A stretch of 63,579 nt of DNA, the filler included, from Olpidium bornovanus S191 (lineage: Eukaryota > Fungi > Olpidiomycota): assembly GCA_017911155.1 (NCBI GenBank). It is 25 parts of 25 records of this genome, joined end to end, with 100 filler letters (N's around TTAATTAATTAA, not from the genome) between each part and the next. Parts side by side here need not be neighbours in the genome. Positions count along the whole stretch, not along the records: positions 31,055 to 36,957 come from JAEFCI010003383.1; 24 more parts are not named here. One strand, 5' to 3'. Below, piece after piece: positions 1-63,579 of the stretch (the stretch's first letter is position 1; each line of letters opens with the position of its first letter). A program made the translations under genes and the position numbers. Below the pieces are notes generated by a model, which saw only the letters and a list, made by a program, of their open reading frames with translations, was not told the DNA's origin and did no database searches.

Positions 1-12815: not shown

Positions 12816-13155
12816 CGGGTTCTCAATCGTTTTTCGAGAATTATTTCCAGCCGAATCTAAATAAGTTATAAATAAGATTATTTTTATGATGATTACCTTT
12901 TCCGACGTTCTTTCAGTTGTCCCGGATGTTTTTCTCATGGATGGCGCTAACCGCCGGTGCTAACGCATCATTCCCCGACGCTTTTGGCTCCTTTGCGCAA
13001 CATCTTGCTGATCGTGTTCGAGAAAATGACGGTCCTGGAAACTTTGGAGGTCCTTNNNNNNNNNNNNNNNNNNNNNNNNNNNNNNNNNNNNNNNNNNNNT
13101 TAATTAATTAANNNNNNNNNNNNNNNNNNNNNNNNNNNNNNNNNNNNNNNNNNNN

Positions 13156-13211
<56 letters not shown>

Positions 13212-13291
13212 AAGAGGAACGCGAGCGCCCTCCACGCGCCCACCGCGCCCTTCCCCCTCTCGCGGCCGAACCGGCGGCCGCCCGCGCGGAA

Positions 13292-14578
13292 ATGGCGTCC
13301 GCCGCTTCCCACCCCTACTACCCGCGCGACGCCGTCATCTCTGGCTACGTCCCGAACGCGACCCCCACCGTTTCGCTGCTCGCCGCCTTCGCCGTCGCCA
13401 CCGCTGCCGTCGCCGCTGCCGCCGTCGCCGCCGCTGCGTCCGCCAGGCCCGCGCTGCCCGCCCGCGAAAAGCTGGCCTTCGTGTGGCTCGTCCTTTGCGG
13501 TACGCACCAGCGATTCCGCGCGTCTCCCTTTCCCTACCCTAGATTAGTTATTTGCTAGACATAAATAGATCCGTTCAAATGTAGGCCGTCTGTCGCCGTT
13601 GTTTGAGGGCAGGCACGCGCGGCCGCTGATGACACTTCCGGCGGCCTGGTCGTGCTTTCCTTTCTAGGCTCCTGCCACACGATTTTCGAGGGTTACTTTG
13701 GCGCGTTCCCGAACGCGATCGCCGGCGGCACCTCCGTGGTGGCTCAATTGTGGAAAGAGTAAGAAAGGAGGAGGAGGAATTTTGTTTTGGGGACGTCCCG
13801 GCCGGGAAACTGTTCCGCAGCACGGCGCTTCCAGCTTTGTTTCGCGCGGTCGACAACTTGTTTGAATCGCAAAGCCTGCTTTCCGTGCAGGTACGCCCGC
13901 GCCGACTCACGGTACCTGACCGGCGACCCGACGATCCTCTACATCGAACGCATAACTGCGGTGAGAGAGGACGTCCTAGTAGTCATGCCCGCCTGCGTTG
14001 CCCGGTGACGCGCCAAAAGGGGATCCCTTTTTTTCCGTATAAACCCTCCCCGGTGGTGGAGGCGCTGACTCGCTTTCGTTTTCCGGGTCCGACGCCCGTC
14101 AGTTCGTTGAGGGCCCGCTCTGCTTCCTTTGCGCCCGGGCGATCCTGCGGGACCTGCCGTATCGGCACCCGCTGCAGATGGCGATCTCGCTGGGCCAGCT
14201 TTACGGCGTCGTTTTGTATTTCGCCACAAGCATTCACGAGGGCAATCCCCACTGCGCTCCGGGCGCCGTCTACCTGTGGTTCTATTTTGGATTCGTACGT
14301 GTGAAAACAACGGTCGCTGCCGCTATGTCCACACCGCTTTTTGATGACGGCATTTCCCGGAGGGGCACGGGCGGAGCTCGCGCTAAATTTCTTAAATCCG
14401 TTCGGCCAACGCCGGCGAACAACAGATGAATGCTCTGTGGATCGCCGTCCCCGGTCTTCTGATCTACCAGTCTTTCACGGCCATGACGCGCGCTGCGACT
14501 GTGGCAGGCAAGTACGCCAAAGTCAAATACGCAGGCAAAAGCTTCCGCTCGACCGTTCCGGAGCTGAAGGAGCAGTGA
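13292..14578 (+). CDS. EBP: Emopamil-binding protein / sterol delta8-delta7 isomerase (EXPERA family), multi-exon
   Basis: HPYYPRDAVISGYVPN; FVWLVLCG; HTIFEGYF; AQLWKE|YARADSRY; LQMAISLGQLYGVVLYFAT; MNALWIAVPGLLIYQSF. All match hallmark EBP motifs, and introns are GT-AG. Confidence 0.92.
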
Positions 14579-14919
14579 GCGCGTTTGCGGCGTAAGACAT
14601 GGATGCGGAGTTGGGGGAGGCCAAGTCGCCGTTGTTCCGGAGGCGGTGGAACACCTTGGTCCTTCCCCACCCCCTTTTTCCACTCTTTCCTCCCCCCCAA
14701 CTTCCCTGCGACGGCGGNNNNNNNNNNNNNNNNNNNNNNNNNNNNNNNNNNNNNNNNNNNNTTAATTAATTAANNNNNNNNNNNNNNNNNNNNNNNNNNN
14801 NNNNNNNNNNNNNNNNNAAAAGAAAAACACACGCGCGGGGTGCCCGGTCCCGTTTGTTTGGGTTCGGCGAAGAAAAAACGGCGGGGGAAGGGGGGGGGCG
14901 CGCGCGCGGGCGGGGGGGG

Positions 14920-14961
<42 letters not shown>

Positions 14962-15225
14962 AAAACACACGCGCGGGGTGCCCGGTCCCGTTTGTTTGGG
15001 TTCGGCGAAGAAAAAACGGCGGGGGAAGGGGGTGGGCGCGCGCGCGGGCGAGGAGGAAAAAAAAAAAAAAAAAAAAGAAAAAAAAGGCCCGAAATCGGGC
15101 GTGCGAGAGAGGATTTATCCAATTCAGGGGGAAAAAAGGAGCGGGCTAAAGGATGAAAAAAAAAACCCCCCAAAAAAGAGGGGGGGAAAAGGACGGGAGA
15201 GAAAAACAGAGAAGAGCGAAAAAGG

Positions 15226-15257
<32 letters not shown>

Positions 15258-15593
15258 AGCTTCGATACGCGCGCATCGACGACGACCGACGGCGACGGAC
15301 GAATGATGATGACGATGGTGGTGATGGTGATGATCCAGGAGGAGGAGGAGGAGGAGCAGATTTGAAAAGGTGCACGCGCTGCGGAGAAGGCGGGCTTTTT
15401 TTTTTCTTTCTTTTTTTTTATTTCCTTGTGGGGGTGACTGAGGAAAAATAGAGAAGAAACGACAAAAAACCCCGCTCCCCGTCCGCAAATAAAAAAAAAG
15501 AAATTTTTAAAAAAAAACCACACACGCACGCACACGCGAAGGAGCCCCCGCCCGTCCAACAACACCTCTCCCTTTTCCCTTTCCCTTCCGGAT

Positions 15594-15677
15594 ATGTCGC
15601 CGACGTTCCGCGGCGACGCCTTCTCCAAGCGGGACAAGCTGATCGTGTTCGACACCACCCTGCGCGATGGGGAGCAG
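15594..15677 (+). CDS. leuA: First exon of 2-isopropylmalate synthase, bacterial/plant LeuA type (DRE-TIM family; rest lost at contig end)
   Basis: MSPTFRGDAFSKRDKLIVFDTTLRDGEQ followed by a GTGAGG donor. FDTTLRDGEQ is the DRE-TIM signature. Other DRE-TIM enzymes cannot be excluded from 28 aa. Confidence 0.72.
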
Positions 15678-15743
15678 GTGAGGCGGGGGTGAGGGGAAGG
15701 GTGACGACCTCTCCGAAACAATCATGTGGAGCTGCTGTAACCG

Positions 15744-15826
<83 letters not shown>

Positions 15827-16112
15827 ACCCCCCCCCCCCCCCCCCCCCCCCNNNNNNNNNNNNNNNNNNNNNNNNNNNNNNNNNNNNNNNNNNNNTTAAT
15901 TAATTAANNNNNNNNNNNNNNNNNNNNNNNNNNNNNNNNNNNNNNNNNNNNCAAACAGGTCACAGAAAACGAACAATTCGAAGACGCGATAAGAAACCGA
16001 AAGCAGAAAAGAGAACGAAGAAAAAAAACAAAGCGGAAAGCTAGCGTGGCACACGCGGAAAAGCACAACCAAACCCCGAGTTCTCAAGAAAGAAAACACC
16101 CAATCGCCCGCA

Positions 16113-16330
16113 ATGCCGGTCAACCTCCCGATCGTGGCCGCCGTCACCGCAAGCGGTCTGGGGTACTATTACGTGAAAACCATCTGGAACAACGGGGGAC
16201 GCCGCGGCTCTGTAGAGGGAGGAGCGTCGCAAACCGCGTCGCAAACCCCTCGGCGGCCATGGAACGCGGAGACCACCACGGACCCATTGACGTGGAACAC
16301 CTTATCCGCGCGCTGGGGAAGGGATCACGT
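16113..16330 (+). CDS. Small protein with an N-terminal hydrophobic anchor (first exon), unidentified
   Basis: MPVNLPIVAAVTASGLGYYYVKTIWNNGG... has a plausible ATG and a single TM-like segment. Later exons are uncertain. Confidence 0.4.
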
Positions 16331-17950
16331 AGGGAACAGGCGTTTTAGTGTCCGGTGTTTTGCGATTGCTTCCTGGGAAAGACAGTGGGACCCGATACTG
16401 ATCGTTCATTCGCGATCGCTGTTTTTGCTTTTTTTTTGTTTTTTATTTTTGTCTTTTTTGCCCCGTCCGCGTCCAAAGATCATGTCTCACTAGGCTGACA
16501 CCCCCGAACGGGGCAAACCCGGGGAACCTGGACAAGGGATGTTGGTCGTCGTCTTCGCCCCGCAAGCCAGGGAGCGACCAGTCACTTTCAAACGCAACCT
16601 CATTCGCACCCTTTATCGGTTCACTCCCCCTTGTTTGCGTCCGCGGTGTGGGTGTCTAAGCATTTCGCAAAGTTGTATTCATTTTCCTTGCGAAATAAAA
16701 AAAGGAAAAAAAAAATAAGCTGGCCGATGTTGGATGTGGAGGGTGAACCGGCTGTTAACATCCCACTTCCCCTATTTCCCAGTCGTGTCGTTTGGTACTG
16801 ACCGCGTGTTTTGTGCGCGCGAGAGGAAAGACGTGCGAACGGGGGGAGAGCCCCCGTAGGAAAAAAAGAGAGGCCCGCAGGACCCTTCCTTTCCGCGCCG
16901 CAAAAGCTAAGAGAAAAAATCCAAACCGCCACCCGAGGCGTTTCCCACGGGCCAGCGAGCCTGGGCGTTGGAACCGGCTGGAAGTAGTTCGCGAGCAAAG
17001 ATCTTCTTTTTTTGTTGCCGCGCAGTTTGGTTCAGACTGGCCAGCTCCGGCCCCCGCGCGGCGCCCGGTCACTCGGCGGCCGCGTTATTGCTTTTTAACT
17101 TGGAGCGCCCCGATTGTTCGGCCGGGGCAGCACAGAGTTGCCGCAGGCAGATGCCTCTCGGCTACAGCGCGTTCAACAGTCGGCCCTCAGTTCAGCGGCT
17201 GGTTCCGGGCGTAGTCCACCTGGCGGGGGAGGCGAAGGGGGGGGGGGGGAGAGACACTGAAAAGCGTCCCGGCAGGAGCGTCGCGGCCCTGAGTTTTTTT
17301 TTCCGCTGTCGTTGTGGTGCTTCGAGGCGAAGAGCGACCTCGCGGACTCTCCCATGGCACACCCGCAGACCGCCTCGGCACCGACGAATTCACAGGCGGT
17401 TTCCCCAAACGGCCCCCCCCCCACCATTCCCCCCCCCCCGCAAACGCCTCCGCCCGCTCCGCCAAGCAGTCGAGACTTTCGGCTTTCGGGGCAAGACAAA
17501 ATCCGGAGGAGAAACGCGTTTCTGTTGCTCCACTCTGCGTTCCCACTGCGCCGGCCCGCCGGCGTCGCTCGTTCGCTTATCAACGCGGTCGTTTTTTCCC
17601 TTTCAGTTTACAGATCCTTGGACGCGCGGCGTGGCCGCCCCGCTGTGCGCAGCGCAGTGCAGACGTTCCTCTCCCACGCCAGCAGCGGGTTGGCCGGCTG
17701 CCCTGCGGGCCCTGCGAGTGGTCACGTCTGGGTTCAGTCCCGGTGCTTTCCCGGGCATCGGGGTTTCGACCCCGGGGCGGTTGTGCGGGGGCCTCTTCCC
17801 GGGTGCCCCATCATGAAACGGCCACAATCCGCACCAGGGGCCTGGAGTGTCGCAATGCCGCCGTCGTGTGGCAACTCGAACAAGTGGGGTGTCCACTGGG
17901 AACTAACTCGGTTCCGAGAGGAACGCCGAAACCGCTGGGTAAGGGTCAAC

Positions 17951-20900
17951 TTACCACATAGCAACTTTATGGGAGTCTGTGTACACCCGGTAGAGGGGCC
18001 CACCACCCCCTGGCGCGGATATAGCCCTTTCACCAAAGTTGCACCGGCAAAAAAACGCAAAAAAAAACACGCAGGAGGAAAGAAAACGCTGCGTAAAATT
18101 GCAAATTCCGAGGCAAACGGGCCAAATAAATAAATAAACAAATGAATAAATAAACAAAAAAACGCGATAAAATTCGGGCGGACTGCAGACGTCAGATGAC
18201 GTTCCACGGCGACCGAGTCGTGCTGATCCGCGTCGAGTTGAACCTGTGCGTCCCGGTAGCTCTCCTGCGAAATATGGGTGGGATACGGGCGCGGGGGGAA
18301 GAAAGTGGGGGGAATTGGGCGCGTGAGGGGGCGGGAAACACCAGAGGGATGTAATAGCGGCCTCCCGCATTCCCCGAGAACAGGACTCACGACGGGTCCT
18401 GCAGCCGTTCTGCGGTCTGGCGGAGGTTTACCTTCCGCGAAACCGTCGGCTTCTTCTCCGTCTCGCCGTCCGCGGAGCGCCTGTCCGGATCGTCGGACGG
18501 CCACGTCCGGTTGTGCATGCCGAGGCTCGCGGCTTCCGGATTGGCGTCCTCCTCCGCTTCGTCGTCCCCCTCCTCGACGGCCTTCCTCTCTTGTTCGCCG
18601 GCGGACGGGGCGACGGACGATCGGGAGGTCCCCGTGGCTCCGGAGCCCGAGGCATTCGCGGCCCGCGGGCGTTTGGGCCGCGCGCGCGGAGCCGCCGCCG
18701 ACGGCAGGTTGGAGGCGGATCGCGAGGCGCCGCTCCGGAGGTCTGTTACGGAGGTGCGGGACTTCGCCACGGCGGCCGACGATCCGAAGGCGCCGGATTT
18801 TGCGAGAGTGCTCGACGAGCCCCGGAGGGCGCCGGATTTCGAGATCAGGTTCGACGAGCTGATGCAGCCGGATTTTGACAGCTGGGTCGAGGAGCCGCGG
18901 GGTCCTTTTTTCCGGGAAATTGAGGAGGAGGAGGAGGAGGAGGGAGCCGCAAGGTTGCCCACGGACCGGGACAAGGCTCGGCCAAGCTTCGCGGAGGTCC
19001 CCTCGACGGCGGCGGCGGCGGGCCGGTCAGGCGCGAACTTGAAGTCCGCCTTCTCCGCGGGCCGCCCGCCGGCACCGCATGCCACCGCTGCGGCCGCGCT
19101 CGACGACGGGTAATCACGGGAGGCGTCCGCGGCCTTCGCGTTCGTCCGAGCTTCCGGGAGCGAGCCGTTCTGGGACACGCGCTGGCCGTCTCGCAGCGCC
19201 TGCAGCATAATTTTCCGGTCCCGGATCGCGTCCTGCCGCGCCCGCGCAGCCGTCGTCATCTGCTCCGCCAGCCGTTGGTGCGGCCCCACGCCGGCGGAAA
19301 GCGTCACCGCGTCCACCTGCATCGGGATGCCCTTGATGGTGTCTCCCTCTGTGTCCGGCTTTTCGGTGGTTTCACGCCGGGTCGGGGGTGACATTTTAAA
19401 CGCCTTCCTAAGCCGGGAGCGTTTCAAAGCAGACTTCCACGAGCCTTTATCTTACCTCTCGCACGGGGATCACCTTCCCGGCAAGATTCTAGGTTGAGCA
19501 TAAAAACGGCGTTCTTTCTTTAAAAAGATTATCCCGTTCGTTCCGGCAAATCCGAATAAATAAACAAAGCCCGAATACGGACGCGGAAGGCGTGGTGAAC
19601 ATACGTTGTCCTCTTTGCCAAGTGACGTGTCGCTTTTCATGTCTCTCAACATCCTCAGTTTTTCCATTGCGTCTCGGACTATTGCGTCCGCCTTCTCGCT
19701 ATCGGACTTCGAAGCCGCCGATGCCGGCCCGGTGCCGCCTGCCGCCGCCGGAAGAGGCTGGTCCGGAGGCTGTTGGGACGGATGTTGTTGGGCAGGAAGC
19801 TTTTGGACCGAAAGTTGAACCGGGAGCGGCGCTGCTGGCGCTGCCGCCGTTTCCGGCGGCGCTGTAGAGATGGGGCTCACGAGGTCGTCTACAAGCACCA
19901 ACCCGCCGCTCTTCTTTTGGATTCCGGGCAGCACCGGTCGAGGGGAGCCGGCCGTGTCACTGGCGGAGGTCCGCGCACTGGCCGGAGAGGCGGCTCTGGA
20001 CGCCGAGACAATCTGGTCGACCGCAGACCGTTCATTGTCCGATAAGGTGCGACCCGAAGGCCGCCTGACCTCTTTCTGGCGAAGCGCGGGCAGATAGTGT
20101 TGGCTCGAACCCGCAGCGCGAAATCCACCGTTCGCCCGCCCCCTCCTCCCCCTCTTTTCCCCTCACCCTCCATCCTCCTTCCCTTTTCCTCGGCTCTATT
20201 CCCCTTTGCCTTTCGCCCCCATCGCCTTCCTCCCTTCCCCCCTTCCCCCCTCCTCTCTCACCCCCATCCCGATCCAAACGGTTACCAAAGGATTTTGCGC
20301 AAAAACGCGGGCGCCTCCTTTCCGTACGCTCGCGGGTTTCGCGGGAAACAAGTCAACCAAAAATTTACCAACTGCTGCTGCGGCGACTTCGCGAACGAGT
20401 ATTCCGGCACCGTGTCTTTCAAGACTTTCTTGCGGAGCGCGGCCGCTTGCGAGGCGGCCCTCGCTATCACCTTGACCTCCTCGGGCAGCACCCGTTCGCT
20501 CCCGGTCGCCAGCGCTTGCCGGAGGGCGGCGGCGGCGGCGGCGGCGTTGGCCATCTCCTTCACTCTTTCCGTCGCGTTGACCTTGGTCGCCCTTTTCAGG
20601 TTGACCTTGAGCTCGTTCCACTTGCTCGCGGTTTTGACCGAGCCGCCCGCGGATCTGGCGGGGGCGTCGTTTTGGTCGGGGCCGAGGTTCACCTGCGCCG
20701 CTTCCAGAGCGGACTCGAGGATGTCGAGCTCCTTTGAGAGGTTTTTGAGTTTCTCCGGCGCTCCCATGGTCCGCCTCAACCACGTCGGATCCCTTGGCGT
20801 ATGAGCGGCCGCGGGGGCAGCGATGCCGGCGTTGACCTTTGCCCTCGCAGGCGGCTTCGCCGAAAGCAGAAGAGGCTGAGCCGAGTCCATGCTTTTCTGC

Positions 20901-21316
20901 TGGGCTTCGGCGTCAACCGGCGGGCGACGGCCGGATCGCGGCAACCGGGTGGCATCTTTCCCGTGATTTTCGGGGGCGTCGCCGTCGCCCCCCTGTAGCT
21001 GTTGCTGCTGTTGCTGCTGCTGCTGATGGTCCGGCGTCTTCTTCCGGATCGCCCTGATGTTCTCGAGCAGCTTCGGGGGCACAACCGGGCCCGGAAGTCC
21101 CGCGGAGAAATAGCGCCCGGTGACGTCGGCGACGTCGGCGGCGGCGGCGGCGGCGGCGGCGGCTCCCGAGCGCGGGGCAGACTCGAGCGCGGCGGCGGCT
21201 TTGGCAAGGTTGAACTCGTCGGACGAGCGGGGCAGCGCGGCGGGCCCGGTGTCGACGAAGGCGACGCCTGGGGTGCGTTCCGCGGGGGCGGAGGCAGTGA
21301 CGTCGAGCAAGCTCAT
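17951..21316 (-). CDS. Large, mostly disordered Ala/Ser/Pro-rich protein, multi-exon, unidentified
   Basis: Long GC-rich open exons (21316 to about 20370, about 20090-19605, about 19430-18390) separated by GT-AG introns containing poly-T/purine tracts. The 3' exons are uncertain. Confidence 0.6.
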
Positions 21317-22089
21317 TCCGGGGGGGGCGGGCGGAGCGGGGGAAGGTGGGACGCAGGAGGGGGGGGGGGGGGGGGGGGAGCGGGGGAAAGGGAAGGGGAG
21401 GACGGGGTGGGGCGGCGCGGGGTGGACGCGGGGTAGGCGGGGGCGAGAGAGCGACAAGAGAAATTTGCGGAGGCGGGGCGCCGTCTTTCCGGCCAACCCC
21501 AAAATGACAAAAGTATAAGTAGATCTTGGTTGCCGCCGCCGTTCAATCAGGGATAGAAGCGGGGGACGTACCCCGGGGCTGGCAGACACCGTTTATCTCA
21601 TCGGACTCGTGCGGACCCGATGGACCTCCATCTCACCGCCGCCAAAAGCGGAAGGCCTGACCGGCGGAGTGAAAAAAAAAAACGACGCCGCCGAAAGCCT
21701 TGGAAGTGGCCAAAGCCCTAATGATTCTTTTATTTTATGACGAAGGGGAAGGGAGGGAGGGTGGGAAGGGGTAGGGGGAAGGGGGGGGGGNNNNNNNNNN
21801 NNNNNNNNNNNNNNNNNNNNNNNNNNNNNNNNNNTTAATTAATTAANNNNNNNNNNNNNNNNNNNNNNNNNNNNNNNNNNNNNNNNNNNNCATGACCGCG
21901 GCGTAAGGGACGTAATTTGAACCCATCCACAGTACACTGGATCTGGATCTGGAATTCGAGAGTGAACTAGCTACCCAGTTTGTTGTTCTCTACATTTAAA
22001 ATTACAGAGAACATAGGCGCTTTACATAGGCGTGGCCTACTGCCGGTGCCAACGCGGTTTATGCTGTGTGTGTTTTAGACAGTTCGGCG

Positions 22090-22250
22090 TGTACTGGTGT
22101 GCAATACCGTACTGGTGCGCAATATCCAGCAATATCCAGTATTGCGGCTCCGGTACTGGCGTCAGGCTCTGAAATATTCTGCAATATCTGATAATGTGGC
22201 TTTGGTACTGGCGTCAAGCTCTGAAATATTGTGCAATATTCCAGAAGCCA
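22090..22250. repeat. Imperfect direct repeats of about 52 bp (GGTACTGGCGTCARGCTCTGAAATATT core) upstream of gag remnants
   Basis: Two clear copies at about 22152 and 22204, plus shorter GTACTGGTG(T/C)GCAATA copies at about 22092 and 22110. Confidence 0.75.
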
Positions 22251-22535
22251 CAGCGTGGTGGTAATTCGCCGATATTACAGCTCTGTCGCCACTACGCTGG
22301 CTCGTGCGCTATACACTGTTCTCGATCTTCGTCTAGGTCTTGATTGTCACGTGACGTCGCGACTAGACACTGGTGTGTCTAATGGTCTCGGCAATCCTGG
22401 GTCACGTGATCGGCGCTATAGCTGCTTCCTCCGGGAGGAGAGAGGGGTTTGACGCAGCTCAAGAGGGGTTTGACGCCGCCGTAGCAGGCGCCGTGACAGC
22501 GGATTCCTGGCCGGCAGCGGGTACCCTTGGTCCCG

Positions 22536-23450
22536 TCATGCCATCAAAGGCCGTATCGAAGCTTCCCCCGCCAGGGCTGCCGTTGCTAACAAGCGATTCA
22601 GGTCCAGTCGCAGCGTTCCCATTTGCCGGGTGAGCTCGTCTATGTCGCCTTTCGTATTCTGCTCAGCCCCGCGCCCATCCTTCACTGCTTTCGCATTCCC
22701 AGGCGCCGCTTCCCCTGCCAGAAAGGAGGCACTCCGCCCTGCCCCGACATCTGACACAACGGTCTCAACCCTACAGATCAATCGGTCCCCGCATGACATC
22801 GCCCGGATAACGCCAATGGCGCGATCCCAATCCTCAAAGAGGTTCTCACCGTCGCGAAGCTTTTTCATCGCCTCCGCCCTTCGCTTCGCGGACAAGGCCC
22901 GGATCAGGATCTCAGTCCTGTCATGAAAACGCGCGTTCTCTCGCTGGTTATTGAAGTCCCGTAGGATGGCCTCCGGATCAGCCCCTTCCCTGGGCGCCTC
23001 AATCCATTCAATGAAGCGCCTCGGCTCATTCTTATCAAATCAGTCGCTTTAAACACCTACCGCAGCTTGACCTTTGCTTCGCTCCAAGACACGCGGTCTG
23101 TCGCAGCAGTGTCACGGTCGTCGCAATCTTCATGGATCGTCAACTTAAAGTACCTGAGGTGCTCTGAATCGGTGGCTCCCATTGCCTTACCGCTTTTTCA
23201 AACTTATGCAAGTACGCCAATATGTTCTGCTCACGGAACAGGCCGGCCTCCTTGGTGAACTGCCTTGTAACCGTGCGGACTTCCGCAGACCTCATCTTCG
23301 CAGCGAGCAAGCGCACCTTCACAATCTCCATTGCCTTACCGTACTCCTTGACCGATTCCGCGGTCTTTCCTGTCCCGTCGTTCCTGTCTGTGAGCGCCAA
23401 GTTGTCGGGCGGGAATCCGCTCAGACGAGAGTTTGGCAGTAGCTGACAAG
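22536..23450 (-). mobile_element. Degenerate LTR-retrotransposon gag (Ty3-like), frameshifted
   Basis: FREQNILAYLHKFEKAV..., then RRFIEWIE...EAILRDFNNQREN...IRALSAKRRAEAMKKL...EDWD...DIDELTRQMGTLRLDL, a pattern typical of fungal gypsy gags. Several stops and shifts. Confidence 0.55.
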
Positions 23451-23919
23451 TAGCTAAGGGCTGGGTTACGGGCGACCTCGAGCCTACGTCAGGAGCGACG
23501 CTGCTGCCTCTCTGCTGCCTCTCATCTGCGCAAAAACCTCCTTCCCAAGCGTCAACCGTCGCTCTGCCTCTACTTCCTTCAATGGGGCCGTCGATACCCC
23601 TCGCAGCGCCCGCGCGGGACCCTCGGCTTTTGTTTGCTATATTTTTCGTTTGCAAGGAACGGTCAGGACGGCTAATTTCCGGGGGAGGGGGGGGACAGGC
23701 AAAGGCGCGGGCCGCTCCCCGGTCACGTGAGCCTCCCACCCGCCACCTGAGGACGACGTGAGGTATCCGACACCGTTTTAACGAGAACCTGGCTGTTCGC
23801 TTTACGAAAGCCCTCGATCTGGAGTCTCACAAGCGCCTCACCGGGATTATTCGGCATGCGTCGACTCCGACTTTTTTGAGAGCAGCGGCCTTCTCTTTCA
23901 AAGCAGCGACGCAGAACAA

Positions 23920-24810
23920 GTCCCGCTCCCTCGGAGGTCATCAGCACGGCGCTCAAAGACAACGCCAAGGAAGTGCGCAAGGCCCTTATCGCAGCTGTGC
24001 CGAAGTTTGCCAGCGACGGGCAGACGCACCTCAACTTCACCTGGGTCTCCGCTCTCAACGGCGTTTTCAACTTCACCGCTACATTTGAACGCTCGAAGCT
24101 CGTCTTGGAAATTTCGCATCTGAGGGGCGGAACCCTCAAGTGGTGGAACGTGCGTAGTCGCGGGCGGAGCCCGGCCAGACGACGCTCATATCGACCTTTG
24201 ACGACTCAAGGAGTTCAACTCAGAGGATTACGAGCTGAGCGTGCACGAGCAACTGAACGCGTGCTCCCTAGGTCTATGCGGAAACCTAACAGCTTACAAC
24301 CGCCGCATGAGTGACCTCTACCTTCAGTTCACCGGCGAGTCAGATTCGTCATAGGCCGCTAGCTACCTGAAAGGCCTGCGTCCTCAGCTTCGGACGCTCG
24401 TCAAAACAAACCTAAACAACTTCGTGTTTCCAAGCAGTCCAGGCAGCCGCCGTGCGGCTTTCCGATACTAGGTTATCGACAAGAACAAGTAAAAGGGGCC
24501 GACCGATGCTCAGGCGAGGTACGGCCACCAGTTCCACGGCCCCGAACTCTGCCGAAAACAACTGTTTGTTTTCTGCAATCGCCGCGGCCACAAGGTTGGC
24601 AAGTGCTGGCGAAAGCACCCGGAGCTCCGCCCCAAGGACTTCTAACTCCGCGGCACACAGGACAATAAACCTCTTGTCGCCCTCGTCACCGAAGAAGAAC
24701 ACTACGAGGCAAAAGTGGAGTATGACGACGTTGGTGCCATGGCCACCGTGGCCGTGGCCGAAGATGCCTACGACGATTCCTGCGGGAACCAGAACACGGA
24801 AGCTAACATG
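23920..24810 (+). mobile_element. Degenerate LTR-retrotransposon gag with zinc knuckle
   Basis: AVPKFASDGQTHLNFTWVSALNGVF...SKLVLEISHLRGGTLKWW; YLKGLRPQLRTLV; FCNRRGHKVGKCWRKHPELRP (CCHC-derived). Multiple stops. Confidence 0.75.
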
Positions 24811-24923
24811 NNNNNNNNNNNNNNNNNNNNNNNNNNNNNNNNNNNNNNNNNNNNTTAATTAATTAANNNNNNNNNNNNNNNNNNNNNNNNNNNNNNNNNN
24901 NNNNNNNNNNAAAAAAAACCCCG

Positions 24924-24961
<38 letters not shown>

Positions 24962-24984
24962 AAGAAATCTGCCTGCGCGCGTAC

Positions 24985-26305
24985 TTTCCCGACGCCGGGC
25001 ACCTCGGGCGCCCCAGGCGGCGCCGGTCGGGGGATTCTGACTTCGAGCACGTTTCCGAACTTGGCGGACTCGTCGCGGATGTCCTCCATGATGTCAGCGT
25101 AGTCCTCATCGTTCGCGAGCTCCTCCTTCGTGACCATGTTGAGCAGCTGCAGCACCGTCGTAGGTTCCACCGCGCCGCTGAGCGCCGGCGGCATCATCGT
25201 CGGCATCATCAGGCCGGGGCACGGCATGCCGACCGGCAGCCTGTTTGTGCCCGAACCGCGCACGTCGCCGCGAGAGCCCACGGAGGCGCGTTGGACCACC
25301 AGGCGCTTGTCGCCGAGTTCCAGGTTGTTGAGTCCTTGGATCGCGATATCCGTGTTCCCCGGGTTTGCGTACTCGCAGAAGGCGAAGCCCTTTTTTTTGC
25401 AAGAGGAAATCCCGGGAATTCCGAAGCGTGAGTTTCGCGATGCGCCTCGTTCGTCGCTCAGCAGAGCCGCATGAGATGCGACAATGGGAGAGCCTTCTAC
25501 CTTGGAGACCCCCGTCATCGTGTCCTTGACGAGATTGAACGCCCTGAGCTCGCCAAAGGATTTCAGGAGCTCAATGACCTGGTCCTCGTTCAGGTACGGA
25601 GGCAGGCCGCCGAGGAAAATCTTGTTCGGCCCGTCCGGGACGTTGGTGGAAACGACGCCGGGCAAATGGATAGCAGGCAGCCTGAGCGGCTCCCCTGTTG
25701 GCGGCGCGTAGTCTTTGGGACGGCGGATCTTGAGGCTCTGCCCCTCGAATTGGATCCCGTCGAACGCAACGGCGGCGGTAGTCTCGACGGGGTTACGGAA
25801 CTGTATCGACCGCGAGAAGCGGGAGAGGGGGGGGGGGGGGTGAATGAAAAGAGGCAAGGATGATGGGTGATGAAATTGGGGTGATGCGATCGCAAACTTC
25901 GCTCGGTGCAATTTCGGAGACTACTGGCTGGACCAAAGGCGCACCTCGACGAAGGCGTAGTTTTTCTCTTGATTGATCTGCACCGAAATGACAGGGTTGC
26001 CGGGCTCGATGGCCAGCCCATTGCAAATCATCGCGTCGTTGAAGAAGTTCATCATCGCGTCCTGCAAAAAAAAAAGGGATAAAGCGGAAATGGCAATTAA
26101 ACGAAACAAAGAGATAATTAAGTCACCGAATTTAAAGTTATTGGCCGATGCATCGACGATCGACGCTGTAAGTTTCCGAAGAGACAACGCACGATTTCCA
26201 CGTACTTCAGTAATACCGTACGGTATCTGTCCGACGTACAACCGGCGGGCTTGCCTAGAGACGCTCTGCAGAGGAGCGCCGAGACCAGGCCGAGGGAAGT
26301 CCATG
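24985..26305 (-). CDS. U2AF2: Splicing factor U2AF large subunit (RRM1, RRM2, UHM), partial at both ends
   Basis: SRQARRLYVGQIPYGITE; INQEKNYAFVEFR; AFDGIQFEGQSLKIRRPKDY; NKIFLGGLPPYLNEDQVIELLKSFGELRAFNLVKD; GFAFCEY; PTTVLQLLNMVTKEELANDEDYADIMEDIRDE. Confidence 0.97.
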
Positions 26306-26412
26306 NNNNNNNNNNNNNNNNNNNNNNNNNNNNNNNNNNNNNNNNNNNNTTAATTAATTAANNNNNNNNNNNNNNNNNNNNNNNNNNNNNNNNNNNNNNN
26401 NNNNNCCCCCCC

Positions 26413-26463
<51 letters not shown>

Positions 26464-26665
26464 AAAGGAAAAGGAAAAGAAAAAGACGAGGCCCGGGCGG
26501 ACGCCCACTGCGAGCAACAGGGCCCTCCCGCTGCGGCGCGGTACAAACCACCCCTCTCCGCCGCCAGCGTCGTGATCGGATCGAAAAGAAAAGCTCTCCT
26601 TGTTTGCCCCCCCTATTTTTGGTTTGAGCCGGTCGCCGCCTCCCGTCGAGAGAATTTTCAGCGCA

Positions 26666-29110
26666 ATGGCCGGCCAGTCCAACCCCGGCGCAGCGGCGGA
26701 CGCACCCGGCGCGGATCCGCAGCAGCAGTCGGAAAACGTCGAAGTCGTCGTCAGCGCCGCTGGTGACCAGCAGCAGCCGGTCCCGGATCCCGTGGGCCCC
26801 AGAGCCGCCGCGGCGCCGGGGCGGGGCGCGGCGGCCGCCGGGAAAGCGGAAGCGGAGAACGCATCGCCGCCCGCGCCGCCCGGGGCCCAGGGGGACAACG
26901 GCCGCGAAGCGCGGATCGCCCAGCGGAAGGGCCGGATAGAGCAGAACAGGCTGGCCAGGCCTGGCCCGGCCGCCAGTGACGGTTGGTAGGGGACTACGGG
27001 GGTGGGGGGGAAGCGCCCGGGGTTGCGGCGTTGAGCGGCGGCTTTTTTCGGGCCGGCGGACGTTGCGCGTGACATCCCCTCTCTCCCTTTTCCTGGAAAC
27101 AGAAAACGGCACCCGCCGGAAACAGAAGGCGGACCTGGACGTCAAGGTCGTCGGCAAGTCGAAGCACCAGATCCATCAGTCCCAGCGGCACGTCGAGACA
27201 AAAAAGGTTCGGCCGGCCGGCCGGGGTGAGGAGCGTGCGGGATCAGTTCCCTGACACAGCACCCGTCTCGAACTCGGTCGGGTTAATTAGCAAGATGGGA
27301 CGGACGCCGCCTCCAACGTCCGGGTGGGAGTCATGGCGCGCGAGGCGGCCCGGCGGCTGGAGGAAGCTCAAAAGTTTGAAAACTGGAGGAAGAAGCGGGA
27401 CGCCGTTGACCAAAAGGCCGAAGCGGCCAACGCGGAGATCCAGGCGGCCTGGAGAAAGGCATCGTCCGCGAAAGGGCCCCACGCGCTCAACGCGGTACGT
27501 CAAAGGCCCGCAGCGGCGACGAAACGCCCCGTTCGGCCGGTCGGGCTGACCGGCCGTTTCCCACCCCGGACAAGCTCCTCTGCACGCAACGCGAAGCGTG
27601 CGAGGCGCTGATTGCGAACAAGCACCGGTTGACCGCCGAGTACTCCGCCGAGTTGAAAGGAAAGGACGACGACTACGTCAAAGAGCTCAAGCGGCAGGCC
27701 GAAGAAATCGGTATGATTTTCCGTGACAGGAAAAAAAAAAAATAAAAAGGAAAAAGAAAAGAACAGGGAACAAAAGGGGGGGGGAAAGGGAAAAAAGCAA
27801 AACCCCGCGGGAGGGCCCTTACGCTCGCCGCCCGTTCGACCTGACGTGTCAGAAGGGACCGCTGCGTTCCGTCAACTCGGCCGCGGCCAGATACGCTGCT
27901 GCAGCGGATGGACGAGGAGTACAAGAAGTACCAGAGGACTCTGCAGGACGAGCTGGAGCACATCGAAAGGGCGTTCATGGAAGAGCGGACGGAGCTGATT
28001 GACGCCAACGTGAAGGAGCTCGAAACCCTGTTCGCGCAGCGGCGGGCGAACGAGACGAGATACATGGAAGAACGCGCCGAGCGCATTGCGGAGAACGTCC
28101 GCGCGTTGGAAAGCCTGCGCGTGCACGACGCCGAGGAGTACAACCTCGTCAAAATCAAGCTGGAGACGGACGTCCAGGTCCTCGAGCAGCAGCTCCAACA
28201 GATGAGGGCGACCTATCAGCTGAACACCGAGAAGCTGGACTACAACTTTCAAGTCCTTAAGAAGCGAGACGAGGAAAACACCATCACCATGAACCAGCAG
28301 AAACGAAAGATCACGCGATTAACTGTCGGTAAACGGGTTCCTGTGGTTTAATCGTGTACTGTTCTCGTTTCTTCTTTTTTTGTTGTTTTTTTTTTTGGCC
28401 CCCTCCCAACGTCCCTGGACGAATTTTGTCAGGCTGAATTTTCTAAATGCTTGCAATTTTATTTCGGCCTGTCATTCGACGTCAGGACGTACTGAACACG
28501 TTGAAAGCTAAATACAACAAACAAGACAAGGGATATCAGCAGGAGTACATGAGTCTCACAGAGGATTACAAGCGCATTACGGAACAGTTCAAGGTTAACC
28601 GGGAATGTGCTGTTCTGCCACGCAACTTGAGCACCGTTTGAACATCGCCCCATTGGCACCTTGGTGCAAATCTGACTGCAGGCGGCAAACCCACGCCGGT
28701 TTGTTTTTGTCACGGAAAACAGGAACTCCAGAAGAAATACAACCACTTTCAGATTGCCGACAATCAGAAATTCAGGGACGTGTGGAAGATGAACGAGGAG
28801 ATCGCGCGCGAGCTGATGAGGAAGATTCTTCTCGCCGACCGCATCATCTACGAGCAGCAGCTGGGCCTCACCTGGACGGCGCCGCCGGAGGACCTGTTCC
28901 GGGACGTGGGCCCCGAGGTTTTCGGCACCGGCGCGGGGGAGAGCGCTGGCGGCAGGGAGAGCGAGGGTATTTCCTCCGTCCCCGACGCGGCCGCGGAAGG
29001 GTCCCGCCACCGCCAGCACTCGGGAGCGTACCAGCAGGAAGAGCCCAAGGGGTCCGTCATGCCAAGGACAGTGAGATCCAAATACTCAGTTATCCAAGAA
29101 TTGCGTCCCT
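26666..29110 (+). CDS. DRC1: Dynein regulatory complex subunit 1 (CCDC164/NYD-SP28), 3' partial
   Basis: REARIAQRKGRIEQ; ELKGKDDDYVKELKRQAEEI; DAEEYNLVKIKLETDVQVLEQQLQQMRATYQLNTEKLDYNFQVLKKRDEENTITMNQQKRKITRL; ELQKKYNHFQIADNQKFRDVWKMNEE; ADRIIYEQQLGLTW. Confidence 0.96.
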
Positions 29111-29691
29111 TATAGCTACTTCGAACCAATCGCCAAATTTTACTCTGACGTACGCTCGGGTAGGGATTCTGCCCCACANNNNNNNNNNNNNNNNNNNNNN
29201 NNNNNNNNNNNNNNNNNNNNNNTTAATTAATTAANNNNNNNNNNNNNNNNNNNNNNNNNNNNNNNNNNNNNNNNNNNNCAGTAAGATGAACACTTTCTTG
29301 AAAGGGTGTTCCTTGTGTCCACTCCGGGCCCGTGTCTCTGCGTTCCGCACACATCGGCGGCAAAGCAGCGCGGCGGGAGGGTTGTGTTATATGTACATGC
29401 GCGCCGCCGGCCGAATTTTATTTTACGGGGGTATCTCGATATTTGCATAAGTGAATGGGGCAGCGTGGATTTCACGGAGAAAGGGCCGTATTTTTCTTTT
29501 TTTTGTTCGTTTTTTTTTTTTTTTTTTTTTGGCTCCCATTTCGTAGAATCGCCCCTGAGGAAATCTTCCGCGGGGGCGGTGCAGGCCCCCGGCCCTTTCC
29601 CCCCCACCTTCCCTCCCCCATCAAAAAGAAAAAACACGGGAAAGACAAAAAATAATAATAATAATAAACCGCCGCCGTCGCGCGCCCGCCA

Positions 29692-30891
29692 TCACCATCT
29701 GACGTGTTTCAATGGCGTCAGCGACGCGACGTACACCCATACGCTGACCACGTCGCACGGGTATCCGTTGCACGCGACCGCCAACGCAAACTCGGCCTGC
29801 GGGTCCTCGACGCTGAACACGTCTGTCGCGTGCACGGCCTCCACCACGGAATCCACGTCCGTGAACGACTGATGCAGCGGGAAGCCCGCCACGCGGTACG
29901 CGCCGCGCAGGCGCTGCAGCTCCCGGTAGTGCGCCTCCTCCGCCGCGGTATCGCCTGCGACGGCCGCGGCCCCGTACGACGAGGAGGCGGCGGTGGTGAC
30001 GGTGGTGGGGGAGTATGAGTAGGAGGGGGGTCGCGCGACCGTTACTGCGGGCTCGAAATAGGTGAGCAGTCCGGCGAAGGTCTTTGAGCAGAGCCTGCCA
30101 GACGATGGGGAGTAGTGACCACGCTCCCGGGCGTGAATTGCCGGCAGCATTCACGCCATCCCCACGCTCCAAAAATAAAAAGGTTTTTCTGCAGCGCTTT
30201 CTTTTTTTCCTTTTCATTTTACCTGTTCCATTTGGTAGTGTGCCTCCCTCTCCACTGCTCGATCTTGGCCGTGAGCGTCCTGTCAATCTGCCGCTCCAGC
30301 TCTTTCAACACTTTGAGAGCGACCTCTCGGTATGCAAGATCCCGCACCTGGACGGTGGCGGCCGGCTCGGCGTTGCCAAACTTGTCGAAAAACGGGTGCC
30401 ATTCCGCCCGGCTCCTGGTGATGCCAAAGAAGTTCACCCTCGCTGGGTCCGCGTAAGCGTGAACGTTTAGCCATATCTTTTTTTTTTTTTTTTTTTTTGC
30501 GGAGGAACGAGAAAAATTAATAAATAAATAAATAAATTATTCCTTTGGGTTGAGGTTGTTTCGTCTTCGCCTCGGGGACGAAGCCGTTGCTGCTGATGCT
30601 GTTGTTGTTGTCGTCGTCGTCGTCGTCGCCGCCAATCTCCGCTTACGTTTTTGGAATTAAACACGCAGCCGATTTCTCGCAGAGGGCAGTGAGCGTCGGT
30701 CTGACCGTAGCAGTCGCCCGTGACCGGGTTGATCAGCATCCAAGTCTCCGGCTTTGAGATCGCTGGCGGCTCCTTTGCGAGAACATACGCCGTTCGTCCT
30801 TCCGGGACGCCCTTTCCGAGCAGCACGTACGCCTCCATGCCAAGGCTTAGTATGTAATTGCAGAGTAGAATCGCGTGTTCGGGATAGTCTC
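29692..30891 (-). CDS. CC2D2A: Ciliary transition-zone protein CC2D2A/MKS6, C-terminal exons
   Basis: DYPEHAILLCNYILSLGMEAYVLLGKGVPEGRTAYVL; NPVTGDCYGQTDAHCPLREIGC; KIEQWRGRHTTKWNR; YRVAGFPLHQSF; AEFALAVACNGYPCDVVSVWVYVASL*. Matches the CC2D2A C-terminus motif for motif. Confidence 0.93.
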
Positions 30892-32885
30892 CTGCACACA
30901 ATTCGAGAAATTGCTATGACGCGGGAGAGGGGACCTGCCCGGTCAACTGCGAAANNNNNNNNNNNNNNNNNNNNNNNNNNNNNNNNNNNNNNNNNNNNTT
31001 AATTAATTAANNNNNNNNNNNNNNNNNNNNNNNNNNNNNNNNNNNNNNNNNNNNCATGATGATCTCTCTGTCCTTGCCGAACTTAGTGAGAGCGGCTTCC
31101 TAGAAGAGCCTGAATTTTTCAAAGCATTCGTCCTTATTGCATAAAAGGTACACATAGGCGAAGCGTGTGGCCTCATCTAAAAAGGTCGCTGCAAAGGAAG
31201 CGCCGCCAAGTGATTTCACAGGAAAACTTAGTAGATCCGAGTGAACCCTATCCAGAGGATTGGTGGTCAGCGTTCCTTCCCGTGACCGAGGTCTTGCCTC
31301 TTTCGTGCCCTTGGCACGGGGGCAGATCGTGCAAGTCTCGCCTGGCTTCAATTCGGGATGTCCCAGACGGGCATGCCAGAGTCCGCTCTCGTGCGTAGTG
31401 GCCAAAACTGTCGCAGTCGCACGTCCATCGGTAACGTCATGCTCACTAACCCCATTGGCTGTGTCGAGCACGTAGAGATTGTTCCGCTGCCGCGTCGCTG
31501 TGGCAAACTCCTTGCCTTTCAGAAAGAGTTGGCAGCGGGATCCGTCGAGCTCTATCCGGACTCCTTTACTCGTTAGCAAGTCAATGGAGAGCAGGTTCCG
31601 TGAGATCCCAGGGACGACGTACACGTCCTCAATCGTTAAGTGACGACCTGACGGCAGCTTGACCCTGGCTCGGCCTTTTGCTTCAGCAGAGAGCACCGCG
31701 TTGTTGCCGACTCGGAGGATTCCCGGTGTCTCTAAAGGACGAACCTCCTGCAGCTCCTCGCCCTTCACAACGATGTGGAAGGAAGCACCCGAGTCGAGCA
31801 CCCAAGTAGAGGTGATGGAGTCTACGAGAAGGGCCACGTCCTCTTCAAGAAGATGGGCCGTATTATCGTCATCGCTCTCTGTCCTTTTGCCTCCGGGCTT
31901 CTCCCGTCCTTTCTGCTGGCTCTTCCCGGACTTGTCCCACTTCTTGCTACGACATTCAGCGGCAAAATGCCCCTTTTTCCCACAGTTGAAGCACGAGCCT
32001 TTCTTCTTCCTGTCAGTGCCCGGCTTCTGCTTGTGGTTTGAATGTGTCAGAAAGGCTTTCTCTCCGCCCGCCTCTTTCTTCCTGCGAAGGTCCGCCTCCC
32101 TAAGTACGGCTATGGTCTCAGCGAGAGTAGGGCGGATCCATTTCCTGGTTTCCCTGTCTCGGTGCCGCTCTCCAGAGCGTCTATGGTTGTCCGGAAGAGG
32201 TGTAAGCATCCCGTCAAGATTATGTCCCGAGTGACTCTAGGCCAGTCGTTCTCCTCGCCGAGATCTATGAGGCGCTGCACTTGCTCCTTGACACGTGCAA
32301 CAAATTTGTCCACACTATTGCTCGAGTCCATGCGCATGGTGTAGAGGTCACGAATTAGGTCAAGCCTGGCGCTGGATCCCACGTCCTCGAAGTTTGCCAC
32401 GAGTGCATCCCATGCGTCCTTGGCACTTTCCGTGCCGTTGAGCAGCTGTTTGTACATGCGCCCGACGTGCAGGTAGAGTTCCCCGTAGGCCTCTCCGTCC
32501 GTCCTTGCCCATTCGCGTTTTTGAGCCTGACTTGCGCCGGACGGGGGCCGGACTTCCTCGCCTGTCACCCAGTCCCACTGCCCACATCGAAGGAGAACTG
32601 CGCGCATATCCTCCTTCCATGAGCTCCAGTTCCCCTCCTCCAAGAGGGGGATGGCAAGGCGTAGTTTGCGCTCGTGGTCCCCCATGCGGCAAAACGGCAA
32701 GGGAGCGAAGTGAATGCTTTGACCCCCCCCCTCCCCCCAAAAAAAAGGGACAAGCGGGGGTTTATTGTGTAACAGTCACTTGCCGGCAGCCCCGCTCCCT
32801 TCACAAAGGGCAGCGAGGGCGGAACGGTCTTCGATAGATGCTTTTATGACTAGCAGTTTCCTCGGCGATTTCCTCCGGCAGCCTG

Positions 32886-33031
32886 CGGCGGCGCGCACAC
32901 TCTCTTTGTGCCGCGCTGGTGCCTCCTTCGTTCCCGCGGCAGCGCGCACGCTCCTTTTGTGCTGCGCTGGTGCCCCTTCGTTCCCGCGGCGGCGCGCACA
33001 CTCCTGTTGTGCTGCGCTGGTGCCCCTTCGT
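32886..33031. repeat. Three 50-51-bp tandem repeats in the copia leader
   Basis: CGGCRGCGCGCACRCTC...GTGCYGCGCTGGTGCCYCTTCGTTC starts at 32886, 32937 and 32987. Confidence 0.9.
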
Positions 33032-33111
33032 TCGACACACGCGCGCGCTCCTCTTGCGCTGCACGATACGGAGATGGTTCTTGGCTTCACGGGCAGGGCG
33101 TCACCATTGAT

Positions 33112-33120
33112 CTCATAACC
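33112..33120 (-). promoter_or_regulatory. Primer-binding site (half-molecule initiator tRNA-Met type)
   Basis: GGTTATGAG immediately after the LTR CA end, as in Ty5 and Drosophila copia PBSs. Confidence 0.8.
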
Positions 33121-33252
33121 TGTTGCGCATCAAAAGTGGGTCGACCGAGGGTCAAACTCGGGACCTTCCTTTTCCTGGAGAGATGCTCTACCAACTGAGC
33201 TATCTGCCCTATTCACCAGGTGTCTGGCTCGTTCTGCTAAGCCATTCCAACA
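33121..33252 (-). repeat. 5' LTR of the minus-strand copia (132 bp, TGTTG...CAACA)
   Basis: Perfect 5-bp terminal inverted repeats. The 3' end (...GCGCAACA) directly abuts the PBS GGTTATGAG. The partner LTR is outside the contig. Confidence 0.8.
33137..33209 (-). tRNA. tRNA-like / pseudo-tRNA inside the LTR (nominal anticodon AGG, identity doubtful)
   Basis: 73 nt: GGGCAGA TA GCTC AGTTGGTA GAGC A TCTCT CCAGGAA AAGGA AGGTC CCGAG TTTGACC CTCGG TCGACCC A, followed by CTTTT. D and T stems are perfect. Acceptor stem has 2 mismatches, anticodon stem is weak, C replaces U33, and the B box reads GTTTGA instead of GTTCGA. Confidence 0.8.
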
Positions 33253-35324
33253 GTCCAAACAAGCCGAAAGGGTACTTTCTTACCAATTCAAGACTCGGGA
33301 AAAGTTACTTTTCAAAATCAAATGGACCAACGGGAGCTCCTCATGGGAAAGCGCGGAGGCCCTGGAACGGTCAGAATTAGTGACAGAATTCCGCCAAGCA
33401 CACAACCTAAAAAAAAACAGTCCCGGCACCAGCCGAGGCGACCGCCATGCGAGCGGATGTCCCCCCGCAATTCCAGGACGAGCCAATGACATACCAAGAG
33501 GCAATCGAGAGAATGGAATTATCGTCATGGCGGGAAGCCATGGCCACCGAGATTTGAACTCTACAAAGCTTCCCTGCATGGGAAATGGTGCCCCGCCCAA
33601 AAGACCATACGGTCCTAAAGGGCAAGTGGGTGTTAAAATGCAAACTCAATTCCGGATGTGAGCGTTAACAAATATCGAGCACGCTTCGTTGCGTAAGGGT
33701 TTCGGCAAGTCAAAGGCATAGACTTTCAGGAGACGCATTCGCCCGTCATTTCAGCAGCAGCACTCCAAACCATCATCGCCATTGCCATCAAGAGGAAATG
33801 GATCATTTGGCAATGTGACATTGTCTTTGCCTACCTCAACGGCGAACTTGCGGAAGACATCTATATGGATCCCGCAGAAGGCCGGGACAACAAACCGGGC
33901 CAGGTTTGCAAGCTGATCAAAGCTTTATACGGCCTAAAGCAAAGTGGGCGAGTTTGGAACCAGAAGTTACACCAATAATTCGTCAAGCTTGGTCTAATAC
34001 AATTACAAATGGAGCCATGAGTGTACGTCCTCAAGAACGAAAGCAGCGTTAAACTGGTTATCGCAATATACGTTGACAACATCGTACTCACATGACCGGA
34101 CGCCACAATCGTCTCGAAAGTTGAGACCATACTCTCGGAGCGGTTCAAAATGTCCGAAGGTAGCGACCTGAGCGTCATCCCGGGAGGGCGAGTCACGAGG
34201 GGTCAAGGTGGATGCTTACTCGACCAACATCACTTCACGATTGAGCTCCTGAAAAAGAAATTTGGGATGCTTGATGATCGGCTGGTTGCCACCCCCGTGG
34301 AAGCTGGCGCGCTGGAGGCACTGACCGCGGAATACGGATCGAGCCAGAACCCGAAGATCGAAAAGGGCTACGCGGAAGCCATCGGATCATTGATGTGCCT
34401 GTCAACCATGACAAGACCCGATCTGGCATTTGTCACGTCTTTCCTGGCACGCTTCATGAGTGCGCCGACTGAAAGGCACTGGGGAGCGATTAAACGAGTT
34501 ATGCGTTACCTTGCTCAAACCATGGATCTCGGCCTGTGGTTCAATGGACCGGACTTGGGCGACAATGAACTCGCAGCATTCAGCGATTCAGACTGGGCGG
34601 GATGTCGCATTACGAGGACATCCACGACCGGGTTAATAATCCAACTCGCGGGAGGCGCGGTATCGCGGAGATCCGCACGGCAAAAATGCGTCTCCCCCTC
34701 CTCATGCGAAGCCGAGTTTGTTGTCGGGTCGGCAGCGGCACAGGAGGTCAAATGGCTTCGCTCCCTCCTCAAGGCAATCAATCCGCAGGGGGTGGTCGGG
34801 CCCACCAGGCTGATGATAGACAACACCGGTGCGGCTGAGTTGGCCTCAGACCTCTAAGATATCCAAAAGGTCCAAACACATAGGCATTCGCTTTCACCAT
34901 CTCCGCTGGTGCACGGCTGACGGGAGCATCATGATCTGCCGCGTTGGAACGGCCGAAAACTTGGCTGATATTTTCACCAAACCAGTGGACCGCTAGAAAT
35001 TCGCCAAATTCCGCGATCAAATCGGCATGCGAGCAAGTATTGGGTGAATCACCTCTGGAAGCGCAAACGAGAAACCGCCTCAAGATTACGGTACCAAAGG
35101 CACTTTGGGGCGATTTATAGAATCTATAGATGACCATGGGCGATAGTGTGCCCAGTGAGGCGGGGTGTTGGAAAGGGGGAGGCATAGTGAAAGGGCACTG
35201 CGCACTCTCCGCCCCTGGACCATAGTCCCCCTTTCCCGTACACATATAGAGTAAACAAAGGCGGCAGAAAAACAGCCCCGGCAGAGCTCCTCCGTACCCT
35301 GAAAAACCGTCTACGTTCTTCACA
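33253..35324 (+). mobile_element. Ty1/copia element, 3' half, decayed (chromo-like segment, RT, RNase H, PPT, 3' LTR)
   Basis: EPMTYQEA...W...KGKWVLK...GFRQVKGIDFQET; CDIVFAYLNGEL; LIKALYGLKQSGRVW; IYVDNI; AFSDSDWAG; PSSCEAEF; IDNTGA; ENLADIFTKP. Many stops and shifts. Confidence 0.95.
35166..35324 (+). repeat. 3' LTR (about 159 bp, TGTTG...TTCACA) preceded by a polypurine tract
   Basis: GAGGCGGGG directly before TGTTGG, about 120 bp after the RNase H stop. The right boundary is approximate. Confidence 0.7.
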
Positions 35325-35827
35325 ACCGGCCCCCCCTCCCTCTTTACTCTGATTTGGTTTCTGCAAAGACAAACATTCAGGACTCAGATTTGCTTTCGGC
35401 CAACACAAACATTCAGGCCACAGAAAGCAGATCGGGGAAAATTTCTTTTTGGATAATGTTAAAGAAATGGCAAAATATAGGTGACATAAATTTCATGAAG
35501 TTTGAAGGGGGCGATCAGCATGATCAGCATGATCAAGGGAAACTCCCCATTCCATTTTGATTGTTCTTCTCAGTCCCCATACCCTGCTCTCCACCTCCCA
35601 TGCTCCTCCCCTCGTTATCCGCCTCATGCTCTCTACTTGGCAAAAAAAGACCTCCCTGGCATCCACCGTTCCACACGTCCCGCCCGTCCCGCCCCTCCCG
35701 CTGTTCCACCCCCATCTGGCCCGTCTGGCCCAACCGGCCCGTCACCGCCCTCCCTGCCTGTCTCCGCCCGTCCGGCCCCTCCAGCCCGTCCCGCTCGTCG
35801 CTTCCCGTCCCGCCCGTCTCGCCCGTC

Positions 35828-36426
35828 CAAAATTCAGTGGTTCTGACCAACCGCGCGTCCGTCGTCGCGTACGCGTGAACATGACGCGCGCAGTGCAAAA
35901 AAATCGCAAAAAAAGCTTCGCGCGCAAAAAATCGCAAAAAAAAAGATCGGCGCGCGCGCATCCGCAAAAAAAAAGATCCGCGTGTCGCAAAAAAAAGTTT
36001 CGTGAGCAAAAGATCCCAAAAAAAGTTCTGCGCGCGAAAATCGCAAAAAAAAGTTCCGCGCGGACAAAATCGCAAAAAAAGCTTCGCGCGCAAAAAATCA
36101 CAAAAAAAAGATCGGCGCGCGCGCATTCGCAAAAAAAAAAGTTCCGCGTGTCGCAAAAAAAAAGTTGCGCGCGCAAAAGATCCCAAAAAAAGTTCTGCGC
36201 GGGAAAATCGCAAAAAAAAAGTTCCGCGCGGACAAAATCGCAAAAAAAAAGAAATCCGTGCGTCGCAAAAAAAAAAGCTCCGCGCGCAAAAAATCGCAAA
36301 AATCCGGGCACGCGCATCGCCGAAAATCGCAAAAAAAAACTTCACGCGCAAAAAACCGCAAAAAACCACACAAAATCGCAAAAAAGAAGTCTGACAAGGC
36401 GTCAAAATTCAGGGGTTCTGACCAAC
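35828..36426. repeat. A-tract/CG minisatellite (about 27-bp subunits, 166-bp higher-order repeat) bracketed by 24-bp direct repeats
   Basis: Subunit AAAATCGCAAAAAAAGYTYCGCGCG. Higher-order copies start at 35915 and 36081. Flanks are CAAAATTCAGKGGTTCTGACCAAC at 35828 and 36403. Confidence 0.9.
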
Positions 36427-36726
36427 GCAAAAAAAAAGACAGAAAAGGAACTATACGTCAGAAGCGGCAGCAGAAAAAAAAAAACAAAAGAGAGAGAAAG
36501 AGAAAAAGAGAAAGAGAGAAAGAACTTCCCTTACCTTCCTTCCAGCATGGAGCCTTGGCGATGGGGGCCATGGCGGCCATGGCGGCCATGCCGCCAGGGG
36601 TCTTAGGTTCATTCTGGAGGCCTCCAAGCGGCCTACCGAACAAGCCTAAACACAGTCTGGTCTTGTGCCTGTGGGACAAGCTGTGTGGATTGGAAATCAG
36701 CATACATGTTTAAACAGTGCTAAAAG

Positions 36727-36918
36727 TGTTGAGTGTTGTGTGCACGCACAATGCGTTGCCAAACATGTATTATATAGTCTTATTTTCTCTTTCTCGTTTG
36801 AATCCCGGGCTGTTAGTTGGAACCCCATATTGTTGTATGCTGTACTTTACGCGTTTTCTCTCTCTTCTGAATACACCGTCCACCGCGGCGAAACACAAAA
36901 CCGAAAGGTTATGAGCCC
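36727..36918 (+). mobile_element. Probable 5' LTR plus PBS of a third copia (internal part beyond contig end)
   Basis: GGTTATGAGCCC at 36907-36918 is a full Ty5/copia-type PBS. TGTTG at 36727 is the putative LTR start; the LTR end lacks a clean CA. Confidence 0.6.
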
Positions 36919-37556
36919 AAGCGGACTTTGATCTCTTGACGGCCCCCGCAGCTCCTCNNNNNNNNNNNNNNNNNNNNNNNNNNNNNNNNNNNNNNNNNNN
37001 NTTAATTAATTAANNNNNNNNNNNNNNNNNNNNNNNNNNNNNNNNNNNNNNNNNNNNCATGCGGCGGCGGCGAATTCCGCAACTGAACGCGTCATTAGCA
37101 ACCACCGGTCCGTTGACTTGTCAACTCCGCCAGCGCAAACCTCACTCGACGCGTTTGAGGTGCTGTGGTTTTACCCTTTCGCCGCACGCGCGAGAGTGAA
37201 ACAGAGAGAGAAACAGAGAGGAAAAGAGAGAGAAAGAGAGAGAGAGAGAGAGAGCGAGAGAGCGAGAGAGAGAGAGAGCAGGAGAGAGAGCAGAGAGAGA
37301 GGAGGGACTCGCTCGCATTGACGTCATTCATAAGGGAGCCTGGGTGCGGATGGGCGCGTGTTTACTTCTTTTGAGGAGCAAAAAATCACGTGAAAGTCAC
37401 GGGCGGTGGGCTCTTCTCGCAAAGGGTGGCCCCCGCCTTTCCCCCCCCTCCCCCCCCTGCTCCCCCCCCTTCTTTTTCTCCCCGAACCCAACCGACCCAC
37501 CACCACCCAGCCAGCCACCCCGACCGCCCGGGTCAGGGAGAGAGAGAGACAGAGAG

Positions 37557-38795
37557 ATGCTCCTGCGGGCGCGCCACCTGCTGGTCCCGCCGGGGACGCC
37601 GCAGACGGCGGAGAGGAAGGAGGCCGTGCAGAGGTACCTGGCCGAGAACGGCGCAAAGACCTCCGCCGACCTCGACGAGTCCTTCCGGAGGAGGAGGAGG
37701 AGGAGCGTGTCCGGATCCACTAGGAGAGCCGCCGCTGCCAGGGGCGAAAGTGCACCCGGCGGCGGCGGCGCGTCGGCTGTCAGGCCGACGCGTTCCGCGA
37801 CATATTCCTCTTCCTCCTCTGCAGCGGAGTCCGCGCCCACGGCGGCCGCGGCGCTGGCGCCGAGCGCTCCCTCAGCGCGCGCGCCGTCTCCGAATCCCGT
37901 CCGGGACGCCGCGGGGGACGACGTCATTTCCAAGATCGAGATCGAGTCCAGGCAAGACTGGGTTTACCTCAAGGAAAAGTTCAGACGCGCCGTCGTCCGG
38001 AGGGCGAAGAAGCACGTCGAGAGGCTGCACCCCTCCGGAGGGGGGGGAAGAGGAGGACGAGGAGGAGGAGGAGGAAGAGGAGACGAAGGAAGCAGCAAAA
38101 CGAAACGGAAAGAGGGAAATAGCGCTGGGGAGAATTTCGACAGTGAGGAGGACGGTGCAGGGAACGATGCCGTTGAGGAACAGGTGTTGAAACACGTCGT
38201 CCGGGCACGCAAAGAGGTCATGAAGCAGATCATGCCGATCCTGGATAAGGTGAGCGAGGGGGTGAAACGCGGACGTCGTCAACTGTTGGAGGCTTAGACG
38301 CAACATAAGCGCCACGATTGCGCGGGAAGACATCGGGGGCGGACGGGAGAGGAAAATGATTTGAACTTCGTCCACCCAGAGATGTCGCGTTTCCCTGTCA
38401 CCTTTTTTTGGCCCATGTTTTTTCCCCCCTCCTCTTCTAAAGCCGCTAACGCCGTCTCGCCGCCACGCGCAAGTGGGTGGATGACGCTTTCGACTGCGTC
38501 GCGCACGGCGTTTTGATCAACGGGTTGCCTTACGACCGGGAAGCGATGAACCAAGACACAGACGACGAGGGCGTCGAGCCGCCCGACGATGACCTCCACC
38601 GGCGAGCCGGAAACGCGGACCGGGAGCGACGAATGCTGGAGCGGCGGGGGGGGCGAATGCGTACAACGTTCCCGAGGGAAATTCGGGAGCTCGCTGAGGA
38701 GCACCTGCGCCTGGCGGCGATGGAAGGAGAGAAGGAGGACAGAGAGGGTGGAGGCGGAGCGGCGGCAATGGAGGTAGATAACGACCAGACCGCAG
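37557..38795 (+). CDS. Kinetochore MIS12-complex subunit Nsl1/Mis14-like, 3' partial
   Basis: SKIEIESRQDWVYLKEKFRRAV; WVDDAFDCVAHGVLINGLPY; VEPPDDDLHRR...RMRTTFPREI. Follows the Mis14 pattern (KIEL.S..D..YL; SING; EP.D; RR..P). Confidence 0.62.
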
Positions 38796-39264
38796 GTGAG
38801 CGGAGTGCTTTTGGTGGCCGGCGGGCTTCTTTTATTGTGTTCTTCGGCAAAAAAGTTTCCCGTTATTTCCCGTCCTTCGCTCGACCTCTTTTTTTGGCCG
38901 AATCAACCACTTCTTTCCTCTTTTCCTCGTCGTCTCTTTGTTTGATTTCCTGTTGTTGCCTTTTTCTTACGTTATCGCCGTTACGACGATGGAAGGAGAG
39001 GAGGCGGACAGAGAGGATGCGGGCGGAGCGGCGGCAATGGAGGTAGATAACGATCAGACCGCAGGTGAGCGGAGTGCTCTTGGTGGCCGGCGGGCTTTTT
39101 TATTGTGTTCTTCGGCGAAGGTTTTTCTGTTATTTTCCGTCCTTCGGTCGACCTCTTCTTTTTTTCGGCCGAATCAACCAATCTTTCCTCTTTTCCTCGT
39201 CGTCTTTCTTATTTTGTTTTAATTTCCTGCTGTTGCCTTTTTCTTTTGTTATCGTCGTTACGAT
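38718..39264. repeat. Diverged 269-bp tandem duplication of an exon end, donor site and intron
   Basis: Copies start at 38718 and 38987. Both contain ...GAYCAGACCGCAG|GTGAGCGGAGTGC and differ by many substitutions and indels. Confidence 0.9.
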
Positions 39265-39427
39265 CTCCTATTTGTTTTTCGTCTCTCATTTGTTACTTCA
39301 CTGTTTTGCCTGTTTTACCGCGCCATGNNNNNNNNNNNNNNNNNNNNNNNNNNNNNNNNNNNNNNNNNNNNTTAATTAATTAANNNNNNNNNNNNNNNNN
39401 NNNNNNNNNNNNNNNNNNNNNNNNNNN

Positions 39428-40060
39428 CATGTTTGGAGCGATCGGGGTAAACCACGAGCGCGAATGCTGTCGGACGCGTGTCTGTGCGCGCGCGTTTTCT
39501 GCGTGCTATTGCGAGACACTTCGAGTCAGTCGTGGTGCACGCGGTGGGGACGGCATCAAGCCAAAAGGAAATCAAATTTTCACAGCGGCCCGGTAGCAAT
39601 TGTCCCGTTGACTTCGTCGCCTTCCTGGATTACCACTCGTCCGTCACACTTGAAGTGCACGTCGATGTTGTTAATTGTGGCGGTTGCGACGGAGAACAGC
39701 GGCATGCTGCGCTCCGGGGCGTGGAGAACGGTGGAATCAGCTGCTGGTTTAAGAACAAGCATTGGAATGGCGCCAACCGCTTGGGCCTTAATGATGTGAT
39801 CGTCGGCTAAACTAATGGTACGCGTCGTTGCCTTATTGCATATCTTTCCTGAGGCATCGGGAACGATGTGTTCCGTTGCGCCTGTATCGATCAAGAAGCA
39901 GGCCGTTTGCTCGAGCGCGTTGGGCGTTGTGCGTATGATCGTTTCAGTAGATTGATATGCCGCGACGTTGGCATATGCTGGCGGGTTTGGCAGTGGTGGC
40001 GTTGGCAGTGCTATCGGCCGGCGCTGCGCAACACACGCAAGGGAAAGCGTCCGTGTTGTA
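39428..40060 (-). mobile_element. Decayed copia-type gag end / protease fragment
   Basis: CFLIDTGATEHIVPD...ISLADDHIIKAQAVG...VLHAPERSMPLFSV (copia protease pattern), with a degenerate CVCCAAP knuckle upstream. Confidence 0.75.
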
Positions 40061-40540
40061 TAAGCTCTCTTTCTCCCGTTTGTGGTCTGTATTTCGGTGC
40101 ACGTCGGGCGTTTTGTTCGGTTCTACAACACGTGGAAACCCATTCCGTGCCCGCCCTGTCCAACGCATTTTATACGGCTCTTCTGAAACTCGGTCCAGAC
40201 GTAAGTTTCAAGAGCCTCAACACCCTGAGCTTGCTTTACAAAAGGAGTCTGGGATCGCTTGCTTCCCTGGGGGGGGGGAGGGGGGAGGGGTCACTACTTG
40301 GAGTTCCGAAATTCGCCAGGTCAAAATTGGCATGTGTCTGTGTGGGAGAAGATCCTTTCTGCGCTGTGATTCGGTTAACGGCGCCGCGGCATTTTCGGCG
40401 GAGGCCCCGCCCTGTCCCATTTGATGCTCATGTGCGCCAAAGATTCAGGGGTTCTGACCAACCGGCCCTTCCCGACGCACCGTCAAAAAAACCGACACGC
40501 CCGCCGGCCAGAGCGAGAGCGGGCAGGCGAGACGACAACA

Positions 40541-40561
40541 ATGTCTGCTGTTCGGCGGGTC

Positions 40562-40592
<31 letters not shown>

Positions 40593-42553
40593 CGACGGCA
40601 GCAGCGGCAACAGAGAGAGCGGCCGGCCGTGCGCAGACCTGCTCAGGCACGGCGGCCCCGCCGTTTGCGGACTCGCGCGTCTGGGCGACGGCGGGAGCCG
40701 CGAGCGCGGCGACCCGGGCCGCCCTCGCGTCGGGGCGCGCCGTGGCCTTCGTCGGCGGGGCCAGCCGCACCGCCGACGCGCCGCCTGGTTCCGGACGGGA
40801 GGACCCGCGCGAGATCTCCGCAGCCGCCGAGCGCGAAGCGGGCGGACGAGGCGCGCGGACTGGCGCTGCGACGCCGCGCGGCGTGCCCGGCGCCCGGCGG
40901 CGGTGGCGAAACTTGCGGGCCCGGTGGTCCCGCGGCGGCGGCGGCGGGCGCGCTTCCCCCGAGGCCTGCCCGTGCCGCCCGAAGGCGGCGGTCTCCCTCC
41001 GGACCCCTTGCGCCGCGGTGTCCGGGACGACGACGCTGCCGACGCCCGCGTCCCGCAGTGCGCGGCAGGCGGGTCTCGCGAGGTGGACCTCGCGCCTTCC
41101 GCCTCCGGCGCGTCGCGCGGCGTTTTCCAGCTGCCGGGAGCGCGACCAAGGGGCCGCGGCCGGTGCCGACGGCAAGCCCCTCGCGCGTCAGGAGGCGCGT
41201 CAGGAGCCGGTAGAGCAGCCGGACCGCGTTGCGACCGTGGCCCTCCCCCACACGGAGCACAGCACCCTCCGGGAGCGCCTCGGCGTTTTCATCGACAATC
41301 TACCGTCGCAAGCGACGGCCGAGGACCTCGGTCTGCACTTCTCGCGGTTTGGCCGCATCGAAGAGGTGCGCCTCTACAACAGTTCGGGCTCGACTGGCGG
41401 GTATGGGGTCGTCCAGTTCCAGAACGCGGCACACGCGCAGCGGGCGGCCGCCGAGACGAACCCGACGGAGTACCAATGCCGCTTGGCCCCCGTCCAATCC
41501 ACGCCACGGCCTTTCCGGTCTTCTGCGTCGGCACGCGGCCACGCCGCGCGGCACCAGCCCGCGCGGATCGTCGTGGCGCACCTGCCCTTCGACGTCACAG
41601 TCAAGGAGCTGCGCGCGTACTTCTCGGCCTTTGGCGAGGTCCAGTACGTGCATCTCCCCAAACAGCGGAAGGGCAAACCGCCGCGCGCGTACGTCATCGT
41701 CTCCTTTTCAACGACCGAGGGCGCGAGAAAGGCGGCGGCCGAGGCGCACGGGAAAGAGCTGCGGAACCACGTGCTGTACGTCAAGGTGCTCGACGACCGC
41801 GCGCGGCGGACACACGCTGACCGGGAGGTTACCAAGCGGGCCACTGTGCGCGTCGTCAACCTGCACCCGCGGGCGACGGCGGAGAGGCTCCAGGGGTTTC
41901 TGGGCGTTTTCGGCGAGGTCGAGGAGGTCGTCCTGCCGGTCGACCCGGCCGACGGGTCGGCGTGCGGCTACGCGCTGGCGCGTTTCGTGCGGCCCGTGGA
42001 CGCGGACACCGCCGTCCGCGAGGGTTCGGGGGCGGAGTTCCTGGGCCGTCCGGTCATAATCACGCGCAGCCGCGGCGGCGCGCGCGCCGGCGGACGCGAG
42101 GCGGCGGCGGCGGCGGCGGCGGCCGAGGTCGACGAGGCGCCGCCGGCCGCGGACGTGCGCAGCGTGTACGTGAGCAACCTGCCGAAGACCGCCGGCGCCG
42201 GGGACGTCGGCGGCCACTTCCGGCGATTTGGCGAGGTCGCCGCCGTCCACCTGCCGCCGTCCAAGCTCGACGGCCTCCCCGTCGGCTACGGGTTCGTCGA
42301 CTTCGCCACGCCGGAGGAGGCGCGGGCGGCCGTCGAAAAAGCGGACGGGACCGAGTTCGCCGGGAGGACGATCCGCGTGCGGCTCGAGAAGACCAGGACC
42401 GCCGCGGCCGGAGAGGGGTACGGCGAAGGCCGGCGCCGCCGCGGCAGCCGCCCCCCGCGGCGGGAGACGCCGGGCCCCGGGGAGGATCGCGACGCGCGCG
42501 ACGCCGCCGCCGCCGCTGCGGACGGCGGTCTCGGCGGCACATCTCGAGCCTGA
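40541..42553 (+). CDS. Intronless RNA-binding protein with four RRMs and a long Ala/Arg-rich N-terminus
   Basis: One ORF. RRMs begin at VFIDNLP, IVVAHLP, VRVVNLH and VYVSNLP, with RNP1-like GYGVVQF, AYVIVSF, GYALARF and GYGFVDF. Confidence 0.85.
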
Positions 42554-43084
42554 TTCCGGGCCTTCGACTGGTTCGAGCCCGCGATGGTTTGAGGCTTGAA
42601 GCATGGCTTCCCTTTCCCCTCCCCCTCCCCGCTCCCCTCTCCCAAGATGTGCCCCGGGTCCCACGGAGTTACCACAGGGACGACGTGTGGGAATCGGCAG
42701 GCGGAACAGTGGACTTTGTCGGGGATATTGTTGGGTCCGTCGATCACCGGGTCCACGCGCGTCCCTGCGCCATGGAGCCGAGCAGGACTCAGTTGCCTGA
42801 AAACCACCGAGCAAGGACTCTTTGCCTGGAAACCAACGCTCCTGTCTGAGCCGGGAAGCGATCGAGGACAAAAGGGGGGGAAAAGAAGAGANNNNNNNNN
42901 NNNNNNNNNNNNNNNNNNNNNNNNNNNNNNNNNNNTTAATTAATTAANNNNNNNNNNNNNNNNNNNNNNNNNNNNNNNNNNNNNNNNNNNNCCGCAAACG
43001 CAGCCGTGACTTTGACGGCTACAGGCGAGTTATTTCTTTTTTGCCACCCCTGTAACCGTCTTCCGCATTGCACGTATTTTACAG

Positions 43085-44096
43085 TGGCGGAAACATTGCC
43101 GCTGCCGTCATGTACAAAATATTGGATCACGACCGGCACATTCCGTCGCCGAGCGGAATAGTGCTCGTGTACCCTTGTCTGGATTTCAATATCACCTCGT
43201 GGATGCCACCGGAGCAGCTGCAGCTGATTAGGGCAGCGTCGATGTGGAATCTGCCGGGCATAATGGACTCGAAAAACCACCTATCCCACAAGTCCCCGCT
43301 GGCCGTCGTTCCTGATAAGCAGCACCGTTTCCGGACGTACCTCAACACCAACATCGAAGATACGATCACTCACCGCGGAAAAGGCTGCACTTTGCCCGCC
43401 GGCCGGGAGTTTCGGACGCCGGAGGAGCAACGACGTCCGTCCAGCACCGCCCCGGCTGCCGCCGTTGCCGGCAAGGCATTCTCGCGGACGGCGACCGCGG
43501 TCGGGACCCGCCTCGCGATGACCAGCCGCATGAGCTTCTTCGAGGACAGGCTCATAACGCCCGACATGGTAAGGCGGGCAGTTCCTCAAAAATATGCGCG
43601 TCGGCATTTCTGCAGCGTCGTTTGTAAACCGTTTTTGCTCCGCTTGGCCAGATGCGAGCCATGGCAATTCTTTACATCGGTCCGAACGCGGCGCCGGACT
43701 TCGCGAAGGACTACTATCTGTCGCCGATCGTGGGGCCGGACCGCCTGTTGGAGCGCTTCCCACCTGTTTTCATGATTTGCGGCGAAAAGGACCCGTTCGT
43801 GGACGACACGGTGGTTTTTGCGGGCCGGATCCGAAACGCGAAGCGCAACGCGTGGAAGCGGAATCGCGGCTCGCTCCTCCGCAAGCTGCCCAGCGTCTGC
43901 GAGTCGCCCTCCAAGGAGGAGGAGGACGGCGGCATCACGTTTCAGGCCAAAGGATCGCGCCAGCCGGCGTCCTCGGAGCAGAAGGGCGTCACCCCTGCGC
44001 CGCCCGGCGACGACGGCCAAGACGACTCTGAGGAATTTAACGAGTCGGACCACTGCACGGTTAAAATTCTCGAAGGGATGTCGCACGCGTTCATGC
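43085..44096 (+). CDS. Hormone-sensitive lipase-like alpha/beta hydrolase (fungal type), internal part
   Basis: GGNIAAAV; GIVLVYPCLDF; RLAMTSRMSFFEDRLITPDM|MRAMAILYIG; YYLSP; FPPVFMICGEKDPFVDDTVVFAGRIR; ILEGMSHAF (catalytic D and H motifs). Confidence 0.92.
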
Positions 44097-44196
44097 NNNN
44101 NNNNNNNNNNNNNNNNNNNNNNNNNNNNNNNNNNNNNNNNTTAATTAATTAANNNNNNNNNNNNNNNNNNNNNNNNNNNNNNNNNNNNNNNNNNNN

Positions 44197-44950
44197 CATG
44201 TTAGGAAAGGTTTGCCAATGGACAGAAAACCCCTACTTTGATATTCGGCGCGTAAACAGAAAAGAAAAACAAGAAGATGATGTGTTGTCTAGTTGTTATG
44301 GCAGCGAAGCATCTGAAGTTTACCATTGTAAGGCAGTGCGTGTAGAGGATAAATAAAACTTCTTGGATAATAATTGGGGGAGTTGTGATGGAACCAACTG
44401 CCCCCATCTGAACTAGCCATTTTTGATATAATGATTTTCCCTTGCACACACGGCAATTTCGTACAATAGAATTCTTCATCAGATACATGATGATACATTT
44501 AATGAAGAATTTAGGTGACCACCGCCTCGAAGGCATGGAAGATAAAGGTGAATTGAAACGGGAAAAATTTATACATAATCAGGCTGGATACTGAGAAAAA
44601 ATTATCTTGTGTAAAGGTAAAACATGGTCTATCCCTGATAAAAAGAAAATGTTGACACCGGAATGATTGCCAACCTTGGAAAAGGCAAGAGCTGCCGCAG
44701 CCAAAAAAAAAGTTGCCAAAGGAGCAAAAACTCAAGGACAATGAGGAAAAAGCAAAAAATGAAATTATTAAAAGCATCAAGCAGGAAGATACAGAGGATG
44801 TTCTGGTTGAAGTTGTCATTGAAAAGGATAGACTATGACCCGGAAATATTGCAGAATTTGTTTTACCACCAAGCAAATATAATTGAACAATGTTCTAAGG
44901 CATTACGTGACAATATTCTAATCGTGATAGATGGTGCTGTTACCTCCAAA
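44197..44950 (+). pseudogene. AT-rich decayed coding remnant, probably transposon-derived
   Basis: Composition far below the surrounding GC. Protein-like stretches (WGSCDGTNCPHL; LEKARAAAAKKKLPKEQKLKDNEEKAK) are broken by many stops. Family not assigned. Confidence 0.35.
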
Positions 44951-45821
44951 TGTACCTTTTTTTGGGCGGTATTTTTGTTTTGACGGGCCGCCGGCTTTTT
45001 CTTTTTTTTTTTTTTTTTGGGCGGGCGATCGTATTCTTTTTTTGCCTTTTGTAGGCGGCCGCCGGCGTACCTTTGTAAACTATCTTTGCTATATAATTGC
45101 CGACCGTCAGCCGTCTTCCCCTCTCCGAAGGAGAGGGAAGACGTTGCCCGGAGCACGGGACGTGGACCTCGTCGGCAATGGTGCTCCAGGTTCTTAGTAG
45201 CACGCGGGCCACCCCCGCCCCCAACAACCTCCACCTCAAGTAAAAAAAAACTCCCAAGCGCGCAAAAACCGAATTACCCACTTATGACGCGGATAATTTT
45301 TCGCGAGTACGGCGGTCTCCGGGTCGGGACTATGGGACATTACCCATTTGCCGGGTTCCCCGCTCGCTAAGGGAGCGTTTCCCCCGGACACCGGGGACTT
45401 GGCCACTCCGTGAGGCCGTAGTTCCCTATTCACCGCTAGACCCCTTCAGAGGTTTCGGACCGGGGCCCCCTGCTCATCGTCGCGCACCGAACCCTGAGGT
45501 GGCTAGAGAGGTCATACCCGTTTGGCGTATCCGAATTGCAGCTTCGCCAGGGCAGCAAGTGTTTTGTTTCGTCCCGACCCGGAGGAACCACCGCGGTAGA
45601 TCAGGGCTCTCTGCTCGTGATTTCTTCGCTGGGCGGAAAGGGGGATACAAAACGTTCGCCGTGCGGTGGTTGTTGTGGCCTCGTCGGTCTTTTAAGGTAG
45701 GAGGGGTCTTTCGGGACGCGTCACTCCGGACCCCCGCCCGGCGTCGAATGGTTGGTCTCGTCCCTGTCGAGGGGTTTCCCTTTCCCCCGTGCGGTTTTGT
45801 GTGGGTTGCACCGGCTCGTGT

Positions 45822-45981
45822 TTATTCTCAAAATCACGTGTTATCAGGTGTTCTGGCGGGGAAAACCAAGGAATCTTCTCACCGGCCGCCGGCAGGGAAA
45901 ATTATTCTCAAAATCACGTGCTATCAGGTGTTCTGGCGGGAAAAACCAAGGAACCTTCTCACCGACCGCCGGCAGGGAAAA
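45822..45981. repeat. 80-bp tandem duplication just upstream of ATG 46004, each copy with ATCACGTG
   Basis: Copies start at 45822 and 45902 and differ at only a few positions. Confidence 0.92.
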
Positions 45982-46003
45982 CGAACACCACGAACGCAAA
46001 AAA

Positions 46004-48191
46004 ATGGCACGGGGCAAGTTCAAGAAGTTGGTCACGCGCGTCGCGGATGCCGCCCGACGTTCGGCCCCGGGTAAAGTGGCGTTCCGAAACACGACGAATG
46101 TGCGAGCCGTAAGATCCGTCGTGTACAACGGGCCAGTCGCCGGGAAACGTACCCGCTCTAGACGCGAAAAGGGAGAGCTCAGCAGCTCTGACGAGTCCGA
46201 GACCGAAGACGGCGAAACGAGCGACGAGAACACCGATCCTTTTTCGGGAAATCAAGCCGTTGACGAATCGTCAGACGCTTCGGCAGAAGCGATCCTCCCT
46301 TCGGGCCAGAAAGTCAGTGCAATATCGTGCGGGGTGTCCCTGTGTCCTTTTGTTTAGTCACAACGCTGCCTTCTGACATCCTCGTGTGTCACTCCGTCCT
46401 ACCTTCAGCGGCGACGCCTGGTCCCGATTGATCCACCTAGCGACCCGCAAAAAGAAAACGCCGTAACGACGTTGGAGAAGGCCGCACTTGCCCCATCGCC
46501 TATTGATCGATCCTCGATACCAGAGGACAGGAGAGAGGACATGCGGTGCATGGCAGCTAGCCAGACTGGCGCGGTGGCGCGCAGGCTGATTGTGGCAGAG
46601 GAGGGGGCGACAATTAACACGAATTAAGAACTCAGGAATCTTATCCAGCACATTCAAACGATGGCACCACGATACCGCATATTCGCGCGCGGGGTACCAC
46701 GGCTGGGCGCGTACTCTTTGAAGTTCAGCCCTCATCTCCGCAACACAACGTCGCACGTCCGGCGATATGGGAAGGCGGTCCGGCCGTTTGATGACGATTT
46801 CGAAATTATATCGCGTCTGGCCACATTCGTCTGCGTCGTCCACTCGATGGCGAACGATCCCGACTTCAGGCGGCCGCTGAAACATGAAGAAGGACAGCGG
46901 GTGGATCGCGAATTCTGCTCTGCTCTGCTGTACGTGTCCGCGAGCACAAGGGACCGCTTCGATCGCGATCCAGAGTACGTTCGAGTGTGTCGGGCTCTCG
47001 TCCTTCAGCCGGCCATTTTCCGCAGCACCAGCGGAACTCGAGGCCCTCGAATCCCATTTTCTCCCGCGGGTCCCTTGGTCGCTGCTGATCGATTTCGATG
47101 TCGTCCTGACGCCAATGCTGGACGAGCACCTACGCACGGTGCTCTGGTACGGATACGGTGTCTACGGAATCCAACCCGGATTAGGCCACGCCCTCACGGC
47201 AATCCGGAAGCAAGAGGCGAAGAATGTGCTGATGATGAGGAGCGTATTGAAACTGTATGGTGGAACCACGGCGTCGCAGCTGTCGGATATCGTCGAAGAA
47301 TTCCGGAACTCCGCGTTTCGAGCTCAGCGGAATGACACGTTACCAGCGCCGTGGGCGCTTCATTTCCTGGGAGGATTTCTCGAGCTACTGTTAGCGTGTT
47401 TACATTGTCAAGTGCAGTTGAGCCGACCTGCGCATCCCAATTTGAAAGGCCCTCAGCCGGCAATGATGCAATTGCTGTGGGCGCAATGGGAGCGACTGGT
47501 TAACGCCGTTGTGGATAATTTTAAAGCCTGTGTCGGCGACGCCTTGGCAAACAGTGACATCGAAGACCAGAGTGATGAGGGCGTAGCAGTTTCAAGTGGA
47601 CCGCCTGGTGAGGTGATAACGACGGCAGTGCTAACAACTGCATAAGGAACAGGATCTCAGGCGGAGAACGGAACCGCAACGCCAAAACCAGCTGCAGCAG
47701 GGCGAGAATTACAGGCGGAGAACAAGATCGCGACACCGGCCTCCGTCACGACTACTCAGGTTGATGTTTCGTCAGACGCGGCGTCGATGTTTCGTCGGAC
47801 GCGGGCCCCTTCGGTGCCGGACCCCCGGAGCGAGGTGGAACCGACTACTCGGGTCGATGTTTCTTCGGACGCGGCTGCCTCTTCGGTGCCGGACTTCCGG
47901 AGTAAGGTGGAGCCCGGTGGCTCGGAGGTCCACGACGTGTCCGCGACCAACACTTCAGCCACGGTGACTTCCACATTGGGCCCGGCTGCGGAATCTTCCC
48001 TCGAGCAGTTCCTTGCAGACGCGGGGATGTCTCAATACCTCTCGAGGTTCCAGGTGGAGGGCGCTGAAGAAATTGACGATCTCGGCTTTCTTACCGACGA
48101 GGACTATGCAAAGCTAGGGGTGCCGCTGATCCGTACCAGGAAAATCCAGCAGAAACTTCGAGCGGAAATGGCGGCGAGCGCAGGCGGTTGA
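46004..48191 (+). pseudogene. Disrupted gene: basic/acidic N-terminus, unidentified helical domain, Ser/Thr-rich linker, C-terminal SAM domain
   Basis: A 45-nt intron at 46313-46357 keeps the frame. In-frame TAA at 46625 and 47643, frameshift near 46990. SAM motif: SLEQFLADAGMSQYLSRFQVEGAEEIDDLGFLTDEDYAKLGVPLIRTRKIQQKL. Confidence 0.7.
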
Positions 48192-49500
48192 ACTCGTTCT
48201 TGATTTTCGTCCGCCGATGCCGCTTTCTGCCGAAGAGTTGCTCTGCATGCTCGATAACACCCCTGACGATTGCAGTGACGGTGACGATGGCGTCCACTCA
48301 ATACCAGCTGTTCCAATGGCTCAGAACATCCCGCACACGATGGCACCGGATCCTTGCAACGGCGAGCCCTGTCGTGGATGCTGAAGACCTTCGTTGCCCT
48401 GTGTAGGGATTATATCGAGGCAATACTTGATACTAAGTGATTCACAATGCCTGATGAATCCTTTTAGTTAGTGCAGCAAGCGGGGGAAGAACCCTGACTG
48501 CTCCACTCGCCTCCAAGTTTCCGTTGCCAACCGACCCATTCCATTATCTCCTCGCCGCGCTTCCGCGCCTTCACAAACCCTCAATTGACCAGCTCTCGAA
48601 GGGTGTTATGCGTCACATAAAATTGGCCGATGACGCCCGCTCCAAATCACATCCCCTGTATCACTGCTTGTGTTCACTATCCTCCCTGTGTCCCCTGTAC
48701 CACTGCTAGTGTCTTGACTGTTACGCTGTCCAGCCTGACGTGTTCGATAACGAGAGATACCAACCTTTTGAGGGTACGGCGGTGAGATCATACGGTCATC
48801 ATTGTCGGAGATCGAATCGCCTGGATCGACCTGTGGTGTATATGCGATGAATCCAAACGGCGGAGGAAAAGGTCCAGCTTGGCATTTGGCAGTTTCAGCG
48901 TGAATTTCCACGTGGATGCCGTGGCCATGAACTTTCTGATCGAGCACGCGTTGCACTGGGGGATTGTCATGAACGCGGCTAGCATTATCAAACGGTAGCG
49001 GCGTGACGCACTTCAGCGTGGCACGTGACCCGCTCCGAACATATTTAAAAGAGCGAGTGAGAGCCGGGAGTGCAGAGTACGCAACACTAATATAACTTTC
49101 CCCCAGGACCCGGCACGTTGCGGTTTCGAGGAAGCCTACCGCATTAGCGCTCAGCCCAACTTACTGTCGAGGGCACGCATATTTCGCCTGCACTGGTTTA
49201 AAAGTTGTCCAGGATACTGCAAGAGCAAACCATTAAGGACTCCAAGGAATGACTGTCTGTGGCAGAAAGGCAATCCCGATCGTCACACCCGCGGCAGGTG
49301 AAGCAATATCAACAAAGACATCCGTTTGGCCGAAAAAGCACACGATTGGCATTCTATAGATGAGATGTCATGCAGTACGTCCACCATCGAACAAAACGCG
49401 AGACAAACAAAAGTCCTCAATAGCGTAATGACATTTGGCTATCGTCGACTGGAGAGGCGTCAGCCCACTCTAGGTGAAAAGTATCGAGTGCGCTCTATTT

Positions 49501-50560
49501 TCAGACCTTGAAACCGCGGCTGGCGCGGCGACCACGTGCGCGCTCGAACTTCCGGCCCTTCGAGCGGACATAGGGCTTGGCGTGGCTGCCGGGGACACCA
49601 GCAGCTCCAAAATGCTTAACTGCTTCGCGGGAATTCTTGGGACCACGTAGAAGGACAGTGGTTGACCCGGTGCCTTAAGCGCAAGCTGATCGAGGGTGAG
49701 GCAGGTGCCGCCAGCCTTGACAATGCGGGCGCGGGCGGCCCCGGTGAAACGGAGGGCCGCAACGGTGAGCTTGGGCACCTCAGGAATACGGGCGTCGTCA
49801 GTGACCGTGCCAACCAGGACAGCGGTCTTGTTTGTGGCGTTCTTCATGTTGCGGGCGATGCGGGAGATGCTCATTGGCGGCCGATTCACACGGGACACGA
49901 ACAGGCGCTTCAGGCCAACCTTGTTAAACTTGGCGTTCGTTCGACGGGCAGGAAGCGATAAAGCTATGACGCAGAATAACCAACAGCGAGTTCATGGGGT
50001 AAATATGCTAGCGACAGCGCTGAGAACCAGCCGCGGTCATTTTACTGTCTTCCTTCCGGGACGTACTCACCTTCACCAAAAGCCGAAGGTAAACGTCCTG
50101 CGACTTGGGGGCCGAACGATTCCCCTTCCGTACATGGTGGTGCTTGATGTCAATACCCTGTGAGTGGGCAGCGAAAACAGTAAAGCCTTTCATTCAAAAG
50201 CCTAACCTTTTGTCGAAAGCGTCCAGCAGCTTCCAATTCGCGGGAAGTTGACGACCACCAGATGGCGGAGGAAGCGGCGAACGAACTTCGTCACGAATAC
50301 GAGTACACTCCGTCGGACACTTCCGGTAACGGTTTGGCGCAGCAGGACACGTCTGCCACTTTTCGCCCGCAAGCGAGGGCGCCGCAGTGACGTGACGCCG
50401 CTGCTTGCGCCCGGTTCGCGAAATCGCCGGCCTCGTTGATTTCGGCTCCACTGACGCGGCAGAAGCTGCCGGGGCTGCCCGTCTGCCACGTAGCCGGCTT
50501 GCGATCGGCTGCGGGAACGGCAAGGGATGGGGGTGGGCTCGAGAAGGGCTGACTCACCAT
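49501..50560 (-). CDS. RPL18: 60S ribosomal protein eL18, three exons, with two frameshifts as sequenced
   Basis: ATG|[29 protein letters not shown]|LYRFL(shift)[10 protein letters not shown]...[13 protein letters not shown]...[12 protein letters not shown]...[17 protein letters not shown]...LDQLALKAP(shift)[18 protein letters not shown]...[25 protein letters not shown]. Confidence 0.95.
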
Positions 50561-51498
50561 CTCTGCGTTTTCCCCCGGGCCCGTCTGGTTGGGTGCCTGG
50601 CGGTTACAAGAGGCCGAGAGGGGTTGCAGGCCCCGCCCCCACCCGAGGAAGTATTTGGCCGGCTTCGCTGCTAAAGGCAGAACAACGCACAGATGCCAGA
50701 AACAAATCCGTCGGGTCGCCGTTTTAATCTACTTGCCGGTGACGAAGCGCCGCAGCGTGGAATGGCAGGTGGCCAACGCCAGCGTCGCTTCCCGAAAAGC
50801 AATTGAAATGAGTTGGCCGTTCTCGCGGTTGTGCCAAATCAGCAAATCGTTGACTTTGAGAGGTGAATTGCGCGAGGAATGCGAGCAGGTTGTGCTCAAG
50901 TACGACGACATCGTCGACAGAGTTGATACGGCCGACGCACAAGGTGACCAATTAGATTTGAATGTCCTAAACAAGGCATCCACATACCATGTCGTTCGCG
51001 CGGTCAGATTTGAACGTGGGCGCGAGGCAGGAATGTGAACCTTGCTTCTCTGGCTCTCGGCGCACACGCGCGTGACCTTGCTTGTCAACTTCCAAATAAT
51101 GCTTTGTCTGACCGGACCAAGCCTGCCCAGACGTCATTCTCTCCATTTGGCACCATCCACCATTTTTCAACCATGACGTAGAGCTGAAGTTTTGATATCT
51201 CGAAGCTTGCCAATTGCGGTACTCGTGTGTGCTGAGGTCTCGGGAACGGCATGGGTAATGTGCTCCGCTGTTGGCTTGCAAAACATTCTATAAGCCGGCT
51301 TGCTCGTGCTTGGAATGAACGGCCAATGATGACCTTTGAGTTATAGAAGATGGCTTAACCGGCGGTGAAGAAGGAGGTGGTACAAACGGCGTACATTGAC
51401 AACACTTGGGCCAATATGTCGGCGACGAATGCCATGCTCTCAAATTATGATGTCGCAGTGCTGTAAGTATGCCATCAACACCATGGAATTTTTTTTTC

Positions 51499-51543
<45 letters not shown>

Positions 51544-51925
51544 CCGTGTGTCGGCGGCGTGAGCACAGGGAAACTCGGTCATGGCTGACCGCTTCTATAC
51601 AGCCCGCGTCGGAGTGAGATGCTGAGAGAAAAACAGACAAAAAACATTCATGCCTATACAGTGGAAATGCGGGAATATATTACGAGGGGAAAATGAAGGG
51701 GGGCGGGCGGCGGGAAAAAGGCGAGCCCTCAGCTCAGGCCTTTGAGCGCCATTGCGCTGACGACCGCATTCACAATGCAAGCTCTCTGGTCAGCGGCGGG
51801 GCCGCCGCCGTTATCAGACGGCGCTGCCGCGGGCGGTCCCGCTTCCTCCAAACTCGATTTCACCGCTCGTTTTATTCCGTCTTCTAGCTTGTAATACTGA
51901 TTTCCGTGGAAGGCCCCGAAGAGAA

Positions 51926-51965
<40 letters not shown>

Positions 51966-52090
51966 GGGGGGGGGGGGGGGGGAGCGGGGGNNNNNNNNNN
52001 NNNNNNNNNNNNNNNNNNNNNNNNNNNNNNNNNNTTAATTAATTAANNNNNNNNNNNNNNNNNNNNNNNNNNNNNNNNNNNNNNNNNNNN

Positions 52091-52603
52091 CCGATCGCCA
52101 TGTTTGCCCAGCCTGCGCCTACGCCGCCAGTCTGGGCTCGAGTCAGATTCGTATGTGACAGAAGTATCTCCGCCCGTCAAACTCGACAGGCTGCAGGCAT
52201 CGCCGCTAGCAGTCCCCTCATCGCTGAACCCCAGGTCCCACAGTTGGTTGTGGTAATTGTCGATGGCCGGTTGATCAGCGACCCCCGTGCTCCACACCCT
52301 CTTGTGCGGGCCGCGCGACCGCAGTATCGCAGTCAGGCTATCCAGATCCTGCCAAAGGCAACGCAGCCGGCGGCCGGAGACAAAGGGGTTTAAACGCGGG
52401 CCTGCGAGCCGAAAACGTTGGCAGGCGGCGTTGCCCCCTACCCTGAGGAATTCGGTGTTCCTGCTGCTCACGCCACCCGCGATCTTTCTGACCAGATCGC
52501 CTGTCTTCTGCCTCTTGTTGGTAGCCGCCCGCCTTGCCGCTTTGAAGTTCGCCCACTCCTCCTCCAGCGTCATCGCCCCCGACAGTGCGATGGAAGCGGA
52601 CAT
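52091..52603 (-). CDS. Unidentified ORF running off the contig end
   Basis: Protein-like reading (TLEEEWANFKAARRAA...IDNYHNQLWDLGFSDE) with no recognised family. Confidence 0.3.
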
Positions 52604-55396
52604 GGCAGTGACCGTGCGAATACGCCTCTCCTCGGGCGGTTGCGTTTTGCACGGCGGATTTTCGTGTGTAACCTTTCCGGCTGGTGCAGCCGCCGCAACT
52701 CGTTCTCACCGTCGGAGAGATCGCCCAAACGCCTGCGCGGTGCAGAAGAACGGGGGTGGCCGACTGTCACCTCGAGGTCCCGCGGGAGGGCACGCAAAGG
52801 ACGCCACACCGGAGGAAGCTCGCGTCTCGGGGCCCTGGCCGCAGCCGGGCGGCCGTCGCGAGAGCCGGTGTTGGTGGCGGGCCAGGGGCGAGGCGCACAC
52901 CAGCAGCAACCGGAACGATCCGATTTTGGCGACCCGGGCAATCTGCAATGCCGACGCCGGACCTTTCACTATAAACAGCTAGAGTCCCTTTGTCGGAAAC
53001 GGAGTTACGACAAATCAACCCTTGTGAGTTTCTGAATTTTTGAAATGTTATACCGCATGTCTTGACGATTGTTTCCGTACTATCGAGGATACTGCGGTCC
53101 ATTACGGCAATGCTGTACCGGCAGTAGGGAATACTTTTATTCGGCAAGGAGGCCCGTCCGCAAGTACCACTGGAGGNNNNNNNNNNNNNNNNNNNNNNNN
53201 NNNNNNNNNNNNNNNNNNNNTTAATTAATTAANNNNNNNNNNNNNNNNNNNNNNNNNNNNNNNNNNNNNNNNNNNNTCATGCGGGGGACGCGCGCGGGGC
53301 GGTCTCGGCCGTGTTTTCTCTGCTTGGCTTCGCTGTTGGCGCCGGTATGCGCAGGAATTGACGCAGGGGGGATCGCATTTGTTTTTTTGCATTTGTTTTT
53401 TTGTTTTTGTTTTGTTTTTGTTGTTGTTAAAAAAAAAAGAAAAAAAAACTAAATCCTTCCACTCCGGCTTGTGATCTGCGCCGGTGCCGCCTTCCCTGCG
53501 GATGGCAGAGAGAAGGGAAGGGGAAGCGGCGGGAGAAGAGAGGGAAGGAAAGGTGACCCTGGCGGAAACCGGCGGAAAACCGAGCGCAGGATTCCGCGTG
53601 CGGAGGCCGTTTTTGCCGCAGGTTGCGAAAGGCGGCGGGCGGGGGAGGGCGGGCGAAAGAAAAGCTGAAGTTGCGGCGGCCGCCCCAGACCGACATTGGG
53701 TCTGCCAAAAGCTGCGGCCGACGCAGCAACGACGCTCCGGAACTTTGACCGGGAAGTGGGAGGTGGAGGGGGTAGGGGATTTGAATTGCCGTTGCCGTCC
53801 AACCGCGACAACCAACACCAGCACGGTTTTCCGAATTCTGCGCCGGGCCCGTTTGACAGGGGAAAGAAGAAATTGGCAATTTAATGCGGGCAACGTTTCG
53901 CTTTCTGCGACGCGCCGCAGTCGACAAACGCATTTGCAGCGAAGTATGGGCGGGAGGGGCGCGCGGGGGGCTGGGGGGGGGGGCGGCTGCGCTTTCGCGT
54001 TCTTTTTTTTCCGATCTCGGCCGCCCCTCCGTTTCCTCTCTCGTCCCCTGCAGCGGAAGGGGAGGGGATTGGAATGCGAAGCGCCCGGGGGAGGGGAGAG
54101 TGCGTGAGTCAGGGGAGCGGCCGCCTGCAGAGCGCGGCAAACCGCCCCTTGTCCCTTGTCCCTCCCCGCTTTATCTTTCTTTTTTTTGCCTGCCAGACTC
54201 GCAGACGCCCGCCGGCCGGGTTCGCCCCGCGCGGCTCGGCGTAGGCGTAGAAGGTAAAATGGCAACGCGCAGCTCTTCCGGAGCGGCCCACCCCCCCTCC
54301 CCCCCTTTTTCGCTTCTTGCTTGCTCAAACGTCGGAGGCGTTTGTTTGCGACAGTGAAAAGCAATCGTTCAAGCAAGGCTTACGGAAAGTTGCAGACGAG
54401 ACTCGACGCGTGTTCCAGATTGCCTCTCGAATGTGTCGAAAGAGGGCATAATAAGCATTTCCGGTGGCGCTCGAGTGAGAAGAACCCCTGCAAGTCCCTT
54501 GGACACTAGATTTATTTTGACAAAATGGCTAGGCTAGATACAGATAACGCCGCAGGCGGTAGTCTGCGCGAGGCTACGGCAGCGCACCACTTGCACCAAC
54601 CGTGCGAAGCAGATAATGAGTCTCGGACCGCTGTCGCGTGACCAGGCGACAAAGTGCACTGCGGGGGTTGGTGTCTCGGCCAGGTCACCTCCTTACANNN
54701 NNNNNNNNNNNNNNNNNNNNNNNNNNNNNNNNNNNNNNNNNTTAATTAATTAANNNNNNNNNNNNNNNNNNNNNNNNNNNNNNNNNNNNNNNNNNNNCAA
54801 AGCGGGGGGGGGGGGGGGGGGGGGGGGGTGGGGGGGGGGGGGGGGGGGGGGGAGGGGGGAGGGGAATGGGAAGCAAAAACCGGTATGGTGCCGCGAGCCT
54901 GCCTCTTGCCCTCTTGCGGTCGCTCGCCTTGCGGTATGTACAGTGGTGTGGACCCCGCGCAGGTGCCGCCTGAGGGTTTCGAGAAACCGTTTCACCGGCT
55001 GCGGCGCGCGCCCGCGGTTCGCGGGCTTGAAACCGAGCGCTTCTCCGCGACGTCGTGCTACGACGATTTCCCGTCAGCGTTTCGCGGCCGCCTCGTCCCC
55101 CCCTTTCGTCTTTCCGTTCTGTCCTCATCGCCAGTGAAGGAAAGGGTGCAAGGCGAAAGAACGGACGGGAGCGTGGCACGGGGGGGGGGGGGGGGGGCGG
55201 GGGGGGGGGGGGGGGAGGCAATCGGGGGTTTTTCGAGCGGGCCCCACCTTGTGCGGGGTCTGCGGTCGAGCCGTCGGACCGCCGTTTCGACGCCACGTCG
55301 AATCTGATCGGAAGTTCCTTTGCAATCTGTAATTCCCAGCCTTCCTGTACGGGCGCCGCTGCTTCCGCACCAGGGGCTACCGTCTGTTGCCCACAG

Positions 55397-55799
55397 GGTT
55401 ACCCGGTGTGCCTAAGCGCCAGCGGGGCTCCTTCTTCCAGAACGTCCAGCACGGCCTCACCTCGGACACCTTCGACGTCCGGGCCAACCTCGCCGACTCC
55501 GGCGACATCCGGCCGGGTCTGGATGCGGACGACGTGCAGCGGATCATGAAGCGGTACCACTGCTCGTTCGACCAGGCGCGACTGATTCAAGTCCAGGAGC
55601 GCATGCGGTGAGGGGTTGCCGAGAGGCCTGGGGGTCCGCCCGCCGCGGCGCACACGCTCCGTGCTTGCGCCGCCGATGCCGGCGGAGGATTTTTGCGCCG
55701 GAACCGATTCGCTTGCGCCGCGCCGGTGGGGAAAATTGCCCCGTGCGGCTCTTGCGACGCTCCGCATTCGACCGACCTTGAGCGCGTCCGTAATCCTGT

Positions 55800-55841
<42 letters not shown>

Positions 55842-55921
55842 GTTTCAGCGCTAACGGCGTGGATCCACAGACGGGTCTGCCGCTGGATTCGAAAGCTATT
55901 ATTTTCCGAAGCTCTAGTTAA
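55397..55921 (+). CDS. Fungal DUF2015 (UPF0357-like) protein, last two exons
   Basis: SFFQNVQHGLTSDTFDVRANLADSGDIRPGLDADDVQRIMKRYHCSFDQARLIQVQERM|RANGVDPQTGLPLDSKAIIF fits the DUF2015 pattern. The start exon was not located. Confidence 0.8.
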
Positions 55922-56402
55922 AGCGGGCCCAGTCTTTCTTCGCTTTCCCCGGGGGGACGTCGTCCTGTTCCTGAACACAGGAATGGCCAATGGGCCCGCC
56001 TGATTCCATTGTGCATTTGCTTTTGTATCATTTCTTCGGGAAATCTCTCTCGCTTCCCGATGTCTGCGTTGGTCAGCGGTTGGCTACGAAGTTCCAGTCG
56101 AACGCGATGCTCCTTGACGCCAAGTCAGTAGCGAATCTATCGGAACCCTCCCGTCCAGTTAGTCTTGCGGGCAGATTCCCAAATACGGTTTCGTTCACGA
56201 ACCAACGGACAACTGGGATAGATCGCCCTACTAGTCCGATTAGCTAGTCGGAGTCGGATCCGGTATCAGAGATTCTAACTGCTATTAGAATCGGAATGCA
56301 TGNNNNNNNNNNNNNNNNNNNNNNNNNNNNNNNNNNNNNNNNNNNNTTAATTAATTAANNNNNNNNNNNNNNNNNNNNNNNNNNNNNNNNNNNNNNNNNN
56401 NN

Positions 56403-57809
56403 CATGTACAACCTTAACGTGCTGCCGCACGTGGCCAGCACAACCAGCGTCACGACGTCCCCCAACGAGGTCCCAAGCGGGGTGGCGATATTTGCTGAGG
56501 GCGAAAGAAGACGGACCGTTCGCCGTAAGCAAATGGAGCATCAACGGGCAGCCGGGTGACCCGCCGCGGGGCCCCGATGCCGAGATCGACGGTTAGTTGA
56601 AAACGATTACCAGGATTGATGTTGAGCGCCCGACTGCAGAGAATGAGTGCGCACATGAACGTGCCGAGGACAAAACTGCTTATCGCCGCGCACCCCATGC
56701 TGGCCGTTATGATCAGGGCCACCTTGAGGGCAGATGCAGTCGCGTTATAAAAACGTAACGTCAGGCAGTTCCATCAGACGTTCGCGGCAGGCGCCGGGAA
56801 GCTGCACGCTCCGCACCTCGCTCCAGGCGCTGGGGTGCGGCCGGGCGACAGCACCTAAGGCGAACGAAAACAGGCCGGCGGCCGCGCCGATGACCAGGCT
56901 CTGAAGCTGCAGCAGGCTCAGGTTCCCGACGATGACGGTCTTCCGGTGCCGGCGGTCGTCGAGGAGGCCGCTATTCGCGGTGGTGGTGAGGCGAGCGGCA
57001 AGGTTCATCTCGAGGTTGCCCTTGAGGTTCAGCAAAATGGGAACGAGCATGAACAGCTCCTTGATGTCCACGAACGCCGGCCAGTGTTGAACCACATCGA
57101 GGAGCCAGCCGGCAAGTATTTCGCCGACCACGCTCGCCGCCAGGGACGGGGAGGCCTGTGCGACCGGCGGGGAGGGATAGAGGCCGCAACGTCGCACCGC
57201 GGGAATCCGACGCGTCAACCGCAGATCGCGACGGGCAAAATACAGGCCCAGACGCCCGAGCGCCGCGGCCAGTGAAAGTTCCCGGACGCGCCGAAGCTCG
57301 GGCTCGCAGGGGGCGGGGGAAGGGGGGGGGGAGATTATTACCTGAGCAACGAGCTGGATCAGGTCGTCCTTCGCCGCGGTCTTGTGGAGGACAAGTCCGC
57401 CGTAAGGGGCGTCGAACCGGTCGAGCTCGATGCGCTCGGCGGCGCCGGCCTTCGTTTTCGCGGCGGACTCCCCGTCGCCCGGCGGAGGAGGTTTGCGCGG
57501 CGGCAGGAGGGCCGCTCCGTCGGCCGCCAGGGTTTCCGCGGAGTCGTCCCTGGTCATCGGGGACGGCCCGGGCTCCGGCGAGGGCGTCCCGGGGCTCCGC
57601 GCGCGCCGCCCGCGCGCGCCCGCGGCGGGGCCTCGGTCTTCCGGGAACTCCCCGCGCGCGGGCTCGGGAGCGCCGCGGGAGCGGCGGGGAGCGCGCTCCC
57701 GCGCGGGGTCTCGGCCCGGGCCGCCCGCGTCGTCGCCCGCGGACCCGTCGTCGGACAGCTCCGCGTACCCGTGGTGCGGATCCGGCCAGCGCAGCAGCCC
57801 CGCGCGCAT
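56403..57809 (-). CDS. SLC41/MgtE-type magnesium transporter, 3' partial
   Basis: LLDVVQHWPAFVDIKELFMLVPILLNLKGNLEMNLAARLTT; GNLSLLQLQSLVIGAAAG; CSRALNINP; NIATPLGTSLGDVVTL (MgtE PX6GN and P(D/A)X4PX6D-like motifs). Confidence 0.93.
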
Positions 57810-57877
57810 TGCGGCCGGCGGCGGCGGCGGCGGCCCCCGGGAACGCAGGCGACGCCGCGACCCGGCGCGTGGAGATC

Positions 57878-57912
<35 letters not shown>

Positions 57913-58642
57913 CGAGCGGGCGGGCGGGCGGGCGGGGCCGGCTTCCGGGGAAGGGCGACGCGTGGGCAGCCGCCGCGGGTCAAAACGCCCCAGATGTCAC
58001 CAAAAAGAGACACCAAGCACAGTCGAGCAAGCTTTGGTGTGCGGATTCCCCAGCGGAGAACCACCCGGACATATGCGAACGCCCCCCGTTGTTATCGGGG
58101 ACGGACCGACAACCACAGATCCACACCAAGCTTCTCCCATCCGCGAAGCAGCAGGCAAAATGAAGGAGACCGTCGAGCAGGGCCGTGCGGTCCGCCACAT
58201 TCGACAATTCAAGGGGGCCGAGCCGCCGCACGCCGTATGGCGGATAAGAAGCTCCGGTAAAAGGGATCTTGCTCCAGGGGCGTTGTTAACTTACCAAGGG
58301 AAAACCCCAGTACTGATGATCACCGCGATTATGATGAAACCGCAGTGGCCGGCACATTAGGAACGGCGTAACGGGTGGGCAGAGGGCCCACCAAGGCTGG
58401 TTCAACTGTCTAAACCTCTCGGGGGTATAATCTGGTTTCACGTGTACCTTGCCCTACGGCGACTCGGGCGCGCTGTTCGTTTTTTGCCCCTGCAATTAAT
58501 GCCGGTCTCACTCGGCCAGAAGCCTTGGAATTAACTTGAAAGAGAACTATCCGGCACGTCGGCAAACAGACGCGGGAGCCAGCACGGCGGGTGGAAGGCA
58601 AATCAACAGGCAAGAAGGGCGAGGCGAAGTTGTTTTTTTCTT

Positions 58643-58689
<47 letters not shown>

Positions 58690-58819
58690 TTTTTTTTTTT
58701 TTTTCTCCNNNNNNNNNNNNNNNNNNNNNNNNNNNNNNNNNNNNNNNNNNNNTTAATTAATTAANNNNNNNNNNNNNNNNNNNNNNNNNNNNNNNNNNNN
58801 NNNNNNNNGCGCGCGGGGG

Positions 58820-58852
<33 letters not shown>

Positions 58853-58863
58853 CGCGCGCGGGG

Positions 58864-58906
<43 letters not shown>

Positions 58907-59259
58907 GAGAGGGCGGGGAAGGACGCGTCGGCGAGGGGAAGGGAGGGGGGGGAAGGGCGCGAGCGCGCGGCAATATAAATAAAATTCACAAAAATAAAAA
59001 ATCATCTGCGTGCCGCGAAGGGGTGAGAAGGGGCGGGGGGGAGCTTTTTTTTTTTTTTGGTTTATTTCCGTCTCAGAAACGCACGCGCTCCCGCCGCCGC
59101 GCGACGCCGGCCGCCCTCTCGTCGCCCGATCGGACCGCCGCTCTTTGCGAGCCCGCGCACGGCCGTCCCCGCCTCCTTTCCGCCGCTCCAGCAGGAACGA
59201 CCCCCTCCAAACTCCTCACCACCCCCTCCGCCTTTCGCCCCGACGGGAGACAGGTCATC

Positions 59260-59704
59260 ATGATGACGGCGCCGGACGCCGCGGGGGGCGGCGAGTTCGC
59301 CTCGCGCGATCCGATCATCGAGCGCGGCACCCAATCGCCCGGCGAAAACGACGACGACGGCAACGGGCCCGGGGGAGGACGGGGAGGAGGAGGTGGCGGC
59401 GGCGTTGGAACGGGGGTAGAGGCGGCCCGAGGCGGCGGCGGCGGCGGATTCCCGCTGGAAGTGGAGGACCTCGTGCGCTTGATGGACTTCACCCGGACCC
59501 CGCCGGAGAAGGTGATCGAAACCCTCGCGTCGTGGGGCGGCGTGCCCGGCACCTGCAAGGCCCTGGCCGTCGACCCCCAGCACGGCCTGCGGGACTCGGA
59601 GATCCTGGCGGAGCAGTGCGAGCGCAGAACGCGGTACGGCGTCAACCAGGTGCGGGGCCAGAGGAGGGGGGAAAAAAGGTTTTAAGACCCTTTCCCACCA
59701 TCCC

Positions 59705-59737
<33 letters not shown>

Positions 59738-61435
59738 ACACGCACACACCCCGGTCCCGATTTCTTCTCTTCCAAATCGCTTCTCGACGGGGATGATCAT
59801 GGCGATGATGACGACGACGAATTTGCCCGTGCGGGAAACAACCCGAACGACAACAAAAGAAAAAAAAAATTCAAAAAAACTGACCGGGCTCCGTCGGGGG
59901 TGCGCTCGCGGGGCCCCTCCTCCAGATGCCGCCTCTCATCCTGCCCACCCTCCTCGAACACGCCTGGGAAGCGCTGCACGACGTCACTCTGATTTGCCTC
60001 CTGGTGGCCGCGGCGGTGTCGCTCGGATTCGGACTCTACGTCGACGCGTCTTCGCACGGCGAGGAGCCGGACGTCCACTGGGTCGAGGGGTTCGCCATCT
60101 TCCTCGCCGTTTTCATCATCGTCAGCATCACGGCCGTGAACAATTACAAGAAGGACGGATTGGTAAGGGAGAGAAAACTGCGCGCGCCGCTCCGGGCGCA
60201 TGCAGGCGGGCGGGCACGCGCGCCGGCGACGCTTCCTCGCTTCATCCCCCCCTCGCCCCCTCGCCACCACCGCCCGAAAGGCGCGGCAATTCACATTCGT
60301 GTTCGTGTGACGCGCGCGTCCTCCTCCCCCACTTCTTACCTTCCCGTCTAAAAGCTCCGGCAGCAAGCCGCCGAAGCCGAGAACGTCCGGTCGGCCGTCC
60401 GGCGGAACGGCGACTCCACCGACATACCCGTGCAGGAGATCCTCGTCGGCGACGTCGTCCTGCTCAAAGACGGAGACATCGTCCCGGTGGACGGGCTGGT
60501 GATCGAGTCCCACAACGGGAAGTGCGACGAGTCGTCGGCGACGGGGGAGTCGGACGCGATCAAGAAAAAGCGGTTTGAGGCGGACGAGAACGGTCCCGGG
60601 GCGCGCGGCGGGGCCGGCGGCGGCCATGCCGTAGGCGGAAAGCCGCCGCGGCCCGGGGCCGGCCCCGCGACCCTGTCGGTCGACCTGGAGGAGGGCCCGC
60701 TGGATTTCACCCCCGTCGTCAAGGGGAAAAGTTCGAGCACGCCGTACCTCGTCCAGTCGGGAACGAAGGTCAACGAAGGCACCGTCACGTACGCAGACCC
60801 CGCGGGACATTCTTTGATTCTCGACGGCCGTCATCCCCCCCTTCCCGCCCCATTCCCTTCCCTCCACTCGCCCGCACGCCCGCACTGACGCGCGCGCGCT
60901 CCCCCACCCCCGTCCTCCCCTGGCCCCTCGCCTCCACCTTCTTCCTTTCCCGTTCCGGGAACGCCCAGCGTCGTGGCCCTTTGCGTCGGCGTCAACTCCC
61001 GCTACGGCCTTCTCCTCAAGGAGGTCAAGAAGGAGGTCGAGGACACGCCGCTGCAAAAGGCCCTGGCGCGCCTCGCCGCCTCCATCGGGTGGTTCGGCCT
61101 GGGCGCGGCGCTGCTGCAGCTGCTCATCCTGACGATCAAGCTGGTGGTGAAGGGCGTGGAGGGCGGCTGGTCCGCGGACATGAACTGGGGCGCGAGCACC
61201 GCCAGCGGCGAGCCCCAGGACCCGTCCCTCGTGGGCAAGGACGGCCTCGTGCTTGCCATCGTCAACATCATTATCCAGGCCGTCACCATCATCGTGGTCG
61301 CGGTGCCCGAGGGCCTCCCGATGGCGGTCACCATCGCGCTGATCTACGGCACCCGCAAAATGGCGCAGCGGAACAACTTCGTGCGCCAGCTCGCGGCCTG
61401 CGAAACCATGGGCGGGGCGACGACGATCTGCACCG
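59260..61435 (+). CDS. PMC1: P2B (PMCA/Pmc1-type) Ca2+-ATPase, N-terminal part
   Basis: WEALHDVTLICLLVAAAVSL; WVEGFAIFLAV; LVGDVVLLKDGDIVPVDG; DESSATGES; TPLQKAL; IIVVAVPEGLPMAVT; VRQLAACETMGGATTICT, ending at an intron just before DKTGT. Confidence 0.95.
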
Positions 61436-62529
61436 GTGAGGGAAGAAGCGTTTTTTGTTTTTGTTGTTTGTTCTCTCCGCGCGTTTTCTGTGTCGCGCGA
61501 AACTTCTCGCTCCTGGTCCCTTTCCGCNNNNNNNNNNNNNNNNNNNNNNNNNNNNNNNNNNNNNNNNNNNNTTAATTAATTAANNNNNNNNNNNNNNNNN
61601 NNNNNNNNNNNNNNNNNNNNNNNNNNNATACCAGATTACCCAGATTCCTATATTCCGTATAATTATATCTCTACTATAGGTAGTAGTACTCATGGGGTGG
61701 GTAAGTTAGAGTAACCCTTTATATATTCATATATTATAATTATTATAATTTATCCATAAGGAATAATAGTCGATAATTTAACCATTTTAATGCAATTACA
61801 TGTGTGGCAAATATATATCTGCAATAGGTTAATGTTTTGCACATTCAATAGTTGCTAATACTAAAGAACTACGCGATTGTGATTTTCTGACCGCCGCGTG
61901 GCGCGGGAGCCTGGCGTTTGCCGAACCGCGCAAAACTTTTTTTTTGTTTTCGACCGAGGGGGCCTGGCGCTTGCCGAACAGACCTTTTTGTGATGAACGT
62001 CGAGCACAAAACTTCTTTTTTGTTTTCGACCGAGAGGCAGGCCCTGCGTCGGCAACGTCCCCACCTTCCCCACCGTCCGCACCGCCAATCACCCGGGAAT
62101 GCCGGCTAAACCCCTATAATCGGCATCTGTAGGAGAGGAAAATAAGCGTTGCAGGCATTGCAAGCTTTGGGGGCGTTGTGGGCCGTTGGAGGCAAGAAGG
62201 GACTTGGGGCCGCTGGTGGCATTGGGGCAGTTGGGGCGTTGGGGTCAGCCCAACGGATTCTGCATCAGAGTCTGCGTCAGACACTGTCCGAATCTGCGTC
62301 CGGAGTCCGAACTCGGAATCTGCTCCGATTCTGCTTTGGAATCTGCTCATTCTGCTTTGAAATCGGCGTCGGATTCTGTGTCGGATTGTGCATAGGAATC
62401 TGCGCTGGAGTCTGCGTTTGAATCTCCGTCGGATTCTGATTTCGGAATCTGAGTATTACGCGTGGGTTTGAGAGCGAAAAAATAAGGGCGGCCGCGCACG
62501 CTTCGGGGTGCAGTTGTTTCAGCTCGACC

Positions 62530-62945
62530 TGCCTGCGAGGCTTTGCCTGTTGCCCACGGCAAATTTTGGGTCGGCGCAGTAGGCGCCGACCAAGTAAGAA
62601 GGTGGAGACCTACCATCATTACGAGGCTTTGCGGATGGCCTGCGACTGTTGTGATTGCAGCAGGCGCTGACCGCGTAAGAGGGGGGGGACCTACCCTCCT
62701 GCGAGGCTTTGCTGATGGCCTTGCGACTTTGTCGTTAGCGCAGTAGGCACTGACTGAGCAGGAGGGTGGGGACCTACCTTCTTGCGCGGCTTTGCCGATG
62801 GCCTGCGACTTTGTCGTTAGTGCTGTGGGCGCTGACCGAGTAAGAGGTGGGGGCTTCCCTCTTTGCAAGGCTTTGCCGATGGCGACATTGACTCGTCGTG
62901 GGCGCAGTCGGCGCTGACCGAGTAGGAAGAGGTTGGAGTCCACCT
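62530..62945 (-). repeat. Five copies of an about 81-bp (27-codon) repeat in a frameshifted minus-strand ORF, followed by a Ser/Asp/Ala-coding short-unit repeat (62240-62460)
   Basis: Anchors at 62537, 62623, 62703, 62786 and 62867. Translation is approximately AIGKAxQxGxPPPLTRSAPTAxTTKSQ. Confidence 0.85.
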
Positions 62946-63467
62946 AATAATTCAGCTAGGATCCAGCAGGTGGCTTGAGCAGCCGATCCATTGCACTTTT
63001 TGATCAACGCCTAGCCTGCCCTCCCCGAATGCCGCTCCTGGAATTCTGTTAGCCAGTGGCAGCATTGCGTCAAGGTCGCGGTACCCGGGAGGGAACCATT
63101 TCTCTGCCCACGATGGCGGCTTCTTGTACGGCTGCTCATACGAGCGGTGCTCGTGAAGTTGAAGCTCGCGCGCGCGCTCGCGGAATACGTCGCCCGGCGT
63201 GGTGCCACGGAGCGGGACCAGCGCGCACAGGAGGTCGTTGGGCGGGAGCTCGTCGAGCTTTTTGCCGTCGGCGAAGCCCGGGACGTTATCGGCGAGCCAG
63301 GCGAAGCAGCCGCGCACCGGGCGCTCGATTCAGCCGGGCTGCGGCTCGGCCGCCCAGATCGCGGACAGGACCGGCCGCAGCGGAACCGCCTCGGACCACC
63401 CCCTTTTCAACAAAAAAAGAAAATCAAACGCAGCAAAAATGATATGACTAGATATGACCATGGACAG

Positions 63468-63579
63468 CATACTAGCGGAGATGATTGAAGGCTACAAGCA
63501 ACAGCCGCCAACATCCGACGAGGACCCGACCATCCAGGTTTTGTCGTCGAGTACGGACCTTTTCTACTTTTACAGAGAG
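63468..63579 (+). CDS. VPS53: GARP complex subunit Vps53, internal exon cut by the window end
   Basis: ILAEMIEGYKQQPPTSDEDPTIQVLSSSTDLFYFYRE matches the Vps53 segment I recall (L..MI..Y.QQ....DE....V.SS..DLF.FY.). Confidence 0.75.

What the first reader, a model, noticed from the sequence alone, without database searches (positions are those of the whole stretch)
33121..33252. Protein-coding copia element whose LTR contains a complete tRNA-like Pol III unit
Seen in sequence (minus strand): a 132-bp LTR bounded by TGTTG...CAACA contains a 73-nt cloverleaf at 33209-33137. It has perfect D and T stems, an intact A box (TAGCTCAGTTGG), a near-consensus B box (GTTTGACCC, C56 changed to T) and a TTTT run 2 nt after the discriminator. 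Eleven nt later the LTR ends and is followed directly by the PBS GGTTATGAG, a leader, and gag-PR-IN with only one frameshift and one stop. Established: small-RNA-derived Pol III promoters inside LTRs are known in non-autonomous TRIMs (Cassandra with 5S; Helenus-type with tRNA-like sequence). Inference: here such an LTR sits on a coding copia, making it a candidate autonomous partner or ancestor of tRNA-LTR TRIMs, or an element using TFIIIC boxes as promoter or insulator. The arms that form Pol III boxes are conserved while the anticodon and acceptor arms are decayed, which fits a promoter role rather than a translational one.
Basis: partly seen in the sequence, partly recalled or inferred. Interest (0 to 1): 0.82.

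Follow-up and report, generated by a model that had tools for sequence, protein, structure and literature searches.

The report
tRNA-like (Helenus-type) LTR on a decayed copia
A 132-bp terminal repeat built around a tRNA-derived RNA polymerase III module, of the kind known so far only from tiny non-coding "Helenus" retrotransposons, here heads a broken protein-coding copia retrotransposon, most likely of an Olpidium-like fungus. It may be a hybrid of such a parasite and its helper element, or a rare coding relative.

Summary
Window 33252..33121 (minus strand) is a discrete 132-bp unit, TGTTGG...CAACA. It contains a 73-nt tRNA-like cloverleaf at 33209..33137 (Rfam tRNA 40.4 bits, cut-off 29), then TTTT and 11 more bases. 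The primer-binding site GGTTATGAG follows directly, then a 426-nt leader and copia gag, CCHC, protease and the start of integrase, with one frameshift and one stop.

The unit is a real LTR family. In the one public run that holds it, contigs stop exactly at 33121 and 33252, and the unit is seen next to the primer-binding site and next to a polypurine tract. An Olpidium bornovanus contig carries its first 68 bases at 95.6% identity.

Its layout matches fungal Helenus elements (Kojima 2024), which are non-coding by definition. The nearest coding relatives have ordinary 156-bp LTRs without any tRNA.

Pol III starting at the tRNA module would stop at T4 or at a T8 run upstream of gag, so it cannot express the coding part. 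In the related run the LTR is about 100 times deeper than gag.

I read this copy as a hybrid of a Helenus-type element and its copia helper, or a rare coding progenitor. The element's 3' end lies outside the piece, so the two cannot be told apart.

The parts
33121..33252 (-). Complete 132-bp 5' LTR, TGTTGG...CAACA. Inferred layout: U3 about 43 nt, R = the tRNA-like module through T4, U5 = 11 nt.
   Evidence: The ends are confirmed by contig loose ends at 33121 and 33252/33253 in run X1 and by L003.
33137..33209 (-). tRNA-derived cloverleaf. A box at 33202..33191. B-box region at 33158..33148 with T56. Anticodon position reads AGG here and GGG in the other copies.
   Evidence: Rfam 40.4 bits. 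ARAGORN calls it only at relaxed thresholds. Differences in X1 contigs.
33132..33135 (-). T4 run, a candidate weak Pol III terminator and the inferred end of R.
33107..33120 (-). Primer-binding site GGTTATGAGatCAA. Nine bases are perfect. The two bases in lower case differ from GGTTATGAGCCCAA of the relatives. The site is complementary to the anticodon stem-loop of initiator tRNA-Met.
   Evidence: Kojima 2024 text and DataS1.
32686..33106 (-). Leader. It holds three ~50-bp tandem repeats (32874-33024), a conserved hairpin (32777-32831) and a T8 run (32746..32739) followed by a G-rich run.
32110..32685 (-). copia gag reading frame, ending in a stop after a frameshift zone at about 32161-32116.
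   Evidence: Pfam Retrotran_gag_2 E 8e-19. 55.6% identical to gag of P0025.
31055..32209 (-). CCHC knuckle, protease region (Pol_BBD), pre-integrase domain and the start of the integrase core. In-frame stop at 31102-31100. Cut off by the piece's edge.
33253..35165 (+). Older, heavily frameshifted copia fragment into which the minus-strand element is inserted. It has a chromodomain-like stretch at 33260-33400, RT and RNase H from 33477 to about 35014, and a polypurine tract just before 35166.
   Evidence: An X1 contig matches from exactly 33253 onwards and runs on unlike the LTR.
35166..35322 (+). 157-bp 3' LTR of the plus-strand copia, TGTTGGAA...TTCTTCA, with a TATA-like motif and no tRNA.
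   Evidence: In another X1 copy this LTR runs into GGTTATGAGCCCA. No Rfam match.

Best explanation
The 132-bp unit is a complete Helenus-type LTR. It consists of copia-type integrase ends (TGTTGG...CA) around a tRNA-derived Pol III module with A and B boxes and a T4 run.

Here it is the 5' LTR of a decayed copia element. That element is primed from the anticodon loop of initiator tRNA-Met, and it inserted antisense into an older copia.

The LTR family is abundant and mostly flanks short interiors, whereas the coding interior is rare. The closest relatives of the coding interior carry ordinary Pol II-type LTRs.

The most likely origin of this copy is therefore a hybrid. Reverse transcriptase would have switched templates between a Helenus-type RNA and its helper copia RNA packaged in one particle; the two share the primer-binding site and the start of the leader.

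A Pol III transcript starting near 33209 would end at T4 (33135) or, on read-through, at T8 (32746), before gag. So the tRNA module cannot express the coding part. Such a hybrid would be a poor or dead-end replicator, which fits its decay.

Shown: the LTR ends, the tRNA-likeness, the adjacency of LTR to primer-binding site and polypurine tract in other copies, collinearity with tRNA-less relatives, and the T-runs.

Inferred: the U3/R/U5 layout, Pol III use, and the hybrid origin.
For: -: Rfam tRNA 40.4 bits.
- contigs of run X1 cover 33121-33252 at a summed depth of about 190-300. They have loose ends at both borders.
- three contigs carry ...CTCAAGGGGGGG (a polypurine tract) directly upstream of TGTTGG. 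One contig runs from the LTR into the 9-nt primer-binding site.
- three joints show LTR, then a short stretch, then LTR in the same orientation. gag depth is 0-1.6.
- an Olpidium bornovanus contig has LTR nt 1-68 at 95.6% identity and the terminal TTTTCGATGCGCAACA, each with unrelated flanks.
- fungal Helenus LTRs start TGTTG(G), carry the tRNA-like part near the 3' end, then TTTT, and end in ...CA. Their interiors start ggttatgagccc.
- the nearest coding relatives, L001 (gag 55.6% identical) and L002, have the same primer-binding site. L001 also shares the leader hairpin at 89% identity. Their LTRs have no tRNA.
- T8 in the leader and a T5 run in the coding region.
Against: - Only one coding copy is seen, and its 3' LTR lies outside the piece. 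It is therefore not shown that both LTRs carry the tRNA module.
- X1 is a different organism or strain, and only contigs could be laid. Interior lengths at the joints are 'not known', and holes in coverage prove nothing.
- Low gag depth in X1 does not measure copy number in the window's own genome.
- The B box has T56, which is expected to weaken TFIIIC binding, so Pol III use is unproven.
- A hybrid origin and a true coding family predict the same local sequence.
Confidence: 0.55

Rival explanations
1. A true coding copia family whose LTRs carry the tRNA module. It would be the autonomous partner or progenitor from which Helenus-type miniatures arose by internal deletion. Genomic RNA would be made by Pol II, with the tRNA module acting as promoter element, TFIIIC site or processing signal.
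For: - The LTR is contiguous with a full copia leader and gag-PR-IN.
- LTRs in this lineage are all tiny, 156-157 bp, so a 132-bp LTR is not out of range.
- In X1 the LTR's neighbours share at least 21 nt (the primer-binding site plus 12 nt) with this leader.
- A low-depth gag-like contig exists in X1.
- Kojima's screen kept only elements under 1000 bp, so coding ones would have been missed.
Against: - No second coding copy was found.
- There is no TATA-like motif in the 43 nt upstream of the tRNA module, whereas the relatives' LTRs have one.
- No protein at or above 50% identity to the PR-IN piece among 1.84 billion representatives.
- LTR depth is far above gag depth in X1.
Confidence: 0.27
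2. Assembly chimera. A high-copy Helenus LTR plus primer-binding site was joined by the assembler to a copia leader through the shared primer-binding site and leader start.
For: The LTR is high-copy. The primer-binding site and the first ~12 nt of leader are shared among families.
Against: The stretch shown to be shared is only about 21 nt, which is short for a mis-join. The leader just after the primer-binding site is still copia-like when aligned with L001.
Confidence: 0.08
3. A one-off insertion of a tRNA pseudogene or tRNA-derived SINE into an ordinary copia LTR.
For: One X1 contig joins 33135 to 33217, skipping the tRNA module. The matching side is only 24 nt and the letters in between are not known.
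Against: The whole 132-bp unit, tRNA module included, recurs with identical ends in X1 (about 10 contigs) and in O. bornovanus. There is no SINE body or tail. Only 43 nt precede and 16 nt follow the tRNA module inside the unit.
Confidence: 0.04
4. A working tRNA gene, or a host tRNA gene that served as an integration target, lying by chance next to a 5'-truncated copia.
For: The Rfam score is above the gathering score.
Against: - ARAGORN rejects it at default thresholds.
- It has two acceptor mismatches, C33 and T56.
- It lies 15 nt from the primer-binding site inside a TG...CA unit that is itself mobile.
Confidence: 0.02

Closest known systems
Helenus (TRIMp3) of fungi, Kojima 2024, PMC10886601; for example Helenus-2_PTrit and LTR-1_PGr
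   Same: The LTR starts TGTTGG(AA). The tRNA-like module lies in the 3' half, followed by TTTT and about 11-25 nt, and the LTR ends in ...CA. [quoted passage not shown] Helenus depends on copia elements. LTR lengths are similar (Helenus LTRs are 116-323 bp).
   Different: - Helenus is by definition shorter than about 1.3 kb and non-coding. This copy carries gag-PR-IN.
- The tRNA-like sequence is unrelated in detail: no shared 10-13-mers beyond the generic D arm.
- The B box reads AGTTT instead of the GGTTC conserved in Helenus.
- Fungal Helenus was reported from Pucciniales and three Agaricomycetes. The likely host here is Olpidium-like, which is not in Kojima's table.
[quoted passage not shown]
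   Same: A copia and a Helenus that share the 5' part of the interior (primer-binding site and leader).
   Different: In that pair the LTRs are not similar, and the author argues that the autonomous partner must keep a Pol II LTR. Here the tRNA-type LTR sits directly on the coding interior.
Cassandra (TRIM with a 5S rRNA module in its LTRs)
   Same: A small-RNA Pol III promoter and terminator inside the LTR. Transcription runs from the 5' LTR module to the 3' LTR module (as summarised in PMC10886601).
   Different: The module is 5S, not tRNA. Cassandra is found in plants, is non-coding, and has no known coding partner.
Ty5 and Drosophila copia (priming from half a tRNA)
   Same: The primer-binding site is complementary to the anticodon stem-loop of initiator tRNA-Met. 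Domain order is gag-PR-IN-RT.
   Different: Their LTRs are ordinary Pol II LTRs without any tRNA-derived module.

Membership tests
Helenus / TRIMp3 | The LTR contains a tRNA-derived sequence with A and B boxes | tested here: met
   Rfam tRNA 40.4 bits. The A box TAGCTCAGTTGG fits TRGCY...YGG. The B box deviates: AGTTT against the conserved GGTTC.
Helenus / TRIMp3 | Two LTRs flanking a primer-binding site and a polypurine tract | tested here: inconclusive
   The 5' LTR plus primer-binding site are in the window. A polypurine tract plus LTR, and LTR-short-LTR joints, are seen only in X1 contigs. The 3' LTR of this copy lies outside the piece.
Helenus / TRIMp3 | Short (under about 1.3 kb) and without coding capacity | tested here: not met
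   At least 2.2 kb, with gag, CCHC, PR and IN.
Helenus / TRIMp3 | 5-bp target site duplication (fungal families) | not testable with these tools
   Only the 5' flank (GTCCA on the plus strand at 33253-33257) lies inside the piece.
Ty1/copia (Pseudoviridae) | copia-type gag, CCHC, aspartic protease, and integrase upstream of RT | tested here: met
   Pfam Retrotran_gag_2, zf-CCHC, Pol_BBD and gag_pre-integrs. Collinear with the 1400-aa copia polyprotein P0025 over residues 10-562. The RT of this element lies outside the piece.
Ty1/copia (Pseudoviridae) | An intact reading frame (autonomy) | tested here: not met
   One frameshift (32161-32116) and one stop (31102-31100) within 1.6 kb.
Functional tRNA gene | A canonical cloverleaf with paired acceptor and anticodon stems, U33 and C56 | tested here: not met
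   ARAGORN at default thresholds finds none. Mismatches at 4:69 and 5:68, plus C33 and T56. The anticodon stem is intact only in other copies.
tRNA-derived SINE | tRNA head plus body plus A-rich or simple-repeat tail, without LTR ends | tested here: not met
   The unit is bounded by TG...CA and adjoins a primer-binding site or polypurine tract. It has no body or tail.

The most novel reading that the evidence does not exclude
A coding copia lineage in an early-diverging (Olpidium-like) fungus truly uses a 132-bp LTR whose core is a tRNA-derived Pol III module. It would be the first autonomous-type element with a TRIMp3 LTR and the direct progenitor of Helenus-type miniatures. This would overturn the published expectation that helpers must keep Pol II LTRs, and it would raise the question of how a 5-kb genomic RNA is made from such an LTR.
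Probability: 0.25. Interest if true: 0.75.

Novelty: new variant of a known kind. Interest (0 to 1): 0.5.

Why it matters
Helenus and Cassandra show that LTR elements can swap their Pol II promoter for a small-RNA Pol III module. No coding element with such an LTR is described in the Helenus paper (Kojima 2024), whose screen kept only elements under 1000 bp. That paper argues that helpers cannot share these LTRs.

A physical link between a Helenus-type LTR and a copia gag-pol gives a concrete handle on two open questions. One is how these miniatures arise: by deletion from a coding element, or by recombination with it. The other is which copia lineage mobilises them.

The finding also extends Helenus-type LTRs to a probable Olpidium-like fungus, outside the Pucciniales and Agaricomycetes.

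If the copy is only a dead-end hybrid, it is still direct evidence that the parasite RNA and the helper RNA are packaged together and recombine.

Tried and rejected
- **Exact look-up of the 369-aa PR-IN frame:** not on record.
- **Word search with gag:** no hit.
- **Word search with PR-IN:** best hits only 29-31% identical.
- **Metagenome scans:** the T-arm 21-mer found nothing. A 20-mer from the 5' part of the tRNA module gave one chance hit inside a coding-looking contig with no tRNA, probably bacterial.
- **Viral-contig scans** by protein and by DNA pattern: nothing.
- **Sequencing runs:** only one run, held as contigs and with 4% of the sampled words, could be laid. No raw reads and no RNA were available, so transcript starts could not be tested.
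- **Rfam on L001, L002 and L003:** no tRNA.
- **Alignment of the three LTRs in the piece:** nothing shared but the termini, plus a U5-like stretch shared by the two plus-strand LTRs.
- **Fold of the whole LTR:** not more stable than shuffled sequence, z -0.7.
- **Polypurine-tract-side interior seen in X1:** not found in the window.
- **Considered and rejected:** primer read-through as the source of the tRNA, because it has the wrong strand and lies on the wrong side of the primer-binding site; and a Pol III-made genomic RNA, because of the T8 run in the leader.
- **Not done:** I built no consensus of the copies.

Full report
**1. Observation**

Read on the minus strand, 33252..33121 is TGTTGGAATGG...GATGCGCAACA, 132 bp.

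Rfam's tRNA model matches 33209..33137 end to end at 40.4 bits (gathering score 29, E 3.9e-6). It is the only Rfam match in the piece.

ARAGORN calls nothing at default thresholds. At 95% thresholds it draws a tRNA-Pro(AGG) cloverleaf with these features:
- perfect D and T stems;
- acceptor mismatches at 4:69 and 5:68;
- one G-U and one C/A pair in the anticodon stem.

The A box (TAGCTCAGTTGG) is canonical. The B-box region reads GAGTTTGACCC, with T at position 56. Position 33 is C.

One C and a T4 run (33135..33132) follow. Then 11 nt complete the unit, and GGTTATGAG (33120..33112) comes next.

Downstream lie:
- a 426-nt leader;
- gag (Pfam Retrotran_gag_2, E 8e-19);
- a CCHC knuckle;
- the protease region (Pol_BBD);
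- the pre-integrase domain and the start of the integrase core.

There is one frameshift at about 32161-32116 and one in-frame stop at 31102-31100. The piece ends at 31055, inside integrase.

**2. Is the 132-bp unit a real LTR?**

Three independent lines fix its ends.

(a) *The one public run that holds part of the stretch* (X1, Logan contigs, organism coded).
- About ten contigs cover 33121-33252 at a summed k-mer depth of 190-300. Neighbouring bins reach at most 24, and most are 0-2.
- Contigs become unlike the window exactly at 33121 and at 33252/33253.
- Three contigs, agreeing at 0.87, carry ...GCCTGGCTCAAGGGGGGG immediately upstream of TGTTGG. This is a polypurine tract followed by a 3' LTR.
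- One 137-nt contig runs from the LTR into the nine bases of the primer-binding site.
- Two other contigs have unrelated sequence after CAACA, as a solo LTR or a 3' LTR would.
- Three joints (33252 to 33135, 33251 to 33100, 33231 to 33100) show LTR, then a short stretch, then LTR in the same orientation. This is the signature of a miniature element, although the letters in between are 'not known'.

(b) *An Olpidium bornovanus contig.* A search with the spurious reading frame antisense to the LTR gave one hit, a 'hypothetical protein' of the O. bornovanus MAG GCA_017911155.1.
- Its contig L003 carries LTR nt 1-68 at 95.6% identity, preceded by unrelated sequence.
- About 407 bp further on it carries TTTTCGATGCGCAACA, followed by unrelated sequence.
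- This also suggests that the window comes from Olpidium or a close relative. That is an inference.

(c) *The plus-strand element.* Directly beyond 33252 begins an older plus-strand copia fragment. An X1 contig matches it from exactly 33253 onwards and runs on unlike the LTR. So 33252/33253 is an insertion border.

The tRNA module is part of the repeated unit.

**3. What kind of LTR?**

The fungal families in that paper's DataS1 have this layout:
- LTRs start tgttg(g);
- the tRNA-like part lies near the 3' end;
- it is followed by tttt and about 11-25 nt, ending in ...ca;

The unit here has the same layout.

In detail the tRNA-like sequence is not that of any listed family: only generic D-arm words are shared. 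This fits the author's view that Helenus arose several times. Olpidium is not among the hosts listed.

Measured against the definition, this copy fails one defining feature. It is neither short nor non-coding.

**4. The coding interior is a normal copia**

The exhaustive protein search gave as best relatives P0025 (1400 aa, 42% identical to the PR-IN piece) and P0026. Both sit on Logan contigs, L001 and L002.

L001 compared with the window:
- gag is 55.6% identical in protein and 64% in DNA;
- a 55-nt leader hairpin is 89% identical, with the changes keeping the pairs.

L001, L002 and a third element at 36907 on the plus strand all have A|GGTTATGAGCCCAA. The window's element has GGTTATGAGatCAA, followed by a homologous leader start.

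Their LTRs are ordinary:
- L001: 156 bp, TGTTGGGATG...GAATA;
- L002: ...GTAACA at the 5' LTR end and TGTAGATG... at the start of the 3' LTR;
- plus-strand element in the window: 157 bp (35166-35322), with a TATA-like motif.

Rfam finds no tRNA in any of them.

The lineage therefore has tiny LTRs in general. In this element the core of the LTR is replaced by a tRNA-derived module, and everything from the primer-binding site onwards is collinear with tRNA-less relatives.

**5. How it would work**

By analogy with Cassandra (summarised in PMC10886601), R would run from the Pol III start near 33209 to the T4 run. U3 would be the first ~43 nt and U5 the last 11 nt.

From general knowledge of Pol III, T4 is a leaky terminator in fungi. 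That would allow read-through in the 5' LTR.

On the sense strand, however, a T8 run lies at 32746..32739, before gag. There are further T4 and T5 runs in the coding part. Pol III therefore cannot make the genomic RNA of a coding element, which would need Pol II. No TATA-like motif is visible in the 43 nt upstream of the tRNA module.

T56 in the B box is expected to weaken TFIIIC binding. It is not listed as variable among the X1 contigs, so it is probably a family trait.

That argument does not hold. All 7-10 X1 contigs differ from the window at tRNA positions 29, 34 and 40. The differences at positions 29 and 40 turn the G-U and C/A pairs into G-C pairs, giving a perfect anticodon stem. The decay is private to this copy.

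**6. Reading**

- *Hybrid (0.55).* In X1 the LTR is about two orders of magnitude deeper than gag (0.9-1.6). Nothing at all was laid on 31055-32236. No close relative of the PR-IN piece exists among 1.84 billion representatives. I therefore favour a hybrid between a Helenus-type miniature and its copia helper, made by template switching between co-packaged RNAs that share the primer-binding site and leader start. Such a product would carry Helenus LTRs and a copia interior. It would be poorly transcribed and would decay, as seen here.
- *True coding family (0.27).* This would be a progenitor or partner of the miniatures. It predicts the same local sequence and cannot be excluded, because the source genome was not searchable and the 3' end is outside the piece.
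- *Assembly mis-join (0.08).* A join through the ~21 shared bases is possible but unlikely.

**7. Novelty**

This is a new variant of a known kind.

Kojima's screen kept only elements under 1000 bp. The paper explicitly expects helpers to keep Pol II LTRs. A Helenus-type LTR physically joined to gag-pol is therefore not described there, and no later paper using the term TRIMp3 was found.

The evidence is one broken copy, so interest is moderate.

Noticed in passing
window 33260-33400 (+): A chromodomain-like stretch lies about 25 codons upstream of the RT start of the plus-strand copia, in a different frame. Pfam Chromo gives E 1.1e-4 and 22.5 bits, below the 25.1 cut-off, over profile positions 2-52 of 53. 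The best PDB match is the CBX1 chromodomain, E 0.026. It starts right at the insertion border 33253. None of the 150 copia relatives has it. Llorens 2009 (PMC2774666) knew chromodomains in Ty1/copia only from diatom CoDi-A. It could be a second copia lineage with a chromo-integrase, or a fragment of another element.
   Followed up: partly
window 35166-35322 (+): 157-bp 3' LTR of the plus-strand copia, preceded by the polypurine tract GAGGCGGGG. In X1 the same LTR is abundant (depth about 95-150), and one copy continues ...TTCTTCA|GGTTATGAGCCCA. So this family also primes from the tRNA-iMet anticodon loop.
   Followed up: partly
window 36907-36920 (+), with about 180-370 bp upstream: A third primer-binding site, GGTTATGAGCCCAA, at the piece's edge. 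An LTR-like stretch with a TATA-like motif (TATTATATAG) precedes it and ends ...ACCGAAA. Its 3' part resembles the U5 side of the 35166-35322 LTR. The LTR start was not determined. X1 contigs cover 36534-36715.
   Followed up: partly
window 35880-36400, flanked by 35828-35851 and 36403-36426: An A-rich minisatellite of ~28-bp units (AAAAAATCGCAAAAAAAGnTnCGCGCGC) lies between two 24-bp direct repeats (CAAAATTCAGKGGTTCTGACCAAC). X1 contigs skip 120-711 bp here, so the array length varies between copies or strains.
   Followed up: no
window 32777-32831 (-) and L001 244-298: A 55-nt leader hairpin (GCTGCCCTTTGYGAAGGGAGYGGGGCYGCCGGCAAGTG) is 89% identical between two copia families whose gag DNA is only 64% identical. 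Base changes keep the pairs. Its depth in X1 is 24, against 1-2 in the neighbouring bins. It is a candidate packaging or dimerisation signal, which miniatures might also carry.
   Followed up: partly
window 32874-33024 (-): Three ~50-bp tandem repeats in the leader between the primer-binding site and the hairpin. The leader of L001 also contains repeated GC-rich units.
   Followed up: no
L003 325-744 (Olpidium bornovanus JAEFCI010001832.1): The annotated 'hypothetical protein BJ554DRAFT_4230' is read antisense across the tRNA-like LTR (motif LYQLSYLPYSPGVWL) and is probably not a gene. In this copy the LTR is split after tRNA position 25 by about 407 bp.
   Followed up: partly
window 33135/33217 joint in X1: One contig joins the two flanks of the tRNA module, skipping 81 bp. 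The matching side is 24 nt and the letters in between are not known. It may be an LTR variant without the tRNA part, or with a very different one.
   Followed up: no
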